The notes under the pieces are model-generated. The model saw only the letters and a program-made list of their open reading frames with translations. It was not told the DNA's origin and ran no database searches. DNA of 64,000 nucleotides, from the IMG/VR virus record IMGVR_UViG_3300009093_000040; one strand, 5' to 3'. Source of the stretch: a virus. Lineage: Duplodnaviria; Heunggongvirae; Uroviricota; Caudoviricetes. Made by a program: the position numbers and the translations under genes. This document shows, piece by piece, positions 1-64,000 of this stretch; within the stretch, counting starts at the first letter, position 1, and the number at the start of each line of letters is the position of its first letter.

Positions 1-334
1 CATTTTCATGAACAGGACTGTCAAGTGTTTGCAATACTTCCTGACGTTGCTTTACAGCAAGCTGGGCAAGCTCTAGCTCTTTGTTTAATTTGGTTAATTC
101 AGGGTCATTACAGTTGCTATAATCCCAACGGATACCAGCTTCTTTAGTACTGAATTCAGCTCCAAATAATTCAAAAGATTTTCCCGGATACTTTTTTGCT
201 TCAATTAAAGCTAACTCGGTTATTTTAGGCTTTAGTGTTTCAAAGCTTTTTTCAATTGCTTTAAAAGCTTTAAGAACACCTAACGGATTACTGTTACCTT
301 CTTCTAGTGCATTTTTTACATGATCCACGAACAT
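1..334 (-). CDS. Conserved hypothetical phage protein, 3' end runs off the window
   Basis: Hand-translated open frame from ATG 334 (MFVDHVKNALEEG...GIRWDYSNCNDPEL...) with no stop before position 1; not in the ORF track. Confidence 0.7.
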   Translation of the reverse strand, partial: MFVDHVKNALEEGNSNPLGVLKAFKAIEKSFETLKPKITELALIEAKKYPGKSFELFGAEFSTKEAGIRWDYSNCNDPELTKLNKELELAQLAVKQRQEVLQTLDSPVHEN

Positions 335-366
335 GTTTATTTCTATCTTACTGCCCGGTAAATTAT

Positions 367-978
367 CTAAAACTGACAATTCCATACTTTAAATCTCCTT
401 CCTATATGTTGGTTATACTTAGTTACTGTTTTTGTGTTGTCCGAATATCCATCATGTTGAAGAGCTACAAATGGATAAGTGCAATAAGATTTAGCGTTTC
501 CAAAATTAGGTACTGTCAACCAAAAATCCAAGTTATATGTTTCATCCGCTGATAAAAATTTATCATAAAACTTTTCTTTTACAATGTAACAGTGTAGCCC
601 GCTTAATTTTTCTGTAGCATGTGCAAGAGTATCTGTTATTGGTTGAAACACTCCGTCATAACAACCTGCAAAAAACAGATCACCATCGGCAGGCATGTTC
701 TCGTATTCTGTTAAAAAGCGCTTAAAACTTTTATCACATACAAACCAAACATCATCTTCAAGTATACATACTTCTTTTGCACCGGCATCCTTAGCTTTTT
801 GCACACACATTTTATGTGATTGTGAGATGCCACGTTGAGGGAATTTAGGGACCATGATTGCTTTTACTATCTCAGCATCAAGCATCTCTTCGCAATGTTG
901 CGTTTGAACTTCCAACTCTTTCATTAGTCGTTCTCTGCGCGCTGTATTTTCTATATTATGAATTATGTATGTCAGCAT
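367..978 (-). CDS. Glycosyltransferase family 25-like protein
   Basis: Motifs RRERL, GISQSHK..C, ILEDDV and LSGLHCYIV typical of GT25/LPS glycosyltransferases. Confidence 0.75.
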   Translation of the reverse strand: MLTYIIHNIENTARRERLMKELEVQTQHCEEMLDAEIVKAIMVPKFPQRGISQSHKMCVQKAKDAGAKEVCILEDDVWFVCDKSFKRFLTEYENMPADGDLFFAGCYDGVFQPITDTLAHATEKLSGLHCYIVKEKFYDKFLSADETYNLDFWLTVPNFGNAKSYCTYPFVALQHDGYSDNTKTVTKYNQHIGRRFKVWNCQF

Positions 979-981
979 AGT

Positions 982-1305
982 TTATTCTTTAATCATTTTT
1001 ATACCACCTAGCGGCTTTAAACAATCCATAATTAGTTTTCTCACAAAAATTTCGAAATTTTCTCGTGAGTTTAATTCCATTTCTTTTTCAACAGGAATAT
1101 TTTCATAGTGTTGTTCTGCTTCTGAGGACCATAATCTCATTCCTAAAAATAAGATGGTATGATTATTACCTGTAGAAGTTAAAACTAAACAACGAATGCA
1201 ATTCTCAGGTGGTATACCTGTTATTTCACCCATTTGTTTTGCCATTTCCAAGTTGAGGTCTTCAACCATCATGGATGCCATATTTAAGTCTAATAAACTA
1301 CTCAT
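982..1305 (-). CDS. Hypothetical protein
   Basis: 107-aa ORF tightly packed in a minus-strand operon. Confidence 0.65.
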   Translation of the reverse strand: MSSLLDLNMASMMVEDLNLEMAKQMGEITGIPPENCIRCLVLTSTGNNHTILFLGMRLWSSEAEQHYENIPVEKEMELNSRENFEIFVRKLIMDCLKPLGGIKMIKE

Positions 1306-1594
1306 CTTTAAGTTTTTTAATTAATTGATCTGCTACCTCCAAAGCATAATCAGCAGCTAACTCTGCTGTGACGCGCGCATCTGCGGTTTTGATTATTACT
1401 CCTGATGCGATTTCCATTCGCAATTTTTCGTAATCAATTTTTGATTCTGTTGGGTTGTTTTCTTTTTTACCTGTTTGGTGTTCAGCCCACTTTTTAAGTT
1501 GTTCAGGTAATTCACCTAAATACTTTACCGGGCATTTTCTGATACTCTTAATGAGCTCTTCCGCTGTAAATTCTAAATACTCTTCGCCTTTCAT
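1298..1594 (-). CDS. Hypothetical protein
   Basis: 98-aa ORF overlapping its neighbour. Confidence 0.65.
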   Translation of the reverse strand: MKGEEYLEFTAEELIKSIRKCPVKYLGELPEQLKKWAEHQTGKKENNPTESKIDYEKLRMEIASGVIIKTADARVTAELAADYALEVADQLIKKLKDE

Positions 1595-1601
1595 CTTTTT
1601 T

Positions 1602-2078
1602 TTAAATTAATTTATAAATTCCTAACTCTACGAGTTGTTTGACTGTATATGTGACTAACTCATCCTTTGCCATTACTGTTTGGTTAACCCCGTAACCAAG
1701 TTGAATTAACAATTGATGTTGTTTATCTAACATACCTTTTGTTGGAATATGATCTGTATAAGGCTGTCCACCGAAAGAATGTCTAATGACTAAAATATCA
1801 TTTGAAATTTTTATTTCTTCTATGTGAGTAGGATGAGCATGAAATCCTAAATTAGTAACCGATAATAATTTTTTAGCATCTTCTTGGGTTAATTTAGATA
1901 AATCTTTCACATTTATAAAACAACCATCGTATGCTTTTTCATCCATTCTTAAAGCACCACAATCACCATAATCTAATGTTGTAGAAGAATAGCCGCTTAA
2001 TTCAAAATCATCTTTTAAAGTGATTTTAACTACTCCTACATAAGGAGCATATATAATTGCTTTTAATTCGTTTTTCAT
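1602..2078 (-). CDS. Hypothetical protein
   Basis: 158-aa ORF in operon. Confidence 0.65.
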   Translation of the reverse strand: MKNELKAIIYAPYVGVVKITLKDDFELSGYSSTTLDYGDCGALRMDEKAYDGCFINVKDLSKLTQEDAKKLLSVTNLGFHAHPTHIEEIKISNDILVIRHSFGGQPYTDHIPTKGMLDKQHQLLIQLGYGVNQTVMAKDELVTYTVKQLVELGIYKLI

Positions 2079-2527
2079 TTCTTTGAAAGTTTACTTGCGA
2101 TTCTTAAAACAGTTTCTGCGTTGTCTGGATTTAACCATTCTTTTGCTACAGCCCACCCTAATGATTTCTTAGGAACAAAATTATCCACCTTAGTTGAATG
2201 ATGCGATAGTTTACCTTCAGTGGGTTTTAATCCTAAGTCATGAAGTTTACATAAACCATTTTCGAACAGAACACAATGACCTTTTTGTACATCATACTCT
2301 AATTGAAACATAGGTACAATGTCTTCAGTAACTCTCATCAGTATACCAGCTGCCCAATCTGTAGGGAAAACTTTATCTCCATAACCAGCATCAATTATCT
2401 TTTCGATGTCATCTGGTGTACCTAAACATGGAGAAACGGTGCATTGTTTTTTACAATCGTTACACTTGCACGATACTGGTTTCCTTCCTGTTTTTCTAAT
2501 AATTTTTGCGAATGTCGATTCAGGCAT
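2075..2527 (-). CDS. Cys-cluster (YkgJ-like zinc/iron-binding) protein
   Basis: CxCxxCxxxC...PC and C.LF.NGLC.LH motifs; start moved to ATG 2527 (MPEST). Confidence 0.55.
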   Translation of the reverse strand: MPESTFAKIIRKTGRKPVSCKCNDCKKQCTVSPCLGTPDDIEKIIDAGYGDKVFPTDWAAGILMRVTEDIVPMFQLEYDVQKGHCVLFENGLCKLHDLGLKPTEGKLSHHSTKVDNFVPKKSLGWAVAKEWLNPDNAETVLRIASKLSKK

Positions 2528-2990
2528 GTTTTTTTCTATTTTGTTGGATTTGAATTTCTTTTCTAACCTTTTGATAAAACTCAGTAATAAATTTATCACC
2601 GAGCTCTAACAAATTACTTATCTTTTTTGACGAATGAATAGTAAGAGCACTATCACCAATTCCTAAATGGTCCACCATCATCTTTGCTGTGAAACCCATC
2701 TCTTTGGCTAAAGCAAAATACATCTGTCTACATAGCACAACCTCTTTGAGTTTAATCTTTTTTCCAATGTGGTATTTCGCAAAGACTTCAGGATAATACA
2801 CCTTACCTACTTCATTGCAGGCATCCTGCAACTCAACAAGTGAAACATCATTTAGTACATGTTTGTTTGGTGAATCTTTCCTGATGTCAAAAATTACGTG
2901 AGGTCTTATACCAAATTCTCTAAAAAACTCTTCTCTAAAGTTGTATGCTTTCTCGTTTGCTTTTTTTACTCTTTCCTGCTGCGCGTCCAT
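2520..2990 (-). CDS. DnaA C-terminal-like HTH DNA-binding protein
   Basis: EVVLCRQMYFALAKEMG...ALTIHSSKKI resembles the DnaA domain IV signature. Confidence 0.55.
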   Translation of the reverse strand: MDAQQERVKKANEKAYNFREEFFREFGIRPHVIFDIRKDSPNKHVLNDVSLVELQDACNEVGKVYYPEVFAKYHIGKKIKLKEVVLCRQMYFALAKEMGFTAKMMVDHLGIGDSALTIHSSKKISNLLELGDKFITEFYQKVRKEIQIQQNRKKHA

Positions 2991-2993
2991 AGT

Positions 2994-3737
2994 TTATCCT
3001 AAGAATTTTTGTCCTGATTCTGCAATACGTTTAATTTGTTCTGGATCTGTAAAATCTTTAATTTTTTCATTAATTGTACAAATAGATTTAATCATATTTA
3101 CAAATAATCGAGCAATGGCTTCTGTATATTCTATTTCTTTAACCTCACTTGAACTATTCGGAGCCATGTGAACGACTGAACATAACCATTCTAATTCAGG
3201 TTTATTTTCACAATCATCTGCATCTACTAATTCCTTTTCTACTTTTATTTTACCACTTTTAAATTTATATACTTTTTTAAAATAAGGTTTAACATATACT
3301 TCTAAACTATAGTTACCCATATTATTAGTATCTAATCTACTATTTCCAGAATACCATTTATAATTTTCCGTTTTTGTAAATTTATGTCTACCGTTTGGGA
3401 CTATGTTTTTATCTGGATCTAAACAATAAGAACAAGCCGTGGATATTTGATATTCTATAATTACTGTATCACTAATTAATGTTTTAGTCATATAATCTTT
3501 ACACATATCAAGAACCTTTTTGTTTAATTCAGGTAAACTACTTGCTTCAAAAAACCCATGTTTTCTTTGTAAATTATATCCCATTTTAAAACCAGCTGCG
3601 ACGAATAAAGCTACTATATTATCAGGTAACATTGTAGTAAAACTACCATCAAAATTTACATATACCTCATAGCTAAATTGAAATTCATTTCGTTCAGATC
3701 CATGTAAACATACTTTTTCTGTTTTTAATCTTCCCAT
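2994..3737 (-). CDS. Hypothetical protein
   Basis: 247-aa ORF in operon. Confidence 0.7.
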   Translation of the reverse strand: MGRLKTEKVCLHGSERNEFQFSYEVYVNFDGSFTTMLPDNIVALFVAAGFKMGYNLQRKHGFFEASSLPELNKKVLDMCKDYMTKTLISDTVIIEYQISTACSYCLDPDKNIVPNGRHKFTKTENYKWYSGNSRLDTNNMGNYSLEVYVKPYFKKVYKFKSGKIKVEKELVDADDCENKPELEWLCSVVHMAPNSSSEVKEIEYTEAIARLFVNMIKSICTINEKIKDFTDPEQIKRIAESGQKFLG

Positions 3738-3741
3738 AATT

Positions 3742-4122
3742 TTATTTTTTTCTTGATACTTCTATATGTGATATTGCTAATAGTTCAGTGTAACTTAAAT
3801 GTGGATTAAATAAAAGTTTTCCATCTACTTTAAAACCTTCCATCACCTCGTGCTCAACGGTTAATTTAAATGCAAGAAATAAAGTTTTGATAACTTCATC
3901 TTCAGTCATGTGCTCAGACAAATAAAACTTACGTCCGTGCCAGTTTTCTAATTTCTTTGATTTGTTGCATTTAGCTTTGTAAATTATTTGTAAGAACACT
4001 CTACCTTTTGTTTTGTAAACGTTATCACGTTCCACGCGTATCTCAAATTTTTGTTCAAATAAACCGCAACTTACTCTTTTGCAAATTGCTTTAGCATTTT
4101 CAAGTATTAAGTCTTTTTTCAT
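3742..4122 (-). CDS. Conserved hypothetical phage protein
   Basis: WHGRKFYLSEHMTEDEVIKT...EHEVMEGFK segment recalls a widespread phage family; overlaps the RT stop. Confidence 0.65.
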   Translation of the reverse strand: MKKDLILENAKAICKRVSCGLFEQKFEIRVERDNVYKTKGRVFLQIIYKAKCNKSKKLENWHGRKFYLSEHMTEDEVIKTLFLAFKLTVEHEVMEGFKVDGKLLFNPHLSYTELLAISHIEVSRKK

Positions 4123-5071
4123 TTTGAAGTAGTTTTTTCATTAAGTTTTTACCATTACAGTGTACAACCCATCCTTTATAAGCAGCAACCGAGGATGTTC
4201 TGTAATTTCTTTTCAACATTTTTGCAAAACGTTTTTTGATTCGTTTTCTAAGTAAAATATGAGTGTGGTAGAATTTGTAACCTACAAAATCAATTCCTCT
4301 TGCTTTAACTGGAAATATTTGCCAATTTTTCTTTATCTCTAGTTTTAAATTTTCTCTCAAATAAGCTGATATTTCAAAAAATAACTCTCTAAGGTGTTCT
4401 TTACTATGAGATAAAATTACTATATCATCAGCATATCTAAAATAATGTTTTACTTTTTTATTTTCTTTAATCCGGTGATCAAAATATGCAAGATAAAAAT
4501 TAGCAAAATATTGTGAAAGATAATTACCTATGGGAACACCGGGTGCAGAATCTATTATTTCGTCTAAAAGATTTAGTAAATCTTTATCTTTAATTTTTCG
4601 ACGTAATAAAGTTTTCAAAATCTCATGGTCGATATTAGGATAAAATTTTCTTATATCTAATTTTAAACAGTATTGAGTGCCTTCTACATCTAATAATGAT
4701 TTTCTAACTGCACGTAAAGCAGCATGAATTCCTTTGTTTTTTATACAACTATAAGTGTCGCTTGTAAATGTTGAAACAAATACAGGTTCCAAAAAATTCA
4801 TGATTGCATGATGAAGTATTCTATCTGGAAAATAAGGAAGGCGAAATATTTCACGTTCCTTTGGATCATAAATTTTAAAAACACTATAAGGAGATGTTTT
4901 ATAAGTTTTATTTACCAACATTTCATTCAGCTTTAAAATATTTTCATCACGCATTTTATCATGCTTAATTACTCCTGCTTGAAATTGCTTACCTTTTCTA
5001 GCTTTTTTATCAGCTAACAATAAGTTTTCAATAGTGCAAATATTTTGAAATATATCTTTTATTCGTTTCAT
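4100..5071 (-). CDS. DGR reverse transcriptase
   Basis: LKLDIRKFYPNIDH, GVPIGNYLSQ (DGR-type GxxxSQ) and YFRYADD catalytic motif; about 323 aa from ATG 5071 (track start 5089 is TTG). Confidence 0.95.
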   Translation of the reverse strand: MKRIKDIFQNICTIENLLLADKKARKGKQFQAGVIKHDKMRDENILKLNEMLVNKTYKTSPYSVFKIYDPKEREIFRLPYFPDRILHHAIMNFLEPVFVSTFTSDTYSCIKNKGIHAALRAVRKSLLDVEGTQYCLKLDIRKFYPNIDHEILKTLLRRKIKDKDLLNLLDEIIDSAPGVPIGNYLSQYFANFYLAYFDHRIKENKKVKHYFRYADDIVILSHSKEHLRELFFEISAYLRENLKLEIKKNWQIFPVKARGIDFVGYKFYHTHILLRKRIKKRFAKMLKRNYRTSSVAAYKGWVVHCNGKNLMKKLLQNEKRLNT

Positions 5072-5140
5072 TTTTTCCTTTGCTTTCAAAGTCGTTTTCG
5101 TCCTTAGCTTACTAACGCCTTCTTTTTAGCATTTATTTTT

Positions 5141-5154
5141 TTGCCTAGAGGCAA
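5141..5154 (-). other. Hairpin in DGR spacer RNA between TR and RT
   Basis: TTGCC-TCTA-GGCAA followed by an A-run on the minus strand. Confidence 0.55.
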
Positions 5155-5185
5155 GGTCTATGTTACTTGTTTTAAAAGCAAATTA

Positions 5186-5246
5186 GGGAGCTGACATAAG
5201 AATTAGTATTCCAATTGTTGTAGTTCGTATAGGAAAAGCTAAATCC
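5186..5246 (-). repeat. DGR template repeat (TR)
   Basis: GGATTTAGCTTTTCCTATACGAACTACAACAATTGGAATACTAATTCTTATGTCAGCTCCC, rich in AAC/AAT, 18 adenines. Confidence 0.95.
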
Positions 5247-5303
5247 TGTGTGACTTAGCATTTTCTTACAACAGTCAGCCGCATAACATACAACCCTTTT
5301 AAT

Positions 5304-5696
5304 TTATTTACCTTCAAAATATTCTTTGTATAGCTTTAGGAAATGTGTTCCTGCATATTTGGCTAATTCTGAAGATTTATATGTGAGGAGGGAGCCGACA
5401 TAAGAAAAAGTACGCCAATAGTAGGAGTACGTACAGGAAAAGCCAAAGCCCGGTTTGTCCATCTCGAATATAGGTTCATATTTATATTGACTTGTATCTT
5501 TCCAGTTAGGTTTCCAACCTTGATTTAAAGCTTCTGCTATCACCATTAACTTATAGTGTGCTACAATTGATTTCTGACATTTTCTAGGTAATCCTATTAC
5601 GGTAGGTAATATTTTGGGATCACGTTTTAATAATTTACATGCATCCTGAAATGTTTTTACGCATTCCATAACTGGTTTTTGTTCTGTTTTTTTCAT
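5304..5696 (-). CDS. DGR target protein 1 (130 aa)
   Basis: Contains VR1; paralog of 5707-6162 (VKTF.DAC, ALN.GWKP, YKYEP, ELAKYAGT.FL). Confidence 0.9.
   Translation of the reverse strand: MKKTEQKPVMECVKTFQDACKLLKRDPKILPTVIGLPRKCQKSIVAHYKLMVIAEALNQGWKPNWKDTSQYKYEPIFEMDKPGFGFSCTYSYYWRTFSYVGSLLTYKSSELAKYAGTHFLKLYKEYFEGK
5390..5450 (-). repeat. DGR variable repeat VR1
   Basis: 61-nt alignment to TR with 12 mismatches, all opposite TR adenines. Confidence 0.95.
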
Positions 5697-5706
5697 GTTT
5701 GTTGGT

Positions 5707-6162
5707 TTAAGGATTATGGTGTTCTTTATATTCTTCTAAAAATTGAGTTCCGGCATATTTAGCAAGTTCGGCTGATTTTAGGACGAGGAGGGAGCCGACA
5801 GAAGAATCAGTATGCCAATAGTAGTAGTACGCATAGGAAAAGCCATCCCTAGTCATTTTGAAGCATGGTTCATATTTATACTCATTGTTATTATTGTAAT
5901 CAGGTTTCCACCCTTCATTAAGTGCTCTTACTATAATTTTGAGTTTCTTATACGCAATTTCATCTTTTGTGTCTAATGTATTGTTTGTAATCTGTGTAGG
6001 ATTTATACCTAACTCTCGACATGCATCACTAAATGTTTTTACTCTGTCGGTTACTTTTTGTGGAGCTTCCACAATGTTTTTTAAAACGAGTAGTCTTTCT
6101 TCAAAAACGAGTAGTCTTTCTTCAATCGTTTTAATTTCCTTTTTTGCTGCTTCTTTATCCAT
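5707..6162 (-). CDS. DGR target protein 2 (151 aa)
   Basis: Contains VR2; extra N-terminal coiled-coil-like segment. Confidence 0.9.
   Translation of the reverse strand: MDKEAAKKEIKTIEERLLVFEERLLVLKNIVEAPQKVTDRVKTFSDACRELGINPTQITNNTLDTKDEIAYKKLKIIVRALNEGWKPDYNNNNEYKYEPCFKMTRDGFSYAYYYYWHTDSSVGSLLVLKSAELAKYAGTQFLEEYKEHHNP
5790..5845 (-). repeat. DGR variable repeat VR2
   Basis: 56-nt alignment to TR with 9 mismatches, all opposite TR adenines. Confidence 0.95.
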
Positions 6163-6177
6163 TTTTGTTTTTTTTTA

Positions 6178-6612
6178 TTATGTTAAACGTAATTCACTTA
6201 ATCCTAGTTTAATTGCTTCTGCTGGGTGATCAGTTACCCAGCTGTGGCAGTTATGACATCCAGCCATGAAGGTGGTATCATCTAAATAATATTTTCCTCT
6301 CCCTTTTTTATGGTGCACTTCAGTTGCTGTATTGGTACAATCTTTCAAATTCATTTGACAAAAAGGATGATTCTTTAAAAATTGTTTCCTCAAAATGGAA
6401 TACAACACATCTTCCTTTTCTCTTTTTGAAGATCGAGGGCGTATAGGTTTTTGCCTATTGTTTGTTGGTTTACCGTTATTCGTATCGTTTTGGCAACTCT
6501 TACTTTTATAACAGCTTTGGCAATACCTTTTACGCTCCTCGCCTTCAATTACATTTTTCCAGATTGGTTTATCTTTCTGGCAACCGTCACACTTTTTTAA
6601 TTTAATTTTCAT
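6178..6612 (-). CDS. Zn-finger/HNH nuclease-like protein
   Basis: N-terminal CxxC...CxxC; C-terminal ATEVHHKKGRG...CHNCH HNH motif. Confidence 0.7.
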   Translation of the reverse strand: MKIKLKKCDGCQKDKPIWKNVIEGEERKRYCQSCYKSKSCQNDTNNGKPTNNRQKPIRPRSSKREKEDVLYSILRKQFLKNHPFCQMNLKDCTNTATEVHHKKGRGKYYLDDTTFMAGCHNCHSWVTDHPAEAIKLGLSELRLT

Positions 6613-6844
6613 TTGCTACGCTTTGTCCGTTTTTAGCAGGCGTTGCATCTGCTGGTTTTAACACTGGTTTCTTTGCTATAAGGACTCCGTTTCTCAATGT
6701 TTTGTTTAATATAACAACAGTGGTCCTTATTTCAGTCAAGTCATTGTTTTGCTTGCACAATGCTTTTAAAGCTTCTTCTTCCAAAGGGTTTTCAGGCGAC
6801 AATAGAAGAGACACTCCTCCGTTTATAATTATTTCTGCTTGCAT
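6602..6844 (-). CDS. Hypothetical protein
   Basis: 80-aa ORF overlapping neighbours. Confidence 0.6.
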   Translation of the reverse strand: MQAEIIINGGVSLLLSPENPLEEEALKALCKQNNDLTEIRTTVVILNKTLRNGVLIAKKPVLKPADATPAKNGQSVANEN

Positions 6845-6846
6845 GT

Positions 6847-7350
6847 TTATTGTAATTCGTAAAAGTTTTTTGGTAAGATTCCTTCTTTAATTAAACGGTC
6901 GATAATAGTAACACGTTCAATTTTTAGATCCTTCATGGTTAGAATTTCGAATCGGAAATTTGAATCTTTTTCTTCAGTAAATTTTCCAGTTAACTCTTTT
7001 GTAATTTGCGTCTTTGGAAATAAAGCTGTGAAAATATGATTTGTCAATTCAATACAAACCTCCTGTTTTAAGAGATTCATAATGTGCCTTGTTTTAATAA
7101 AGTTTTCTTTTATTAAAGCTTTTTCGCGATGCGACATTCTTTTGGATTCTTCTTCATCTAAAGAACGGAGACCGTTCCGAACGCGAAAATATAATTTCTC
7201 TTGTGCTGCATTTAAAGGCTCCAAATCAGCTATCATTTGTCGTGTAGTCATTCTGTTGTTATTTTCAGACACTACGCTATGATAAATATGACGATCATCG
7301 GAAACGTTTTGTAGCCCTGTTGGGGGTTGTTCAATAGTTAAAGTTTGCAT
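6847..7350 (-). CDS. Hypothetical protein
   Basis: ORF; ATG 7350 (MQTLT) preferred over upstream TTG. Confidence 0.65.
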   Translation of the reverse strand: MQTLTIEQPPTGLQNVSDDRHIYHSVVSENNNRMTTRQMIADLEPLNAAQEKLYFRVRNGLRSLDEEESKRMSHREKALIKENFIKTRHIMNLLKQEVCIELTNHIFTALFPKTQITKELTGKFTEEKDSNFRFEILTMKDLKIERVTIIDRLIKEGILPKNFYELQ

Positions 7351-7417
7351 ACTTATAAATTGATTTGGTGAAATTAATACTTTTATTTTAATTAACAAGA
7401 ATTGTTAAAATCTTTTT

Positions 7418-7810
7418 TTAAATTAATTTGAATGCTTCTTTTATTGCCTCATTTAAGGCTTCATAGTAATCATCAAATTTATTTATAGTGGAAAATTTTT
7501 CACGTTCTTTATAATATTCCTTGTGTGAAGTAAAACTTTTTGGTGTAAAAGATAAAGGAACAAAAGTTGCTCTATATTTTTTCACATTAGGAAGTAAATC
7601 AGCATTTACATGAATTCCATGTATATCTCTAAACCAATCTGTTATTTGCTGATAGATGGGTGCAATTACATACGCGCGCGCGATAGAATCATTTGTTGAT
7701 TCTACTCTTAATTGATTATTTTCATGTTTAAAAAATCCAAAACATTTTTTGTCAAATCCTTTTAGTTTAGCTAATAGTGCTAGTTCGTATGGTATAAATA
7801 ATTCTTTCAT
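7418..7810 (-). CDS. Hypothetical protein
   Basis: 130-aa ORF with APIYQQITDWFR..HGIHV motif. Confidence 0.65.
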   Translation of the reverse strand: MKELFIPYELALLAKLKGFDKKCFGFFKHENNQLRVESTNDSIARAYVIAPIYQQITDWFRDIHGIHVNADLLPNVKKYRATFVPLSFTPKSFTSHKEYYKEREKFSTINKFDDYYEALNEAIKEAFKLI

Positions 7811-7855
7811 TTTTTTTATAATTAAAAAGCCCCAGATTTCTCTGAGGCTTCGGGT

Positions 7856-8167
7856 TTAGTCTTCTTCGTCTAAGGGTGCACTTTCTTCCGGATAATGTGG
7901 AAGTTCTTCATCGGGCACCTCGATTCGCTGTCGGAATTCTCCTTCTTGATCTTCGTGGTTAAACTCAACAGTTTTATCTTCATCTGTAAGCTCATCCGAT
8001 TTTTTATCCCTTTTACCTGTTTTCTTTATCACAGAGCCCTGAAAAGCTGATGTGGGATAGTCACCTGCCCCGGAAGCTTCGAAGTCCTGTAAATCGCGAT
8101 CTGTTAGGTTTAAATATTGATCAACGGTTAATTGAATAATCTTTCCGCTGGGCAGTTGATAAATCAT
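7856..8167 (-). CDS. Hypothetical acidic protein
   Basis: 103-aa ORF followed by a hairpin at about 7826-7851. Confidence 0.65.
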   Translation of the reverse strand: MIYQLPSGKIIQLTVDQYLNLTDRDLQDFEASGAGDYPTSAFQGSVIKKTGKRDKKSDELTDEDKTVEFNHEDQEGEFRQRIEVPDEELPHYPEESAPLDEED

Positions 8168-8248
8168 TTTGTAGGAGTTGGTTCCTACAAAAATATAAAA
8201 ATGAGACGGATAATCAACATGTTGTGTATAATTATCCCAAAAACAAAT

Positions 8249-8737
8249 TTATTTATGAAAATACCAGCGTATCGTAAAGCTATTAACTCCTACCCCACCT
8301 TGCTGTAATATAAGCGAATCTGAAGTTATCAGAAAGATTTTGTATTTCGATACAGAACCGCTGAACGGCGATAAGAAATTAATAGTATCATTATTAGCGG
8401 TCCACACATTAATACAATTCGTTTGGGAATTAGAGCTTACAGCATGGTAGCCGGTAACAGTATAATTTCCTGAACTGTCAGTATAAGTACCTCCTTGTAG
8501 ATCCAGAAAGTAATTAGAGCTATTGTAGTGCCCTAAAGTACCGTAGTTATGGTTTACACTATCGCGGCTGCTTTCTTCTTTTAGGTACCATTTACCCATC
8601 ACCGAGCTTTCACAGGAATTTAGGGTGCTTGGTGGAGGAGTTATGACTTTATTGGTTGTTGGGCTGGGGGTGTTGTTTGTTTTTTTACATCCAATAATCG
8701 AGATGGATAATAAAAATAGTAAAAAAAGTTTTTTCAT
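8249..8737 (-). CDS. Lipoprotein, possible lipocalin-like beta-barrel
   Basis: SPII signal MKKLFLLFLLSISIIG-C, Pro/Thr linker, then GKWYLKEE...W...NDTI segment. Confidence 0.7.
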   Translation of the reverse strand: MKKLFLLFLLSISIIGCKKTNNTPSPTTNKVITPPPSTLNSCESSVMGKWYLKEESSRDSVNHNYGTLGHYNSSNYFLDLQGGTYTDSSGNYTVTGYHAVSSNSQTNCINVWTANNDTINFLSPFSGSVSKYKIFLITSDSLILQQGGVGVNSFTIRWYFHK

Positions 8738-8839
8738 GTTTTTGGTTTTAATTATGTAAATATAGTAAAAAATATTATTTGATTAGATTTTGAGAATCCC
8801 AGACATTCAAAATGATTTTCCATCATAAAAAGAAAACAT

Positions 8840-9385
8840 TTATTTTGAAAATTCCCACTTAAATCCTCCGGCAGTTTTTTCTTTACCGTAAATACAGGCA
8901 GAAATGTTTTTATAGGAAATGTTATTATCTTTTCCTGCTTCTCGGGCGTTTACATATGTGCTAATAAATTCTCCTTTTTTATTCAACTTGTTTATCGGTT
9001 TTGATCCGTGGTGATTGGCTCCGGTTATCCCCGTTAATGCTCCTACTTTTAAACCAGTATCATAAGCATGCTGATTGTTTTCACTGTAAGTACTCCATTC
9101 TAAGTTATCAAGAGAAATATTTAGTTTAATCCCATCCTTATGGTTAACACAACATTTACCTTCAGGATTTGGTATGAAAGCAATTGCTAAAAGTCGATGA
9201 ACTTTAAAAGTGTAAACTTTACTATTTACATATAAGGAGACAACAATGTAACCAGTTTTTCCAACTCTTGTTTTAATTGTTCTTCCTTTTTTCTTATCAT
9301 ATTTGAATGATAAAATGTTTCCAAGACTACTGATTTTATACTGCTTTTTTGTTCCTGAAATATATTTCCAAATTTCCATAATCAT
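8840..9385 (-). CDS. NUMOD4-HNH-NUMOD1 homing endonuclease
   Basis: EIWKYI...YKISSLGNI (NUMOD4), VHRLLAIAFIPN...VNHKDG.KLN...NLEW (HNH), C-terminal GGFKW. Confidence 0.9.
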   Translation of the reverse strand: MIMEIWKYISGTKKQYKISSLGNILSFKYDKKKGRTIKTRVGKTGYIVVSLYVNSKVYTFKVHRLLAIAFIPNPEGKCCVNHKDGIKLNISLDNLEWSTYSENNQHAYDTGLKVGALTGITGANHHGSKPINKLNKKGEFISTYVNAREAGKDNNISYKNISACIYGKEKTAGGFKWEFSK

Positions 9386-9506
9386 AATTGCCTCTTACGG
9401 TAGTTGTTTACACCAATATCAATAAAGATAAGGATACTACTTTCAGAGGCTTTATGTTAATGTTTTTGAATATTGATATGATGTAAACAGTACAAATATA
9501 CAAAAT

Positions 9507-9716
9507 TTACGTTATAAATTGTTCAAGTCGTAAATCTTCTATCAAATCATGGAAATCAACTATTCCATCGCTGCCCGGCACTTTGTCCTCCTTTCGCAGC
9601 TTACCGGAGTTAAGGTCAGTTATCCAGTCAGCGAGGTTATCAATTGATTTATCTCTCCACTTCGGATAGGTCTGCCTTAACTTGGTTTTAAGTGTTTCTT
9701 TTTCTGTTTCACTCAT
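9507..9716 (-). CDS. Hypothetical protein
   Basis: 69-aa ORF coupled to the upstream gene. Confidence 0.55.
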   Translation of the reverse strand: MSETEKETLKTKLRQTYPKWRDKSIDNLADWITDLNSGKLRKEDKVPGSDGIVDFHDLIEDLRLEQFIT

Positions 9717-10147
9717 ACTATTTGAGGTCTTGTGTTATGTAAACGAATAGTTAATTCCTCGTAAGCATCCTCATCTCCCAATTGAATAGACCCTGCCTCT
9801 ACAAACTCATCATATTCTTCTTGTTCTCTATCACCATCTGGTGATTCAAGGAAATAGCGAATTTTTATGTAAGCATGCATATCTTCCATGGAATCCAAAT
9901 CGTTTTGATTGAATTCTATTTGTCCATTCTCATCGTGCCCGTGACGCGTCGTTAACATATCACAGAGAGTACTGTATAACTGTTCATTTATTTGTCGCAA
10001 AGTTTTTGGTTTCTCTATGTTTAAGATATATTCATCCAAATCTTTTAGAATTTCTTCAAGATCATTTCTTTGTTCGCTTTCTGCATCCAAAAAATTAATA
10101 ACTACACGTAATGAGGCTGCTTGTTGTTTTAAATTTTCTTTTGTCAT
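9713..10147 (-). CDS. Hypothetical protein
   Basis: 144-aa ORF. Confidence 0.65.
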   Translation of the reverse strand: MTKENLKQQAASLRVVINFLDAESEQRNDLEEILKDLDEYILNIEKPKTLRQINEQLYSTLCDMLTTRHGHDENGQIEFNQNDLDSMEDMHAYIKIRYFLESPDGDREQEEYDEFVEAGSIQLGDEDAYEELTIRLHNTRPQIV

Positions 10148-10554
10148 TTGTAATAGGTTTAATAAATCCCCACTGCACCACCACAGGCTGCAGGGATTTC
10201 ACGATCAAGACCGATTATTGTACTGCAGCTTTTAACCTATAAGGGATCCGTTATCCTTAGCGCTTTCACTTGCCACGGATCAACAACAAGATGGATTGCT
10301 TTTATTTACAGGTCATTGCTGTACCTATAACTGTTAATACTAATACTAAAATTAAGCACCCAGTAATAAATCGGAATTCGTTTTTATTTAGTACCATCTT
10401 TTTTCTTTTTGCGTTTTTCGAAAATCATTACGGCTTGACGTTCTTGAAAAGTTGTAGGTTTGTTTTCAAACATACGAGTTTTAATTTCTTTGATGCGTTC
10501 GTAATTCTGTTTTTGTTCAACTTTCTTTTTCATATGGGAAATAAAATTAAAAAA

Positions 10555-10851
10555 TTAATACATATCATATAAAACATAATCATCATCAGCTCTTCCACTT
10601 TTAGTTAACTCTTCAATTTCTTCAGTCAAGTTTTTTACTTCATCTTCATCAAGTTTGTGCTCTTCTTTGTTTTCAAGAATTTCTTTTAAGTATTGAAATT
10701 GTAATTCTATAATGCCTCCTCCACCATCGCCACGTTGGTCATTGGTTTCTTCGTGATTAATTATTGCCTCTCCAAGATTTGAACTAAGGCTAAAGCATAA
10801 TCCTTTTTCTGCGTAAATTATTTGTTTTACTCTATGTGATTTGATGCTCAT
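10555..10851 (-). CDS. Hypothetical protein
   Basis: 98-aa ORF. Confidence 0.6.
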   Translation of the reverse strand: MSIKSHRVKQIIYAEKGLCFSLSSNLGEAIINHEETNDQRGDGGGGIIELQFQYLKEILENKEEHKLDEDEVKNLTEEIEELTKSGRADDDYVLYDMY

Positions 10852-10863
10852 GATGGTTTGTTT

Positions 10864-11160
10864 TTAATCGTTAATAAATTGATTTTCGTTTTCCCAAGGT
10901 TTTTCAGTTATAAAATAACCTAGTCTATTTACAAAATGAAATCCTGCTATTATTTGAAGATGTATGCCTTCTCCATTTATAACAGTCCATATGTTTCCTT
11001 GCTTATGCTGTTTTACTTTTTCAAGATCCTTTCCATGTGTGTCAAACATGCAACCATCATAACCGCTGCCTTTAGTCACTTCATTTTTGATGGGCTTATA
11101 AATTTCAAAAAAATTATCCATTGAGATTTCTAATGGATTAATGTTGGTTTCTTTTTTCAT
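10864..11160 (-). CDS. Hypothetical protein
   Basis: 98-aa ORF with IWTVI...GFHFVNRLGYFITEKPW motif. Confidence 0.65.
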   Translation of the reverse strand: MKKETNINPLEISMDNFFEIYKPIKNEVTKGSGYDGCMFDTHGKDLEKVKQHKQGNIWTVINGEGIHLQIIAGFHFVNRLGYFITEKPWENENQFIND

Positions 11161-11179
11161 GTGATGGTTTATTAGTTTG

Positions 11180-11256
11180 TGTATAAGACGAGACTCGAAC
11201 TCGTACCCCTGAGTAATATTTCTATTATAATGCTATACCAGTTTAGCTACTTACAC
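11180..11256 (-). ncRNA. tRNA-like element with a degenerate anticodon arm
   Basis: Acceptor GTGTAAG/CTTATAC, D arm GCTA/TAGC, T arm ACGAG-TTCGAGT-CTCGT; anticodon region is a TAATA-GAAA-TATTA hairpin with no 7-nt loop. Confidence 0.7.
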
Positions 11257-11260
11257 AAAT

Positions 11261-11290
11261 AAAAAACTCCCTATTTAAAGAGAGTTTTTT
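11261..11290. terminator. Bidirectional intrinsic terminator-like hairpin
   Basis: AAAAAACTC...GAGTTTTTT. Confidence 0.55.
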
Positions 11291-11849
11291 AGCAAATTTA
11301 TTTCGATCTATATATTCTATTGTAGACTGATGTGCGGGCTAAGCATCCGCGCGATACAACGTAAAGGTTCCACGGCAATTTCGGTGAAACAATGTATGAT
11401 GTTCATGACGGTAATGCGATTGCAGTCTACCAATCCACTCCGTCCGGGTTGTCTTCAAAATAATTACCCAATATACCGGAAGTATAAAGGCAGCTATTAA
11501 GAAGAATATTGTTGGTTGGTTCATAAAGAAACAAAGTTAGTTAAATTATTTTTAATTAAAAAAATGGAAGCTTACAGGTAGGATACGCGTGATCGGGCGA
11601 CCCTCTACTGGCGATGTCAAGATATTATCTCAAACCTGTCTTTTTTGCTGTGCCTTCGCTCCATGTTTTTAGTGACTGTTTTGGTGTCGGTTAATTCTCC
11701 TGATTACTTAGTTTGAAACATAACAAACCCTACATTGGGAACGTATCTCATTGTAGATGATTTAGAAGCCCAAGCAGCATAATCCAATTTACCTTTAAAT
11801 AATTTGTACAAAGCGATGAAAATCATGGTTTGGGGGTTTTAAGTTAATG

Positions 11850-12041
11850 TTAGTTATATTTATGTGGATTATTAGGCACCACAATTAAATCCTTTGTAGC
11901 CTGTAATGTAAGGTTAAATTTGTTACTTATTTCTTCAATTGAGTGTACAGTGTCGGTTTCAAAGTCGATGCCTTGAATTTCTCCTCGGATGACGTATCTA
12001 CCTTTCGATTTAACTAATGCAGTTATTTTAAATCCTTTCAT
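11850..12041 (-). CDS. Hypothetical protein
   Basis: 63-aa ORF coupled to upstream gene. Confidence 0.55.
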   Translation of the reverse strand: MKGFKITALVKSKGRYVIRGEIQGIDFETDTVHSIEEISNKFNLTLQATKDLIVVPNNPHKYN

Positions 12042-12259
12042 TTCCGTGGCTTTAATTGATGAATATATAGGGCATCGTCGCTAGGGGATTGATATATCAA
12101 AACTGTGTCCGGTTTATCCGGTTCATCGGATACCCAACACATAAACTCTTCAGGAAGATAAAGCGTCGGTTGATTCTCCTGCTTCTGACGTTTTTTACCA
12201 GCTTCGAATCCACCAATCCATAGGCAGATCATTGCGAAAATTAATAGTAGAATTCTCAT
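12038..12259 (-). CDS. Hypothetical membrane-anchored protein
   Basis: Hydrophobic N-terminus; 73 aa. Confidence 0.6.
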   Translation of the reverse strand: MRILLLIFAMICLWIGGFEAGKKRQKQENQPTLYLPEEFMCWVSDEPDKPDTVLIYQSPSDDALYIHQLKPRK

Positions 12260-12567
12260 ATGTTTATTGCTTTTTGAATGGCATAATTGCCGTAATTAAC
12301 TAGGACATCTGATATTTTTTGAGGATCTCCCTCCTCGATTGCAGATTTTAACATTTGGAGAGCTTGTATCATTCTAGGGGCAGCAGCGATTAGTGCTGCG
12401 TTAGCTTTAGCCTCTTTAATACACTCTGGGTGTATGCTGAGTCCATTTGAGGGTAGGCTACAAATGTGGTCGGTTATATATCCTGAATCGTCCTTTGATA
12501 CTACTTCTATAGTTTCAATATTGGACTCTCCAATTTCCCAGTTACCGGAAGTGAATAATGTTTTCAT
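12256..12567 (-). CDS. Hypothetical protein
   Basis: ANAALIAAAP motif common in small early phage proteins. Confidence 0.7.
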   Translation of the reverse strand: MKTLFTSGNWEIGESNIETIEVVSKDDSGYITDHICSLPSNGLSIHPECIKEAKANAALIAAAPRMIQALQMLKSAIEEGDPQKISDVLVNYGNYAIQKAINI

Positions 12568-13243
12568 GTGTGATGGGTTTAAGTAGTGATAGATTCCGAA
12601 ATGTGTCCTTAGTTGTTTTGAATTGTTTCTAAGTTAGGGGCTTTAAATGTTAAAATCTGAGGCAATAGTAAGCGGTCGGATTCTCCTGATAGCTCTCTTT
12701 AGTTATATAGTGTTATAAGAGCTAGTATATAGGTTACAACCCTTCCCTAAAGTTTAGAGATTCAGTTGTATGTTTCACCTGTGCCCTCAATTGTATTAAG
12801 CTAGGGGCTTTTTACATTATGTTAAATAGGTCAATGTCTACCTACCACCTTGATTTACAATAACATATAAAACAATTTCCCCCTATTTTAATTAATTATT
12901 ATGTTAAATAGAAAACTTTCTTGCCCGAAAACAAAGGAAAGTCTACTTAACATAATGTAGGAAGAGCTTAAAATCAATAAGTTATAAGACAATTTGATAG
13001 AACTAGGGGGTGAGTGAATAAGAAAGAGAGAAGGATAACCAAAGTTGATAGAGGTGAGGGAACATTAAAAACAGAGAAGGATAAAATCATTTAAAGATTT
13101 AAAGGGAACAATGAAAAAGATTCAATATCAATTCGTTAGAAAGAAAAACTGGGGGTTGTTGCCCCCAGCTCTCATAATAAAGTAAGCGGTATCAATTAAG
13201 TAAAAGCCCCCAGACTCGGGGGCACGCTGTTTCATCCAAGGGA

Positions 13244-13606
13244 CTACTGTGCATTTACAGCAGGCAAGTCTTTCATGTTGACCTTACCTCCAATTAAAAT
13301 CTCCGCGGTTTCTCTACCGTGCTGCTCCACAAGTGATTGAATCTGAGCAGCTACTGTATCGTCTACCACGAAGGTCAGCTTGTTGTCTTTGTCTTTAGCT
13401 TCACGTAACTCTGCTGTTTTACCGGCAAAGCGTGGAGTAAAGTACAAGGGCTTCTTACTGTCTTTGTCCTCGATATAAAATGTTCCTTTGCTTTCTTTGT
13501 ACGCTTTAAGTGTGGCTTCGTCGCCAATAACTTCATATACAAATACTAATGTACCAGTAACGCGTTTACGATACTGTCTTACGAAAATGATTCCTAACTT
13601 TTTCAT
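13244..13606 (-). CDS. Hypothetical protein
   Basis: 120-aa ORF downstream of a CACTCACCCCT motif. Confidence 0.7.
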   Translation of the reverse strand: MKKLGIIFVRQYRKRVTGTLVFVYEVIGDEATLKAYKESKGTFYIEDKDSKKPLYFTPRFAGKTAELREAKDKDNKLTFVVDDTVAAQIQSLVEQHGRETAEILIGGKVNMKDLPAVNAQ

Positions 13607-13836
13607 GGTGGATTTTGTTTAGATTGTTTATATTTATAATTATTTGGTTGCAATTAGGGGTGAGTGAATGGATTTGAGCGAGGGGTAATCGATACTAATT
13701 GAGTATTCGTCGAAGAATAGTATAGTAAAACACGGGGTTTTATAGCACTTATACTCAATTCGTCGAAATCAGATAAGCAGGACAGCACCCCTTCGAGGGC
13801 ACTGCCGGCTAACCTGTTTCCCATCACAAGGAAATA

Positions 13837-14064
13837 TTATCTGCTTTGCTGTCTGTAATGCATAGCATTGTCATGCTTGTGCTTATTCTCAGACCATAAA
13901 GCTCTCCATACCGATAGTAGGATTATATCTCCAATCGTTCCGATGCCTCCCCAGTTTAAGAGATGATCGTTATGGTTTACGGAACCGAACACTATGCTCA
14001 GTACTCCGATTAATGTGATTACGATGGCACCAATAAGTGTCATAATGTGAAGACTTGTTTTCAT
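13837..14064 (-). CDS. Small two-TM membrane protein
   Basis: Start moved to ATG 14064 (MKTSLH); two hydrophobic segments. Confidence 0.6.
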   Translation of the reverse strand: MKTSLHIMTLIGAIVITLIGVLSIVFGSVNHNDHLLNWGGIGTIGDIILLSVWRALWSENKHKHDNAMHYRQQSR

Positions 14065-14246
14065 GTGATGTGATTTTAAATTGTTAAAAATAACGGGCTT
14101 GACGTACCCGCTGTGTCCCTCCTGACAGGGAACGAATGGCAACTCCTACATTGAACCATTAAGGTTGGGAGGCTTGTAGCTGTACACGCTACCCTGTGCG
14201 AGGAACTAAATCCCAAGTACACTATATTCTTGTGCCTCCCAATTTG

Positions 14247-14462
14247 TTAAGTCTCAGCTACCTTAACCATACCTTCGTTGGTAAGTTTAAATAGTATGCC
14301 GTTCACCATGTCCTTGAACATGTTGGGCTCGGTTTCTTTTAGAATAAGTTCAGGTGCTGCTTCCCGTGGGCTATACACTTGTGCTACTCTTTTTGTTTTG
14401 TTACTGTCTTTGCGGATGCTCACTATCTTTAGTGCGCCTTCCAATAATAGTTTTGTAATCAT
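14247..14462 (-). CDS. Hypothetical protein
   Basis: 71-aa ORF downstream of a CACTCACCCCT motif. Confidence 0.6.
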   Translation of the reverse strand: MITKLLLEGALKIVSIRKDSNKTKRVAQVYSPREAAPELILKETEPNMFKDMVNGILFKLTNEGMVKVAET

Positions 14463-14869
14463 GTGATGGGTTTTAATTTATATTTAGATGAGATAAGGGG
14501 TGAGTGAGCTGGGTTGGCGAGGGGCTAAAGGGTACTATACAATGAAGTAGAACAGGTGCTTTATAATCTCTCGCTGTATCCTTAGCGATCAATCAACCGT
14601 AAGTCACAGGACCTGACCCACCTATTCTCGTTTCTTTCCCCCGGTTAAGAGATTTTCTCTGGCAAAAAAAAGAAGGCTCTTTTAAACTTTCTCCTAATAC
14701 ACAGGATTTTACTTTTAGATTGATAGGGGGTGAGTCCAATTCCCATCGTGTGCCGGGGGTCTTGAGGGGGGAGGTAACGACAGCCCCTAGTCCATACAAC
14801 TTTTTAAAACCCAAAAAAATTGGGGGGTATATTTTTATTTTAAAAAAGTAATTAAGAAAGATTATTAAT

Positions 14870-14877
14870 TATATTTG
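14870..14877 (+). promoter_or_regulatory. Bacteroidota-type -7 promoter element
   Basis: TATATTTG (TAnnTTTG) just upstream of ATG 14882. Confidence 0.6.
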
Positions 14878-14881
14878 TGGA

Positions 14882-15178
14882 ATGCAAAAAGGAAGTTTAG
14901 TAAAAACAGTTGAGTGTTTTGAAGATGTTAGAAAAGTATGGGGATTAAATTATCCGGTGAAAGGAGAAATTCTTACAATAAGAGATATTTATCAACATCC
15001 AAATAAAGACATGACAAAACTAGGAATTGTTTTATTATTGTTTGAAGAAAAACCAACTTTAGTAGGTATTTGTGATAAGCAAGCAAATGGAAAAGTAAAT
15101 TTTATCGAAGTGCTGCCACCTATAAATTTAGAAAAAGAATTAGAAATAAACGTATGCAAACATTTATTGGAGATATAA
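14882..15178 (+). CDS. Hypothetical protein
   Basis: First gene of a plus-strand operon. Confidence 0.7.
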   Translation: MQKGSLVKTVECFEDVRKVWGLNYPVKGEILTIRDIYQHPNKDMTKLGIVLLLFEEKPTLVGICDKQANGKVNFIEVLPPINLEKELEINVCKHLLEI

Positions 15179-15468
15179 TAGCGCGGTTTAATTTGTTAAA
15201 GGAAGATATAATTAAAGAAAGTCTTTTAGAACATCATAAACTAGAACCTACAGAAGAAAATTTAAAAAGAGTAACACGAATTGTTACAGAAAATTTACCT
15301 GAGATAGAGGATTATTATTTGGATTCAAGTGATATAACTAACTGGGGAAATCTTGACAATAAAAAATTTGTAGCCTCTTTTAAAGTTTCATTTAAAGAAT
15401 TCTCCCTACACTTAGAAGCAAACACTCCTGTTCAAAACTCAAAACATAAAAATGAAAGAATTTTTTGA
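15154..15468 (+). CDS. Hypothetical protein
   Basis: 104-aa ORF overlapping neighbour. Confidence 0.6.
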   Translation: MQTFIGDIIARFNLLKEDIIKESLLEHHKLEPTEENLKRVTRIVTENLPEIEDYYLDSSDITNWGNLDNKKFVASFKVSFKEFSLHLEANTPVQNSKHKNERIF

Positions 15469-15573
15469 AATAATACATCAGCACCCTTTAATCGCTTTTT
15501 GTCTAGGGGTATTCATTCTTACTGCATTAGATAAAATAACAGATGCCTTAATTGTAATCTTCAAGAAAAAATA

Positions 15574-16020
15574 ATGGAAAAATACTACACCCCTAGGTTA
15601 GAAGACCTTCATATAGGGTTCGAGTGTGAAGAGTGGATTGAAAGTTATCCTGAAGGTTTTTGGTCTGATGTTTCGGAACCAATAGATAAAGACAAGCTTG
15701 AAAAAATTCTAGGATACTGTGAGCGAGATGAAGAATACTTAAAACAAAACTATCGAGTTAAGCATCTTGATAAAGAAGATTTTGAATCTCTTCAATGGAA
15801 ATTAATTTCTGAAGAAATAAAAACTTATTCTCACTGGTGTGTATTTAAAAAACAAGGAGTTGAAATAAGTGTTCAGCTTAAAAATGTAAATAAAAAATAT
15901 CCAAATCATTTAAACTTTAGAGGAGATAATAATACTTTCTTCGGTAATTTTAAAATCCTAATTAGAAATAAATCAGAACTAAAAACCTTACTTAATCAAC
16001 TTGAGAATGTCAGAAAATAA
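15574..16020 (+). CDS. Hypothetical protein (paralog of 16007-16399)
   Basis: Shared KYYTP..E..HIGFE.E, LDKED.ESL.WK and NKSE.K.L..QL motifs. Confidence 0.75.
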   Translation: MEKYYTPRLEDLHIGFECEEWIESYPEGFWSDVSEPIDKDKLEKILGYCERDEEYLKQNYRVKHLDKEDFESLQWKLISEEIKTYSHWCVFKKQGVEISVQLKNVNKKYPNHLNFRGDNNTFFGNFKILIRNKSELKTLLNQLENVRK

Positions 16021-16399
16021 ATATTACACTCCTACCATAGAAGAATTTCACATAGGCTTTGAATATGAAATTTTAGATCCAAAACAGGAATGGATAAAAC
16101 AAACATGGAGAATACACAATTTCTCAGAAGGTAGATTTAAAGCTAATCTTGAAGTTTATAATAGTGTCAGAGCAAAATGCCTTGACAAAGAAGACATTGA
16201 AAGTTTAGGCTGGAAGGAAATTGAACCTTACGGTTACAGTTTTAAAGATAAATTCTTTTTAAAAACAGGAAAAATAAAAGATGAATCTGGAGTTAATAGG
16301 TTTACAAATATTAATAATGGTAGCTTTCCTGTATTTATAGGAAATGCTAACAACAAATCAGAATTTAAAAAATTAATGATTCAACTCGGTATAAAATGA
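16007..16399 (+). CDS. Hypothetical protein (paralog of 15574-16020)
   Basis: Same motifs as the preceding gene. Confidence 0.75.
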   Translation: MSENKYYTPTIEEFHIGFEYEILDPKQEWIKQTWRIHNFSEGRFKANLEVYNSVRAKCLDKEDIESLGWKEIEPYGYSFKDKFFLKTGKIKDESGVNRFTNINNGSFPVFIGNANNKSEFKKLMIQLGIK

Positions 16400-16764
16400 G
16401 TAAAGAAAAAAATCCTCTTGATATAAGAGACACAGGCTTTCCGGATTATCCTTCAAAGCCTACAGAATTCTTTATGATGAAACATCCTGACCACATGCTA
16501 CCGGTAAAAGGAATCCGCATCAATAAAGAAGATGCCGATCCGGAGATCTTCACCATATCAACAGACGAACTGGACCATCTACACAAGACTGTACTTCTGC
16601 CCTACAAAAATAACATGGACGATCCCACTTGGATAAAAGCCTTCAAGCGGTATAACGAAGTAAGCCGTCAGGGAAAGTTACCGCTTAGCTTAGAGTGCCG
16701 AGGTTGTTATGTTAAAGTATTCACTTACATTAAAAGTTTATTTGAAGATGGCAAAAGAGATTAA
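16396..16764 (+). CDS. Hypothetical protein
   Basis: 122-aa ORF with CRGC near the C-terminus. Confidence 0.65.
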   Translation: MSKEKNPLDIRDTGFPDYPSKPTEFFMMKHPDHMLPVKGIRINKEDADPEIFTISTDELDHLHKTVLLPYKNNMDDPTWIKAFKRYNEVSRQGKLPLSLECRGCYVKVFTYIKSLFEDGKRD

Positions 16765-17149
16765 ACCAATTAACAAAATAATTCCACTAATCATCTACCC
16801 TTTTGATGTGATGATTTCCATTAACGAAAATTATGATCAGTTCGCTGATGCCGTAATGAAAAGATGGGACAGGGAAATTCTTAATGACTTTAAAAAAAAG
16901 GAAGCTATGTTACGCAAAGGTGGGCTAGGGGTTACTGCTTTGTTCACTTCAGAATCACACCGAGCTTGTATGATAAAGATAGGTGAGTTTACAAAAGATC
17001 CTCAGTCACACGGTACACTTGCACATGAAATTTTTCATGCTGTAGAATTTGTACTTCGAATTTGCGGAATGAAAGTATCGAGCACATCACATGAAGCGTA
17101 TGCGTATTTAGTTGGTTATATCACTGAGGAAATTTATAAAGAACTATGA
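16748..17149 (+). CDS. HExxH zincin-like protein
   Basis: TLAHEIFHAV...HEAYAYL; start ATG 16748. Confidence 0.6.
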   Translation: MAKEIKPINKIIPLIIYPFDVMISINENYDQFADAVMKRWDREILNDFKKKEAMLRKGGLGVTALFTSESHRACMIKIGEFTKDPQSHGTLAHEIFHAVEFVLRICGMKVSSTSHEAYAYLVGYITEEIYKEL

Positions 17150-17577
17150 GTAAAAAACCAAAGAAAATTGTAAAGTTAATTGAATGGTTAAACACAGGAA
17201 TATTTCCAGCCACAGTAATGTTCAGTATGAATTTTACTTATGAAGAATTAAATAAGGAGTTGAAAAAGAAGCGCGCCGATGATTGGATATTAGGTATAAG
17301 TGGATCTGAAAATAAAGAATTAATAAATGGAGGCTGGGTTGCACTACGCCGTGATATTGAAAATACCAAAACTAATAAAACAAAAACTTTATTTTATATT
17401 TCATTGAATACCCAATTTGATTTTTCTGATTATGACTACTGTCGGTTAGCACATGAGATTCTACACATCACACAATTTATGCTGAAGGATTTTCTTGATC
17501 GCGATAGAGAGTTTGAATGTGAAGCTTATTTACATACACATATTATGCAGCAGTGTTTAAAAAGCATTCGTGGTTAA
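17146..17577 (+). CDS. HExxH zincin-like protein (paralog)
   Basis: RLAHEILHIT...CEAYLHT. Confidence 0.6.
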   Translation: MSKKPKKIVKLIEWLNTGIFPATVMFSMNFTYEELNKELKKKRADDWILGISGSENKELINGGWVALRRDIENTKTNKTKTLFYISLNTQFDFSDYDYCRLAHEILHITQFMLKDFLDRDREFECEAYLHTHIMQQCLKSIRG

Positions 17578-17653
17578 TAAAAAAGCTCCACATTTCTGTA
17601 GAGCTTTCTTTAATCCTATGACCAAAGACAAAGGATATATTGTTCCAACGGTA

Positions 17654-17971
17654 TTACTCTTTTTTCTTATCTTTTTCCAAATTTTCTAAAAATTTTACGT
17701 GATTATTTACCGTAAAATCTATAGATTTTTTTTGATCTATCATTTGAAAAATAGATAAAGGCTTTACTATCGAAGTAGTTTGACCTTGTCCAAATACATG
17801 AGGAGATACTCCTGCATCAAGAAAATAAAACTCAGCCCATCTGGACTCTCCTCCAAAAGATTCTAAAAATCTTTTTACTAATTTGTCCCTCACATCTTCT
17901 GATGGAGAATACTCGATCTTAATGACCGGTTGATTGTCGTTATCGACATCAATTGTTACTTTTGATTTCAT
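17654..17971 (-). CDS. Hypothetical protein
   Basis: 105-aa ORF converging on a hairpin at about 17581-17607. Confidence 0.6.
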   Translation of the reverse strand: MKSKVTIDVDNDNQPVIKIEYSPSEDVRDKLVKRFLESFGGESRWAEFYFLDAGVSPHVFGQGQTTSIVKPLSIFQMIDQKKSIDFTVNNHVKFLENLEKDKKKE

Positions 17972-18042
17972 CGCTATGTGTTTTTTATTGCAGGGCTAAA
18001 TTGCTCACCGCACTACAAAGATAACACTTATTTTGAAAAAGC

Positions 18043-18350
18043 AAAAAGCCCCTACTATTATTCGGGGCTAATTGTTTACGCTGCTAAACGTTCTCTGCGT
18101 TTAGAAGTGCGGCATGCGTTTCTGTAATCAGAAAGGCTAACCACTTTTGCTTTGTTGTCTTTTATCTTTTCGTATTTCTATTTCCTATAACTACCACACC
18201 CTGTCAAAACCGGTCGAGCCCATAGTTTGTGCCTTGTGCAAAACAAGGACTAATAAACAATCAGGTAACTACGCCACAACTGCTATTTGTGGACCCGGAG
18301 GGATTCGAACCCTCGTCCAAAAGCGCTGTTAAAGAACGTCAAACAAAATA
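18043..18350 (-). ncRNA. ssrA: Circularly permuted (two-piece) tmRNA
   Basis: The 3' acceptor piece GGAC-GAGGG-TTCGAAT-CCCTC-CGGGTCC-A (18316-18290) precedes the 5' piece GGGCTCGACCGGTTTTGACAG (from 18221); G3.U70 pair; a frame ending LAA-stop (TAA 18078-18076); terminator AGCCCC/GGGGCT-TTTT; TACATTTG promoter at 18363-18356. Confidence 0.8.
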
Positions 18351-18388
18351 CAGAACAAATGTAATAAAAATTGTGTTACTTTTGTATA

Positions 18389-18697
18389 ATGCCACAACTA
18401 ACGTTTAACATCACTACTCCAAGCACCACTACATTAATAACCGGTGGTGAAACTGCAGGATCAAGCATATCCAGAATTTCTATTTGTAATACCAGTGGAA
18501 TTGCAGTTACTTTTAGTTTGGTTAAAACATTAGGTACTCAGTCCTGCATGCAATTAAACGGTATTACATTACAAGCAAATCAATCTTTCATTTATGAAAA
18601 TTTATTTTTACCTCCATCTTGGAACTTGAATTTAGTTGCAAGTGGTTCTTTGGATATAGATGTTTTATACACCAATCCTCTTAAAACTCCGTGGTAA
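18389..18697 (+). CDS. Hypothetical protein (possible virion accessory)
   Basis: ATG 18389 after TACTTTTG (18377-18384). Confidence 0.65.
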   Translation: MPQLTFNITTPSTTTLITGGETAGSSISRISICNTSGIAVTFSLVKTLGTQSCMQLNGITLQANQSFIYENLFLPPSWNLNLVASGSLDIDVLYTNPLKTPW

Positions 18698-19116
18698 TAG
18701 AAAGAGCTTATATTGTATTAGCTGATGGTAAAATCCAACCCTATATGTTGGAACCTATACCGGAACCAGTAGTTCCTTCTTCTATAACGGTAACTCTTGT
18801 CGCACAAACAAATATACCTGCTTTCTATGTTGTAACCTCAAAAGGTTATCTCGCCGACACCACTGATTATAATACAAGAAATATTATTGTTGGATTTTCG
18901 AATGCTGCAGCATTATCTGGTTTCGAAGTAAAGGTGATAGGATCAGGGACCATTACAAATCCGGCATGGTCATGGACTAAAGGTGATAAAATATTTTTAA
19001 ATGGTGCAGGTAATGTTTCTAATATACCTCCAGCATCAACTTACTCCGTTATCTTAGGAACAGCAACTGCTCCAGATACTATTGATGTAAATATACAACC
19101 TTCTATACTTCTTTAA
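18691..19116 (+). CDS. Capsid cement/decoration-like protein
   Basis: VGFSNAAALSG.EVKV...GTIT...WSWTKGDKIFL..AG...P......LGTA resembles phage cement-type domains. Confidence 0.45.
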   Translation: MVIERAYIVLADGKIQPYMLEPIPEPVVPSSITVTLVAQTNIPAFYVVTSKGYLADTTDYNTRNIIVGFSNAAALSGFEVKVIGSGTITNPAWSWTKGDKIFLNGAGNVSNIPPASTYSVILGTATAPDTIDVNIQPSILL

Positions 19117-19387
19117 TTCTTCTCAACCTCCAATAAAAAGAACGCTGTCCTGTCTTCTTATCAATATAAAAACACTTATCGTACTCTTCACCAAGTGGAC
19201 CCAAAATACCTCTGGTGAAAACTGTGTTAACAACTTGCCTCTCGTGTTTTAAAAAATCACTAAGCTCCTTCAGACCGCGGTTTCTCCTGATAACTTTTTT
19301 GGTTTCCCACCATTCCACAGACTTTTCAGGAGTGATGTCACCGACTGTTAAGCCTTCGAGTCCATTAACTGTTATATGCCACTTCAT
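19103..19387 (-). CDS. Hypothetical protein
   Basis: 94-aa ORF. Confidence 0.55.
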   Translation of the reverse strand: MKWHITVNGLEGLTVGDITPEKSVEWWETKKVIRRNRGLKELSDFLKHERQVVNTVFTRGILGPLGEEYDKCFYIDKKTGQRSFYWRLRRIKEV

Positions 19388-19455
19388 ATTGTAGCAAAAT
19401 TAAAATAAAAACCCCCGGCGTATACCGAGGGTTAATAAGTTTAGTGATAACTAAA

Positions 19456-19728
19456 CTAATCTTTCCAAGTTAAAGCTTTCACAGCCCACATCTGAGCGTC
19501 CTGAGCTTGAGTAATCGCTATACTAGCTAAACGTTTTTGTTCCTGTGTGGTGGTTGGTTTATTTCTTAACTCATCCATTTGATCAATGATGTTGGCATAT
19601 CCTATTTTACATCGATCAACAGAACTCTCTCCGGATGGATTGAAACCTAAGCCAACTGCTTTTTGTCCGTAAGTTAATTTCTGTTCTGGTTTTTGATTTG
19701 GTGCTGCATTGCCTTCTCCTGTGTTCAT
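19456..19728 (-). CDS. Acb2/Tad1-like helical-hairpin protein (candidate immune-signal sponge)
   Basis: GFNPSG...KRLASIAITQAQDAQMWAVKA resembles the R.xS.A.T..E.A.MWA hairpin of Acb2/Tad1-related families. Confidence 0.45.
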   Translation of the reverse strand: MNTGEGNAAPNQKPEQKLTYGQKAVGLGFNPSGESSVDRCKIGYANIIDQMDELRNKPTTTQEQKRLASIAITQAQDAQMWAVKALTWKD

Positions 19729-19766
19729 TTTATTTACTCGGTTCCCTACGTACCGAAAGGTTTTGG

Positions 19767-19898
19767 TTATTTTTTATCCGCTATTTGTTTCTCAAGCTTT
19801 TTAATTTTACGTTTATAAAACCAAGAAGTTATCTTGTAAGTTAAAAACGCGGTTACAAGTACTGTTAAAGTAAAGTGCAACCAAACCAATGTCTCCAT
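19767..19898 (-). CDS. Small membrane protein (43 aa)
   Basis: Hand-translated METLVWLHFTLTVLVTAFLTYKITSWFYKRKIKKLEKQIADKK; single TM plus basic tail. Confidence 0.55.
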   Translation of the reverse strand: METLVWLHFTLTVLVTAFLTYKITSWFYKRKIKKLEKQIADKK

Positions 19899-20012
19899 CT
19901 ATTTAGTTAAATTTTTAAACCAAGTCTTAATGTTATTACCAATTTTGGTAAAAAACACATTGTACCTTGTACCAACTATAATACCGATTATTAAAACGAT
20001 TAAATATCCCAT
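19899..20012 (-). CDS. Small membrane protein (37 aa)
   Basis: Hand-translated MGYLIVLIIGIIVGTRYNVFFTKIGNNIKTWFKNLTK; stop abuts next ATG. Confidence 0.5.
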   Translation of the reverse strand: MGYLIVLIIGIIVGTRYNVFFTKIGNNIKTWFKNLTK

Positions 20013-20052
20013 TTGATTTATTGTGGTTGCCTGTACACCATAAGGTTTTTAG

Positions 20053-20376
20053 TTATTTAAGAATCCCATAAAGTTCATTCTCGCGCATGATCAAGTATGT
20101 TTTGCCTTCAATTAACACAGCATTGCCTGAGTTCATACTAAAGAAAACAACATCACCTACCTTCACACTCATAGGCATAACACCTGTTACAGTGGCACCT
20201 GCAACAGATTGATCCAAACTTCTTCCCGGACCAACTACTACAACTTTTCCTTTAGGTTGTATTTGTTTTTGAGCAGAGTCTGGAATAATTATTCCACCTG
20301 CAGTTTTTTATTCAACGATAGGCTCAATAAGAACACGATCGGCAAATAAGGTTACTTTTAATTCTTTCTCTTTCAT
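20053..20376 (-). pseudogene. groES: Co-chaperonin GroES with in-frame TAA at codon 23
   Basis: ADRVLIEPIVE*KTAGGIIIPDSAQK...GKVVVVGPG...VKVGDVVFF...YLIMRENELYGIL; stop at 20310-20308. Confidence 0.85.
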
Positions 20377-20381
20377 TTTTT

Positions 20382-20885
20382 TTACTTTAAAGCATCAACA
20401 ATAGCACAGAATAACATGTCTTTTTTCTTTTGGTATTCCGGCAACTCATCAAAAGGAACAATGCACGGATGTGTTTTTTTGTCACCATCTTTTAATTTAC
20501 CATACACCCAACCAGTATCAACTTTTTCTTTCATCCATGAATTATGCTGAGCATCATGTCCGGAATTTGGATTATCTAATCTAAAAATAACACCTTTGAT
20601 TGCAGAATCTTGCTACCAAGGTTCAGCTTCTATCCAAGGTTTTTGAGGTTCCCCATGCAGTTCACACCATTTTCTATTAGCTTCATGGCAAACCATTGCT
20701 ATAGATTTAATATCTGCTTCCGATATATGGTAATCCTTCTTTTCTACCCATTGATAAGTTGGTCCTTCAATAATTTTACCCCAATGATCTTTTATCTTTT
20801 CATCTGTTGATGGAATTTTGTAAAGACCTTTTTCATAAGGTATTCCATCTGATTTTTGATGGACTATTGTTTTAGTTACTAACAT
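20382..20885 (-). pseudogene. RyR-domain phage protein with in-frame TAG
   Basis: After TAG (20615-20613) the frame continues QDSAIKGV...HNSWMKEKVDTGWVYG..KD.DKKTHPCIVPFDELPEYQKKKD to TAA 20382. Confidence 0.8.
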
Positions 20886-20923
20886 TTATATAAACGACTA
20901 CCTATACGTCGAGAGGTTTTAAG

Positions 20924-21235
20924 TTAATTGTGTTCTAGCTCCTGTTCTCTTTGTAAATTAAATTCTGATGCAGCCTCCGCTGGTGTTAAACCTGAATTAA
21001 AAGATTCAAGTATTTCATCATAATGTTTATTATTCAAATCTTTTAAAGAGGTTATTTTTAATCCATGATTAGGACACTGTTTCAAAAAATCTTCTGTCCA
21101 TGTTTCATAATTAATTTTTTGTTGCCTTCTTTTCATAATCATAAGGCATGCAAAAATTATACAAAAAGCCACTACAGGAATCAAATACAAAATGTTTTGC
21201 TGATAGGGTTTTATTGTAAGCAAAGTTTGTGTCAT
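20924..21235 (-). CDS. Hypothetical membrane protein
   Basis: One TM segment; 103 aa. Confidence 0.6.
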   Translation of the reverse strand: MTQTLLTIKPYQQNILYLIPVVAFCIIFACLMIMKRRQQKINYETWTEDFLKQCPNHGLKITSLKDLNNKHYDEILESFNSGLTPAEAASEFNLQREQELEHN

Positions 21236-21477
21236 AAAATTTCAATGTTGTGTTCGTTTTTTAAATAACGCAGTGCACGTAAATATAACACTGGTCTACT
21301 GATTTCTTTTTCATTAAGTTCATATTGTCTTTGTAAACAATGAACGCTTAAATTACGAAGCATAGCTATCGTTTTATCACGATCATTAACAGCATCACCA
21401 ATTTTTTTTAATAGCATCGATGACAATTCTACACTTATTGTGCAGGCATCAAATATTATTCCTTTGTCCGTTTTCAC
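21232..21477 (-). CDS. Hypothetical protein
   Basis: 81-aa coupled ORF. Confidence 0.55.
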   Translation of the reverse strand: MKTDKGIIFDACTISVELSSMLLKKIGDAVNDRDKTIAMLRNLSVHCLQRQYELNEKEISRPVLYLRALRYLKNEHNIEIL

Positions 21478-21842
21478 TTTATAATAATTTCTCTTTTATT
21501 ATTTGAGCAACAATCAGGATCAGCTGAAAAACCATACCACTTCAAGTACCATTTATCATAAAAAGTTTGTCTAAGTGCAAAGTTTTGTTTTGAATATCGA
21601 ACCTCAGATTTCCACATTTTACCTTCGTAAACACCACTTGGTTGGCTGTGAGAATAGTTCATTAAAGCATTAAACGTTTTCTGAGACATGATTGCATATT
21701 CATCCGTAATCTCAATAAACTTAGTATCAGGTTGATTCCATGCTTTAGATAAAGGATGAGTCATTGGTGGAATAGTATTACTAGAAATTTGAGGTAAAAT
21801 TTCTATCCAATCCTTGAAATCTCTTTGTTCAGCATTTGCCAT
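21474..21842 (-). CDS. Conserved hypothetical phage protein
   Basis: HPLSKAWNQP...YSHSQPSGVYEGKMWK motif. Confidence 0.7.
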   Translation of the reverse strand: MANAEQRDFKDWIEILPQISSNTIPPMTHPLSKAWNQPDTKFIEITDEYAIMSQKTFNALMNYSHSQPSGVYEGKMWKSEVRYSKQNFALRQTFYDKWYLKWYGFSADPDCCSNNKREIIIK

Positions 21843-22040
21843 TTAACTCTTTAAATATTCGGTTAATAATAATCCCAACTGGCGCGCGCATACACACCAA
21901 ATTACTGACTGTATTATAAAAACAGTTAGGAAATAAGGAAATGAAGTTAAGTAAGGTGAAGTGTAAGTCTTGTGTATAACAAGTGCTATAAATCCCATAA
22001 ACATAAACATCACAGCAACGACAAAAATATATTTACGCAT
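21843..22040 (-). CDS. Small two-TM membrane protein
   Basis: Start moved to ATG 22040 (MRKYIF). Confidence 0.55.
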   Translation of the reverse strand: MRKYIFVVAVMFMFMGFIALVIHKTYTSPYLTSFPYFLTVFIIQSVIWCVCARQLGLLLTEYLKS

Positions 22041-22053
22041 AATTTTATTTTTT

Positions 22054-22572
22054 TTAATCTCCTCCACTTCCACCTGCGTCTCCTCCATCACTTCCAGAAT
22101 CAGAACCACTATTACTTTCTGAAGACGAATTACTTTCAGTATCTGGTGCAGCATCTCCCGGTTGAGAACTATTCTCATAATCACCCATTTCCGATTCAGT
22201 CATACCCTCGAAGTTTTCAGGAGTGGTGTCAATTTCTGCCTGCATCTCTTCAGAGAAATTTTCTGTTTCTACTTCCTGTTCTTCAACCGGCTTCTCAGAA
22301 GATATGGTAGAAGGAATCGTATTAGAAGGTGTCCAATTAACTGTAGTGAAGTTATTGTTAACTATAGGTGTAGTGGTGCAATAATAAGAACAACTGTTGT
22401 TAGGTTGCAATATTACATACCAAAATATAAAATCATTTAAAGGATTGTTGTCAACTGTTGTATTCGCGATCTTATATGTTTTTACGTTTAACTTTTTTTG
22501 TTTTTTATGTTGACGACACTCCGATAAGCTAAGCATCAACAATAACAGGGTTAGTAATTTTATAATTTTCAT
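22054..22572 (-). CDS. Exported/lipoprotein-like protein with acidic Ser/Gly tail
   Basis: Signal-like MKIIKLLTLLLLMLSLSEC; C-terminal SDSGSDGGDAGGSGGD. Confidence 0.65.
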   Translation of the reverse strand: MKIIKLLTLLLLMLSLSECRQHKKQKKLNVKTYKIANTTVDNNPLNDFIFWYVILQPNNSCSYYCTTTPIVNNNFTTVNWTPSNTIPSTISSEKPVEEQEVETENFSEEMQAEIDTTPENFEGMTESEMGDYENSSQPGDAAPDTESNSSSESNSGSDSGSDGGDAGGSGGD

Positions 22573-22582
22573 GATGGGTTTT

Positions 22583-23077
22583 TTAATGTTCTTTTTTCTC
22601 AAATGTTTCTGCTTTCGCATGTAAATATTCAACTATAGCTAGAACTATCGAACCTACTAAAAAGGATCCATGTAACCATAGTTGTTTATAAATTAATTCC
22701 ATGGACACATCATCGGCACCTATAAATGTTTTCAACATATGTATTGATGATACACCAATAATAGCTGTTGACATTTTTACTTTTAATAAACCACTGGAAG
22801 TTTTTTCTGTTTCTTCTGAGTGAGTTTTACTAATGTAACTTGTATAGCTTCCGGTTATAATCATTTTTACAAGTCCGGCGATCATTGCCATATCCACCAA
22901 AACAAGTATGGTTAACATAGCTGAAGTTTCATTAGCTGTATCGATCTCTAATACCATGTGCCATAACTCTTTTAAATCTACCCAAGCGTAGATGCCCAGT
23001 GCTGCAATCAACCCTCCATAAAAAGGAATCAATAACCACTTACTTCCGAATAATATATTTTCAATAATTTTTTTCAT
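22583..23077 (-). CDS. UPF0114/YqhA family membrane protein
   Basis: WLLIPFYGGL...LVDMAMIAGLVKMIITGSY...LKVKMSTAIIGVSSIHMLKTF. Confidence 0.8.
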   Translation of the reverse strand: MKKIIENILFGSKWLLIPFYGGLIAALGIYAWVDLKELWHMVLEIDTANETSAMLTILVLVDMAMIAGLVKMIITGSYTSYISKTHSEETEKTSSGLLKVKMSTAIIGVSSIHMLKTFIGADDVSMELIYKQLWLHGSFLVGSIVLAIVEYLHAKAETFEKKEH

Positions 23078-23080
23078 AAA

Positions 23081-23251
23081 CTATTTTTTAGATTTCATTT
23101 TCTTTTTCTGAGCTACGAACTCAGGATTTGTTAAAATTAAGTGTTCTACCTGATAAGAAAAAGTTTGCTTAGGTGTAAAACTTTTATTCAGTTCTTCAAT
23201 CACCTCAACAGTTTCCTCTGAAAATCTTACACTTTTAAGCGACTTTGCCAT
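23081..23251 (-). CDS. Small protein, possible ribbon-helix-helix
   Basis: Hand-translated MAKSLKSVRFSEETVEVIEELN... (56 aa) filling the operon gap. Confidence 0.45.
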   Translation of the reverse strand: MAKSLKSVRFSEETVEVIEELNKSFTPKQTFSYQVEHLILTNPEFVAQKKKMKSKK

Positions 23252-23252
23252 A

Positions 23253-23990
23253 TTATTGTTTTTTTGATTTAATAAAAATTACAGGCAGCAAAAATAACAC
23301 TAATACTCCAGCTGAAAAAGCAATATCTGTAGTATGACTATTTAAAATTGGCGTAACAACATTTCCGGGTATATAGTCGCACACTCCTGATAACATCAGT
23401 TTTACACCTAATATCGCAATTACGATAAATGTTATCTTTTCGAGGAAAGGATACTTCTCAAGCAGTTTAATGAAGCCCTGAGCTACAAAACGCATGGCAA
23501 GTATACCTATGAAAACACCTACACAAATCAATCCTATTTTATCAGTAAAGGCAACTATAGCAAAGATATTATCTATAGAGAAAGTTAGGTCCATTAATTC
23601 TACAAGTACAACTGTGGTCCAGAATACACCCAATCCTGCTTTTAATCTTTTGAAAATAATGTTACCTTCTTTTTCTATTTTCTCTTCAGCTTCAGCAGCC
23701 TCCTTTTTAAAGAAAAATTTAAAAGCTAACCAGCATAGGTATGCTCCACCAAGTATTTTCAACCATAGAATTTTTATAAGCCATGATGCAAACAGTAAAC
23801 ACGCACCTCTCAATATATAGGCTCCTATAATACCATACTTTAAAGCTTTACTACGTTCGTTTGCAGGAAGATCCTGAACCATTGCTGCAAGTACTGCTGC
23901 ATTATCCACCGATAAAAGGCTCTCGATCAAAATTAAATTTAGTATTATAAAAATACTGGCTCCGAAATCTGTTCCAAAAAGTGCTTCCAT
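23253..23990 (-). CDS. terC: TerC family membrane protein
   Basis: LIESLLSVDNAAV...ALKYGIIGAYILRG...ELMDLTFSIDNIFAIVA. Confidence 0.9.
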   Translation of the reverse strand: MEALFGTDFGASIFIILNLILIESLLSVDNAAVLAAMVQDLPANERSKALKYGIIGAYILRGACLLFASWLIKILWLKILGGAYLCWLAFKFFFKKEAAEAEEKIEKEGNIIFKRLKAGLGVFWTTVVLVELMDLTFSIDNIFAIVAFTDKIGLICVGVFIGILAMRFVAQGFIKLLEKYPFLEKITFIVIAILGVKLMLSGVCDYIPGNVVTPILNSHTTDIAFSAGVLVLFLLPVIFIKSKKQ

Positions 23991-23991
23991 T

Positions 23992-24249
23992 TTATTTTTT
24001 AATTGGTTGTTTTACGTAATGATTTTTAAGTTGAGGCGCATATTCTAGTATAGCTTCTATTTGTTTTTTACCCACATTGTATCTTGTTGGTATTAAATCA
24101 TGAAGCAACAATACAATTGCATGCTCACTAAGCCCTGACTTTTTTATTTTTTCAAAAGCCTCTGACACCTGAATAATTGACTGGGCAATTAGCTCAGCTG
24201 GTTCTGGATTTTCTTCGTTTGTTTTAATTTTCGGTGCCATATTAATCAA
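23992..24249 (-). CDS. Hypothetical protein
   Basis: 85-aa ORF in the ter cluster. Confidence 0.6.
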   Translation of the reverse strand: MINMAPKIKTNEENPEPAELIAQSIIQVSEAFEKIKKSGLSEHAIVLLLHDLIPTRYNVGKKQIEAILEYAPQLKNHYVKQPIKK

Positions 24250-24958
24250 TCAAATTGTGTTGTTTAGCTAACTTCAACCAGTCCGGAAACTCTCCAAATA
24301 ATTTAGAATAAAGATCATTATCTGAAGCTCTGCTAAGATCAGGTAGTTGGAAAAAGTTTGCATTATCAATTAATCTTCCATCTAACGAATCAAGCTCTTT
24401 TAAAAATCTGAAAGATGCTGCACCTATACCTACGAATTGAAAGAATACACCGTGGTTAGAAATATCTCTCAATGCTTTTTTAGTTTCAGAATGATCTCCA
24501 TTTTCACCATCTGTTATGAAAATAACATATACAGGGAGTTTTAATTTATTTGCTTTTTTACCAAAACCTAGTTTACTTAATAAACCACCACCTTGTGTAT
24601 AATCACTTTTTATTTTCTCAATAGGAGGAGCATAATTAGTGCCACCAAAATTGTAATGACCAATTATTTCGTGATTAACAATACCTTCTACGTTTTCAAC
24701 TGTAACATTGTTTTTATGTTTTTTACAACTGCTTTCAAAAAGATATAATTCGAATTCTTGATTATCGTCAAATTGCATAGCAACCGGCACAATTCTTTCC
24801 AATGTGTCCTGAACATCACCACGGCGATATAAATCATCCATCGACATGGATATATCCATACATAAAACTACTTGTGCTTTCTGATTCTCAATTCCTTTAC
24901 CTTTTATAAGGTTAAAGATCATTTCCTTTCGAAGATTTAATTTATTTAAGTCTATCAT
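24242..24958 (-). CDS. vWA domain protein (ter-associated)
   Basis: MIDAS DISMSM, GGTNYAP, VIFITDG, FFQFVGIG, DGRLIDNANFF. Confidence 0.85.
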   Translation of the reverse strand: MIDLNKLNLRKEMIFNLIKGKGIENQKAQVVLCMDISMSMDDLYRRGDVQDTLERIVPVAMQFDDNQEFELYLFESSCKKHKNNVTVENVEGIVNHEIIGHYNFGGTNYAPPIEKIKSDYTQGGGLLSKLGFGKKANKLKLPVYVIFITDGENGDHSETKKALRDISNHGVFFQFVGIGAASFRFLKELDSLDGRLIDNANFFQLPDLSRASDNDLYSKLFGEFPDWLKLAKQHNLID

Positions 24959-24963
24959 ACGTT

Positions 24964-25797
24964 TTATTTTAATTGCTGTTTTATATAGTTTAAGTTTAGC
25001 GCGTAATCTTCAATTTTGTGATAACCATTTCCTATTGCATTATGATAAAGTGTATGCACAAAAGAATGCTTTTGATATTGAATAAAAATTTTACACTCTT
25101 CATGATTTGCATTCAGAATATATTTGATCACTCGGGTATTCATCAAATACTCTTCGTTCTTAATTATTTTATCAAGACAATTTAAGTTTTTAACGAAGTA
25201 ATAATTCAAATAGTTTTCTATGTTAGGATTTGCTTTTGTTCCTTTAAGCTCTGCGAAATACAAGAAGTAATGTGCCATGTGTTCAGTTAATTCGAACTTG
25301 TGTAACATATTTAATATTCTGTGTTCATGAGCTCCGGTGATGATTATATCATCTAAAAATAAACAAATCTTACCTTTAATGAAGTTAGCATCCACATAGA
25401 AGTCATCGTTTGCCATCACTGCGAATCTTTCTTCCTTATTCATTTCACCGTATTCTTCCTTATAAGAAGACCTGCGATATATTTTGCATTCCATTACAGG
25501 CTCGCAACTTTTCTTTATTAATTCGGCATTTAAAACGCGAATAAAATAATCTTTCATTGCAAAGGTGGCTGTAGGTATGTGCACAAAAGGAGATGATAAA
25601 ACTACAATTCTAGTTTCTGTCCCGTGACAAAGTGAAACAATTTCTTTAAATTGTTTATTGGCAATAAATTTTTGAGCAAGCTCTGTTCCAAATTTTCTGG
25701 CTGCATCTTTACAGCCGAATTTGAACTTGCTATACTCTGTAGGATCAAATCCTAAATCGTTTTTATTAGTAAATGTATATGCTGAAAACTTATTCAT
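24964..25797 (-). CDS. Phosphoribosyltransferase-like protein (ter-associated)
   Basis: PRPP-binding loop CLFLDDIIITGAHE. Confidence 0.75.
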   Translation of the reverse strand: MNKFSAYTFTNKNDLGFDPTEYSKFKFGCKDAARKFGTELAQKFIANKQFKEIVSLCHGTETRIVVLSSPFVHIPTATFAMKDYFIRVLNAELIKKSCEPVMECKIYRRSSYKEEYGEMNKEERFAVMANDDFYVDANFIKGKICLFLDDIIITGAHEHRILNMLHKFELTEHMAHYFLYFAELKGTKANPNIENYLNYYFVKNLNCLDKIIKNEEYLMNTRVIKYILNANHEECKIFIQYQKHSFVHTLYHNAIGNGYHKIEDYALNLNYIKQQLK

Positions 25798-25800
25798 GCT

Positions 25801-26499
25801 TTACAAAAGATCTTTAATTGTTTTTCCACTGTTGGAATTAATATGAAATGAATCCATTTTTATACGATTAGCACCAGCTATATCTGCAACCAGACTATCA
25901 CCTACGTGAATTATGTCCTGCATTGTAATAGGATTATGTATTCTATAACCTATAGTTTTATTTATCAAAGCTAAAAAAGGAAGCTCTGAAGGTTTAGATG
26001 CATTTATTTCATCCGAATAAATTTGAAAATCTATAAGGTTGTGTAAATCATTTTTAAGTAAACCCATTCGTAAAGTGGACCCTCTTAGAAAAGCTGTATT
26101 AGAAAGTATTGATATGCTACAACCTCTTCTGTGTTTTAATTCAAACAAAGTAGGGATAGTGCTGTCATCAAATGGAGTTGCCGGGTATTGTAAGAATAAT
26201 TTTTCCATCAATAAATAAATGCCTTGTATATCTCTGTAACTAAAATCATCCATTGGATAACCAAGTTTGTGTAACACCATTGTGTACATTTCAAAGGCAT
26301 CTATATTATTACCGACTACTCGGTTTATCAAATCAACCAAATCATCTACTTCCTTAAAAATTAATTTAATTTGGTCAATAGTTTTTTTACCACGATTAAA
26401 ATGGTCGTGGAAATGTTCGGCTCTATATTGCTTAAATCTAGGATCAGATTTAATCAAGGTCTGCCATAAATCAAAAGAGTAGTGTTTATATTGCTTCAT
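25801..26499 (-). CDS. HAD-superfamily hydrolase
   Basis: SFDLWQTLI motif I, ILSNT, SKP, HVGDSLVADIAGA. Confidence 0.85.
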   Translation of the reverse strand: MKQYKHYSFDLWQTLIKSDPRFKQYRAEHFHDHFNRGKKTIDQIKLIFKEVDDLVDLINRVVGNNIDAFEMYTMVLHKLGYPMDDFSYRDIQGIYLLMEKLFLQYPATPFDDSTIPTLFELKHRRGCSISILSNTAFLRGSTLRMGLLKNDLHNLIDFQIYSDEINASKPSELPFLALINKTIGYRIHNPITMQDIIHVGDSLVADIAGANRIKMDSFHINSNSGKTIKDLL

Positions 26500-26569
26500 A
26501 AAAGTTGGGTTAAAAAACCTACGACTTTTACATCGTAGGCTTTCATAACAACTAAACAGTTTTTAAATA

Positions 26570-27145
26570 CTACGCTTTGTAACGGTTAACGTAAGTATCT
26601 AAACCAGCTTTCTCACCTGTACCTGCAGCTTCAAACTTCCAAGCACCATTATGACGGTAAAGACGACCGAACATGACAGCAGTTTCTGAAGAAAAATCTT
26701 CCGATAAATCGTATTTAAGAACTTCGGCTTTTGTTTCAGTATCAAAAATACGAGCGAACGCATTTTTAACCTGACCAAAGTTTTGTTTACGGGCATCGGC
26801 TTGGTAAATGTTTACAATCACATTAATTGAATCAACATCTTCCGGAACTTTTTCTAAGTCCACTTCAATTACTTCATCATCACCATCACCAGCTCCTGTA
26901 AGATTATCTCCTTTATGAGTAACTGAACCACAAGGTGATTTCAAGTTATTAAAGAAAACAAAGTTTTTATCATTAATCAACTTACCGTTTTTGTCAAGCA
27001 TAAAAACACTAGCATCTAAATCGAATGCTGGTGCATTTGCTCCACTAACATCCCATCCTAAACCGATAGATGCTTTTTTTAAGCTTGGCGCTTCTTTTGA
27101 TAGATCAATTTTTTGACCTTTTTCTAAACTAATTGTTGTGCTCAT
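26570..27145 (-). CDS. terD: TerD family protein
   Basis: ISLEKGQKIDL, GLGWD, FDLDAS, GDNLTGAGDGDDE, RLYRHNGAWKFEA. Confidence 0.95.
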   Translation of the reverse strand: MSTTISLEKGQKIDLSKEAPSLKKASIGLGWDVSGANAPAFDLDASVFMLDKNGKLINDKNFVFFNNLKSPCGSVTHKGDNLTGAGDGDDEVIEVDLEKVPEDVDSINVIVNIYQADARKQNFGQVKNAFARIFDTETKAEVLKYDLSEDFSSETAVMFGRLYRHNGAWKFEAAGTGEKAGLDTYVNRYKA

Positions 27146-27261
27146 TTTTTTGTTGGTTTTAATTAAACATGTTACAAAACTACGAAATAATACATCACAC
27201 TACACTGTAATACTAAAAACTTATTAACAATCTGAAAAATCAAAAGTGAATAACTATCGAA

Positions 27262-27820
27262 TCAGGAAGATAATGAACGGGCTATTTTTCTTTTGTCACT
27301 TTTGCGTCTGGTCCGAACACCTCCTGATTTCGGCAGTGAGTTCAATTTTTTCAAAGCTTTTTCGATGCGTTGGACTGTTATGCGTTTTGATTTTTTGGTG
27401 TGGCTTTTTTTCTTGCTTGCCTTTTTGGGTTTTTGTTTTTTCGGCTTAGCTCTTTTTACCATGCTTACTGTTAACTGTATGTTGTAAGTAGGCTTTAATT
27501 TGTTTATGTGTTCTTGCTCGACTCTGTATAACGCATTTCTGTGCAAATTTTTTTCTTTCGATTCCCAAATTATTTCAAAGAAAAAAGAGGATGTACCATA
27601 AATCAGGTACTCTTCTTGCATTTTATAATTTCCATGCAGTCTGTTTTTCAATTCAAACAAATGGCACTTCCACCTTTTTTTTAATATCAATAGAACTTCC
27701 AATGTAAAACTTACCAGTAACTCGATTTGTTATCTTGTAAATTCCAACTATGGCATTAGGATCTTTATTTTTATATAATTCTCTTAAAAAATCACTATGT
27801 GCTTTACTTTTACCTCTCAT
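27262..27820 (-). pseudogene. GIY-YIG endonuclease frameshifted in an A8 run
   Basis: ATG 27820 frame reads VGIYKITNRVTGKFYIGSSIDIKK; the continuation RWKCHL...LHGNYKMQEEY is in another frame; junction at T8 27675-27682. Confidence 0.8.
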
Positions 27821-28338
27821 AATCTTTAATCGCTTATGGTGAATCGTTTCCTGAATTGCATAGTGAGATTACCTAGAAACTATTGAGAAATAGCTTCTAT
27901 TGGCATCTCACCACCGGTAACTCGCTTGCGGAGCCATCGTACCTTCGGCGCAATTTAAGTGGACATGCAAGCCCTTAAACATGCAATCAGACTGCGAATA
28001 GTTGCACCTATCCCTGTACTTACGGCTCATTGCTTTGTGCCACCGTTGCGCTTTGTACAGCACCTCCTTGTAACGCATTTAATAATTTACGCAAGTGCCA
28101 ATTGAACGCGTCCATAAATTACTATAAAAGAAAAAACCTAACCGTAGGAAATAGGTGTTTCTTGGAAGGACACCACAGTTAGGTTAGGTTTTTATGATGA
28201 GCGAGTCATCAATATTTTTTATCACCTATTACATACTGTTTATTGTATCCTTCCGAGTACAAAAATATAAACTAATTTTTAATTTTCCAAATTTGGATTA
28301 TTGGTTAAAATTTGCTATATTAAATAAAACTCCTACAA

Positions 28339-28695
28339 ATGGGCTTAGGCAATACCAATTCATATGGTAATAAGAAATCCAATTTCAATTACCAAAAAAG
28401 AAATTTACAGATTCAGGGTTTGATTCTGGCTGCTACTATAGCTGGTGGTGGAGGTGGTGCGGGTAATCCTGAAGTACCATCAACAATCATCCGAGCAACA
28501 GGTCCGGGTGTTACTCCTGCTAATTTAAAATCAGTTTCAGTTTATAATGCAGGTGGTGCAAATGGTGTTTTTAATGGTGGCATTATAAAATCAGGAGAAC
28601 AATTTAGTTTTTCTGCTCAGGATGGTACTTTATTTCTTAATCCTATTTCATATGATGGTACAGGAACTGAATTAGCAATAACTTATATTATTTAG
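28339..28695 (+). CDS. Putative virion protein
   Basis: 118 aa, Gly-rich, first gene of the fibre/lysis operon. Confidence 0.6.
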   Translation: MGLGNTNSYGNKKSNFNYQKRNLQIQGLILAATIAGGGGGAGNPEVPSTIIRATGPGVTPANLKSVSVYNAGGANGVFNGGIIKSGEQFSFSAQDGTLFLNPISYDGTGTELAITYII

Positions 28696-28696
28696 T

Positions 28697-29188
28697 ATGT
28701 CAACAGGAACAGATATAAAATTATTACTTTCAACAGATATTCATAATGCTTTGGAGAATGCTAATTCGCCAAACGCTAGTAATTATTTTATAACTATAAA
28801 TGATGTATTTGTTTTTTCAGTTAAAGTATCACTAACTGCAGCTCAAATAAGAACAGGGAATAGTTCTCCAATTATGATTGCACCAACTCCCGGAATAGGT
28901 TATGCTTTAGAATCTATTTCAGGATCTATAAAATATAAATATAATTCAGTTGTATTTAGTTCTGTAGGACTTTTTATCAGTTCTAGCTCTATTAGTCAAG
29001 TACAATTAGGGACAGCGGATGGGTATTTGAATCAGAATAAAAGTAGATTTTATAGGTTGATACCTCTTGAAGATCAAGGAAATTCCATGATAGAAAATCA
29101 AGGATTATATGTGAGTACAGATGTTGATTCTGTGGCAGGCGATGGTACTGCAGATGTATATGTGATGTATAGAAAAATCAAGTTATAA
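28697..29188 (+). CDS. Putative fibre-associated protein
   Basis: Shares its N-terminal [12 protein letters not shown] module with the next gene. Confidence 0.6.
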   Translation: MSTGTDIKLLLSTDIHNALENANSPNASNYFITINDVFVFSVKVSLTAAQIRTGNSSPIMIAPTPGIGYALESISGSIKYKYNSVVFSSVGLFISSSSISQVQLGTADGYLNQNKSRFYRLIPLEDQGNSMIENQGLYVSTDVDSVAGDGTADVYVMYRKIKL

Positions 29189-29194
29189 AAATAA

Positions 29195-31483
29195 ATGTCA
29201 ACAGGAACAGATATAAAACAACTGTTAAAAACAAATATTTATCAGGCACTTACGCATGCTAATTCGCCAAGTGTTTCAAATCCTTTTGTCACCAATAATG
29301 ATGTAACACCAGTAATAACAGACGTAACAGCCTTAAAAAACAATGAATACAAGATTACGTATTATACAGTTGTATCTGGAACAACAGGAACAATATCGCC
29401 TCCAACAGGAGCAACATTTAATGCTGATGAATTCGGAGCGAGTGGAAATTGCATCTTATCCAAAATTGACGGCTCTAATAAACCGATTTATGTTAGCCCT
29501 ACAACAGCTGGAGGAGCGTTGGTTACGGCGAGTTTAAATACGACTACAGGAACTTGGAGCACTTCGGGAACATATACAGATGCAAGTGTGGCTTTGATTT
29601 ACTCTATAGAAATAAAAGCTATAGATTATCATAATTTAAGTTATTTTAATATAATTGAAACTGTAGCTATAACGTCTATAAATGGAATTGTTGCTGGTGG
29701 AGATTTAACGGGTACTTATCCTAATCCTACGTTAGGTACAAGTGGTGTTAGTGCTGGTAGTTACGGTAGTGCTACACAAGTGCCAACATACACTGTTGAT
29801 GCAAAGGGTAGATTGACATCCGCATCTAATACTACAATTTCAGGTGTTGTACCGGGAGGATCTGCAGGCGGAGATTTAATAGGAACGTATCCAAACCCTA
29901 CATTAGCAACAACAGCTGTAACACCCGGCAGTTATACGAATGCAAATATTACTGTAGATGCAAAAGGCAGGATTACTTTAGCAGCAAATGGTAGTTCGGG
30001 TACAGTGACAAGCGTTAGTGGAACGGCTAATAGAGTAACATCAACAGGGGGTTCCACTCCTGTGATAGATATTTCAAATGCTTATGTAGGTCAAACGTCT
30101 ATTACAACTTTAGGAACAGTTATTATTGGCACAATAGGTACAGGTGCTGTTTTAGGAGGAGTTACCGTAACACTTGGTTCTGATGCTACTGGGGACGTAT
30201 ATTATAGAAATGCGGGAGGAGTTTTAACAAGACTTCCAATAGGAACTGCTGGGCAAGTTTTAACTGTTGCTGGAGGAATTATATCTTGGGCAACTCCTTC
30301 TCCGGGAGGAGTAACAAGTTTTAATACACGCACCGGAGCCATTACACTTTCTTCAGGAGATGTAACAACAGCACTAGGGTTTACTCCTGAAAATGTTGCT
30401 AATAAAGTAACAGATTTATCTACTAATGATAATACACATTATCCAAGTACACAAGCTGTACAAACAGCTATTAATAATGCTGTAGCAGGTGTAAATCCTG
30501 CGGTATCAGTTAAGGCTGCAACTACTTTAGCGTCTGATACAAGTGGATTAACATATAACAATGGTGCAAGTGGTATTGGAGCAACTTTTACAGGCACTAT
30601 AAATACACCATTTACTTGTGATGGAGTTACTTTCACCGCATTAAATCAAAGAGTATTAATTAAAAATGACACACAAAGTCCTAGCGGTGCTTTTAATGGA
30701 ATTTATTATGTAACTCAGTTACAGACAGGGTTATTACCACCTATATTAACTAGAGCATTAGACTATGATCAGCCAAGTGATATAAACAACACAGGTTCGA
30801 TACCTGTTATTAGTGGAACTGCAAATGCAAATACAAGTTGGGTAATTACTACAACGGTAACTACAGTTGGAACTGACCCTTTATCATATACTCAATTTAC
30901 ATTAGCGCCATCAACATTAGTTACATTAACAGGAACTCAAGATGTAACCAATAAAACATTTGATACTACAAGCAATTTTCCTACTTATTGTTTTCCTCCA
31001 ATAGTTTCTGGAGATAAAAGATGGTCTTTAAAAAACACGCAAACTACAAGTTCTGGTTTTGGTGGATTAATTTATTTTACTCCTTATTTTGTAGGAAACA
31101 AACATACTGTTACAAAGATTGGTATAAATGTTACAGTAGCTTCAGCGGCAACTAATTTAAAATTTGCTTTATATGCTTTTGGTGGGGGTACTACTGGCCC
31201 AACTGGAGCCCCTTTAGATTTTAGTGGAGATATAAGTACAGCTACAACAGGATTAAAAGAATATACATTTAGCAGTCCTTTGGTTTTGACTGGAAACGTA
31301 TACGTTATGGCTATTCAATGTTCATCAGCTATAACTATTGAATATATTACCGCATCTCCTATGTGGCTACCAGTTAATAGTCAACAAGGATGGCAATTTA
31401 CTCAAGCTTATGGAAGTTTTCCTACTTCACCAGCAGTTGCACCTACTACTACACCCCCTAATATGTATATGATACCACAATAA
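29195..31483 (+). CDS. Tail fibre / receptor-binding protein
   Basis: 762 aa, Thr/Gly-rich, two [12 protein letters not shown]...TVDAKGR repeats, NGIYYVTQ...LTRALDYD segment. Confidence 0.75.
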
Positions 31484-31851
31484 TGGCAACAAACGAAACA
31501 TATAAAAGAAAAGTAAACGAACAAGGAAATTTCATTTTTGATGAAAAAGGTGACCCTGTTATGGAACTAGTTTCTTCTATTGAGGTTCCTGATGCTACAT
31601 TATCTCCAAATTGGACAAAATTAAAATCAGATTTACTTACAAACCCTGATTTATCTATTTTATTACCAAATACAAGTCCACAAGGTTTTACAGTTTTTAC
31701 TACTTTTTTATCCGATGGACAGAACGGGCATTCAGATCAAAGAAATTTCCCTGAATATTTTAGTTACATGGGACTTACACTAACAAATGAACAAAAAACA
31801 GCGATAAATACAATATTAACTAATAACAATTTTACTGTTCAATTAACTTAA
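31483..31851 (+). CDS. Hypothetical protein (possible fibre chaperone)
   Basis: Coupled to the fibre gene. Confidence 0.55.
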   Translation: MATNETYKRKVNEQGNFIFDEKGDPVMELVSSIEVPDATLSPNWTKLKSDLLTNPDLSILLPNTSPQGFTVFTTFLSDGQNGHSDQRNFPEYFSYMGLTLTNEQKTAINTILTNNNFTVQLT

Positions 31852-31878
31852 TTATTAAAAATATAAAGTGAAAAAGAT

Positions 31879-32244
31879 ATGGCACAAGGTGGAGATAGAA
31901 TAGTAACGTGGAGTAATTTAATAAAAGCAGGCTCTTTACTGGTTGCTATTGTTGTTGGTTTCTGGCATTTAGAAAATGAAATTAAGGATATAGTTACAAA
32001 AACAATTGATCAAAGGCTTGAGTCTTGGATAGAAAAAACAAATGGTTTATCTAAGGATGTAATTTCTTTACAACTTCTTTGTAATAAAAATCTATCATAC
32101 ATTAAGTCAAATAATTATGAAATGAAATATCATGAAGAGGTCGTGAGAACACTTTATCGAAATTTAAACAATAAATTTCCCATCGATTTTATAAAACCGG
32201 ATGAATTAAGATTCGACGATTACAGAGAAGAAAAAAACAATTAA
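31879..32244 (+). CDS. Membrane protein, possible holin/spanin
   Basis: N-terminal TM followed by a coiled coil, near the endolysin. Confidence 0.45.
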   Translation: MAQGGDRIVTWSNLIKAGSLLVAIVVGFWHLENEIKDIVTKTIDQRLESWIEKTNGLSKDVISLQLLCNKNLSYIKSNNYEMKYHEEVVRTLYRNLNNKFPIDFIKPDELRFDDYREEKNN

Positions 32245-32256
32245 AACATATATACA

Positions 32257-32802
32257 ATGGAACTAATCGACATAAACTTTTTATATAAAAGTGGTGCAGT
32301 TGCAAAAACAATTGAAGATAAAGACGTTTTTTTATTAGGTCGTCCTAATCCACAAAGAGGAGATGGTTATCTTGTGATGCTTATAAATCAAGAGGATCTT
32401 ATAACAGATATAGTTTCAAAAGTTCCTGTTCCAACACCACCCCCAGCACAGTTACCTTATAAAGTTTTCACCGCAAAACTATCACAAACAGGAACTAATG
32501 CACCGGTTGCAAAAGTTTTACAAGACACAATTGGGGTTGATAATTTTACCTATGGGGGCAGTGGTGATTATCTTTTAAATTTTAAGGCAGGCGTATCTAT
32601 AGATGATAATAAAACTTTTATTATAGGAAATCAATGTGTTTCTAATCTCAGCGGTGTTTATCATGGAGATGTTACTTACAGAAATCTAAATACACAAATA
32701 GAAATATTTACTACAAATTCTTCAGGATCTTCCGCAGATGGAATATTGACAAACAACTCATCATTTGCTTTTTATTATTTAGAAATAAGAGTTTACCCTT
32801 AA
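32257..32802 (+). CDS. Hypothetical virion-associated protein
   Basis: YKVFTAKLSQTGTNAP motif; 181 aa. Confidence 0.6.
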   Translation: MELIDINFLYKSGAVAKTIEDKDVFLLGRPNPQRGDGYLVMLINQEDLITDIVSKVPVPTPPPAQLPYKVFTAKLSQTGTNAPVAKVLQDTIGVDNFTYGGSGDYLLNFKAGVSIDDNKTFIIGNQCVSNLSGVYHGDVTYRNLNTQIEIFTTNSSGSSADGILTNNSSFAFYYLEIRVYP

Positions 32803-32811
32803 AATTAAAAT

Positions 32812-33396
32812 ATGATTATAGATATTTCTCAAAATAATGGCACTATAGATTGGAGCAAAGTAAAAGAAATTGCGAATTTAGAAGCCGTAGTTGTTAAAGT
32901 AAGCGAAGGAGTTCAATGTCCAGATCGCTCTGCTAAAATTGATGCAGCAGGTGTGAAATCTATTGGAAAACCTTTACACTATTATCACTTTGCTACATTA
33001 AATAATACAGACGTTTTTTCGGATGCAAAAGCTGAAGCTACTGAATTAGTGGGTTTGTTAAAGAGCCTACCATCTCCTGATGGTTATGTTTGGTTAGATA
33101 TGGAGGAAGAGAAAATTCCATTATCTCCTGTGCAGGTTCAATTATGGGCAAATAGTTTTTTTGATACCATGAAAGCTGCAGGTTATACAAAGTTAGGTTT
33201 ATATGGAGGCACACCTTTTTTAAACAAGGTACTTCCCCCAGACCACAATCTAGGTGTATATCCATTGTGGTCTCCGGATTACGAGCAAGTAGATCATATA
33301 CCAAGAGGATGGACCAAAGCATTTTGGCATCAGTATACAGACCAAGGAAGTGTGCCCGGCATAACAGGGCATGTTGATTTGTCAACAATTGTTTAA
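32812..33396 (+). CDS. GH25 muramidase (endolysin)
   Basis: IIDISQNNGTIDW, VKVSEG, WLDMEE, WQYTDQGSVPGITGHVDL. Confidence 0.9.
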   Translation: MIIDISQNNGTIDWSKVKEIANLEAVVVKVSEGVQCPDRSAKIDAAGVKSIGKPLHYYHFATLNNTDVFSDAKAEATELVGLLKSLPSPDGYVWLDMEEEKIPLSPVQVQLWANSFFDTMKAAGYTKLGLYGGTPFLNKVLPPDHNLGVYPLWSPDYEQVDHIPRGWTKAFWHQYTDQGSVPGITGHVDLSTIV

Positions 33397-33448
33397 GTGA
33401 AATTTTGATTTGTCATTCAAAATGCTTATATTAAATTAAATTAAAGAA

Positions 33449-34012
33449 ATGATTTCAGAACTTTTTTTACCTGACTTAAAACTTATCATAGCAAAAGGAA
33501 GCTTACAGGATAAGAATGATTTTTTTGCAGCGTTGTATAAAAAACAAGAATCTTGGAATGCACCTTATGCCAACGAAACGTATTTGGGTGAGTTGAGTCC
33601 TGATAGACACACAGGTTCTATTAAGGTTCGTGATTTTCCTATGAATCCTAAAAGTTGGGTCGAGTTTGAAACATTTATTGATACAGCATATAAAACAGCA
33701 TTGTTTATTGATCAGTGGAAAAACAATTTAAGTGCTGCAGATTATGCTTGTTATTTAAAACGTGCCGGTATTTATAATGGTCCACATGGTCCACTTTTAA
33801 TTGCGTCAGATGGAACAGTTTTGTCACACGGTTTAATTACTCCTAATGTTTTTGCCTTTGCTTGGAATAAATATCGTGTTCCTTATGAAAGATACACTAT
33901 ACAAAGTGATCCTTTGTTTCCTTATATTAGAGATTTGGCAGCATTGGGCGAAGATCCTACATGTTTCCGTATGAGTAGATACGCTTTTCCAGAGTATACT
34001 TATAATAATTAA
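33449..34012 (+). CDS. Hypothetical protein
   Basis: 187-aa ORF. Confidence 0.65.
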   Translation: MISELFLPDLKLIIAKGSLQDKNDFFAALYKKQESWNAPYANETYLGELSPDRHTGSIKVRDFPMNPKSWVEFETFIDTAYKTALFIDQWKNNLSAADYACYLKRAGIYNGPHGPLLIASDGTVLSHGLITPNVFAFAWNKYRVPYERYTIQSDPLFPYIRDLAALGEDPTCFRMSRYAFPEYTYNN

Positions 34013-34032
34013 GTTTTTTTTATATTTGACGG

Positions 34033-34479
34033 ATGGAAAGAAATGTTTTAGTTTATCTTGATCCGCAAGGAAAACCAGATGATTTTGCACAATGCCGTTC
34101 TTGTAAAATGTTTATTCAAAGTAAAGGTGTTTGTTCTTTGCTTGGAATGGGTGTAAAAATAAATGGAGGCATGTCTTGTACTCAATATGCTTTTGGAAAA
34201 GCAGATGAGACAGAATTAGCACACGTATCAAAATCATTTACACCGGAAGAAGTTGGTTTAGTAGATAGAGAAGTTCGATGTGAAAATTGTGAATTTTTTG
34301 AATCATCAGATAATGATTGTCTTCTTTTTAAAACGTTAAACATTCCGCATAAAGTGAATAAGCATGGTTGCTGCAATGCCCAAGAAGCAAGTGATAAAAA
34401 AGAATCAAGTAAAAAATTAAAAGTTGATCATTCTAAACAACTTGTAATAAAAAGAACAAGTAGCCCTTTTGGTAAATAA
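34033..34479 (+). CDS. Cys-rich protein with two HiPIP-like CxxC repeats
   Basis: CRSCKMF...C...SC and CENCEFF...C...GCC; promoter TATATTTG at 34021. Confidence 0.5.
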   Translation: MERNVLVYLDPQGKPDDFAQCRSCKMFIQSKGVCSLLGMGVKINGGMSCTQYAFGKADETELAHVSKSFTPEEVGLVDREVRCENCEFFESSDNDCLLFKTLNIPHKVNKHGCCNAQEASDKKESSKKLKVDHSKQLVIKRTSSPFGK

Positions 34480-34483
34480 TTTT

Positions 34484-34515
34484 TTTGGTGAATTAAAATT
34501 TAAAATATATCTTTG
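34484..34515 (+). promoter_or_regulatory. Promoter P1 of tRNA block 1
   Basis: TTTG (34484-87)-N20-TATCTTTG (34508-15), matching the Bacteroidota sigma-A consensus. Confidence 0.8.
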
Positions 34516-34522
34516 TCCCATC

Positions 34523-34600
34523 ATGAAAGTAAAAAATTTATATAGTCTTCTATCGTTGAGTTATTCGTTACCAAGCGATGAGGGGATTACTATGAGTTAA
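34523..34600 (+). CDS. Leader peptide 1 (Leu/Ser/Tyr sensor) MKVKNLYSLLSLSYSLPSDEGITMS
   Basis: 25-aa ORF between promoter and terminator; 12 of codons 6-18 are L, S or Y. Confidence 0.85.
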   Translation: MKVKNLYSLLSLSYSLPSDEGITMS

Positions 34601-34627
34601 ACTTTAAAATTTTAGTTTGAACAAGTT

Positions 34628-34662
34628 AAACCCTCAGCGAAACACTGGGGGTTTTGCTTTTT
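34628..34662 (+). terminator. Attenuator terminator 1
   Basis: AAACCCTCAG-loop-CTGGGGGTTT then TGCTTTTT; the 5' arm CCCTCA can alternatively pair with TGAGGG (34579-84). Confidence 0.85.
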
Positions 34663-34664
34663 AT

Positions 34665-34749
34665 GCCCAGTTGGTGAAATTGGACAGAGACACGCCAGAC
34701 TTAGGATCTGGTGCTTTAATGCATGAGGGTTCGAGTCCCTCACTGGGTA
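34665..34749 (+). tRNA. tRNA-Leu(TAG)
   Basis: Cloverleaf, CCAGA-CTTAGGA-TCTGG, long variable arm. Confidence 0.9.
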
Positions 34750-34760
34750 CATAATAAAAT

Positions 34761-34848
34761 GCGTGAGTGGTGCAGATAGGCTGAGACACAACGGACTTAA
34801 AATCCGTGCGATAAGTTCACATCGTGGGTTCGAATCCCACCTCGCGTA
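34761..34848 (+). tRNA. tRNA-Leu(TAA)
   Basis: ACGGA-CTTAAAA-TCCGT, long variable arm. Confidence 0.9.
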
Positions 34849-34853
34849 CAAAA

Positions 34854-34940
34854 GGAGAGTAGGCAAATAATGGTTTGTTGCACCGCACTGCTAACGCGGC
34901 TCATGTAAAAGTGATGAGGGTTCGAGCCCCTTGCTCTCCG
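34854..34940 (+). tRNA. tRNA-Ser(GCT)
   Basis: Loop CTGCTAA, long variable arm, G73. Confidence 0.9.
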
Positions 34941-34946
34941 CAATAA

Positions 34947-35029
34947 GGAAGGGGTCCGAATGGACGAGGAAACTGTCTTGAAAACAGCTGGTCGTAATTG
35001 GCTTGGGGGTTCGATTCCCTTCTCTTCCG
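34947..35029 (+). tRNA. tRNA-Ser(TGA)
   Basis: Loop CTTGAAA, long variable arm, G73. Confidence 0.9.
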
Positions 35030-35040
35030 CAAAATTTAAT

Positions 35041-35113
35041 GGGAGTATCATCACCAACGGTAAGTATTCAGTCTGTAAAACTGCTAATCTAGGTTCGATT
35101 CCTAGTACTCCCA
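35041..35113 (+). tRNA. tRNA-Tyr(GTA), short variable arm
   Basis: GGGAGTA/TACTCCC acceptor, loop CTGTAAA, canonical T arm, weak D stem. Confidence 0.75.
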
Positions 35114-35168
35114 CAAAAATTTCCAACTAGTTGCAACCGGTTGGAATAAAAAAAATTATTTTTTTTTG

Positions 35169-35198
35169 TTTGTATATTAAAAATAAAGTTTACATTTG
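35169..35198 (+). promoter_or_regulatory. Promoter P2 of tRNA block 2
   Basis: TTTG (35169-72)-N18-TACATTTG (35191-98). Confidence 0.75.
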
Positions 35199-35218
35199 CA
35201 GAAGTTAAAAACTAGAAA

Positions 35219-35320
35219 GTGCAAAAACAAATCGTCATAACAGGAATTTGGAATATGGAGAATACCGCGGGTAAAAGAGACTGTGCGTATGGGGCTTCTG
35301 CTTTTCGTTTTAGAGATTAA
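35219..35320 (+). CDS. Leader peptide 2 (13-amino-acid sensor) (M)QKQIVITGIWNMENTAGKRDCAYGASAFRFRD
   Basis: GTG start after an A-rich stretch; codons 5-23 use only and all of the 13 amino acids of the downstream tRNAs. Confidence 0.8.
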   Translation: MQKQIVITGIWNMENTAGKRDCAYGASAFRFRD

Positions 35321-35344
35321 AATTTAAAACATAAAAAGGTAAAG

Positions 35345-35377
35345 GAGCCCGGCACAAAATGTCGGGTTTTTTGTTTT
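35345..35377 (+). terminator. Attenuator terminator 2
   Basis: AGCCCGGCA-CAAAA-TGTCGGGTT then T-tract; GGAGCCC can alternatively pair with GGGCTTC (35292-98). Confidence 0.85.
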
Positions 35378-35406
35378 AAGACGTTCTTTGATTAAAAAAT
35401 AAATTA

Positions 35407-35479
35407 GCTGGTGTAGCTCAAGTGGCAGAGCGGGTGCCTTGTAAGCATCAGGTTGGGGCTTCGATCGCCTCCGTCAGCT
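35407..35479 (+). tRNA. tRNA-Thr(TGT)
   Basis: GGTGC-CTTGTAA-GCATC cloverleaf. Confidence 0.9.
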
Positions 35480-35543
35480 CAGTGATTCGTCCCCATAAAG
35501 GCAGATATAGTACGGGGACTGCATTAGAATCCAATTTATTAAT

Positions 35544-35616
35544 AGCGATATAGCACAATTGGTGGTGCAAGCCTCTCATGATGGCTAGGTTGACAGTTCG
35601 AGTCTGTCTATCGCCA
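35544..35616 (+). tRNA. tRNA with CAT anticodon (Ile2 or Met)
   Basis: AGCCT-CTCATGA-TGGCT; A1.C72 mismatch; isotype not resolvable by eye. Confidence 0.75.
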
Positions 35617-35621
35617 CATAT

Positions 35622-35757
35622 GCGTCGGAAACATTGACGGTGATGTATGCAGGTTCTTTTTGAATTTGTAAGGTGTGATAATTTTACAAAGGAGATGCTT
35701 AGGAATAATCAACCTAAGTTTGAGTTGGCAAAGCAGGTTCGAGTCCTGCCTGATGCA
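35622..35757 (+). ncRNA. tRNA-shaped RNA with multibranched insert replacing the anticodon loop
   Basis: Acceptor GCGTCGG/CTGATGC, D arm ACAT/ATGT, T arm GCAGG-TTCGAGT-CCTGC; about 80-nt insert with TTTGTAA/TTACAAA and CTTAGG/CCTAAG hairpins. Confidence 0.7.
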
Positions 35758-35760
35758 CGA

Positions 35761-35834
35761 GGGGAAGGTCGTTGGTTCGAATCCAACATTGCCGCTGAAA
35801 GGTGGCGATTAGCTCAGCTGGCTAGAGCAGCCCC
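35761..35834 (+). ncRNA. Circularly permuted tRNA-like module with GAAA-capped acceptor stem
   Basis: 3' half (AGGTC-GTTGG-TTCGAAT-CCAAC-ATTGCCGCT) precedes GAAA, then the 5' half (GGTGGCGAT-TA-GCTC-AGCTGGCTA-GAGC-A-GCCCC). Confidence 0.75.
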
Positions 35835-35839
35835 GCGTT

Positions 35840-36142
35840 ATTTGAAATATTGGTTGAGTGTAGTTACTACAGAAAGTCGGTGAGAAAAAGAATCTGCGAG
35901 ATTTGACCCGATGAAATAGAAACTTTGAACGAAATTCAATTTTGCTCCTGTTGATTGATTTTCTAGTATGTCTTCAGAAGTTGATAAAACTTTCAGGGGT
36001 GGTACCAGATCGAAAAGCACGAAAGTTTAATTGTATTAAGAGTAGTTTAATGAGACTTTCTTAGGATATTTTTTCTGTACGGGAAAAAGAAAATATGCAA
36101 ACGTACACGCGTATTCTACAAAAAACACTCAACCAAACAAAT
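35840..36142 (+). ncRNA. Large structured ncRNA domain (GOLLD/ROOL-like candidate)
   Basis: 12-bp closing helix TTGGTTGAGTGT (35850-61)/ACACTCAACCAA (36125-36) enclosing several hairpins; lies in a phage tRNA array. Family assignment unverified. Confidence 0.55.
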
Positions 36143-36217
36143 TGGTAAATAGCTCAGCCCGGTTAGAGCGCCACGCTGATAACGTGGAGATCGATGGTTC
36201 AAATCCATTTTTACCAA
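36143..36217 (+). tRNA. tRNA-Ile(GAT)
   Basis: CCACG-CTGATAA-CGTGG. Confidence 0.9.
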
Positions 36218-36220
36218 CAT

Positions 36221-36296
36221 TGCGGGATAGAGCAGCGGTCAGCTCGTGTGGCTCATAACCATAAGGTCGGAGGTTCGAATCCTTCTCCCGCTACCA
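36221..36296 (+). tRNA. tRNA-fMet(CAT)-like, CCA encoded
   Basis: Unpaired 1:72, GAGC/GCTC D stem as in initiators, loop CTCATAA; lacks the three anticodon-stem GC pairs. Confidence 0.8.
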
Positions 36297-36298
36297 AT

Positions 36299-36370
36299 TC
36301 CTCCTTAGCTCAGAGGCAGAGCGCCGCCCTGTTAAGGCGAGGGTCGATGTATCGTAATCATCAGGAGGAG
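36299..36370 (+). tRNA. tRNA-Asn(GTT)
   Basis: Loop CTGTTAA; atypical T loop ATCGTAA. Confidence 0.85.
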
Positions 36371-36374
36371 CAAT

Positions 36375-36447
36375 GGCTCGTTAGGGGAGCGGAGTCCCTG
36401 CTACACTGTCACTGTAGAGACCATGGGTTCAAATCCCATACGAGCCG
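36375..36447 (+). tRNA. tRNA-Asp(GTC)
   Basis: CTACA-CTGTCAC-TGTAG, G73. Confidence 0.9.
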
Positions 36448-36452
36448 CATAT

Positions 36453-36525
36453 GCACTGGTAGCTCAATTGGCAGAGCGTTGGTCTCCAAAACCAAAGGTT
36501 GTAGGATCGTTGCCTGCCCGGTGTG
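36453..36525 (+). tRNA. tRNA-Trp(CCA)
   Basis: TTGGT-CTCCAAA-ACCAA; T loop ATCGTTG. Confidence 0.85.
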
Positions 36526-36537
36526 CAAAAAAAAGAA

Positions 36538-36660
36538 ATGATGAAAAATAAAAAAGAAAGTGACGAACCTTTTGAGCGAATTTGCTCGGTTCGTCTAAAG
36601 GTTAGGACGTTAGGTTTTCAACCTAAAAATATGGGTTCGATGTCCCGTACCGAGTACTAA
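36538..36660 (+). CDS. Putative regulatory mini-ORF overlapping tRNA-Glu (MMKNKKESDEPFERIC...)
   Basis: A-rich start context; Glu codons lie in the strand that pairs with tRNA-Glu nt 1-12; runs through the tRNA to TAA. Confidence 0.45.
   Translation: MMKNKKESDEPFERICSVRLKVRTLGFQPKNMGSMSRTEY
36584..36656 (+). tRNA. tRNA-Glu(TTC)
   Basis: TTAGG-TTTTCAA-CCTAA. Confidence 0.85.
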
Positions 36661-36664
36661 AATC

Positions 36665-36738
36665 GCAGGTGACGCATAAGTGGTGGTGCGCCAGCCTTCC
36701 AAGCTGGAATAGATTCGGTTCGATCCCGAATACCTGCA
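36665..36738 (+). tRNA. tRNA-Gly(TCC)
   Basis: CCAGC-CTTCCAA-GCTGG. Confidence 0.9.
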
Positions 36739-36743
36739 CACAT

Positions 36744-36791
36744 GCCGAGTTGAAAGGGAACTCACAGTGGGAGCACTGCCCCTCGGCTCCA
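36744..36791 (+). ncRNA. 48-nt acceptor-stem mini-RNA ending in T-CCA
   Basis: GCCGAG/CTCGGC-TCCA enclosing a CAGTG-GGAG-CACTG hairpin; no T loop or anticodon. Confidence 0.45.
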
Positions 36792-36794
36792 ATT

Positions 36795-36867
36795 GGTTCC
36801 ATGGGTGAGTGGATATAACTCAAGGTCTGCAAAACCTTGTACGCTGGTTCGAATCCAGCTGGGACCT
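36795..36867 (+). tRNA. tRNA-Cys(GCA)
   Basis: AAGGT-CTGCAAA-ACCTT, U73. Confidence 0.9.
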
Positions 36868-36875
36868 CTAGTAAT

Positions 36876-36950
36876 GCGCTCTTAGCTCAGGTGGTTAGTA
36901 GCAGCTCACTCATAATGAGCAGGTCGGTGGTTCAAGTCCATCAGGGCGTA
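36876..36950 (+). tRNA. tRNA with CAT anticodon (elongator Met or Ile2)
   Basis: GCTCA-CTCATAA-TGAGC. Confidence 0.85.
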
Positions 36951-36964
36951 CTGAAAATATAAAT

Positions 36965-37037
36965 GGGTTGTCATGTTCCTTGGCTGGCGAGAATGATTTG
37001 CAATCACTCTGGAAGAGTTCGAAACTCTTACGATCCA
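36965..37037 (+). tRNA. tRNA-Ala(TGC)
   Basis: Loop TTTGCAA; G3.U70 Ala identity pair; weak D arm. Confidence 0.8.
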
Positions 37038-37041
37038 CAAT

Positions 37042-37116
37042 ATCTGCATAGCTCAGTTGGTTCAGAGCGCTTGCCTTACAAGCAAAAGGTCGTTGGTTCG
37101 AATCCAGCTGCGGATA
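37042..37116 (+). tRNA. tRNA-Val(TAC)
   Basis: CTTGC-CTTACAA-GCAAA. Confidence 0.9.
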
Positions 37117-37133
37117 CTTAAAATAAAAACCAC

Positions 37134-37196
37134 ATGCTCCTGATTAGGAAATATAAAATAGTTTTTGCTGTTCTTCGAAAGAGGAAGGGTAGATGA
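37134..37196 (+). CDS. Putative Lys/Arg leader peptide MLLIRKYKIVFAVLRKRKGR
   Basis: 20-aa ORF with 4 Lys and 4 Arg codons (3 AGR), ending 7 nt before tRNA-Lys; A-rich AAAACCAC-ATG start. Confidence 0.55.
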   Translation: MLLIRKYKIVFAVLRKRKGR

Positions 37197-37203
37197 TTTA
37201 TAT

Positions 37204-37275
37204 TCCCTCGTGGCAAACAGGTGTAGGCAGTAGACTTTTAATCTATAGGGTCCGGATCGTTACCGGACGGGGGAA
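37204..37275 (+). tRNA. tRNA-Lys(TTT)
   Basis: GTAGA-CTTTTAA-TCTAT; T loop ATCGTTA. Confidence 0.85.
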
Positions 37276-37281
37276 CTTTAC

Positions 37282-37656
37282 ATGAGTAAGACTAAGAATA
37301 AAAAGCTCGGTATGAATGTTAGTACCGCGAATAATAGATTAAGAAAAAAACTTCTTTTTCATTTTGCTAAACTTTTAGGTTTAGATGATTGTTACAGATG
37401 TCATAAGAAGATAAAAAACCTTGAAGAATTTTCTATAGAGCATAAAGAATCTTGGATGAGTTCTAAAAATTCTTTGGATAAATTTTTTGATTTAGATAAT
37501 ATTGCTTTTTCTCATTTGATTTGTAACATTAAGTTTGAACGGATTAAAACAGGAGTAAAACACCCTTCGCATAGGGCATATAACCAAGGGTGTAGATGTG
37601 ATGGTTGTAAGAATGTAGAAAAAGAACGTAGAAGGAGTCAACGTCAAAATAAATAA
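37282..37656 (+). CDS. HNH endonuclease
   Basis: CYRC...FSIEHKESW...DNIAFSHLICN. Confidence 0.75.
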   Translation: MSKTKNKKLGMNVSTANNRLRKKLLFHFAKLLGLDDCYRCHKKIKNLEEFSIEHKESWMSSKNSLDKFFDLDNIAFSHLICNIKFERIKTGVKHPSHRAYNQGCRCDGCKNVEKERRRSQRQNK

Positions 37657-37662
37657 AATTTT

Positions 37663-37736
37663 GGTTCTATAGCTCAACTGGATAGAGCACCAGCCTTCTA
37701 AGCTGGGGGTTCTTGGTTCGAATCCAAGTAGGATCA
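37663..37736 (+). tRNA. tRNA-Arg(TCT)
   Basis: CCAGC-CTTCTAA-GCTGG. Confidence 0.9.
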
Positions 37737-37757
37737 CAAAAAAAAATAAAAATAAAT

Positions 37758-37788
37758 TTTGTAGTGTAAAAAACTATTTATAGATTTG
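37758..37788 (+). promoter_or_regulatory. Promoter P3 of tRNA block 3
   Basis: TTTG (37758-61)-N19-TAGATTTG (37781-88). Confidence 0.8.
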
Positions 37789-37792
37789 TCGC

Positions 37793-37873
37793 ATGAAAAA
37801 TATTACTTTACATCAATTTCCGTTTCAGTTTCGCCCGGTAGGAGCGAAGGGGAATGGTTGTATCCGGATGTAA
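37793..37873 (+). CDS. Leader peptide 3 (His/Gln/Phe/Pro/Arg sensor) MKNITLHQFPFQFRPVGAKGNGCIRM
   Basis: 26-aa ORF; codons 7-15 read HQFPFQFRP. Confidence 0.85.
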   Translation: MKNITLHQFPFQFRPVGAKGNGCIRM

Positions 37874-37897
37874 ACTAAAGTTTATCAAAGATATTCG

Positions 37898-37932
37898 AAG
37901 CCCCTTCTGAAAAGTTGGGGCTTTTGTTTTTT
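37898..37932 (+). terminator. Attenuator terminator 3
   Basis: AAGCCCC...GGGGCTT then TTGTTTTTT; CCCCTTC (37901-07) can alternatively pair with GAAGGGG (37846-52). Confidence 0.85.
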
Positions 37933-37941
37933 GAAATATTT

Positions 37942-38014
37942 CGAGATGTAGTTCAGTTGGTAGAATACGTGCTTTGGGAGCATGGGGTCGTCGGTTCGAG
38001 TCCGGTCATCTCGA
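37942..38014 (+). tRNA. tRNA-Pro(TGG)
   Basis: CGTGC-TTTGGGA-GCATG, C1-G72. Confidence 0.9.
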
Positions 38015-38017
38015 CTA

Positions 38018-38165
38018 AATTGTTGAAACGGGGTAGCGCCGTTCTTAGCGTAATCGCGTATGGTCCCATTGAGTTGGGGACAATAAGTCCATACGGTAAA
38101 GGCTGTCAAAAATGGGGAAGAGAAATCTTAGTAAGAAGGTTTACCGATGCAAGTTCGGAACAATT
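38018..38165 (+). ncRNA. Unassigned structured RNA (about 150 nt)
   Basis: Closing AATTGTT/AACAATT; internal CGTATGG/CCATACG, TTCTTA/TAAGAA and a CCGA-TGCAAGT-TCGG T-arm-like hairpin. Confidence 0.5.
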
Positions 38166-38171
38166 TAATTT

Positions 38172-38243
38172 GGAGCCATAGCTCAGTAGGTAGAGCAGCA
38201 GACTGAAAATCTGCCCGCACTGGTTCGATTCCAGTTGGTTCCA
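38172..38243 (+). tRNA. tRNA-Phe(GAA)
   Basis: GCAGA-CTGAAAA-TCTGC. Confidence 0.9.
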
Positions 38244-38304
38244 CTTTTATTTTTTTTTTTTGAATCTAAATTATAGATTCAAAATTTATTTTTATTTTTG
38301 TACT

Positions 38305-38703
38305 ATGAAATTATGTACAACATGTAAAATAGAAAAAGACGAAAGTGAGTTTAATAAAAATGAAAGGCAAGGAATTCAAAGTAAGTGTAGGTCTTGTAAC
38401 AGTGAATATCTCAAAAATCATTATAAAAACAACCGAAAATATTACATAGATAAGACAAAAAATAGACGTAAAAGTATAAGAAAATTTATTAATTCTTTGA
38501 AATTAAAATGTGTACGATGCCCTGAAAATCATATAGCTTGTTTAGATTTTCATCATCTATCGGATAAAGATATAAACATTGCTGACCTTGTTAATTCGGG
38601 AGCATCAAAAGAAAAAATATTGCAAGAAATTTCTAAATGTGTTGTTCTTTGTTCAAATTGTCATAGAAAACTTCACTATAATGAAAGAAAAATTGTCTCA
38701 TAG
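38305..38703 (+). CDS. HNH endonuclease
   Basis: CxxC repeats, CLDFHH...ISKCVVLCSNCHRKLHY; ATG 38305 after TATTTTTG; stop lies inside tRNA-Gln. Confidence 0.8.
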   Translation: MKLCTTCKIEKDESEFNKNERQGIQSKCRSCNSEYLKNHYKNNRKYYIDKTKNRRKSIRKFINSLKLKCVRCPENHIACLDFHHLSDKDINIADLVNSGASKEKILQEISKCVVLCSNCHRKLHYNERKIVS

Positions 38704-38765
38704 TGTAAAGGCAACATGTCTGGTTTTGGACCAGAAGATTACAGGTTCGACCCCTGTTGAGATAA
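38694..38765 (+). tRNA. tRNA-Gln(TTG)
   Basis: TCTGG-TTTTGGA-CCAGA. Confidence 0.9.
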
Positions 38766-38767
38766 CT

Positions 38768-38840
38768 GGGGCTTTTCGTCTAATGGTTAGGACGCTTGCT
38801 TGTGGAGCAAGAAATTTCGGTTCGAATCCGTGATAGCCCC
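38768..38840 (+). tRNA. tRNA-His(GTG)
   Basis: G-1/C73, CTTGC-TTGTGGA-GCAAG. Confidence 0.9.
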
Positions 38841-38849
38841 CAGACATAT

Positions 38850-38921
38850 TCCAACGTCGTCTAATGGACAGGACACAGGGCTACGGACCTTGGGGTGGGA
38901 GTTCGATTCTCTCCGATGGAA
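38850..38921 (+). tRNA. tRNA-Arg(ACG)
   Basis: CAGGG-CTACGGA-CCTTG. Confidence 0.9.
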
Positions 38922-39024
38922 CTTATTATCAACAAAACATTAAAATAGTATTTTGTGTGTTAAAACTATTTTTTGACATCAAAAATATTATTATATACAT
39001 TTGGACAATCTTAAACCAACAAGA

Positions 39025-39243
39025 ATGAATTCAAATGCAAATGAGGGTGGCGAAGCTACTGCGGAACAAATCCAAAAACGTAAAGAAGATCAAAAAAATC
39101 AAAAAGCACTAATGGAAGATGCCCTTCCGTTTTTGAGAACTCAAATGGAGTATTTCGAAACACAAGCAAGAATAGATGAGGCAATTGTTCGTAGAGAACG
39201 GGCTAATATAATGCTTGCTGAAATGAAAGCTCCAAAAAAATAA
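39025..39243 (+). CDS. Hypothetical coiled-coil protein
   Basis: ATG 39025 after TACATTTG (38996). Confidence 0.7.
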   Translation: MNSNANEGGEATAEQIQKRKEDQKNQKALMEDALPFLRTQMEYFETQARIDEAIVRRERANIMLAEMKAPKK

Positions 39244-39246
39244 TAA

Positions 39247-39660
39247 ATGGCAAAGACAAAAGTTGTAGATAAAGTTATCCAACAGGATCTTTTTGAAATT
39301 GTAAAATTTCAGATAATGCTTCATTGTCATTTGAATAATGTTATTTTAAATCAAAGTGAACTTAGTTGTCTTACACTTTTGGGTTGTGTTGGTGAGATGC
39401 AGTTAATCACATTTTGTAGATTAGCTGTTGAAAAAGAATTATATACCACACCTACTGCCGTTAACAATTGTTTAGCGCGCGTTGAAAAAAGTAAACTTTT
39501 TATTAAGAAAGGTGGTGGTAAGAAACTTATTTTTCTTAATCCGGAATTAAAAATTCAAACGAAAGGTAACATATTGTTGAACTTAAAGATTGTGAGAGTT
39601 GAAGCCCAAGAAACCAAAGGAGTTAATCAAGGAAACAGCGTTGCGGTTGAACATGCCTGA
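39247..39660 (+). CDS. Hypothetical protein (possible winged HTH)
   Basis: 137-aa ORF at the head of the morphogenesis operon. Confidence 0.65.
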   Translation: MAKTKVVDKVIQQDLFEIVKFQIMLHCHLNNVILNQSELSCLTLLGCVGEMQLITFCRLAVEKELYTTPTAVNNCLARVEKSKLFIKKGGGKKLIFLNPELKIQTKGNILLNLKIVRVEAQETKGVNQGNSVAVEHA

Positions 39661-40051
39661 AGAGGTTGTTAGGGACATTGTGTATTTTTACTGGAAAGAA
39701 GTTAGAAAACAAATGTCTATGTTAGAAGCAGCTCGGGTTTATATTGTTAGATTAGGGTGGTTTGATATAAAGCACTGGCGATTAAAATATACAATAAAGG
39801 ATTATGAGGGCATGCTTTCTCACATTGATGTTACAGAGTCATTGGTTAATGCAAAAAAAGCATCAGAGATTCAGGATAAGCTAACTAACGTTTTAAAAAT
39901 TCAACAAATTGTAGGGCTTGAATTAGAGAAAAAAAAGGATAAAAATGCACAACGAAGAAGAAAAGAAGAAATCATTAGGCAAAGCTTGGAAGAACAGAAA
40001 ACAAATTTGGGAGGGAATCCTGAACTTCCTGATTCGGAATCCGAGAATTGA
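39599..40051 (+). CDS. HU/IHF-like DNA-binding protein
   Basis: KELIKETALRLNMPEEVVRDIV...RVYIVRLGWF. Confidence 0.55.
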   Translation: MKPKKPKELIKETALRLNMPEEVVRDIVYFYWKEVRKQMSMLEAARVYIVRLGWFDIKHWRLKYTIKDYEGMLSHIDVTESLVNAKKASEIQDKLTNVLKIQQIVGLELEKKKDKNAQRRRKEEIIRQSLEEQKTNLGGNPELPDSESEN

Positions 40052-40313
40052 ACGTATAGCCCGGGAGCGTGATAAAATTTGTAAAACAAATGCTTGTGGT
40101 TTGTATGATGCTAAAGGTGAAAAAGAAATATGTTATGTAAAAGGTTCTCCGTGTTGTGGTGGTTGTGGTTGTAAATTATCTTGGAAGCAACGTAGTTTAA
40201 GTTCAACCTGTGGTTTAAAAGATGTAGGTAAATATCCTTTGTGGTTGCCTGTTATGAGTGAAGAAGATGAGGAAAAATTTAGAAAAGAAACAGGTATTAA
40301 AAATGAAATTTAA
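39945..40313 (+). CDS. Cys-rich hypothetical protein
   Basis: CCGGCGC.L..K.RSLSSTC motif. Confidence 0.65.
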   Translation: MHNEEEKKKSLGKAWKNRKQIWEGILNFLIRNPRIERIARERDKICKTNACGLYDAKGEKEICYVKGSPCCGGCGCKLSWKQRSLSSTCGLKDVGKYPLWLPVMSEEDEEKFRKETGIKNEI

Positions 40314-40325
40314 AAAATAAAATAT

Positions 40326-40445
40326 ATGGCAAAAACTAAAAACTCAGTAAAACAATCTGTGGAATGTCTAAAAGATTTTCTTCTACAATTAAAAGTAGAT
40401 AAAACTAAAACAAGCATGCATGCTTCGAAAAGTTATCGTCCATGA
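40326..40445 (+). CDS. Small hypothetical protein (39 aa)
   Basis: Hand-translated; stop overlaps the next ATG. Confidence 0.4.
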   Translation: MAKTKNSVKQSVECLKDFLLQLKVDKTKTSMHASKSYRP

Positions 40446-41275
40446 TTCGTTTCTACCCGGATACACATACTTATGAAAGCATCTCTCCCGAGAAAAGTTT
40501 AAATTGGGTAAGTGTTACTAATTTGGTTTCTCAATTTAAAGAACCTTTTGATGCTGAGATTATGGCAGCAAGATGTTCTAAAAGTAAGAAATCAAAATGG
40601 TTTGGTATGACTCCGGAAGAGATTATTGCTGTTTGGAATGGAGAAGCAGATCGTGCTGTTACTTTAGGTACTTTTTATCATGAAGAGCGTGAAACAGAAA
40701 TAACTTCATGTACTACAATTGAAAGAGAAGGTAGAGCTCTTCCTGTTTTTAAACCGATTGTAGAAAACGGAATTAAAGTTGCTCCAAATCAAATACTTCA
40801 GGAAGGTATTTATCCGGAGCACATGGTTTTTTTAGAATCTAGTGGTATTTGTGGGCAGTCGGATAAGGTTGAAATAATTGATACTTATATTGATATTGAT
40901 GATTATAAAACCAACAAAGAAATTAAAAGAGAGGGTTATCGTGATTGGAGAGGTGTTAGTAAAAAAATGTTAGGACCATTAAATCATTTGGATGATTGTA
41001 ATTTTGTTCACTATGCACTTCAGTTAAGTATTTATGCTTATATGATTCAAAGGCATAATCCTCGCTTAAAAGTTAGAACTTTAAAAATACACCATATTGT
41101 TTTTGAAGAGATTGCTCAGAATGCATATGGTTATCCTATAACAAGAATTGATAGTTATAAAAACCCTGTTGTAAAAAGTGTTGAACCAATTGAAGTTCCT
41201 TATTATAAAAATGAGGTAGTTTGGATGTTGAATTGGTTGGATAAAAATAGAAATAATTTAAGAAAAAAATCTTAA
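40442..41275 (+). CDS. PD-(D/E)xK exonuclease-like protein
   Basis: VSVTNLV, GTFYHE, PEHMVFLESSGICGQSDKV...IDDYKTN, YALQLSIY. Confidence 0.75.
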   Translation: MIRFYPDTHTYESISPEKSLNWVSVTNLVSQFKEPFDAEIMAARCSKSKKSKWFGMTPEEIIAVWNGEADRAVTLGTFYHEERETEITSCTTIEREGRALPVFKPIVENGIKVAPNQILQEGIYPEHMVFLESSGICGQSDKVEIIDTYIDIDDYKTNKEIKREGYRDWRGVSKKMLGPLNHLDDCNFVHYALQLSIYAYMIQRHNPRLKVRTLKIHHIVFEEIAQNAYGYPITRIDSYKNPVVKSVEPIEVPYYKNEVVWMLNWLDKNRNNLRKKS

Positions 41276-41796
41276 TGATTAAATTTATTGAAATACAAAA
41301 CGGTAAAGTTGTTCCTACAGAGCACTGTTATATTCTTAAATTTTTGAGAGATATAATGGAGCACTATGCTGAGAATAAACAATACTTGAAGGTATATGGT
41401 TATTTGTTTTACATGACTTGTATGAATGAAGAATTAAATCCTACATTTCATATGTCTGCAGATGATAAACTTACTTTTTTAGCAAAAGAGCTTGAGATTG
41501 ATTTTTCATTAGAAGATCCTTTGGTTATTCAAGGTATTGAAGAAAGTATAAAATTATTTGATACAGAAACTTCGCGCGCGTATAGAGGATTTAAAACAAT
41601 GCTTGATAACTTATCAACATACATGGAGACAACTAAAGTAAGTGCAGGAAGAGATGGTAATATTAATTCTTTAATAAGTGCTGCTAAAAATTTTGCACCT
41701 ATTAGAGAGTCCTTTAAACGTACTCATGCTGATTTAGAAGCGGAACAAAAGAAGAAAGGTCGAGGTGGACAAAATTTGGCATATGACGCAAAGTAA
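41275..41796 (+). CDS. Hypothetical protein, possible terminase small subunit
   Basis: Position immediately upstream of TerL; ends RGGQNLAYD. Confidence 0.45.
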   Translation: MIKFIEIQNGKVVPTEHCYILKFLRDIMEHYAENKQYLKVYGYLFYMTCMNEELNPTFHMSADDKLTFLAKELEIDFSLEDPLVIQGIEESIKLFDTETSRAYRGFKTMLDNLSTYMETTKVSAGRDGNINSLISAAKNFAPIRESFKRTHADLEAEQKKKGRGGQNLAYDAK

Positions 41797-41815
41797 TTTT
41801 TAAATAAAATAACGA

Positions 41816-44038
41816 ATGGCAACTCCTACTGCAAATTCGAAACCTTTAAGATCAGTTCCTACTTGGGAAAATGGTGTATGGAGTGTTACGGATTTTTATA
41901 CTGAAGAATCTTTCAAAAATTTTGTTACTCCATTATTTAAGGAACCGGGTAAGTATGAATTTGATGAAACAGCTTGGATTTTTAATGAACAAGCTCAAAA
42001 ATTCAGAGAGAATGGGACTTATTGTGACGCTGCTTTTAAAAGTAAAGAGTTTACTACGTATTGGGACGATCAAAAAAATAAATGTAGAGCAGGTGTAATA
42101 TTCAAAAATAAAGGTAAGACTTGGTATTTACCTAGAGAATATTACATGTGGATTAATTTCCTAAAAATAAATGATAAGGTTAAAAAGAAATTTGATTTTC
42201 CTAATGTGTGGGATGTTCAGTATCATATATCCTTGTATAATCTTTTAGCAGAATTAAATTATTTACACAGTGTTATATTAAAGAAAAGACAGATAGCAAG
42301 TTCTTATTTACACTGTGCTAAGTTAATTAATGAAATGTGGTTTGAAGAAACACCTATATTAAAAATGGGTGCTGCATTAAAAGATAAAGTTAGTGATAAA
42401 GGAAGTTGGAAATATTTAGAAGAGTATCGAAATTTCTTAAATAAAAATACAGCTTGGTATAGACCCATGAATCCGGGAGGTATGGGTAAATGGGAACAAA
42501 AAATTGAAGTTACAGAAGAAGGAAGAACCGTAACTACAGGATTGAAGGGAGCTTTAACAATGCTGACTTTTGAAAAAGATGCAAGTGCTGGTGTTGGTGG
42601 TCCATGTAGAATTTTCTTTCATGAAGAGTATGGTATTGCACCAAAAGGGGATGAGACGTATCGTTATGCAAAACAAGCAATGCGTTCTGGTATGTTAACA
42701 ACAGGTATTTTTATTGGAGCAGGTTCTGTGGGTGATTTAGATAAATGTGAACCATTAAAAAAATTCATTTATCATCCTAGAGAAAATGGCTTCTATTCTG
42801 TTGAATGTAATTTGGTAGATGAAAAAGGTACAATTGCACAAACAGGTTTGTTTATTCCTGAGCAATGGTCAATGCCTCCTTATATTGATGAGTTTGGGAA
42901 TTCGGATGTAGAAGGTGCAATGAAGGCTTTAGATGAAGAATTTAAACAATTAAAAAAAGATTTAGATCCTGCAGATTATCAATTAGAAATTTCTCAAAGA
43001 CCTCGTTATATTTCTGAAGCTTTTGCTTTTAGAAAAGTATCAAAATTCCCGATTCATTTAATTTCGGCACAGAAAAAGAGAATTGAAGATAAAGCTTACC
43101 CTACAGAATATGTAGAATTATTTCGAAACGTAGAAGGTAAAGTAAAATTTAAACAAAGCAATAAATTACCAATAACAGAATTTCCCCTATCTAAGAAAAC
43201 AGAAGATAAAGAAGGAGTAGTTGTAATTCATGAGCGCCCGATTGATAATCCTGATTTCTTAACTTATTTTGGGTCTATTGACCCTGTAGGTGTGGGTAAA
43301 ACAAACACTTCAGATTCACTTTGTAGTATTTACATTTATAAAAACGACATTGAAGTTACGAGAGTTATAAATGGTGAACCAAAAACGTTTATAGAGCACG
43401 GAAAGTTAGTAGCATCTTGGACCGGTCGTTTTGATGATTTGAATAAAACACATGAGCGTTTAGAAATGCTTATTGAACTTTATAATGCTTGGACCATTGT
43501 AGAAAATAATATAAGTCACTTTATCATTCACATGATAAATAAGAAAAAACAAAAATATTTAGTTCCGAAAAATCAAATTATATTTTTAAAAGATTTAGGT
43601 GCTAATGAAAATGTTTATCAAGAATATGGTTGGAAAAATACAGGAAATCTTTTTAAAGAGCATTTGCTTAATTATGGAATTGAATTTTTAAAAGAAGAGA
43701 TTGATCAAGAAGTTAACGCTGAAGGGGAAATTCTTAAAACGCAATACGGTATAGAAAGGATTCCTGATATCATGTTGCTTAAAGAAATGGAAGCTTATGA
43801 TGATGGAGTAAACGTGGATAGGTTAGTTGCTTATTGTGCTTTAGTTGCTTTTGTTAAAGTTCAACAGGCAAATCGCGGTTATAAAAAGAGACTGGAAGAA
43901 GAAAAGACACCGAAAAGCTTGGAAAAGTCCGAAAATTTGTATAAATTAAGTAACGGACCCTTCCGACATATTGGAATGGGTAATTCGCAAAATGACAACA
44001 GAAGACCACCTAGATATCCTTTTAAAAATTTTAGATAA
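41816..44038 (+). CDS. terL: Terminase large subunit
   Basis: ILKKRQIASS (Walker A-like), IFFHEEYG (Walker B), GSIDPV nuclease motif, NVDRL. Confidence 0.85.
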   Translation: MATPTANSKPLRSVPTWENGVWSVTDFYTEESFKNFVTPLFKEPGKYEFDETAWIFNEQAQKFRENGTYCDAAFKSKEFTTYWDDQKNKCRAGVIFKNKGKTWYLPREYYMWINFLKINDKVKKKFDFPNVWDVQYHISLYNLLAELNYLHSVILKKRQIASSYLHCAKLINEMWFEETPILKMGAALKDKVSDKGSWKYLEEYRNFLNKNTAWYRPMNPGGMGKWEQKIEVTEEGRTVTTGLKGALTMLTFEKDASAGVGGPCRIFFHEEYGIAPKGDETYRYAKQAMRSGMLTTGIFIGAGSVGDLDKCEPLKKFIYHPRENGFYSVECNLVDEKGTIAQTGLFIPEQWSMPPYIDEFGNSDVEGAMKALDEEFKQLKKDLDPADYQLEISQRPRYISEAFAFRKVSKFPIHLISAQKKRIEDKAYPTEYVELFRNVEGKVKFKQSNKLPITEFPLSKKTEDKEGVVVIHERPIDNPDFLTYFGSIDPVGVGKTNTSDSLCSIYIYKNDIEVTRVINGEPKTFIEHGKLVASWTGRFDDLNKTHERLEMLIELYNAWTIVENNISHFIIHMINKKKQKYLVPKNQIIFLKDLGANENVYQEYGWKNTGNLFKEHLLNYGIEFLKEEIDQEVNAEGEILKTQYGIERIPDIMLLKEMEAYDDGVNVDRLVAYCALVAFVKVQQANRGYKKRLEEEKTPKSLEKSENLYKLSNGPFRHIGMGNSQNDNRRPPRYPFKNFR

Positions 44039-44045
44039 GTAAACG

Positions 44046-46811
44046 ATGGAAGTTTTAAACGCACTGCAGCTTAAACAAGGAAAAAAAGCTCAATATAATA
44101 AAATGGGTACGATCACTCAACCCATTCAATTTATTCCTCGTGATGAAAAAGATACGGATTGGGCTGCTTGGAATTTAGACTGGCATGAGTGGAGAGGGTT
44201 GATGCAGATAAGAAGAAATGCTCAGCGTTTAATGAAGAATTATAAACTGGCAAAAGGAATTATTGATAGAAGTGATTATATAGTTGAAAATAATAATGAG
44301 TATCGAGAATTAGTTGACATACTTGCAAAAGAGGATATGTCGGCTCTTGATCTGAAATTTTATCCAATTATTCCTAACGTAATAAACACTCTTTGTAGTG
44401 AATTTGCTAAACGTAACACTAAAATTACTTTTAGAAGTGTCGATGAGTTTTCATATAACGAATTGTTAGAACAAAAACGTTCGCAGATTGAACAGGTTTT
44501 ATTTGCTGATGCTGAGAAAAAACTGATGGATAACATGATTCAGCAGGGTTTAGATCCTGAAGATCCAGAGGTACAAAAACAAATAGAGCAGCAAACATCC
44601 CCGGAGAGCATGAAAACACTTCCTGAAATTGAAGGGTTTTTCAAAAAGGATTATCGTTCCATGGTTGAGCAGTGGGCAGAACATCAGTACAAGGTAGATG
44701 TTGAGCGTTTTAATATTGATGAATTAGAAGAGCGCGCGTTTAGAAACATGCTAATCACTGATCGTGAGTTCTGGCATTTCAAAATGATGGAAGATGATTA
44801 TGACATCGAGCTATGGAATCCGGTGCTGACGTTCTACAATAAATCTCCTGAAACGAGATATATTTCCCAAGGAAACTGGGTGGGTAAAGTAGACATGATG
44901 AATGTGGCAGATGTAGTTGATAAATATGGCTATTTAATGACGCAGGATCAATTGGAAGCATTAGAAGCAATATACCCTGTCCGATCAGCAGGATATCCTC
45001 TACAAGGGTATCAGAATGACGGATCTTACTATGATGCTACGAAGTCTCATGACTGGAACGTAAATCAACCGGGATTAGCTTACAGGCAGTTTGTTTCCAT
45101 GTCGGATAATTTTGGAGCTAACGGAGGGGATATTGTAACTTGGATAATGGGGCAGAATGAAGATTATGTGGATGCCGGCATGTCATTCCTGCTTCGTTGT
45201 ACTACTGTATATTGGAAAAGTCAACGTAAGGTTGGGCACTTAACTAAAATTAAAGAAAACGGGGAAGTTATCACGGATATTATCGACGAAGACTATAAAG
45301 TTACCGATAAACCTATGTATAACACAACCTTGATGAAAAATAAAAGCAAGGATAACTTAGTTTTTGGTGAGCATATTGATTGGATTTGGATCAATGAAGT
45401 TTGGGGTGGTGTGAAAATAGGTCCTAATCACCCTAGTTTCTGGGGTCAGAAGAACCCGGGTGGAGTGAACCCTATGTATATCGGTATCGATAAAAACAGA
45501 GTGGCTCCGTTACGTTATCAATTCAAAGGAGATAAAACCTTTTATGGTTGTAAGTTGCCGGTAGAAGGAGCTGTGTTTTCTGATTACAATACACGATCTG
45601 TAACATTAGTTGATTTAATGAAACCTTTTCAGGTTGGTTATAATATTGTGAATAATCAAATTGCAGATATACTTGTAGATGAATTAGGTACAGTGGTGAT
45701 GTTTGATCAGAATGCTTTACCGCGTCACTCTATGGGTGAAGATTGGGGAAAAAATAATTTAGCTAAGGCATATGTAGCTATGAAAAATTTCCAAATGTTA
45801 CCCTTGGATACAACGCTTGCGAATGCAGAACACCCTATTGCTAATCAGGCATTTCAGCAATTAGATTTAGAACAAAGTAAACGTTTGTTGAGTAGGGTTA
45901 ATTTGGCTAATTATTTTAAACAAGAAGCGTTTTCTGTAATTGGTGTGACTCCTCAACGTATGGGTCAAGAGATCAGCAGGCAAACGGCAACAGGAGTTGA
46001 ACAATCCGTTAACTCTTCTTATGCTCAAACAGAAACTTATTTTATACAACACTCGGATTATTTAATGCCTCGTGTGCATGCGATGAGAACAGATCTTGCA
46101 CAGTTTTATAATTCAACTAAACCATCGGCAAGACTTCAATATATCACTTCAAAAGATGAGAAAGTAAATTTTGAAATCAATGGGTCGGAACTTTTATTAA
46201 GAGATTTAAACGTTTATTGTACAAGTAAAGCTGTAGACAGAGCTCTTCTTGAAGAATTGAAACAACTTGCTGTAGGTAATAATACAGGTGGTGCTACAAT
46301 TTACGATTTAGGTAATTTAATGCAAGCAGATTCTATAGCAGAGGTAACTCATACTTTAAAAAGTATCGAAGAAAAAGCATCTGCGGCGAATCAGGAAAAA
46401 ATGCAGCATGAAGAAAGACTTAAACAAATGGAGATTGATGCTAAAGCTGAGGAACGTAAATTCTTACTTGATCATGAAGCTATGGAAGCAGAGAAAAATC
46501 GTAGAAAAGATATTTTTGTTGCTGAGATTAGAGCTGCTGGTTATGCTGCAGGTGTTGATAAAAACAATAATGGGCAAAATGATTATCAAGATTTCTTAGA
46601 TAAAATGAATGCCAGTGACGAATTTCAACAATCAATGACTTTTGAAAATGAAAAAGAACAAAATAAGCAAACTTTAAACAACGATAAGCAAAAAGTGCAA
46701 AGAGAAAAGATGAATAATCAGGTTAAATTGAAAGAACTTGATCTTCAAATAGCGAAGGAAAATAAAAACAAATTTGATAAACCGAAAAAAGAAACTCCAA
46801 AAAAGAAATAA
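44046..46811 (+). CDS. Portal protein (crAss-like)
   Basis: 921 aa following TerL; YPIIPNVIN, SLVDLMKPFQ..YN, IGVTPQRMG features, long C-terminal coiled coil. Confidence 0.75.
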   Translation: MEVLNALQLKQGKKAQYNKMGTITQPIQFIPRDEKDTDWAAWNLDWHEWRGLMQIRRNAQRLMKNYKLAKGIIDRSDYIVENNNEYRELVDILAKEDMSALDLKFYPIIPNVINTLCSEFAKRNTKITFRSVDEFSYNELLEQKRSQIEQVLFADAEKKLMDNMIQQGLDPEDPEVQKQIEQQTSPESMKTLPEIEGFFKKDYRSMVEQWAEHQYKVDVERFNIDELEERAFRNMLITDREFWHFKMMEDDYDIELWNPVLTFYNKSPETRYISQGNWVGKVDMMNVADVVDKYGYLMTQDQLEALEAIYPVRSAGYPLQGYQNDGSYYDATKSHDWNVNQPGLAYRQFVSMSDNFGANGGDIVTWIMGQNEDYVDAGMSFLLRCTTVYWKSQRKVGHLTKIKENGEVITDIIDEDYKVTDKPMYNTTLMKNKSKDNLVFGEHIDWIWINEVWGGVKIGPNHPSFWGQKNPGGVNPMYIGIDKNRVAPLRYQFKGDKTFYGCKLPVEGAVFSDYNTRSVTLVDLMKPFQVGYNIVNNQIADILVDELGTVVMFDQNALPRHSMGEDWGKNNLAKAYVAMKNFQMLPLDTTLANAEHPIANQAFQQLDLEQSKRLLSRVNLANYFKQEAFSVIGVTPQRMGQEISRQTATGVEQSVNSSYAQTETYFIQHSDYLMPRVHAMRTDLAQFYNSTKPSARLQYITSKDEKVNFEINGSELLLRDLNVYCTSKAVDRALLEELKQLAVGNNTGGATIYDLGNLMQADSIAEVTHTLKSIEEKASAANQEKMQHEERLKQMEIDAKAEERKFLLDHEAMEAEKNRRKDIFVAEIRAAGYAAGVDKNNNGQNDYQDFLDKMNASDEFQQSMTFENEKEQNKQTLNNDKQKVQREKMNNQVKLKELDLQIAKENKNKFDKPKKETPKKK

Positions 46812-46981
46812 TCAGGATGATTTATAAATTGAAAAAAAGGATTTAAAACATTTCTATGTATAATATGTAAAAAATCTTTTATTCGATTGAAATAGTTAAA
46901 CGTAAAAAAACTTTTTTGATGTACTTTCGTGTTTAGAGTAGTAAAAATCAGCGAGATAAACCAACAAAACCAACATAAAAA

Positions 46982-48316
46982 ATGAGCACCACTACCACAG
47001 TAAAAGAAGAAGATGTAGATTTACAGGCTATACTGGGAACTCCGGGAGCAATACTAACACCTTCTGAAAAAAAACCAAGTTTATTTTCTTCTGCTGGAGA
47101 TATAAAAACAAAAGAGTTTCTTGATGGATTGTCTAAAAATCCCCCAACAGGAGCACCTCCTGCTGATGACGATGATGATAAATTAACTCCGGAAGAGAAA
47201 CAAGCAAAAGCAGATGCTGCTTTAAAAGCTAAAGAAGCAGCTTTAGAAAATGCAAAAAAAGGTACAGAAATTTTAGATGGAATTATTCCGGGAGCTACAA
47301 CATCAACAGATGATGACGATGATGATGCAGGTCAAGGTGGTGCTGGTGGTAGTGCAGCAGGTCGTAAAAAAACACAAAAAGATGCTTTAATTGAAACTGT
47401 AAAATCTTTAATTGAGGAAAAAGTATTATTTCCTTTTGATGGAGAAAAAACGGTAGAGCAGTATAGTCTGCAGGAATTAAAAGATCTCATTGTTAAAAAC
47501 TTTGAATATAAACAAGAAGAGTTTACTAAAAAGTTACCTCTTGAATTTTATGATTCGTTACCAGAAGAATTGCAATATGCTTATAAATATTATGCAGATG
47601 GTGGTAAAGATTTAAAAAGTGTGTTTAAGGTTTTATCTCACATGGAGGAAAACAAACAGCTTGATACTAATACAGAAGAAGGTCAAAAACAAATATGCCG
47701 TCTTTGGTTGACTACTACTAATTTTGGCACTCCTGAAGAAATTGAAGCTGAGGTTAACACATATGCTGATCGTAAAGAATTAGATAAAAAAGCAGTTCAA
47801 TTTAAACCAAAAGTTGAAGCTAAAACAGCGGAGATTTTAGAAACGCAATTAAAAAAACAGGAAGAATCAAAAGCTAAACAACAACAAGCTGCAAGTAAAT
47901 ATGTGGAAAGTTTAGTTAAAGTTTTAACTCCGGGTGAAATCAACGGTTTAAAAATGGATAACAAAACTCAGGAAATGATTTATACTGGTTTAGTTCAACC
48001 TATTTATAAATCTGTCTCTGGAAGCAATACAAATTTATTAGGACATTTACTTGAGAAATATCAATTCTTAGAACCTAATCATGCACTTATATCTGAAGTA
48101 CTTTGGCATCTTGCAGACCCTGATGGTTTCAAAGCTAAATTGAAAGAGCAAGGTTCAACTACACAAGTTGTAAATACAGTTAACAAATTAAAAATCGAGC
48201 AACAAAGTAAAAATAATGGTGGAACTATAGATGACCAAGGCGATGCTTCGAGAAAAAAAGTAGCAGCAAATGGTGAAACTAAAATTCCACGAGGTAACAT
48301 ATTTAGAAGAGTATAA
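46982..48316 (+). CDS. Acidic scaffold-like protein
   Basis: Asp-rich N-terminus and helical C-terminus, between portal and capsid genes. Confidence 0.5.
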   Translation: MSTTTTVKEEDVDLQAILGTPGAILTPSEKKPSLFSSAGDIKTKEFLDGLSKNPPTGAPPADDDDDKLTPEEKQAKADAALKAKEAALENAKKGTEILDGIIPGATTSTDDDDDDAGQGGAGGSAAGRKKTQKDALIETVKSLIEEKVLFPFDGEKTVEQYSLQELKDLIVKNFEYKQEEFTKKLPLEFYDSLPEELQYAYKYYADGGKDLKSVFKVLSHMEENKQLDTNTEEGQKQICRLWLTTTNFGTPEEIEAEVNTYADRKELDKKAVQFKPKVEAKTAEILETQLKKQEESKAKQQQAASKYVESLVKVLTPGEINGLKMDNKTQEMIYTGLVQPIYKSVSGSNTNLLGHLLEKYQFLEPNHALISEVLWHLADPDGFKAKLKEQGSTTQVVNTVNKLKIEQQSKNNGGTIDDQGDASRKKVAANGETKIPRGNIFRRV

Positions 48317-48345
48317 ATAATAACAACTAAAAATAAAAACAAAAA

Positions 48346-49971
48346 ATGGCAACTCCTGTATTGAACAATGGTATCTTCCTGAGAGATACCAACTATCAAG
48401 CGAATTCTCACGTTGATTCTTATCACTTGATGAATATGCTAAAAGATGCTGAGCCGATGGATTTAGGTCCTGTCGATATTTGGGCAATGTCCCAGAAGGT
48501 CGAGATGCCCCTTTATCAATTATCGAGCTTTGGTGGGAAAAATGTTATCATGGTCGACAACGCCCGTGGTGAGTATAAATGGCAAACTCCTGTTTCGCAG
48601 GATTTACCTTATATTATCGAAGACATTGAGCCCAGCAACACTACAAAAGGTTTAGATGGTCAAACATTTAAACTTAAATTAAACCGTCGTGAATTTGGAC
48701 ATGGTGATATTTTCACTTATGACAAATACAATGGTGCAGAGTTTTATGTTACTGCAGAGGACATATTACCTACCGGTGATGGTTATATTTACACTGTACG
48801 TTTAGTGAATAATGACAACTTCCGTTTCTTAGATAACAAGTATCTTGAAAATGGAACAAAATTATTCCGTGTAGGTTCTGCTCGTGGAGAATATGGAGAA
48901 CGTTTCTCTGATATTATGACTCGTGCGGGCTTCCGTGAGTTTTATAACTTCGTAGGTGGTGCTCAAGCACACGTTCATTATTCTGTTTCATCTCGTGCTG
49001 ATCTTCAGCTTAAAGGTGGTATGACAGCTAAAGGAACTGTACCGGTTACTGAAATTTGGAGAAATTTTGACCCAAATTTAGATCCTTCAATCACAAAGAT
49101 TGAAGACATGGCTAAATTAATGGGACCAAAAGGAATGACTAGAGCGATGGAAGAAGGTACATTAAGTCGTACTTTCCTGACAACTTTAGAAGCAGCCCAT
49201 TTATCGAAAATTGCTAATGATATCGAAACCTACTTGATGTGGGGTAAAGGTGGACGTATTACTCAGGATGGTCCTGATGATATGCGTTTATCAGTGGGTC
49301 TTTGGAAACAGTTAGATAGCGCCTTCAAACGTGTTTATAATAAATCAAACTTTACGCTTGATTTATTCCGTTCGGAGTTATATAATTTCTTTGCAGGTCG
49401 TGTGGAATTTGATGGTCCTGATCCTAAACGTAAGTTACTTGTTCAAACAGGTATCGGTGGTATGCGTTTAGTAAACGAAGCTATCAAAAATGAAGCTGGA
49501 AATGCAGGTCTTGTTATACAAGCGGCTACAGATAATGGTATCGGTGCTGTTACAGGAAAAGGTATGGATTTAGGGTTTGGTTATGCTTACACTAGAATCA
49601 TAATTCCTTTCTTAGCAGAATTGGTATTTAAAATTAACCCTGCTTTTGATAACATTCATACGAATGATATTGAGAATCCTATCATCGATGGTAATCCGTT
49701 ATCTTCTTACAGTTTCATCATTTTTGATGTTACTGATAATACAAATGATAACATTTACTTGTTGAAATTGAACTGGGATAATCAATTACGTTGGTGGTAT
49801 CAAAATGGTACGATGGACTATATGGGTCGTACTAATGGTTTTGCTTCATCTGGTAACTTTAACGGGTACCGCGTAATGATGGAACAAACAATGCCGGCAA
49901 TTTGGGTGAAAGATCCTACTAAGGTGTTGAAAATTGTGATGAAAAACCCTATTACAGGGCAGTCTCTATAA
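48346..49971 (+). CDS. Major capsid protein
   Basis: 541 aa, strongly biased codon use (CGT, GGT), position after portal/scaffold, LMWGKGG motif. Confidence 0.75.
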   Translation: MATPVLNNGIFLRDTNYQANSHVDSYHLMNMLKDAEPMDLGPVDIWAMSQKVEMPLYQLSSFGGKNVIMVDNARGEYKWQTPVSQDLPYIIEDIEPSNTTKGLDGQTFKLKLNRREFGHGDIFTYDKYNGAEFYVTAEDILPTGDGYIYTVRLVNNDNFRFLDNKYLENGTKLFRVGSARGEYGERFSDIMTRAGFREFYNFVGGAQAHVHYSVSSRADLQLKGGMTAKGTVPVTEIWRNFDPNLDPSITKIEDMAKLMGPKGMTRAMEEGTLSRTFLTTLEAAHLSKIANDIETYLMWGKGGRITQDGPDDMRLSVGLWKQLDSAFKRVYNKSNFTLDLFRSELYNFFAGRVEFDGPDPKRKLLVQTGIGGMRLVNEAIKNEAGNAGLVIQAATDNGIGAVTGKGMDLGFGYAYTRIIIPFLAELVFKINPAFDNIHTNDIENPIIDGNPLSSYSFIIFDVTDNTNDNIYLLKLNWDNQLRWWYQNGTMDYMGRTNGFASSGNFNGYRVMMEQTMPAIWVKDPTKVLKIVMKNPITGQSL

Positions 49972-50020
49972 AAACTCGGAGCTTCTGTTGGTCTTGCATA
50001 CACCAGCAGTTTGCTTCTTG

Positions 50021-50074
50021 CCTGCACACATGCATGTGACTCGAAAGAGGATTGGTTTGCAGCCGATTGCGGGA
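50021..50074 (+). ncRNA. Mini-cloverleaf tRNA-like structure downstream of the capsid gene
   Basis: CCTGCA/TGCGGG acceptor-like stem, ACAT/ATGT, CTC-GAAA-GAG, ATTGG-TTTGCAG-CCGAT stacked on the acceptor 3' strand. Confidence 0.45.
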
Positions 50075-50101
50075 ACAAAAAGTTAACCAACAATAAATAA
50101 A

Positions 50102-51109
50102 ATGAACACAGAAGCAGCAATACAAACAAGAACTAAATCGGGAGCTATCGCGGTTAGACCTTATTTTGATCCCACTATAAAAAATATGGGATTAGAAAAT
50201 TATGGTTTAGTTGTACAAGATGGTTGTCTTCAAACTGAACAATTAACCTGTATAGAGCAAAACGGAACCAAAAGGTATTTGACCGGGTTGAATGAATTTG
50301 CTCGTGAAGTTTTGCAAATTAAGGATGAAAAAAAGAAAGAAGCTGTAATTAAAGAAATCAGAACAAAAGTTATTTTTCTTGAAAAAGCTTATGGGTCTAA
50401 TGTAATCGATATTGCAGATAAAGCATTTTGGGAGAAAGTTAAAACGGTCCATCCTTCTAATGATAAATTTTGGGATAAAGTATTAATCAGTGTTGGTAAC
50501 GAACCTGTATTTTTAGATCCGGAAAAACCTGAAGATTTAGTTAGGCTTTGTGCAATTGAAGCTGGTGGGTTTTCATTAATTGCAAAATCTTTAGATGAGG
50601 CGCGCGCGCGCAGTACCCCTCCTAAATTTTATTTAGATAAATATGAAGAAACTGCTTCAACTAAAACTGAAGTTAAAAAACTTCGTAATAAAGCTTTAGC
50701 TGCGTTACAAGAATTATACGATACAGATACTAACAAATTATTCTATGTTGCAAAGGTTGTAGATGGAAATAGTGCACAGTATCGTAAAACAACCCCTAAT
50801 GATGTAATGTACGATAACATGGATCGTTATATTACCGCTCAAGGAATTGAAGTTTCTCCTAAGAGAGCTGCTAAAACATTCATTGAAGCTTCTGAAATGG
50901 ATATGGAAACATTGATTTTAAAATCAATTGTTAGAGATTCTTCTTTTTATAAATTTATTATTTTAAAAGGAGATGGACATTTCTATGATGCTAAAGGAAA
51001 CAATCTTTTAGGAAAAAATCCTGAAGAAATTCTTGAGTATTTAAAAAATCCTATGAATGCTAAAATACTAAAATCTTTAGAAGAAGATTTGAAAAAACAC
51101 TGGGCATAG
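50102..51109 (+). CDS. Hypothetical head-module protein
   Basis: 335-aa ORF after MCP. Confidence 0.7.
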   Translation: MNTEAAIQTRTKSGAIAVRPYFDPTIKNMGLENYGLVVQDGCLQTEQLTCIEQNGTKRYLTGLNEFAREVLQIKDEKKKEAVIKEIRTKVIFLEKAYGSNVIDIADKAFWEKVKTVHPSNDKFWDKVLISVGNEPVFLDPEKPEDLVRLCAIEAGGFSLIAKSLDEARARSTPPKFYLDKYEETASTKTEVKKLRNKALAALQELYDTDTNKLFYVAKVVDGNSAQYRKTTPNDVMYDNMDRYITAQGIEVSPKRAAKTFIEASEMDMETLILKSIVRDSSFYKFIILKGDGHFYDAKGNNLLGKNPEEILEYLKNPMNAKILKSLEEDLKKHWA

Positions 51110-51151
51110 TTAACTAAATAATAATAACCAACAATCAAAAAACAAATCAAA

Positions 51152-51286
51152 ATGAAAAAAAAATCGTTAAAAAAAGCAGAAACAGGTGGGATGGCGAATC
51201 CTAACCAAAAGGTAAGCACACAAAAAAGTGCAACAAAATATACCGGTGGTAAAAACGCAAATGTAGCTGTAAAACCTAAAAAGTAA
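51152..51286 (+). CDS. Small basic protein (44 aa)
   Basis: Hand-translated MKKKSLKKAETGGMANPNQKVS... Confidence 0.5.
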   Translation: MKKKSLKKAETGGMANPNQKVSTQKSATKYTGGKNANVAVKPKK

Positions 51287-51292
51287 ATAAAG

Positions 51293-52000
51293 TTGAACAA
51301 TCAAGTTTTACAACTAAAAGTAAGACAAAGTCTTAACAAACTTGCCAGCAATGATTATGATAACATAGTCTGCTGGCAGATTGTTGAGAAATTCAATAAA
51401 GTTCAACCTTTGTGGACTAGAAAAAATCTCCATGGTTTAAACGTAAAACAAGAAGGTGATGAACAGTCTACAAGTAGAATTGATGATTTTCAAATTTTAT
51501 TAACTACATCTCCTGTTTTAACTGTTGCAGATAGAGGTGATTTTTACGAAACAGTTAACATACTACCTCAAGATTATTTGAGGTTTAAACGTGTTTCTTG
51601 TAAAGCGAAAAGTGATTGTTGCTCGGAAAGAAAGATGGTTGTTTATTTGGGTGAAGCAGGTAATCTTGATTTATTGCTTCGAGATAAAAATAAGCAACCT
51701 AGTTTTGAATGGGGAGAAACTTTTGCAACATTTAGTGCGGATAAATTACGTATTTATACAAATGCTCAGTTTGAGGTAATAGATCCTACCTTAACTTATT
51801 ACAGACAACCTCGTAGAATTGAAATAGCAGGTTGTAAGGATCCTTATACAGGAATTACTCCTACAACAGATGTAGAGTGTGAATTTAAAGATGATATTGT
51901 TGAGCTTTTGATTGAAGCAACAGCCGGTGAATTGGCAAAAGATATTGAGTCTATAATGCAAGCTCAAAGAGCTGAGCAGAACGTAGAAAAAAATAATTAA
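51293..52000 (+). CDS. Putative head-tail connector/ring protein
   Basis: 235 aa, TTG start; LTYYRQP...CEF motif in the structural operon. Confidence 0.5.
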   Translation: MNNQVLQLKVRQSLNKLASNDYDNIVCWQIVEKFNKVQPLWTRKNLHGLNVKQEGDEQSTSRIDDFQILLTTSPVLTVADRGDFYETVNILPQDYLRFKRVSCKAKSDCCSERKMVVYLGEAGNLDLLLRDKNKQPSFEWGETFATFSADKLRIYTNAQFEVIDPTLTYYRQPRRIEIAGCKDPYTGITPTTDVECEFKDDIVELLIEATAGELAKDIESIMQAQRAEQNVEKNN

Positions 52001-52077
52001 AATTAATTTGGTTTATCAGTAAAATTTTTGTATATTAAAATAAATTGTTTGTTTGTTTAACTTAAAAATCGAAAAAA

Positions 52078-53388
52078 ATGGCTTATGACTTACATGCCTT
52101 TGGCAAAGTGTTCGTAGGAACACAGGTTAGTGGAAGTGGTGCGGGACAAAATCCTAATCCTAATTTAAGTAACGGATTCGTTACTACTGCTGGTATATCC
52201 ACGGCAAATTTAAACACAACTTCACCTACTGCTAGTTTAAACTACGGTATAGGAAGTTTTGGTATGTTTAATAAAGATACTTGGAAATCAGTAACATCTG
52301 CGAGTGTATCGGGAACATGTTGTTCTCTTGTACTTGCTTGTGCTGGTTTGTATCAAAATGATAAATTATCTCCTTTTATTGGTGGAATGAATGAAACCAA
52401 TAAATCGAAATATATTAACCCTAAAACGGTAAGTCATTTCTATAGAGTTGATCCTTGTACTCCACAACAACAAATAGTGCATGTTGGTAATACCAAATAC
52501 ACTAAAACATTAAGTCCAAATGATCCGGCTTGTTGTTTTGAATTCTTGTGTGGAGAAACTTATACATTACGTATAGATATCAAAGGTTCACCTGCGCTTC
52601 GTTTTTTAAATCACCAGTTATATCGTAACATTGATTTTTATACCGGTTGTTGTTCTGGTCCTGTACCTACAGATGTTGACTCAAGTTTAGTTATGATAGG
52701 TTGGGCAAACTACATTGTGGGTGATCCACTATTATCTCAATTCTTGCAGCCTATCGTTTATGATGAAGCAGGTTTAGCATGGTATGCTCCGGGAACTGCT
52801 GGTGCTCCACGTACTTGGGATCAATACGTTTCTCCGGGTCATACAAATGGTGCATGCGCTGGCTTACGTTTACTTGGTGCTTATATTGATACTCGTTTCA
52901 AAGATTGTACTTTCCAAGTAAGTGATTTCTTTGAAAAAGAACCTATTAAAATCTACGTTTCTATGGTAGACTTTACTGGAGACCCTTGTACTTTCGAAGG
53001 AATTTGTGTAAAAACAGAATGTCCTCCGTTACAAGGAATGGGTTTTGGAGAACAAGTTTTACGTGATTTGATCATGTCTGAAAACTATCGTCAAAACTAT
53101 TTCCGTTCTGGTTCGGATTTCCGTATCAGGGAAGTAACTGAAGGCGATCAGCTTTTAAATGTAATTAGCCGTAGTGCTTTCTATACACGCTATGTGTTGT
53201 TACATAATATAACCCGAAACAATAACCCTACCGGTGTTTTTGATAACGATCAATATCGTTTAGAAATCATCACAAATGGTCCAAACACAGCTTTTGAAAG
53301 CTTTATGAGCAGTTGGTTAGGAACATGTAATGGTTGTACAACATTACAAGTAGATGGTTGCTCACCTTGTACTCCGATAGCTCCGTAA
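52078..53388 (+). CDS. Putative capsid auxiliary/decoration protein
   Basis: 436 aa, highly expressed codon bias, followed by a strong terminator (about 53412-53450). Confidence 0.5.
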   Translation: MAYDLHAFGKVFVGTQVSGSGAGQNPNPNLSNGFVTTAGISTANLNTTSPTASLNYGIGSFGMFNKDTWKSVTSASVSGTCCSLVLACAGLYQNDKLSPFIGGMNETNKSKYINPKTVSHFYRVDPCTPQQQIVHVGNTKYTKTLSPNDPACCFEFLCGETYTLRIDIKGSPALRFLNHQLYRNIDFYTGCCSGPVPTDVDSSLVMIGWANYIVGDPLLSQFLQPIVYDEAGLAWYAPGTAGAPRTWDQYVSPGHTNGACAGLRLLGAYIDTRFKDCTFQVSDFFEKEPIKIYVSMVDFTGDPCTFEGICVKTECPPLQGMGFGEQVLRDLIMSENYRQNYFRSGSDFRIREVTEGDQLLNVISRSAFYTRYVLLHNITRNNNPTGVFDNDQYRLEIITNGPNTAFESFMSSWLGTCNGCTTLQVDGCSPCTPIAP

Positions 53389-53449
53389 TAGTTTATTAAT
53401 TAAACATAACAAAGGGAGGAAGGATTCTAAAAAAATTCCTCCTCCTTTT

Positions 53450-54016
53450 TTGTTTTTAAAATATTTTACATTGTCACAGCACGTATTAAGCTTAGAAGCT
53501 CCCGATACATTGAATCGCTGCCAATTACGATTGGTAGATACATCGGTTTATAACCAACAGGTAAACGTTACTTGTCCAGATTTGCAAGTGACAGTGCCGG
53601 GTTTTAATGTTGCTGTAGATATTCCTGTTCAACCCGGATTTATTTTAAATTTAACCGCGTGTGATCTTAAAATACAGAAGAATGGTTGCGGGACAACTTT
53701 CGATAATCTTCCTGATGGTATTTATATAATTAGGTATAGTGTTGCTCCTAATAAATTTGTTTATGTGGAGTATAATTATTTGAGAGAAATAAATGCTTTA
53801 AATAAAGTTTACAAAATTTTGTGTTCACTTGATGTTAGTCATTGTGAACCTCCAGCTAAAGTTAAAGCGAAATTAGAAGAATTAAATTTGATAAGAATGT
53901 ATTTACTTGCCGCAAAAGCAAAAGTAGAATACTGTCATAAACCAAAAGAGGGTATGGATATTTTTAATTATGCTGTTAGGTTGTTGGATAAAATGACCTG
54001 CAGCACTTGTGTTTAA
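53450..54016 (+). CDS. Hypothetical virion protein
   Basis: LPDGIYIIRYSVAP motif; 188 aa. Confidence 0.6.
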   Translation: MFLKYFTLSQHVLSLEAPDTLNRCQLRLVDTSVYNQQVNVTCPDLQVTVPGFNVAVDIPVQPGFILNLTACDLKIQKNGCGTTFDNLPDGIYIIRYSVAPNKFVYVEYNYLREINALNKVYKILCSLDVSHCEPPAKVKAKLEELNLIRMYLLAAKAKVEYCHKPKEGMDIFNYAVRLLDKMTCSTCV

Positions 54017-54037
54017 ACCAACTAAAACCAACATAAA

Positions 54038-54235
54038 ATGTCAGCAATTTGTCCGAACTGCCACGCTAAATTAGGATGTGGATGTCAATTAAGAAGAGCT
54101 TCAAATGGAGCACAAGTTTGTGCTAACTGTATTGTATCTTACGAAAATAACTTGAATGCTCAACGTCAACAAAATACACAGGCACCTCAAAACAACGGAG
54201 TACCTTTAATAGAATCAATAAAACTTATCCCTTAA
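54038..54235 (+). CDS. Small Zn-finger-like protein
   Basis: CPNC...CGC...CANC. Confidence 0.6.
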   Translation: MSAICPNCHAKLGCGCQLRRASNGAQVCANCIVSYENNLNAQRQQNTQAPQNNGVPLIESIKLIP

Positions 54236-54237
54236 AA

Positions 54238-56127
54238 GTGCCAACTACTCCAAATAATTGTCCTTGTCCTACAGGTTATACACTAGATTCTAGTGGTAAT
54301 AACTGTGTCAAGACAGTAACATCAGCAGCTGTTTTAAGTAGTACTGTTTATACTGTTGGACCCGGTATTCAAAATAGAAATTATGGGAGTCAGGGTACAG
54401 ATTTTTACGCAGATATAACTAACAATGTTTATCCTATTATTGTAGATGAACCTAACAATAGGTTTAAAGATGCTACAGGTAGTATATTAGCTGTAAATAA
54501 TAACGTCACAAACTTTTTTTGGGGAGTTTATAATGCATCGGGTCCTGTTCCTCCTTATTATGGAAGATTAAATGCTTGTGGGGTATGGACAACAATTCCT
54601 CAAAGCATTAGTACAAATTTTGAATCTTATCCACTAAAAGAATGGATAGGATTTAGTGTTTGTGTGAATATACCTCAAACGGGTACTTATTGTATTGGTT
54701 TGGGTGCCGATAATATGTGTAGGTTTAAATTAGATGGTCAGTTAATCGTTGATTTAAGCTTTTTAGAAAGTATTTCAGGAGGAATGACTTGGCAATTTAA
54801 CAAGTGGCACGTATTTCCAATTACTTTACAAGCGGGTACTCACATTATTAGTTTAGAGGGTTGGAATTATGAAAGTGATGCTGCTTTCGGTGCAGAAATC
54901 TATAATGCAACGCCTGCTCAATTAGCAACAATTGTAACCCAGTCTGCATTAACTGCAGTAACTGTTTTTTCAACATTTGATAAAATAGGACAAACATTTC
55001 AAACTGGTCAATCGAGTGGTTATGTCTGCCCTAGTGATAGTTGTAGTTTAAATACATGTACAGATGTTCCAATGTGTGTATGTTTAGAAACTATACCGTT
55101 GCCTTCTTGTTGCTTTAAATTAACGAATTGTTTGAGTGGGGCTGTAATAATAACTTCAGCAGATTTATCTGGTAGTATTGGAGCAGTTGTAAATATCGCA
55201 GAGCAACAGGGATGCTGGAAAATAACAAGTGCTGCAACTTGCGATGGAGCTGTTCCTACAATAACTGTAACACACACCTATGGTGGTAGTTGTAATGAAT
55301 GTTTGCCTTGTTATATTTTAACTAATTGTTCTGATCGTAGTCAAACGCTTTCTACATCAACTGATTTAAGTACATATGTAGGTGGTGTTGTGCAGATAGC
55401 AGGTTATCCTACTATATGTTGGAATGTGACATCCTCTTCGAATTGCAAAACATTAACACCAGTTCAAGTAGTTAAATCATATGTTGATTGTACAACTTGT
55501 TTGTGTATTTCTTATTTACTTACAGATTGCTCGGGAGTTAATCCATCAATTATAACTAATACAAATTTAAGTGCATACTTAGGAAAAGTTATAAAAATAA
55601 AAAGTTGTGCTAATATTTGTTGGGAAGTTTCTTGTTCTGGTAGTAGTGCAGGCGCTGTAGATATTGTTTTATCACAAAGTTTTGATACATGTGATCTTTG
55701 TAATCCACCTATAGTTTGCCCTTCTCCTGAATTGTTACACAACAGAAAAGTTTATCCGGGTTATAATACACCCGGTTGTTCTCCAGAGTATACAGAAGAA
55801 GTGAATTGTGAATTTGCAAAACAAATTTTTAATATTGTAAAGAAAAGAAGGTATGGTATAACAGTTTGTTGTGATGAAGATTTACAGAAATATCAAATAA
55901 AAAAAGATCTTCTTGATTTAAGAGCAATTTATGATCCACAAGCATGTGTTGCTTGTCCTCCTAAAGATTGTTGCCCTCCTTGTGAAGTTATACCTCCTGT
56001 TATACCTGTACCGGTTCCGTGTTCACCTTCTACAGATATTACGGCAACAATTGTTATAATTACCCCTTGTGCTGATGATAGCGGTCCGGTTGGAGCAACT
56101 ATTGTTTTTAATAATCCAACAAGGTGA
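54238..56127 (+). CDS. Cys-rich virion protein with PA14-like domain and three tandem repeats
   Basis: GLGADN.CRFKLDG...ITLQAGTHIISLEG (PA14-like); three C..LTNC...DLS.Y.G....CW.V repeats. Confidence 0.55.
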   Translation: MPTTPNNCPCPTGYTLDSSGNNCVKTVTSAAVLSSTVYTVGPGIQNRNYGSQGTDFYADITNNVYPIIVDEPNNRFKDATGSILAVNNNVTNFFWGVYNASGPVPPYYGRLNACGVWTTIPQSISTNFESYPLKEWIGFSVCVNIPQTGTYCIGLGADNMCRFKLDGQLIVDLSFLESISGGMTWQFNKWHVFPITLQAGTHIISLEGWNYESDAAFGAEIYNATPAQLATIVTQSALTAVTVFSTFDKIGQTFQTGQSSGYVCPSDSCSLNTCTDVPMCVCLETIPLPSCCFKLTNCLSGAVIITSADLSGSIGAVVNIAEQQGCWKITSAATCDGAVPTITVTHTYGGSCNECLPCYILTNCSDRSQTLSTSTDLSTYVGGVVQIAGYPTICWNVTSSSNCKTLTPVQVVKSYVDCTTCLCISYLLTDCSGVNPSIITNTNLSAYLGKVIKIKSCANICWEVSCSGSSAGAVDIVLSQSFDTCDLCNPPIVCPSPELLHNRKVYPGYNTPGCSPEYTEEVNCEFAKQIFNIVKKRRYGITVCCDEDLQKYQIKKDLLDLRAIYDPQACVACPPKDCCPPCEVIPPVIPVPVPCSPSTDITATIVIITPCADDSGPVGATIVFNNPTR

Positions 56128-56172
56128 TAAAAAATTAGGATAAATGAATAAGTTTTATTATATTATATTAGC

Positions 56173-57675
56173 ATGAAACCTACAAACTCAAGAAAAGAAT
56201 CTTGTACTCCTACTTCTTCTAATTGCGTAATATGGCAAGGGAAAGATATTCCTTGTTTAAAAATATGTGAAGGTGATAGTGTTAGTGAGGTTGTTTTTGC
56301 TTTAGCAGAAAAATTATGTTGCATATTAGATATTTTTGATGTTAAAGATTATGATCTAGGGTGTTTAAACTTGGAACAGTGTGCTCCTGCAGATTTTGAA
56401 TCTTTAATACAATTACTTATTAATAAAATTTGTGCATTAGAAAATATAACTCCTCCAACGAGTTCTACACAATCAGGTTGTCCAAATTGTGTAGTTCAAA
56501 TGGCTCCTTGTTTTTATTATAATGATCCTAAAACAGGAGATCAAGTTGTTGAATCACAATTAACGGATTACGTGACGCTGATAGGTAATACTATTTGTAA
56601 CATATTAAAAAATACAGGTACACAAGCGGGTCTTATAGGTAGTCAAGGTCAAAGAATTTCTAATCTTGAGAGACAGGTAAATAATTTACCTACATCAAAC
56701 GGATTACCTCAAATTACTCCGGTGTGTGTTATTTCAAGTATTGTACCTGTTGATTTGGATAAAGTTGTAGCTGCTTTAGAACAACAGTTTTGTGAATTGC
56801 GTTCTGCAACAGGAACTACTACAGATATATTTCAAGCAATATCACAACAATGTGCGGGTTTAGATCAAGCGCCGGCTTTAGGTACTCAAGGTGGAACCAT
56901 GGGTTCAATAAATGGTTGGAAAACAAACGTGCAAAGTGCGGCAGATGCAATTAATAATATTTGGCTTACTATATGTGATTTAAGGTCAGCGGTTACTAAT
57001 ATTAAAACAAATTGTTGTGCTACACCTTGTAATGGAGTTGCTTTGAGATTACAAGCAACAATGCCTACTTCCAATCAGCTTATACTATTTTTTACAGGAA
57101 CAATTCCGGAAGGTTTGGTTCAGTGTAATCAGAATGGAACTCTATTTAAAATAACAGATCAATCAGGAAACGAGTTAGATGTTACAATAAATTTAATTGG
57201 TGCTTTAAATAATCCTTCTGGAACTCCGATTCAATTGGCGGGCACTCCAATAAATACAGTTGATGATTTAACTATATCTGCATCTGTATGTTTTAAAGAA
57301 GATTCTTCTGGAACAATTTGTCAATCTGTTTTATCTTACATATTTGTAAACACAAGTGTTTGTCCATTGGTTACTTATATTTCAGGATTAAATTCTATAA
57401 CGTTTAAGTTTAATGCTGCTTTTGTAGCCACATTTGGTGTAGAATTATATGATAGTACCGGTAATACTTTACTTCAAAATGAAGTATTTTCTGTAGGAAC
57501 TCCTGTAGAAATATCCGGAGTATTTAATGGTTTAGGTTTTGGCACAGTATATAAAATACTTGTTAGAATTATTAAACCTAATAAGACCACTGTTTGTCCT
57601 TTAACTGTAGTAACAACATTACCTAACCCTTGTCCTCCTTCAAATTTTGTTGAGGCAATAATAACTATTCCATAA
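56173..57675 (+). CDS. Cys-rich virion protein
   Basis: 500 aa; SSNCVIWQG.DIPCL motif. Confidence 0.6.
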   Translation: MKPTNSRKESCTPTSSNCVIWQGKDIPCLKICEGDSVSEVVFALAEKLCCILDIFDVKDYDLGCLNLEQCAPADFESLIQLLINKICALENITPPTSSTQSGCPNCVVQMAPCFYYNDPKTGDQVVESQLTDYVTLIGNTICNILKNTGTQAGLIGSQGQRISNLERQVNNLPTSNGLPQITPVCVISSIVPVDLDKVVAALEQQFCELRSATGTTTDIFQAISQQCAGLDQAPALGTQGGTMGSINGWKTNVQSAADAINNIWLTICDLRSAVTNIKTNCCATPCNGVALRLQATMPTSNQLILFFTGTIPEGLVQCNQNGTLFKITDQSGNELDVTINLIGALNNPSGTPIQLAGTPINTVDDLTISASVCFKEDSSGTICQSVLSYIFVNTSVCPLVTYISGLNSITFKFNAAFVATFGVELYDSTGNTLLQNEVFSVGTPVEISGVFNGLGFGTVYKILVRIIKPNKTTVCPLTVVTTLPNPCPPSNFVEAIITIP

Positions 57676-58241
57676 TGAGTTGCGGATGTAATAAATTAAA
57701 TAAAAAACCTTGTTCTTGTTCTGTGCCTTGCGGGTGCGGTGATAAACCATTAGTGACTTGCTCACCTTGCGTTACCCCTCCTTGCAATAATGGGGACCTT
57801 TGTCCTGAAACGTTTAGTGCAGGCTGTGTTGTGTATACGGGCGATAATATCGTAGATGCAAATGGAGGAGTGATTGTTGCAAAAGGAGACAGGGTAGATG
57901 CAATACTTCAAAAATTAATCTTATTTTCAGTTAATCCGGGTTGTGCATATCCTTCATCTCCTTGTCAAAGTGTTTTAGGATTACAAAGTGTTCAAATTAC
58001 TGCAACAACAGCTTCTTTTAAATGGCTACCTGTATTTACGGCTACACAATATCAGTTAGAATATCGTGCTTCAAATTCGACTACTTGGTTGGTAAATCCA
58101 CCAATAGTAAATTCAACTACTCCAATGGATAACATAGGTATATTAGCTCCTAGTACAATTTATTATGTAAGGGTTAATAGCACCTGTCCTTCCGGTATGT
58201 GCACTTCATTAACAATATCAATAACAACACCAGCGTCATAA
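57675..58241 (+). CDS. Cys-rich protein with C-terminal FN3-like domain
   Basis: ITATTASFKW...YQLEYR...LAPSTIYYVRVNSTC. Confidence 0.6.
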   Translation: MSCGCNKLNKKPCSCSVPCGCGDKPLVTCSPCVTPPCNNGDLCPETFSAGCVVYTGDNIVDANGGVIVAKGDRVDAILQKLILFSVNPGCAYPSSPCQSVLGLQSVQITATTASFKWLPVFTATQYQLEYRASNSTTWLVNPPIVNSTTPMDNIGILAPSTIYYVRVNSTCPSGMCTSLTISITTPAS

Positions 58242-58266
58242 TAAACCAACAATAAAATATATTAAA

Positions 58267-59433
58267 ATGGCTTCAGTACCAGCAACAATAGTCGTAACAG
58301 TTAACTCAAATTATGCAGGAATGCATAGAATTTGTTATACCATTAATGGATCAGGAGGTTATACTTGTGTTACAGTTAACTGTCCGGGAGGAGGTGCAAC
58401 ATGTACAGTAGATATTCCAATTACTGTAGATAATGAAAGTTGCACACCTATTACTTTTAGTGGATATGAGCAACCGGGTTGTGAAGATATTAGTTCTACA
58501 GAAGGAAGAATTCCTTTTACTGTAACTTTTGTCCCTTCACCTAGTTGTAAAAAATACATGGTAACTTGTATAAATGTGCCTCTTTTGTCTGTTACTGTAA
58601 ATACAAAGGGTTCTGGATATAATCCTTCGCTTCCTCCATCTGTTACATTTTCTGGTGGTGGTGGTTCTGGAGCAGCTGCTACAGCTAATGTGGGAACTGG
58701 TTTTATAATTTCTTCTTCTTTATCGTCTGCTGGAACAGGTTATATTGACGGTACGTATGTGGGTGTTCCTTTAACAGGTGGTACAGGAACGGGAGCTACC
58801 GCTACAATAACGGTATCAGGTGGAATAATCACACTTTATTCTATAACAAACGTTGGTAATGGTTATATAAATGGGGACTCTCTTATTCCTAATGCTGCAG
58901 CAATGGGTGGTTCTACTCCAAGTGTGAATGCACATATTTCTGTAAATAGTGATTTAGGTTTGGTTGATTCCGTTACTGTTAATGCTGTAGGTTCAGGATA
59001 TACTTCGGTTCCTGTTGTTACCATTGCTCCACCTCCTTCAGGTTCAACGGCTACAGCAACAGCTGTATTAGATAAATGTCCTGCGTTTACTACAACAAAT
59101 TGTGATGGTTCTATAGCGAATATAGGTAGAGCTGATTTGGGTAAGTCGGGTAATTTATGTTCGGTTACTGGTGGTCCAAATATAACTCCACAATTTTCTT
59201 CTGTGCCGGATGGAGATTGTTTATGTGATTGCTTACTTGCTACTTTTACTGTGAAAGGAGATAGTGGTTCAAGTACATTTGGTTATACTACTTGTGATGG
59301 AGTATATACACTAACAACATTGACCTTACGTAGTTCTCCTAGTAGTTTTACTGTTTGTGTTGTAAATGGTAGTGTTGGTATTGCTAATAGTGGAGCAGCA
59401 CAAGGTGTTGTTACATATAATGGATCTTGTTAA
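58267..59433 (+). CDS. Fibre/spike-like protein with GSGY-T repeats
   Basis: Repeated VTV...GSGY..P.VTF.GG.GSGA.ATA modules. Confidence 0.6.
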   Translation: MASVPATIVVTVNSNYAGMHRICYTINGSGGYTCVTVNCPGGGATCTVDIPITVDNESCTPITFSGYEQPGCEDISSTEGRIPFTVTFVPSPSCKKYMVTCINVPLLSVTVNTKGSGYNPSLPPSVTFSGGGGSGAAATANVGTGFIISSSLSSAGTGYIDGTYVGVPLTGGTGTGATATITVSGGIITLYSITNVGNGYINGDSLIPNAAAMGGSTPSVNAHISVNSDLGLVDSVTVNAVGSGYTSVPVVTIAPPPSGSTATATAVLDKCPAFTTTNCDGSIANIGRADLGKSGNLCSVTGGPNITPQFSSVPDGDCLCDCLLATFTVKGDSGSSTFGYTTCDGVYTLTTLTLRSSPSSFTVCVVNGSVGIANSGAAQGVVTYNGSC

Positions 59434-59542
59434 GAAATAGGTCGCGGCTTAGTTGGTTAGCTTTAGACTGAAGCGAAGGTCCTGTGAATAAAATCATAGG
59501 ACTTTTGCTTTAATAACGAATGAAAAATGTTAATTTTCCGAT

Positions 59543-60103
59543 ATGGAAATAGAATATAAAACCCCACTGGCGAATGCGCCTAAATACAGACCGACAGGAA
59601 AAAGCTTCCTGAACCCTATATTATTTTGCGCTTTTAAAAAGAAACATCCGGAACATAAAGAAGTAAAAAATAAAGATTTATCGACCGTGATAAAAACCTT
59701 TAATTCTTTAATTGCGGAAACGGCTTGTGAATTTAGGGATGGTGTAGAATTGCCGGAAGATTTGGGAGTTATTATTGTTGCATCATGTGTTAAAAAAGAC
59801 GATTATCTTGATATTGAAAAATCAAGAAAAACAGGTAAAAGAACGGTGAATAGAAATTGGAATACGGATGGTTTTATTGTAAAAATATTTTTTATAAATA
59901 AACTTTATCGTCATAATTATAAACACAAAGAGTTGTGGAAATTTAAAGGGAATATGAATTTTAGAAGAATGGTGTCTAAGAAATTTCAGAAGAATTGGAA
60001 ATTTTTTATTCAGGCTTCAGGTATGACAGGAATGTTTATACAGGCAAGTAAATTTATTAAGGAACGAAGAGAAAATTTAAAAGCTGAAAAAGCTCTTATA
60101 TAA
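59543..60103 (+). CDS. HU/IHF-like DNA-binding protein
   Basis: GVELPEDLGVI segment typical of crAss-like HU/IHF-related proteins. Confidence 0.45.
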   Translation: MEIEYKTPLANAPKYRPTGKSFLNPILFCAFKKKHPEHKEVKNKDLSTVIKTFNSLIAETACEFRDGVELPEDLGVIIVASCVKKDDYLDIEKSRKTGKRTVNRNWNTDGFIVKIFFINKLYRHNYKHKELWKFKGNMNFRRMVSKKFQKNWKFFIQASGMTGMFIQASKFIKERRENLKAEKALI

Positions 60104-60104
60104 A

Positions 60105-60782
60105 ATGGCAACAACAATAGGAGATACAATATCAAGAGTAAGAAACGTAATTAAAGCTGTTAAGGAAGATGCTTTCTTGACAGATCGTTTTATTTATTCT
60201 CTTGTACTTAAATACGGTAAACTTTATATAAAACGTTTGGATGATCAAAACAAAATCATGCGTTTTCAAAGTTTGTTTGAGGTGCTTCCTTGTGTTGAAT
60301 TGATTGAGGTAGATAAAGTAGATACGTGTTGTTCAGGCATAATTTCAGGTTGTATAATTAAACGAACTAAAGATCGTTTACCTACGGTGATGGAGGGAAA
60401 TTATGGTCCTTTATTTAGAACTATAAGTTCAATGGATGGATCCATTCCTTGTTTTAAAACATATCCTGCTACTTTTACACAAATGACAAATTCAACGAAT
60501 TTTCATTATAATAAAAATAAATATTATTGGTATCAGGATGGTTATTTGTATTTGCCAAATATTGAATGGGATGCTATTCGTGTAGAAGGTTTGTGGGAAG
60601 ATAGTATAGCAATGTATTCTTGTGATGAATGTAAAACTTGCACATTAAGACAAGATGAATTATCGCATTTTCCTGAATATTTATTTGCTGAAATAGAAAA
60701 GAATGTGAAAGATGATTTATTAAATACAATTCAAATTCCGAAAGAAGGGCTTTTGGATAATACAAGTAATTTAAGAGATTAA
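60105..60782 (+). CDS. Putative tail ring/adaptor protein
   Basis: 225 aa; KYYWYQDGYLYLPN motif; structural context. Confidence 0.5.
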   Translation: MATTIGDTISRVRNVIKAVKEDAFLTDRFIYSLVLKYGKLYIKRLDDQNKIMRFQSLFEVLPCVELIEVDKVDTCCSGIISGCIIKRTKDRLPTVMEGNYGPLFRTISSMDGSIPCFKTYPATFTQMTNSTNFHYNKNKYYWYQDGYLYLPNIEWDAIRVEGLWEDSIAMYSCDECKTCTLRQDELSHFPEYLFAEIEKNVKDDLLNTIQIPKEGLLDNTSNLRD

Positions 60783-60785
60783 AGG

Positions 60786-61799
60786 ATGTATAATTATACT
60801 GCAAAATATAAACGATTTGATCAACTTCTTTCAGAGGTACTTGTTGATTTTAAAAATTATTCTTTAGAGAATATGATTGAACCTCAAGAATTAGTGAAAG
60901 TCGCGCGCCGCGTTAACTATGATTTAGGTTTAAGAATTCTTCAAACTAAAGAAGTGTTATTGGAAGTTGAAAAAGGAACAGTTAAACTTCCTGATGATTT
61001 TTATACGATTAATTATGGGATGATTTGTGGTAGTTTTGAAGTAGAAGAAGTTTTACCTCAAGGAACGCACATTGTAGATAATAAGTTGTTTCCTGTATAT
61101 AAAGAGCAGCCTGCCCATGTAGATACCTGTGCACCACCTGTTATTTGTTCTAAGTGTGATTGTAATCCTTGTGGATGTGCACCTACCCCTCCTTGTGAAA
61201 ATGCTGAATTTAATCCTCTTGCACCTACTGGAGATACTTGTATTAAACCTCGCGTATTTTTAAATTGTAAAAATGAATGTTTTGAGCTTGTTCAAATAGT
61301 GCAGACAAGAAGACAAGTTTATAGACACTTGCTACCGTTACAGATTATTGATAATGCAGAGGGAATTGAGTGTGGTTGTCCGGGTTTATATGTTCGTAGT
61401 AAGGATCAGGCTTGGATTAAAAACGGATACTTATATACTAATTTGAATTGTGCTAAAGTATATATTAGTTATGAAGGTATGATGCAGGATGAAGAAGGTA
61501 ATCTTCTTGTTTTGGATCATGAAATGATTAATGAATATTACGAATATGCTTTAAAGAAAAGAATACTTGAAAATTTGGTAATGAATGATGAACAAATTAA
61601 TCAAGCAAAAATTCAACTGATTGAAAAGGGTTATGTAGAATCTCGCAGATATGCTTTAAGTATTGTTAACACTCCAAATTTCCATGAGATGAAAGAGGTG
61701 TTTTTGCAAAATAGAAAAGCTCAATATGCGAAATATTATAAAATGTTTGAAAGTCATCGTTGGTTTGATTATGGTTTAGCTCTTAATGATTTCAGATAA
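60786..61799 (+). CDS. Putative tail ring protein
   Basis: 337 aa; NGYLYTN....KVYISYEG...DEEGNLLVLDH. Confidence 0.5.
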   Translation: MYNYTAKYKRFDQLLSEVLVDFKNYSLENMIEPQELVKVARRVNYDLGLRILQTKEVLLEVEKGTVKLPDDFYTINYGMICGSFEVEEVLPQGTHIVDNKLFPVYKEQPAHVDTCAPPVICSKCDCNPCGCAPTPPCENAEFNPLAPTGDTCIKPRVFLNCKNECFELVQIVQTRRQVYRHLLPLQIIDNAEGIECGCPGLYVRSKDQAWIKNGYLYTNLNCAKVYISYEGMMQDEEGNLLVLDHEMINEYYEYALKKRILENLVMNDEQINQAKIQLIEKGYVESRRYALSIVNTPNFHEMKEVFLQNRKAQYAKYYKMFESHRWFDYGLALNDFR

Positions 61800-61804
61800 T
61801 AAAA

Positions 61805-64000
61805 ATGGCAGAGAAACCAAACATATCCACAAGACAATTTGATAAGCAACTTAATGAGGATGTTAGAGATTATCACTCAAGAAGTAATGCGTGGAGTTAT
61901 GCTAGAAATGCTATCAATAATAGTGTTACTGGCGATTTAGGTGATTTAGGAAATGAACCTTCGAATTATTTTTGTACACAAGCTCCTTATAGTATTATTG
62001 GAGTTATCTATTTATATGGAGATACTTTTGCTATTTTTTCTACTGATGATACCAATTCGGAAATAGGTTTATTTACAGAATCAACTTGTACTTATGTAAA
62101 AATTGTAAATGATCCTTGTTTAAATTTTAATAGAACAAACCTGATAACAGGTTCCTCTAAAGAAAACTTTGATTGTTCTTGGCATTTATACTGGTCTGAT
62201 AATAACAGAAACCCAGATAGAACTTTAAATATTAATAAGGTACCTTATATTCAAAATTGTGTTACTGTAAATAATTGTATAACGTGTACTGATACAACAC
62301 AATTAGATTGTGATAAAATAAGAATGGCTCGTTTAGTGCAAGCTCCTTGTATGAGTATTAAAAAAGGAGCTAGTGGTGGTAATCTTTTAAACGGTTCTTA
62401 TTTTGTTACACTTGCTTATACAATAAATGGGCAAAGAGTTACTGATTATTTTACTCCATCAATAGCTCAAGCTTTATTTAGTCATTCTAATGTGGCAGGA
62501 TCTGTGGATATTGAGTTAAGTAATTTAGATAAAACATTTGATGAATTTGAATTAGTTATTATAAGTGTTATTAATCAACAAACACAAGCTAAAAAATTAG
62601 GAATTTATAATACTAGACAAACACAAGTTACAGTAGATATTATCGATAATAAATTAATTGATATTCCTATAGAATTAATTCCTGTGCATAATCCAATTGC
62701 AGATAGTTCAGATGCTATTTATGAGGTTGGTAATTATTTATTAAGAATAGGACCTACCGAAAAATTTGATTTTAATTATCAACCTTTAGCTAATCAAATT
62801 GTATCGAAATGGCAAGCTATGGAATATGCTGCAGACTACTACCGTAAAGGAGGTAATCAAACAGGATATTTGAGAGATGAAAATTATGCTTTTTTTATTC
62901 AATGGGTTTATGAAGATGGAGATTTATCTTCTGCATATCATATTCCGGGAAGAGCACCTAACTCTACCGATCTTCAAGTCGTTGCTGGTGCAGATGCTCA
63001 AATCGAAATCAGTGAAGGTATAATACCGTTGAGATGGATGGTTGAAAATACTGCGAGTTTGACTGCGCTTTATCCTCCAAATACTTTAGCTCCAGATGGT
63101 ATAGGTACTTTATTATCAGAAGGTTTAATGGGTTATTGGGAATCTACAGAATTATATCCTGATGATAAACCTACCGTTTTTGGTAATCTTTGCGGGCAAG
63201 CAATTAGACATCATAAATTTCCAGAACAATCTTTACACACTACAGTAAGGCATTATAATAACACAAATAACACCATAAGAATAATGGGTGTCAAATTTGA
63301 AAACATAGTTCCTCCTGTAGATAATTCTGGTATTTTAATTCCGGGCATTGTTGGTTATCGTATCCTTAGAGGTAGTCGTGAAGGAAATAAAACAATCATT
63401 GCGAAAGGGGTCATTAATAATCTTTTTCAGTATGCTATTGAAAATAACACAAGTACGAGACAAGGTTTATATCCAAACTATCCTTACAATGATGTGCGAC
63501 CGGATCCTTATGTTTCTACAGCAGATACAATTGAGGTAGGTTGTGTAGTTAATGCTACACCTAATGCGACGGTTTCTCCTGATAACTATACGTTTCATTC
63601 TCCTGATACAGGGTTTAGAAATCCGTTTTTATCAGTTAAGGAAGTAAAAGTTTATGGAGAATTAAATGGAACAACAGAAGGTGTATTCGTACAACCTGAT
63701 AAACACCCAAAACATAAATTTTTAACTGATCTTGCATTTATTATTTCTGCAATTGCCGGTATAGGAATTGCTGCAATTGAGATGAATGGTGAAAGACGTA
63801 CAAGTTATGTTATGCCTAGAAAGAGAGCAAATTCAAATTCAGGTACTACAATTAAAGATTCTAATGATATACAAGAAACAGTTGGAGATGTAACCTCAAC
63901 GTATAGTTTAGTTGAAGCAGGAGATGTAGATGCTACAATAGATGGAGATGTTAACGCTGTAAGTTTGGGTAATAGTACCAGCGGAACACTGTTTACATTT
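61805..64000 (+). CDS. Large tail stabilisation/hub protein, truncated at the window end
   Basis: Open frame from ATG 61805 (MAEKPNISTRQFDKQLNED...YLRDENYAFFIQW...PIRHHKFP) with no stop seen before 64000; absent from the track. Confidence 0.7.
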   Translation, partial: MAEKPNISTRQFDKQLNEDVRDYHSRSNAWSYARNAINNSVTGDLGDLGNEPSNYFCTQAPYSIIGVIYLYGDTFAIFSTDDTNSEIGLFTESTCTYVKIVNDPCLNFNRTNLITGSSKENFDCSWHLYWSDNNRNPDRTLNINKVPYIQNCVTVNNCITCTDTTQLDCDKIRMARLVQAPCMSIKKGASGGNLLNGSYFVTLAYTINGQRVTDYFTPSIAQALFSHSNVAGSVDIELSNLDKTFDEFELVIISVINQQTQAKKLGIYNTRQTQVTVDIIDNKLIDIPIELIPVHNPIADSSDAIYEVGNYLLRIGPTEKFDFNYQPLANQIVSKWQAMEYAADYYRKGGNQTGYLRDENYAFFIQWVYEDGDLSSAYHIPGRAPNSTDLQVVAGADAQIEISEGIIPLRWMVENTASLTALYPPNTLAPDGIGTLLSEGLMGYWESTELYPDDKPTVFGNLCGQAIRHHKFPEQSLHTTVRHYNNTNNTIRIMGVKFENIVPPVDNSGILIPGIVGYRILRGSREGNKTIIAKGVINNLFQYAIENNTSTRQGLYPNYPYNDVRPDPYVSTADTIEVGCVVNATPNATVSPDNYTFHSPDTGFRNPFLSVKEVKVYGELNGTTEGVFVQPDKHPKHKFLTDLAFIISAIAGIGIAAIEMNGERRTSYVMPRKRANSNSGTTIKDSNDIQETVGDVTSTYSLVEAGDVDATIDGDVNAVSLGNSTSGTLFTF

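What the first reader, a model, noticed from the sequence alone, without database searches (positions are those of the whole stretch)
35191..37736. Attenuator 2: one leader sensing 13 amino acids at once
Codons 5-23 (ATC GTC ATA ACA GGA ATT TGG AAT ATG GAG AAT ACC GCG GGT AAA AGA GAC TGT GCG) contain none of L, S, Y, H, Q, F, P and every amino acid of the 15 tRNAs downstream, including ATA (read by a lysidine CAT tRNA). GGGCTTC (35292-98) pairs with GGAGCCC of the terminator 5' arm, and an ATAC-CGCGG/CTGTG-C-GTAT hairpin could act as protector. Classical attenuators sense one to three amino acids through repeats; a mostly single-copy multi-input OR gate would be a new logic, probably tuned for complete loss of a tRNA (cleavage) rather than mild starvation (inference).
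Basis: partly seen in the sequence, partly recalled or inferred. Interest (0 to 1): 0.88.

Follow-up and report, generated by a model that had tools for sequence, protein, structure and literature searches.

The report
Thirteen-amino-acid leader gating phage tRNAs
A soil phage puts 15 of its tRNA genes behind a 33-codon test gene that names each of their 13 amino acids, followed by a switchable transcription stop, so it probably makes these tRNAs only when one of those codons is read slowly.

Summary
At 35191-35377 there is a Bacteroidota-type promoter, a GTG-started 33-codon ORF and an intrinsic terminator. The tRNA genes begin 30 nt later, with no room for another promoter.

- **Amino-acid match:** Codons 5-23 use exactly the 13 amino acids of the 15 tRNAs at 35407-37737. 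The chance of this per site is about 1e-6 to 7e-8. It is the only such run in the six-frame translation of the 64-kb window.
- **Same design nearby:** The two neighbouring tRNA blocks have their own matched leaders (Leu/Ser/Tyr, and His/Gln/Phe/Pro/Arg).
- **Same design elsewhere:** It recurs in Cellulophaga phage phi4:1 and many uncultured phages. Leader content follows tRNAs that move between blocks: own-block amino acids were present in 73 of 74 cases (Fisher p 1e-13). The match holds down to Arg/Leu/Ser codon boxes (p 3e-9).
- **Best reading:** This is a ribosome-mediated attenuator working as a multi-input OR gate.
- **How it differs from trpL:** The free RNA is predicted to fold as the antiterminator. 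The terminator is predicted only while a ribosome covers codons 23-32.

Nothing has been tested experimentally. Seven literature searches found no description of this control. Earlier unchecked notes of this scan report the same design on other phage DNA. It is a new variant of a known kind.

The parts
35169..35198 (+). Promoter P2, Bacteroidota type: -33 TTTG (35169-35172, a second copy at 35165-35168) and -7 TAcaTTTG (35191-35198)
   Evidence: Pattern TTTG-N(15-23)-TAnnTTTG. On the + strand of the array this bipartite motif occurs only in front of the three leaders. The consensus itself is taken from established knowledge of Bacteroides promoters.
35219..35320 (+). Leader ORF of 33 codons plus stop. 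It starts at GTG, and an in-frame TAG at 35213-35215 excludes an earlier start
   Evidence: No Pfam family matches the peptide. The same aaaGTGCAA start is seen in phi4:1 leader B and in the first leader of L182.
35219..35230 (+). Codons 1-4 (GTG CAA AAA CAA), an A-rich spacer that is not part of the matched run
   Evidence: The sister leaders likewise start with 3-6 unmatched codons, MKVKN and MKNITL.
35231..35287 (+). Sensor run, codons 5-23. It holds 13 amino acids: 8 occur once, Thr, Gly, Asn and Ala twice, and Ile three times (ATC, ATA, ATT). AGA is used for Arg-UCU
35262..35290 (+). Hairpin H1 inside the sensor (ATACCGCGG / CTGTGCGTAT). It does not sequester the antiterminator and may be a pause hairpin (inference)
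35291..35305 (+). Antiterminator 5' strand (region 2), which is codons 25-29 of the ORF
35306..35331 (+). Inner A/U hairpin of the antiterminator domain. It contains the stop codon at 35318-35320
35333..35350 (+). Antiterminator 3' strand (region 3). It overlaps the terminator 5' arm at 35346-35350
   Evidence: The antiterminator domain 35291-35350 folds at -19.5 kcal/mol.
35346..35377 (+). Intrinsic terminator: a 9-pair stem (35346-35354 with 35360-35368) followed by a T run to 35377
   Evidence: The consensus scan did not list it, because two of its pairs are G-U. tRNA-Thr starts 30 nt after the T run, and no promoter motif lies between them.
35407..37737 (+). Regulated block of 15 tRNA genes: Thr, CAU, Ile, CAU, Asn, Asp, Trp, Glu, Gly, Cys, CAU, Ala, Val, Lys and Arg-UCU. 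A Y-RNA-like element and an HNH-like ORF are interspersed
36965..37038 (+). Atypical tRNA-Ala(UGC) with G3:U70 and an unusual D arm. It is needed for the 13 of 13 match
34484..34664 (+). Sister unit 1: promoter, leader ORF 34523-34600 with the run LYSLLSLSYSL, and a terminator, in front of Leu, Leu, Ser, Ser and Tyr
37758..37935 (+). Sister unit 3: promoter, leader ORF 37793-37873 with the run HQFPFQFRP, and a terminator, in front of Pro, Phe, Gln, His and Arg-ACG

Best explanation
The element is a ribosome-mediated (leader-peptide) transcription attenuator. It controls one transcription unit of 15 phage tRNA genes and works as a multi-input OR gate.

**Proposed sequence of events**
1. Transcription starts at P2, just after 35198.
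2. A ribosome initiates at GTG 35219 and reads four spacer codons.
3. It then reads 19 sensor codons that together name every amino acid, and for Arg the codon box, served by the tRNAs downstream.

**When all these codons are decoded fast.** The ribosome follows the polymerase onto codons 23-33. It covers region 2 (35291-35305) while regions 3 and 4 are being made. The terminator at 35346-35377 then forms, and the tRNA genes are not transcribed.

**When any one cognate charged tRNA is scarce.** The ribosome stops somewhere in codons 5-22 and region 2 stays free. Region 2 pairs with 35333-35350, which removes the terminator's 5' arm, and the polymerase reads into the tRNA block. The new tRNAs relieve the stall and close the gate, giving negative feedback.

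**Untranslated RNA.** The free RNA is predicted to be antiterminated, so failure to initiate would also open the gate. This fits a block that carries initiator-like tRNAs.

**Shown:** the sequence anatomy, the set identity, its statistics and its recurrence in other phages.
**Predicted:** the alternative folds.
**Inferred:** translation from the GTG, stalling, the effect on termination, and the physiological trigger. The trigger could be codon demand of phage genes, host tRNA loss or cleavage, or amino-acid starvation.
For: **Anatomy**
- A promoter, a short ORF and a terminator lie directly in front of the tRNAs, with no room for another promoter.

**Match and its statistics**
- The sensor covers the 13-amino-acid set exactly. 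The chance per site is 1e-6 to 7e-8, and the run is unique in the 64 kb.

**Sister leaders in the same array**
- Both match their own blocks and not each other's. The longest own-set runs are 11, 19 and 9 codons with full coverage, against partial coverage for the other blocks.

**Covariation across phages**
- In phi4:1, G001 (IMG/VR contig UViG_3300009873_000002) and L106, the tRNAs for W, C, F, H, Q and P sit in different blocks, and the leaders follow them.
- Own-block amino acids are present in the own leader in 73 of 74 cases, against 58 of 110 for other-block amino acids (Fisher p 1e-13).
- In a census of 192 short ORFs followed by a terminator inside tRNA-array gaps, 22-29 pass the match score. 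Only 0.1-0.5 are expected when amino-acid labels are permuted.

**Codon-box specificity**
- Arg, Leu and Ser boxes that have a tRNA in the block are used in 40 of 40 cases. Boxes without one are used in 5 of 18 (p 2.7e-9).
- In this window AGA appears in leader 2 with Arg-UCU, and CGC in leader 3 with Arg-ACG.

**Conserved geometry**
- In 10 of 11 leaders the ORF segment most complementary to the terminator's 5' arm lies a few codons after the sensor run. The stop codon lies 19-29 nt before the terminator.

**Folds of leader 2**
- The antiterminator domain folds at -19.5 kcal/mol and the terminator at -15.4.
- The duplex between the ORF's 3' part and the terminator arm is -18.5 kcal/mol, against -11.7 +/- 2.5 for shuffles; 14 of 1000 shuffles do as well.
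- In a ribosome-footprint model the basal terminator stem has probability 0.01-0.23 for stalls at codons 5-21 and 0.87-0.88 at codons 23-32.

**Feasibility of single-codon sensing**
- A his-leader system reports the reading speed of single codons in vivo (PMC4046918, abstract seen).
Against: - There are no RNA, ribosome-profiling or reporter data for this or any related unit.
- GTG initiation is inferred only. It rests on the match of codons 5-12 (I, V and W occur nowhere else in the sensor) and on the same aaaGTGCAA start in two other leaders.
- tRNA-Ala falls below the default detection thresholds of ARAGORN and Rfam.
- About half of the sensor codons pair with the phage anticodons only by wobble. 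GTC, ACC and GGT need four-way reading by a U34 tRNA.
- The predicted default-on fold is not shared by the analogous multi-input leaders. Equilibrium P(terminator) is 0.90-0.95 for phi4:1-B, G001-2 and L106-2.
- Equilibrium models cannot capture co-transcriptional kinetics.
- With a ribosome on the stop codon, the model lets the antiterminator re-form (P(term) 0.26-0.44). The steric argument against this is mine and was not computed.
- One stall at a single-copy codon may give only a small response unless the tRNA is severely depleted.
Confidence: 0.75

Rival explanations
1. The leader is translated and matched to the tRNAs, but its output is not intrinsic-terminator readthrough. Stalled or passing ribosomes could instead control processing, stability or folding of the polycistronic tRNA precursor, or Rho access. 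The hairpin plus T run would then only end a constitutive short transcript.
For: The equilibrium models show no switching for several analogous leaders: phi4:1-A, G001-1 and L116 stay at P(term) 0.9 or above at every ribosome position. Block 2 contains further structured spacers.
Against: No promoter motif lies between the terminator and tRNA-Thr, so the tRNAs can only be reached by readthrough. In 10 of 11 leaders a segment complementary to the terminator's 5' arm sits just behind the sensor, with a constant distance from stop to terminator. This is the geometry expected for attenuation.
Confidence: 0.1
2. The RNA senses tRNAs directly, like a T-box or another riboswitch, and the ORF is incidental.
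For: The regulated genes belong to the translation apparatus, as is typical for T-boxes. There is a terminator/antiterminator pair.
Against: No Rfam family matches at gathering score or at a significant E-value. A direct RNA sensor for 13 different tRNAs within 150 nt is implausible. The match is seen only in one reading frame and is delimited by start and stop codons in every phage.
Confidence: 0.03
3. It is an ordinary small protein gene or spurious ORF with its own terminator, and the amino-acid match is chance.
For: The start is GTG. The peptide has no known family, which neither supports nor opposes this reading.
Against: The chance per site is 1e-6 to 7e-8, and the run is unique among 177 candidate sets across the whole window. 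The two neighbouring blocks and at least 20 leaders in other phages show the same property, against fewer than 1 expected after label permutation.
Confidence: 0.02
4. The attenuator mainly reports amino-acid starvation of the host, as classical multivalent attenuation does, rather than tRNA abundance or integrity.
For: Any shortage of charged tRNA stalls the ribosome, so the mechanism cannot tell uncharged tRNA from absent tRNA.
Against: Making more tRNA does not cure amino-acid starvation, so the feedback would be futile. The listing is specific to isoacceptor codon boxes, for example AGA against CGC for the two Arg tRNAs in different blocks.
Confidence: 0.1

Closest known systems
Multivalent leader-peptide attenuators of enterobacterial amino-acid operons (ilvGMEDA leader for Ile/Leu/Val, thr leader for Thr/Ile); from established knowledge
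   Same: It has a short translated leader and regulatory codons for more than one amino acid. It has an intrinsic terminator with a competing antiterminator whose 5' strand lies in the 3' part of the ORF. Ribosome position decides the fold.
   Different: It lists 13 amino acids instead of 2-3, mostly as single codons rather than repeats. The regulated genes are tRNAs, not biosynthetic enzymes. There is no 1:2 protector pairing, and the free RNA is predicted to be antiterminated. It uses a Bacteroidota-type promoter with a short A-rich 5' UTR and a GTG start, and it lies in a phage genome. There is no sequence similarity to these leaders.
trpL / hisL / pheL single-amino-acid attenuators (Rfam Trp_leader, His_leader, Phe_leader)
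   Same: The logic is the same: sensor codons, then region 2, then the stop codon, then the terminator. The sister leaders 1 and 3 of this array even show the classical 1:2 hairpin plus terminator in the free RNA.
   Different: Leader 2 has no tandem repeats of one codon. The best Rfam match is Phe_leader at E 1.3 and 17.6 bits, against a gathering score of 55, which is not significant.
pheST (pheM) leader attenuator and T-box riboswitches, which control translation-apparatus genes by tRNA charging status; from established knowledge
   Same: It provides feedback from decoding capacity to genes of the translation apparatus.
   Different: Those systems regulate aminoacyl-tRNA synthetases, each for one amino acid. 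T-boxes bind the tRNA directly, without a ribosome. Here the tRNA genes themselves are the output, and 13 inputs converge on one gate.
Engineered his-leader 'codon speedometer' (PMC4046918)
   Same: It shows that an attenuator can respond to the reading speed of single test codons.
   Different: It is a laboratory construct reporting on one codon at a time. The phage leader is a natural array of single test codons.
   Same: These have the same architecture and the same set-matching rule. Several also list 9-13 amino acids: G001 leader 2, L106 leader 2, L233, phi4:1 leader B and L182 leader 1.
   Different: The sequences cannot be aligned with this leader. Their predicted free-RNA folds favour the terminator. 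None has a published description that I could find.

Membership tests
Leader-peptide (ribosome-mediated) transcription attenuator | A short ORF lies between a promoter and the regulated genes | tested here: met
   P2 motif at 35169-35198 and ORF at 35219-35320
Leader-peptide (ribosome-mediated) transcription attenuator | The ORF carries codons whose cognate aminoacyl-tRNAs relate to the regulated genes | tested here: met
   Exact 13 of 13 set match, unique in the window. Covariation across phages
Leader-peptide (ribosome-mediated) transcription attenuator | An intrinsic terminator lies between the ORF and the regulated genes, with no promoter after it | tested here: met
   Stem at 35346-35368 with a T run to 35377; tRNA-Thr starts at 35407
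Leader-peptide (ribosome-mediated) transcription attenuator | A mutually exclusive antiterminator uses the terminator's 5' arm, and its other strand lies in or near the ORF's 3' part | tested here: met
   35291-35305 pairs with 35333-35350 at -19.5 kcal/mol; 14 of 1000 shuffles pair as well. This is prediction only
Leader-peptide (ribosome-mediated) transcription attenuator | A 1:2 protector pairing makes untranslated RNA terminate (trp-type superattenuation) | tested here: not met
   The free RNA is predicted antiterminated (P 0.97). Hairpin 35262-35290 does not include region 2. This feature defines the trp subtype, not attenuation as such
Leader-peptide (ribosome-mediated) transcription attenuator | The leader is translated, and stalling raises readthrough | not testable with these tools
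   No RNA runs hold the sequence. Reporters, Ribo-seq or Term-seq are needed
Rfam leader families (Trp_leader, His_leader, Leu_leader, Thr_leader, Phe_leader) | A match to the covariance model at gathering score | tested here: not met
   No match at gathering score. The best match is Phe_leader at 17.6 bits against 55, E 1.3
T-box riboswitch | A specifier loop and a conserved T-box sequence, detectable by the Rfam model | tested here: not met
   No T-box match, even at E up to 10

The most novel reading that the evidence does not exclude
Leader 2 may be a default-on sensor of overall translation health, and part of a phage circuit that answers host attacks on tRNAs, such as anticodon nucleases or tRNA depletion. 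Any one of 15 tRNA species, including the initiator read at a deliberately weak GUG start, would keep the gate open when it fails. The phage would then replace exactly the damaged part of the tRNA pool and shut the genes off again once decoding recovers. This would be the first natural many-input attenuator, and the first feedback control of tRNA genes by decoding speed.
Probability: 0.3. Interest if true: 0.9.

Novelty: new variant of a known kind. Interest (0 to 1): 0.8.

Why it matters
How phages regulate their tRNA genes is essentially unknown, and why they carry them is still debated. The usual candidates are codon usage, host shut-off and escape from tRNA-cleaving defences.

A leader that lists the tRNAs behind it suggests the phage measures decoding speed codon by codon and makes tRNAs on demand. 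That turns the debate into a testable circuit. The rule also gives an annotation tool: a leader predicts the content and boundaries of a tRNA transcription unit, and helped here to confirm an atypical tRNA-Ala.

For RNA regulation, a 13-input attenuator built from single codons extends the classical model, which handles at most three amino acids through repeated codons. It also offers a compact natural part for sensing many tRNAs at once.

Tried and rejected
- **RNA evidence:** No RNA holder is listed for the stretch. Only DNA runs from rhizosphere and soil metagenomes hold it, so I did not lay reads.
- **Close relatives for alignment:**
  - The GenBank phage collection shares only tRNA-level similarity.
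  - The upstream 148-aa protein has one IMG/VR relative, which has no tRNAs, and none in metagenome contigs.
  - Eighty relatives found through the 740-aa protein (60-65% identity) have no array within 10 kb. Of five large relatives searched in full, three have no tRNA and two have a single one.
  - For these reasons no nucleotide alignment or base-pair covariation test of leader 2 was possible.
- **HNH-like ORF 37282-37656 as bait:** It returned two loci without arrays.
- **Arrays without leaders:** L132 has a tRNA order like block 2 but is full of endonuclease ORFs and shows no leader design. Many other arrays gave no candidate, so the design is common but not universal.
- **Rejected candidates:** The L167 candidate has no terminator. 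The annotated phi4:1 gp076 is not a matched leader.
- **Equilibrium ribosome-mask model:** It shows switching for window leaders 1 and 2 and L106, but none for phi4:1-A, G001-1 and L116. I treat this as a limit of the model, not as evidence.
- **Duplex test for leader 3:** Not significant; 220 of 1000 shuffles paired as well.
- **Permuted tRNA idea for 35757-35840:** Replaced by a weak YrlA (Y RNA-like) match.
- **Assignment of the three CAU tRNAs:** Assigning them to initiator, elongator Met and Ile2 was not resolved. Two have a 1:72 mismatch, and the third resembles the Ile-GAU tRNA in its arms.
- **Literature:** Seven full-text searches found no account of leader-peptide control of tRNA genes. 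The library lacks most subscription journals.

Full report
**Setting.** The window is AT-rich phage DNA (31-42% G+C) with tail-fibre-like, lysozyme-like and large structural ORFs. It carries a tRNA array at 34665-38922 on the + strand. No whole genome is held for it. DNA runs from rhizosphere and soil metagenomes contain it. Rfam adds a tRNA-Tyr at 35041-35113 that ARAGORN misses at default settings.

**The observation.** The sequence at 35160-35410 reads as follows:
- a -33 TTTG and a -7 TAcaTTTG (35169-35198);
- an A-rich 20-nt stretch;
- GTG at 35219;
- a 33-codon ORF ending at TAA 35318-35320;
- a hairpin at 35346-35368 followed by a T run to 35377;
- tRNA-Thr at 35407.

An in-frame TAG at 35213-35215 excludes an earlier start. 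Codons 5-23 contain I, V, T, G, W, N, M, E, A, K, R, D and C and nothing else.

The tRNAs up to 37737 are Thr, three CAU tRNAs, Ile-GAU, Asn, Asp, Trp, Glu, Gly, Cys, Val, Lys and Arg-UCU. There is also an atypical tRNA-Ala(UGC) at 36965-37038, found only with relaxed ARAGORN settings. It has G3:U70. Its odd D arm defines a family present at 149 sites in phage and metagenome contigs, 117 of which are called tRNA-Ala. I therefore accept it as a gene. With it, the leader's set and the block's set are identical.

**Is it more than chance?**
- With amino-acid frequencies from the window's long ORFs, 19 codons all fall within the set with P = 5e-4.
- Given that, they cover all 13 with P = 2e-3, so the joint probability is 1.1e-6. 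With six-frame frequencies it is 6.7e-8.
- I scanned all six frames of the 64 kb for compact runs that exactly cover any of the 177 amino-acid sets defined by contiguous sub-arrays. The only hits for sets of 8-15 amino acids are at 35231. The 14- and 15-amino-acid supersets extend the same run by the residues that follow.
- The five-amino-acid set F, H, P, Q, R is covered only at 37811.

**Context inside the window.** The array is cut into three blocks, and each has the same front end.
- **Block 1** (Leu-UAG, Leu-UAA, Ser-GCU, Ser-UGA, Tyr) follows TAtcTTTG, an ATG 8 nt later, the run LYSLLSLSYSL, which uses both Leu and both Ser codon boxes, and a terminator at 34628-34664.
- **Block 3** (Pro, Phe, Gln, His, Arg-ACG) follows TAgaTTTG, an ATG 5 nt later, the run HQFPFQFRP with CGC for Arg, and a terminator at 37897-37935.
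- On the + strand of the array, the bipartite promoter motif occurs only before these three leaders.
- Each leader matches its own block best.

**Other phages.**
- **Cellulophaga phage phi4:1 (KC821632).** A duplicated promoter sits in front of two leaders. The first has the run QRLHLQELEQP before Pro, Glu, Gln, His, Leu, Leu and Arg. The second starts aaaGTGCAA, as here, and has the run TKTGITVIDKTKGARA before Ala, Lys, Ile, Gly, Met, Asp, Thr, Val, Arg and Met. A third leader has YNNSNWSFSY before Tyr, Ser, Trp and Phe.
- **A complete 128.8-kb IMG/VR phage (G001).** It has LLLSYCSFWLL before Phe, Tyr, Ser, Trp, Cys, Ser, Leu and Leu. A 34-codon leader whose codons 2-20 name all 13 amino acids of the following 16 tRNAs comes next; it also contains L and A.
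- **L106.** It has LRPLQHSHSLPSYL before Pro, Gln, His, Arg, Ser, Leu, Ser, Ser and Tyr. A 22-codon run then covers 13 of 13 amino acids of the next 14 tRNAs.
- **Covariation.** W, C, F, H, Q and P sit in different blocks in different phages, and the leaders follow them. Over these four phages, own-block amino acids are present in the own leader in 73 of 74 cases, against 58 of 110 for other blocks (Fisher 1e-13; 1e-20 for the first 20 codons).
- **Census.** Among loci fetched through the tRNA-Ala motif and an HNH ORF, there are 192 dereplicated short ORFs followed by a terminator-like hairpin in array gaps. Of these, 22-29 pass the match score with true labels, against 0.1-0.5 on average with permuted amino-acid labels (maximum 4-7 in 200 permutations).
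- **Further multi-input leaders.** These include L233 (10 of 10 in 14 codons) and the first leader of L182, again starting aaaGTGCAA.
- **Codon boxes.** For Arg, Leu and Ser, boxes with a tRNA in the block are used in 40 of 40 cases and boxes without one in 5 of 18 (p 2.7e-9). The leaders therefore list tRNA species, not just amino acids.

**Mechanism.** Across 11 leaders the geometry is constant. There are a few unmatched A-rich codons, then the matched run, then within a few codons the ORF segment most complementary to the terminator's 5' arm. The stop codon follows, and 19-29 nt later the terminator, in 10 of 11 leaders. This is the layout of classical attenuators.

For leader 2:
- The antiterminator (35291-35305 with 35333-35350, enclosing an A/U hairpin) is predicted at -19.5 kcal/mol, against -15.4 for the terminator. 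It dominates the free RNA, with P 0.97.
- Masking a ribosome footprint at each codon gives low terminator probability for stalls at codons 5-21 or 5-22. It gives 0.87-0.93 when the ribosome sits on codons 23-32.
- Any stall in the sensor therefore leaves the default antiterminator in place. Only an unimpeded ribosome that reaches region 2 in time allows termination. This gives an OR gate without needing a 1:2 pairing.
It may pause the polymerase for coupling (inference).
- Leaders 1 and 3 show the classical 1:2 hairpin plus terminator in the free RNA.
- The default-on prediction is specific to this leader, is thermodynamic only, and is not reproduced for the analogous leaders of other phages. 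I hold it with moderate confidence.
- Since the block includes two CAU tRNAs with a 1:72 mismatch (initiator-like), a gate that also opens when initiation fails would make sense (inference).

**Comparison with known systems.** The element works like the multivalent leader-peptide attenuators of amino-acid operons. It differs in four ways:
- the number of inputs (13) and the copy number per input (mostly one);
- the output (tRNA genes);
- the absence of a protector pairing;
- the host context (a phage, with a Bacteroidota-type promoter).

It matches no Rfam leader or T-box model, and the peptide matches no Pfam family. Seven full-text searches found nothing on leader-peptide control of tRNA genes. 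A his-leader system shows that single codons can modulate an attenuator (PMC4046918). Earlier unchecked notes of this scan describe the same design on many other phage genomes, and likewise found no publication. I did not rely on them.

**Verdict.** It is a new variant of a known kind and is experimentally untested.

Noticed in passing
window 35746-35851 (+): Inside block 2 there is a tRNA-like element with a T arm, a closed acceptor-like stem and a D arm in permuted order. It matches Rfam YrlA (Y RNA-like) at E 3.6e-5 and 32.3 bits, below the gathering score of 69. A lone -7-like TAagTTTG lies at 35715 just upstream. It is followed by about 290 nt with long-range complementarity (35852-35862 with 36127-36137).
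   Followed up: partly
window 36965-37038; L106 about 5127-5200; loci L178-L330: This is a conserved atypical phage tRNA-Ala(UGC) with the D-arm motif CATGTNCCNNGGCTGGCGAGA. Default ARAGORN and the Rfam tRNA model miss the copy in the window. The motif is found in 33 viral and at least 119 metagenome contigs, and 117 of 149 sites are called tRNA-Ala.
   Followed up: partly
window 35216-35224; L002 4378-4386; L182 (reverse complement) about 4448-4456: Three multi-amino-acid leaders from different phages start with the same aaaGTGCAA, about 21-23 nt after the -7 motif where a -7 motif is present (the window and phi4:1). Few-amino-acid leaders start with an ATG 4-9 nt after it, so they are nearly leaderless. 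The reason is unknown. The GUG start might sense the initiator tRNA.
   Followed up: partly
L002 (KC821632) 3421-3489, 4381-4464, 6127-6225: The three leaders of Cellulophaga phage phi4:1 are poorly annotated. Leader A is not annotated. Leader B is annotated as gp075 from an upstream TTG that overlaps the promoter. Leader C is not annotated. The annotated gp076 (6473-6574) is not a matched leader.
   Followed up: partly
window 37282-37656 and 38260-38703 (+): Two ORFs that look like homing endonucleases sit between tRNA genes. The first has a weak Pfam HNH match (E 0.004). The second has Cys-pair and HH motifs, no Pfam match, and many relatives inside other phage tRNA arrays.
   Followed up: partly
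window 18076-18350 (-) and 5071-5158 (-): Rfam at gathering score finds a permuted tmRNA (57.7 bits) and an RT-17 RNA (43.1 bits). A phage tmRNA could be relevant to ribosomes stalled on the leaders.
   Followed up: no
window 35118-35170 (+): A hairpin (TTCCAAC ... GTTGGAA) flanked by A and T runs sits between tRNA-Tyr and P2. It is probably the terminator that ends block 1, and it insulates block 2.
   Followed up: no
window 37738-37792: No terminator hairpin follows tRNA-Arg-UCU at the end of block 2. Transcripts from P2 may therefore run into leader 3 and be gated again there.
   Followed up: no
L132 (IMGVR_UViG_3300036760_000302): This array has a tRNA order like block 2 (Thr, Met, Met, Ile, Asn, Asp, Glu, Gly ... 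Cys, Ile, Met, Ala, Val, Lys, Arg). It is broken up by long ORF-bearing gaps and has no matched leader, so the design is not universal.
   Followed up: partly

What the first reader, a model, noticed from the sequence alone, without database searches (positions are those of the whole stretch)
37781..38921. Attenuator 3: HQFPFQFRP leader with a trp-like alternative structure set
Nine consecutive codons (CAT CAA TTT CCG TTT CAG TTT CGC CCG) match His, Gln, Phe, Pro, Arg(ACG). TTCGC-CC/GG-A-GCGAA forms a 1:2 hairpin over the F-R-P codons, GAAGGGG (37846-52)/CCCCTTC (37901-07) is a perfect 7-bp antiterminator, and AAGCCCC/GGGGCTT plus T-tract is the terminator.
Basis: partly seen in the sequence, partly recalled or inferred. 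Interest (0 to 1): 0.85.

Follow-up and report, generated by a model that had tools for sequence, protein, structure and literature searches.

The report
Leader-peptide attenuator gating phage tRNAs
A soil crAss-like phage puts a tiny translated "test" gene and a switchable transcription stop in front of five tRNA genes. The test gene is spelled in exactly the five amino acids those tRNAs carry, so the phage probably makes these tRNAs only when those codons are read slowly; I found no published case of this control for tRNA genes.

Summary
A Bacteroidota-type promoter (37758-37788) is followed by a 26-codon ORF (37793-37873). Its codons 7-15 (HQFPFQFRP) use only the amino acids of the next five tRNAs: Pro, Phe, Gln, His and Arg(ACG). 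A strong terminator (37897-37932) ends 9 nt before tRNA-Pro.

This run is the longest of its codon set in all six frames of the 64-kb window (P about 1e-6 per ORF). Two sister units upstream do the same for their own tRNA blocks, and the three runs together spell all 20 amino acids.

The partition changes in distant relatives, and the leaders change with it. This holds for uncultured contigs L085, L042 and L130, and for the cultured Cellulophaga phages phi4:1 and phi17:2.

Without a ribosome, or with one at the stop codon, the terminator forms. About 6% of shuffled spacers behave the same way, so the structure alone is weak evidence.

The most likely reading is trp-style attenuation that senses decoding by the very tRNAs it controls. 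This is inferred, not shown. This scan has noted the same layout on many other phage genomes. Eight literature searches found no published account.

The parts
37758..37788 (+). Bacteroidota-type promoter: TTTG (-33), 19-nt spacer, TAGATTTG (-7). The -7 box ends 4 nt before the ATG, so the leader mRNA is probably leaderless or nearly so (inference).
   Evidence: Pattern TTTG-N17-21-TANNTTTG. Four + strand matches head the three tRNA units and the genes after the array. The window-wide count (7 against 4.55 expected) is not significant by itself.
37793..37873 (+). Leader ORF of 26 codons (ATG AAA ... TAA).
   Evidence: Kept open in L002 and in a soil variant, where the stop changes TAA>TAG.
37811..37837 (+). 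Control run HQFPFQFRP: nine codons read by the five downstream tRNAs.
   Evidence: The only change among three variants is synonymous (CAG>CAA).
37820..37857 (+). Protector (1:2) structure. Core hairpin 37829-37849 over the F-R-P codons; it sequesters GAAGGGG when no ribosome is stalled.
   Evidence: -9.1 kcal/mol core, -17.1 extended.
37846..37907 (+). Antiterminator: GAAGGGG (37846-52) pairs with CCCCUUC (37901-07) and closes a small structured domain.
   Evidence: Forms in the nascent RNA when a ribosome is stalled at codons 8-14 (-18.4 kcal/mol). Shuffle controls are weak.
37897..37932 (+). Intrinsic terminator: 8-bp GC-rich stem plus T tract, ending 9 nt before tRNA-Pro.
   Evidence: -15.7 kcal/mol. 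Invariant in L002 and in the X5 variant.
37942..38015 (+). tRNA-Pro (tgg).
38172..38244 (+). tRNA-Phe (gaa).
38305..38703 (+). HNH-like ORF inserted in the block. It is absent from L002 and has its own TATTTTTG box 4 nt before the ATG.
   Evidence: No Pfam hit; the Cys/His motif was read by eye.
38694..38766 (+). tRNA-Gln (ttg).
38769..38841 (+). tRNA-His (gtg).
38850..38922 (+). tRNA-Arg (acg).
34484..34654 (+). Sister unit 1: promoter, leader ORF 34523-34600 (run LYSLLSLSYSL) and terminator 34628-34654, before Leu, Leu, Ser, Ser and a tRNA with a GTA anticodon.
35169..35366 (+). Sister unit 2: promoter, leader ORF 35219-35320 (codons 5-23 use 13 amino acids) and hairpin 35348-35366 with T tract, before 15 tRNAs.

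Best explanation
Unit 3 is a ribosome-mediated (trp/ilv-type) transcription attenuator that gates a five-tRNA block of a crAss-like phage.

Proposed mechanism:
1. Host RNA polymerase starts at a Bacteroidota-type promoter, and a ribosome loads on the AUG at or next to the 5' end.
2. If Phe, Pro, Gln, His and Arg(CGN) codons are decoded quickly, the ribosome runs through codons 7-15 to the stop at 37871. It covers GAAGGGG on the way and leaves the terminator's 5' arm free. The terminator forms and transcription ends before tRNA-Pro.
3. With no ribosome at all, the protector hairpin holds GAAGGGG and the terminator also forms.
4. If any of the five codon classes is decoded slowly, the ribosome stalls in the run and melts the protector. 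GAAGGGG then pairs with CCCCUUC before the terminator's 3' arm is made. RNA polymerase reads into the tRNA genes, whose products relieve the stall.

The circuit is negative feedback on the decoding capacity supplied by the same tRNAs.

Shown: the sequence elements, the codon-to-tRNA match and its co-variation across phages.
Inferred: translation of the ORF, the start site, coupling of ribosome and polymerase, and the direction of the switch.
For: 1. The nine-codon run uses exactly the five classes of the downstream tRNAs. P is 7e-7 to 2e-6, and it is the longest such run in six frames of 64 kb.
2. In a 9x9 leader-by-block matrix the own block always scores best. For unit 3 the own-block score is 5.6 (-log10 P) against 1.0 or less for the other eight.
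3. Partitions differ between phages and the leaders follow them.
   - L085: YLCSRLSFWYR stands before Phe, Tyr, Ser, Trp, Cys, Leu, Arg, Leu, Arg. AQHITPMAINQVEGKDP stands before Pro, Ala, Gly, Asp, Asn, Ile, Val, Met, Lys, Glu, Thr, Gln, His.
   - L042 and L130: Cys/Trp-rich leaders stand before Trp and Cys.
   - Cultured phi4:1: QRLHLQELEQP stands before Pro, Glu, Gln, His, Leu, Leu, Arg.
4. Leu, Ser and Arg codon boxes in the leaders match the anticodons present: AGA with tct, CGC/CGT with acg, TTA with taa, CTA with tag.
5. Every unit has the order promoter, ORF, strong hairpin with T tract, first tRNA.
6. Constrained folds give three states for unit 3.
   - No ribosome: terminator state -46.6 kcal/mol against -28.7 with the antiterminator forced.
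   - Stall at F11-F13: the antiterminator forms in the nascent RNA, and the two states are isoenergetic in the full transcript (-22.4 against -22.5).
   - Ribosome past codon 17: the antiterminator cannot form.
7. In 8 of 9 units the strand that pairs with the terminator arm begins 1-12 nt after the run.
8. Among three natural variants the run carries only one synonymous change. The other codons carry six replacements, and the stop is kept.
9. In L002 the unit sits behind an unrelated inserted gene, with its -7 box, ORF and terminator intact, so it behaves as a self-contained module.
10. Six of nine leaders begin ATG AAA.
Against: - There are no expression data. Only DNA contigs hold this stretch, and the RNA runs share only a few words.
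- The transcription start is not mapped. There is no Shine-Dalgarno sequence, which is expected for Bacteroidota, but initiation is untested.
- The antiterminator is not statistically exceptional. 23% of shuffled spacers pair as well, and 5.8% give all three states. The combined p over nine units is 0.01.
- The terminator is never less stable than the antiterminator, so the switch must be kinetic.
- His and Arg are each represented by one codon, so sensitivity to mild shortage would be low.
- In the window, a T run after tRNA-Phe and an inserted ORF with its own promoter-like box may uncouple Gln, His and Arg from the attenuator.
- The outer long-range helix of the minimum-free-energy fold is broken in the variants.
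- No diverged homologue of unit 3 itself was found, so base-pair covariation could not be tested.
Confidence: 0.75

Rival explanations
1. The leader ORF is translated and does sense decoding by the block's tRNAs, but the output is not the intrinsic terminator switch. It could be Rho-type polarity, ribosome-dependent protection or processing of the precursor RNA, or the opposite polarity (stalling lowers tRNA output).
For: The codon match argues for sensing but says nothing about the output. The antiterminator is only weakly supported by shuffling. Units B, C, P2 and P3 show pairing with the terminator arm even without a ribosome in simple folds.
Against: All nine units carry a strong hairpin with a T tract immediately before the first tRNA. 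In unit 3 the three fold states fall in the classical order. In 8 of 9 units the competing strand begins 1-12 nt after the run.
Confidence: 0.1
2. The codon run acts at the RNA level without translation, as a row of specifier triplets that bind the anticodons of tRNAs directly (T-box-like logic).
For: Triplets complementary to the anticodons are there by definition. T-box leaders also combine a specifier with a terminator/antiterminator pair (established knowledge).
Against: No T-box or other Rfam family matches, even at E up to 1. The triplets are in one frame with an ATG or GTG start and a conserved stop in every unit. The stop is kept as TAA>TAG in a variant. Six of nine ORFs start ATG AAA. 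Nine adjacent triplets could not each bind a tRNA at once.
Confidence: 0.04
3. Coincidence: an ordinary terminator or insulator between tRNA sub-operons, with a chance small ORF.
For: Short ORFs are everywhere in AT-rich DNA. The promoter-pattern count over the window is not significant.
Against: P is about 1e-6 for unit 3 alone. The run is the top-ranked of its set in six frames of the window. The same holds for unit 1. The pattern repeats, with different amino-acid sets, in four other phage lineages.
Confidence: 0.01

Closest known systems
Multivalent leader-peptide attenuators of enterobacterial amino-acid operons (ilvGMEDA with Ile/Leu/Val, thr with Thr/Ile; also trpL, hisL, pheL, leuL). 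Cited from established knowledge.
   Same: A short leader ORF with control codons, a protector, an antiterminator and a terminator in overlapping register. A stalled ribosome selects the antiterminator, and several amino acids are sensed by one leader.
   Different: The regulated genes are tRNA genes, not biosynthetic enzymes, so the sensed molecule and the product are the same. Five to thirteen amino acids are listed, mostly once or twice each, instead of tandem repeats of one to three. The element is phage-borne, sits behind a Bacteroidota-type promoter and is probably leaderless. There is no sequence relationship.
pheST (pheM leader) attenuator of E. coli: a translation-apparatus gene under leader-peptide attenuation. 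Cited from established knowledge, not tested here.
   Same: Attenuation by cognate codons controls a component of the decoding machinery for that amino acid.
   Different: pheM controls a synthetase for one amino acid. Here the tRNAs themselves are controlled, five at a time.
T-box riboswitches
   Same: They sense tRNA status and switch a terminator/antiterminator pair upstream of translation-related genes.
   Different: T-boxes bind uncharged tRNA directly, without translation, and have a conserved Stem I and T-box sequence. No such match exists here.
Leader ORF units before tRNA blocks in other phages: Cellulophaga phages phi4:1 and phi17:2 (found here) and unpublished notes of this scan on other genomes.
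   Same: The same layout, and the same rule that the leader lists the block's amino acids.
   Different: The leaders differ in sequence and the amino acids are partitioned differently. Nothing is annotated in the public records: phi4:1 gp075 overlies one leader, and the others are unannotated.

Membership tests
Ribosome-mediated leader-peptide transcription attenuator (trp/his/ilv type) | Short ORF with start and stop codons between the promoter and the regulated genes | tested here: met
   ORF 37793-37873 lies behind the promoter-like site 37758-37788. It is kept open in two variants.
Ribosome-mediated leader-peptide transcription attenuator (trp/his/ilv type) | Control codons tied to the regulated function and enriched beyond chance | tested here: met
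   Nine of nine codons fall in the five classes of the downstream tRNAs. P is 7e-7 to 2e-6, and it is the longest such run in the window. The leader-by-block matrix is diagonal.
Ribosome-mediated leader-peptide transcription attenuator (trp/his/ilv type) | Intrinsic terminator between the leader ORF and the first regulated gene | tested here: met
   Hairpin 37897-37924 (-15.7 kcal/mol) plus T tract, ending 9 nt before tRNA-Pro.
Ribosome-mediated leader-peptide transcription attenuator (trp/his/ilv type) | Protector pairing that overlaps the control codons and holds the antiterminator strand | tested here: met
   Pairing 37820-57 (-17.1 kcal/mol) contains 37846-52 in the ribosome-free fold.
Ribosome-mediated leader-peptide transcription attenuator (trp/his/ilv type) | Antiterminator that excludes the terminator and is favoured only by a ribosome stalled at the control codons | tested here: inconclusive
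   The pairing is present, and the three fold states fall in the right order. However, 23% of shuffled spacers pair as well and 5.8% give all three states.
Ribosome-mediated leader-peptide transcription attenuator (trp/his/ilv type) | Read-through responds to the supply of charged cognate tRNA in vivo or in vitro | not testable with these tools
   No RNA run holds the stretch.
Ribosome-mediated leader-peptide transcription attenuator (trp/his/ilv type) | Regulated genes are amino-acid biosynthesis or synthetase genes | tested here: not met
   The regulated genes are five tRNA genes. I therefore file it as a variant that works like the family, not as a classical member.
T-box riboswitch | Stem I with specifier loop and the conserved T-box sequence (Rfam model) | tested here: not met
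   No match at the gathering score or at E up to 1.

The most novel reading that the evidence does not exclude
The three leaders form a modular, on-demand tRNA supply that monitors decoding of the whole genetic code. Their runs are disjoint at the level of codon boxes and together spell all 20 amino acids. Each block is switched on only when its own codons stall. This could happen when the host cuts or depletes particular tRNAs (anticodon nucleases and similar defences) or when late phage translation outruns the host pool. It would be a self-regulating counter-measure in which the sensed molecule is also the product. It would also be widespread in Bacteroidota phages, including cultivable ones.
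Probability: 0.3. Interest if true: 0.9.

Novelty: new variant of a known kind. Interest (0 to 1): 0.85.

Why it matters
Why phages carry tRNA genes, and how those genes are controlled, is still debated. Codon-usage matching, host tRNA degradation and escape from tRNA-cutting defences have all been proposed.

A leader that lists the amino acids of its own tRNA block would show that the phage measures decoding speed and makes tRNAs in response. That would favour the idea of compensating for a failing host pool, and it makes the idea directly testable.

It would also extend leader-peptide attenuation in three ways: to RNA genes, to Bacteroidota and their phages, and to sensing up to 13 amino acids with one peptide.

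The same layout occurs in Cellulophaga phages phi4:1 and phi17:2, which can be grown in the laboratory, so the experiment is within reach.

For annotation, the leaders predict which tRNAs belong to one transcription unit. They also flag tRNAs that search programs miss. Leader 2 has Ala codons, but no tRNA-Ala was detected in the window.

Tried and rejected
- Close relatives among deposited phages: blastn of the array found only scattered tRNA matches.
- A back-translated pattern of the nine-codon run found nothing in IMG/VR.
- The flanking 148-aa protein led to L002 (near-identical array), L003 (leader 1 variant only) and several contigs without arrays.
- The 277-aa marker gave 160 loci in IMG/VR and JGI metagenomes at up to 56% identity. 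Nearly all lack arrays at this site, and five large relatives have 0-2 tRNAs in the whole record. No diverged homologue of unit 3 was obtained, so base-pair covariation could not be tested.
- Expression: the run search found no RNA run holding more than a few words. The four soil runs laid were DNA contigs. Nothing can be said about transcripts.
- No whole genome is held for the window. The scan index has no look-alike stretches.
It was confirmed by folding instead.
- Single tRNAs in relatives (Thr, Met, Tyr in L007, L014, L028, L126, L143) show no such leader, so the layout is not universal.
- Phage Phass-1 (code 15, tRNAs scattered among genes) was fetched but not analysed.
- phi17:2 leaders are almost identical to those of phi4:1 and add no variation.
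- Eight literature searches gave no paper on leader-peptide control of tRNA genes. One candidate paper mentions a tRNA operon only in another context.

Full report
**Context**

The window is from an uncultured crAss-like phage. Pfam's Crass_capsid family matches the ORF at 48346-49971. No whole genome is held. The only run holding the whole stretch is a rhizosphere metagenome, and soil runs hold variants.

Between 34.6 and 38.9 kb the + strand carries 23 tRNA genes found by ARAGORN. Rfam adds one more at 35041-35113, whose loop reads GTA.

**The observation**

The finding's stretch begins with a Bacteroidota-type promoter: TTTG, 19 nt, TAGATTTG (37758-37788). Four nucleotides later comes ATG AAA, opening a 26-codon ORF (37793-37873).

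Codons 7-15 are CAT CAA TTT CCG TTT CAG TTT CGC CCG (HQFPFQFRP). The next five tRNA genes are Pro(tgg), Phe(gaa), Gln(ttg), His(gtg) and Arg(acg). Each tRNA is represented, and no other amino acid occurs in the run. The Arg codon is of the CGN box that an ACG anticodon reads.

**Is it more than chance?**

- With the phage's own codon usage, the five classes make up 15% of codons. A run of nine in a 25-codon ORF then has P = 7e-7, or 2e-6 with a nucleotide-composition null.
- Without any model, I scanned all six frames of the 64-kb window. The run at 37811-37837 is the longest run of this codon set anywhere, and the next longest is 7.
- The run of leader 1 (34538-34570) is likewise the longest of its set.

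**Sister units**

Two further units of the same build lie upstream.

- Unit 1: the leader at 34523-34600 carries LYSLLSLSYSL. It stands before Leu(tag), Leu(taa), Ser(gct), Ser(tga) and the GTA tRNA, and it samples both Leu and both Ser codon boxes.
- Unit 2: the leader is a GTG ORF at 35219-35320. Codons 5-23 use 13 amino acids: those of the 15 following tRNAs (12 amino acids, including AGA for Arg(tct)), plus Ala.

The three runs are disjoint at the codon-box level and together spell all 20 amino acids. This can be read directly from the sequences.

**Comparative evidence**

This is the strongest line. Most relatives found with a 277-aa marker protein lack arrays. Those that have arrays divide the tRNAs differently, and their leaders follow the division.

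- L085 (marker 52% identical) has two units.
  - A leader with YLCSRLSFWYR stands before Phe, Tyr, Ser(tga), Trp, Cys, a likely Ser(gct) read by eye, Leu(tag), Arg(acg), Leu(taa) and Arg(tct).
  - A leader with AQHITPMAINQVEGKDP stands before Pro, Ala, Gly, Asp, Asn, Ile, Val, Met, Lys, Met, Glu, Thr, Gln and His.
- L042 and L130 have a leader with 7-8 Cys/Trp codons out of 24, before tRNA-Trp and tRNA-Cys.
- The cultured Cellulophaga phage phi4:1 is only distantly related: its capsid-protein match covers 27% of the query at 30% identity. It has three units.
  - QRLHLQELEQP stands before Pro, Glu, Gln, His, Leu(tag), Leu(taa) and Arg(acg).
  - TKTGITVIDKTKGARA stands before Ala, Lys, Ile, Gly, Met, Asp, Thr, Val, Arg(tct) and Met.
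  - NYCTYNNSNWSFSY stands before Tyr, Ser(tga), Ser(gct), Asn, Trp and Phe.
  - phi17:2 has the same leaders.

In a 9x9 matrix of leaders against blocks, the own block always scores best. Within each genome the true assignment beats every permutation.

**Structure of unit 3**

The leader folds well (z = -3.5). I folded it with nucleotides masked up to 13 nt past the A site, to imitate a ribosome.

- No ribosome: GAAGGGG (37846-52) is held in a protector structure (37820-57, -17.1 kcal/mol) and the terminator forms. The total is -46.6 kcal/mol, against -28.7 if the antiterminator is forced.
- Ribosome stalled at codons 8-14: the nascent RNA, up to the terminator loop, folds GAAGGGG onto CCCCUUC (37901-07). 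This closes a domain of -18.4 kcal/mol. In the complete transcript the two states are then isoenergetic (-22.4 against -22.5), so the structure made first should persist.
- Ribosome past codon 17 or at the stop: GAAGGGG is covered and only the terminator can form.

This is the order of states that the trp model requires. In 8 of 9 units, the strand that competes for the terminator arm begins 1-12 nt after the last control codon.

There is a caveat. When the spacer 37838-37896 is shuffled, 23% of sequences still pair at least as well with the G+C-rich terminator arm, and 5.8% reproduce all three states. The combined p over nine units is 0.01. The structure is therefore compatible with the model but is weak evidence on its own.

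**Natural variation**

L002 (93% identity in a flanking protein) has the same unit behind an unrelated inserted gene. Its changes are N3 synonymous, T5S, L6V and C23Y.

A low-depth soil contig (run X5) adds CAG>CAA in the run (synonymous), V16R, G17S, R25L and TAA>TAG. It has no change in 37887-37941.

So the run, the stop codon and the terminator are kept while the rest of the peptide drifts. This argues that the codons matter and the peptide does not. The sample is small and one contig has a depth of only 2.6.

**Rivals**

- A T-box-like RNA-only sensor is unlikely. There is no Rfam match even at E up to 1. The triplets are always in frame with a start and a conserved stop.
- Chance is excluded by the statistics and by the repeats in other lineages.
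- A translation sensor with another output (Rho, RNA processing, opposite polarity) cannot be excluded without experiments.

**Known or new**

Eight full-text searches found no account of leader-peptide control of tRNA genes.

This scan has noted the same layout on many other phage genomes, and those follow-up reports also found no publication. I count these notes as leads, not as evidence.

The mechanism is that of classical attenuators. What is new is the target (tRNA genes, so that the sensed molecule is also the product), the listing of 5-13 amino acids in one leader, and the phage and Bacteroidota setting. I class it as a new variant of a known kind.

**Limits**

- There are no transcript data.
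- The start site and translation are inferred.
- His and Arg are sensed by single codons.
- In the window, an inserted HNH-like ORF with its own promoter-like box, together with a T run after tRNA-Phe, may partly uncouple Gln, His and Arg from the switch. L002 lacks this insertion.

Noticed in passing
window 17985-18383 (-): The phage carries a permuted tmRNA gene (ARAGORN tag peptide; Rfam tmRNA_permuted, 57.7 bits). Next to stall-sensing leaders, a phage-borne ribosome-rescue RNA is worth a look.
   Followed up: no
window 4100-5158 (-): A reverse transcriptase ORF (RVT_1, E 3e-20) abuts an RT-17 RNA motif (Rfam, 43.1 bits). It may be a diversity-generating or other retroelement.
   Followed up: partly
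window 23253-26499 (-): A Ter-like stress cluster in a phage: TerC, vWA-TerF-like, PRTase ComF-like and a HAD hydrolase in a row.
   Followed up: partly
window 35617-36143: No tRNA-Ala was detected in the window, although the run of leader 2 holds Ala codons (2 in the run, 4 in the ORF). L085 and phi4:1 have tRNA-Ala in the matching block. This 530-nt gap holds tRNA-like arms and odd structured RNA that ARAGORN and Rfam do not resolve.
   Followed up: partly
window 37282-37656 and 38305-38703: Two ORFs inside the tRNA array (124 aa, and a 132-aa Cys/His-rich HNH-like ORF) are absent from L002, where the flanking tRNAs are adjacent or a different 61-aa ORF is present. They are probably mobile insertions. 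Neither has a Pfam hit.
   Followed up: partly
window 38172-38244 vs L002:9527-9600: tRNA-Phe differs strongly between the window and L002, although the flanking leader, tRNA-Pro and spacer are almost identical. This suggests a tRNA gene replacement.
   Followed up: no
window 38016-38171: A 157-nt spacer between tRNA-Pro and tRNA-Phe is conserved in L002 and closed by a 9-bp helix. Its fold has z = -2.4 and it matches no Rfam family.
   Followed up: partly
L168 (Cellulophaga phage phi4:1, NC_021788.1) 3990-4109 and 6118-6219: The annotated CDS gp075 overlies leader ORF P2. The annotated CDS gp076 overlies a tRNA-Ser(tga) that ARAGORN finds at a relaxed threshold. The promoter sequence before leaders P1 and P2 is repeated.
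   Followed up: yes
window 37788-37793, 34515-34523, 38300-38305; L085, L168: Several ORFs start 4-7 nt after a TAnnTTTG box (leaders 1 and 3, the HNH-like ORF, L085 leader A, phi4:1 leaders P1 and P3). This suggests leaderless mRNAs in these phages.
   Followed up: no
window 11179-11256 (-): A solitary tRNA-Ser with anticodon AGA lies far from the array, on the other strand.
   Followed up: no
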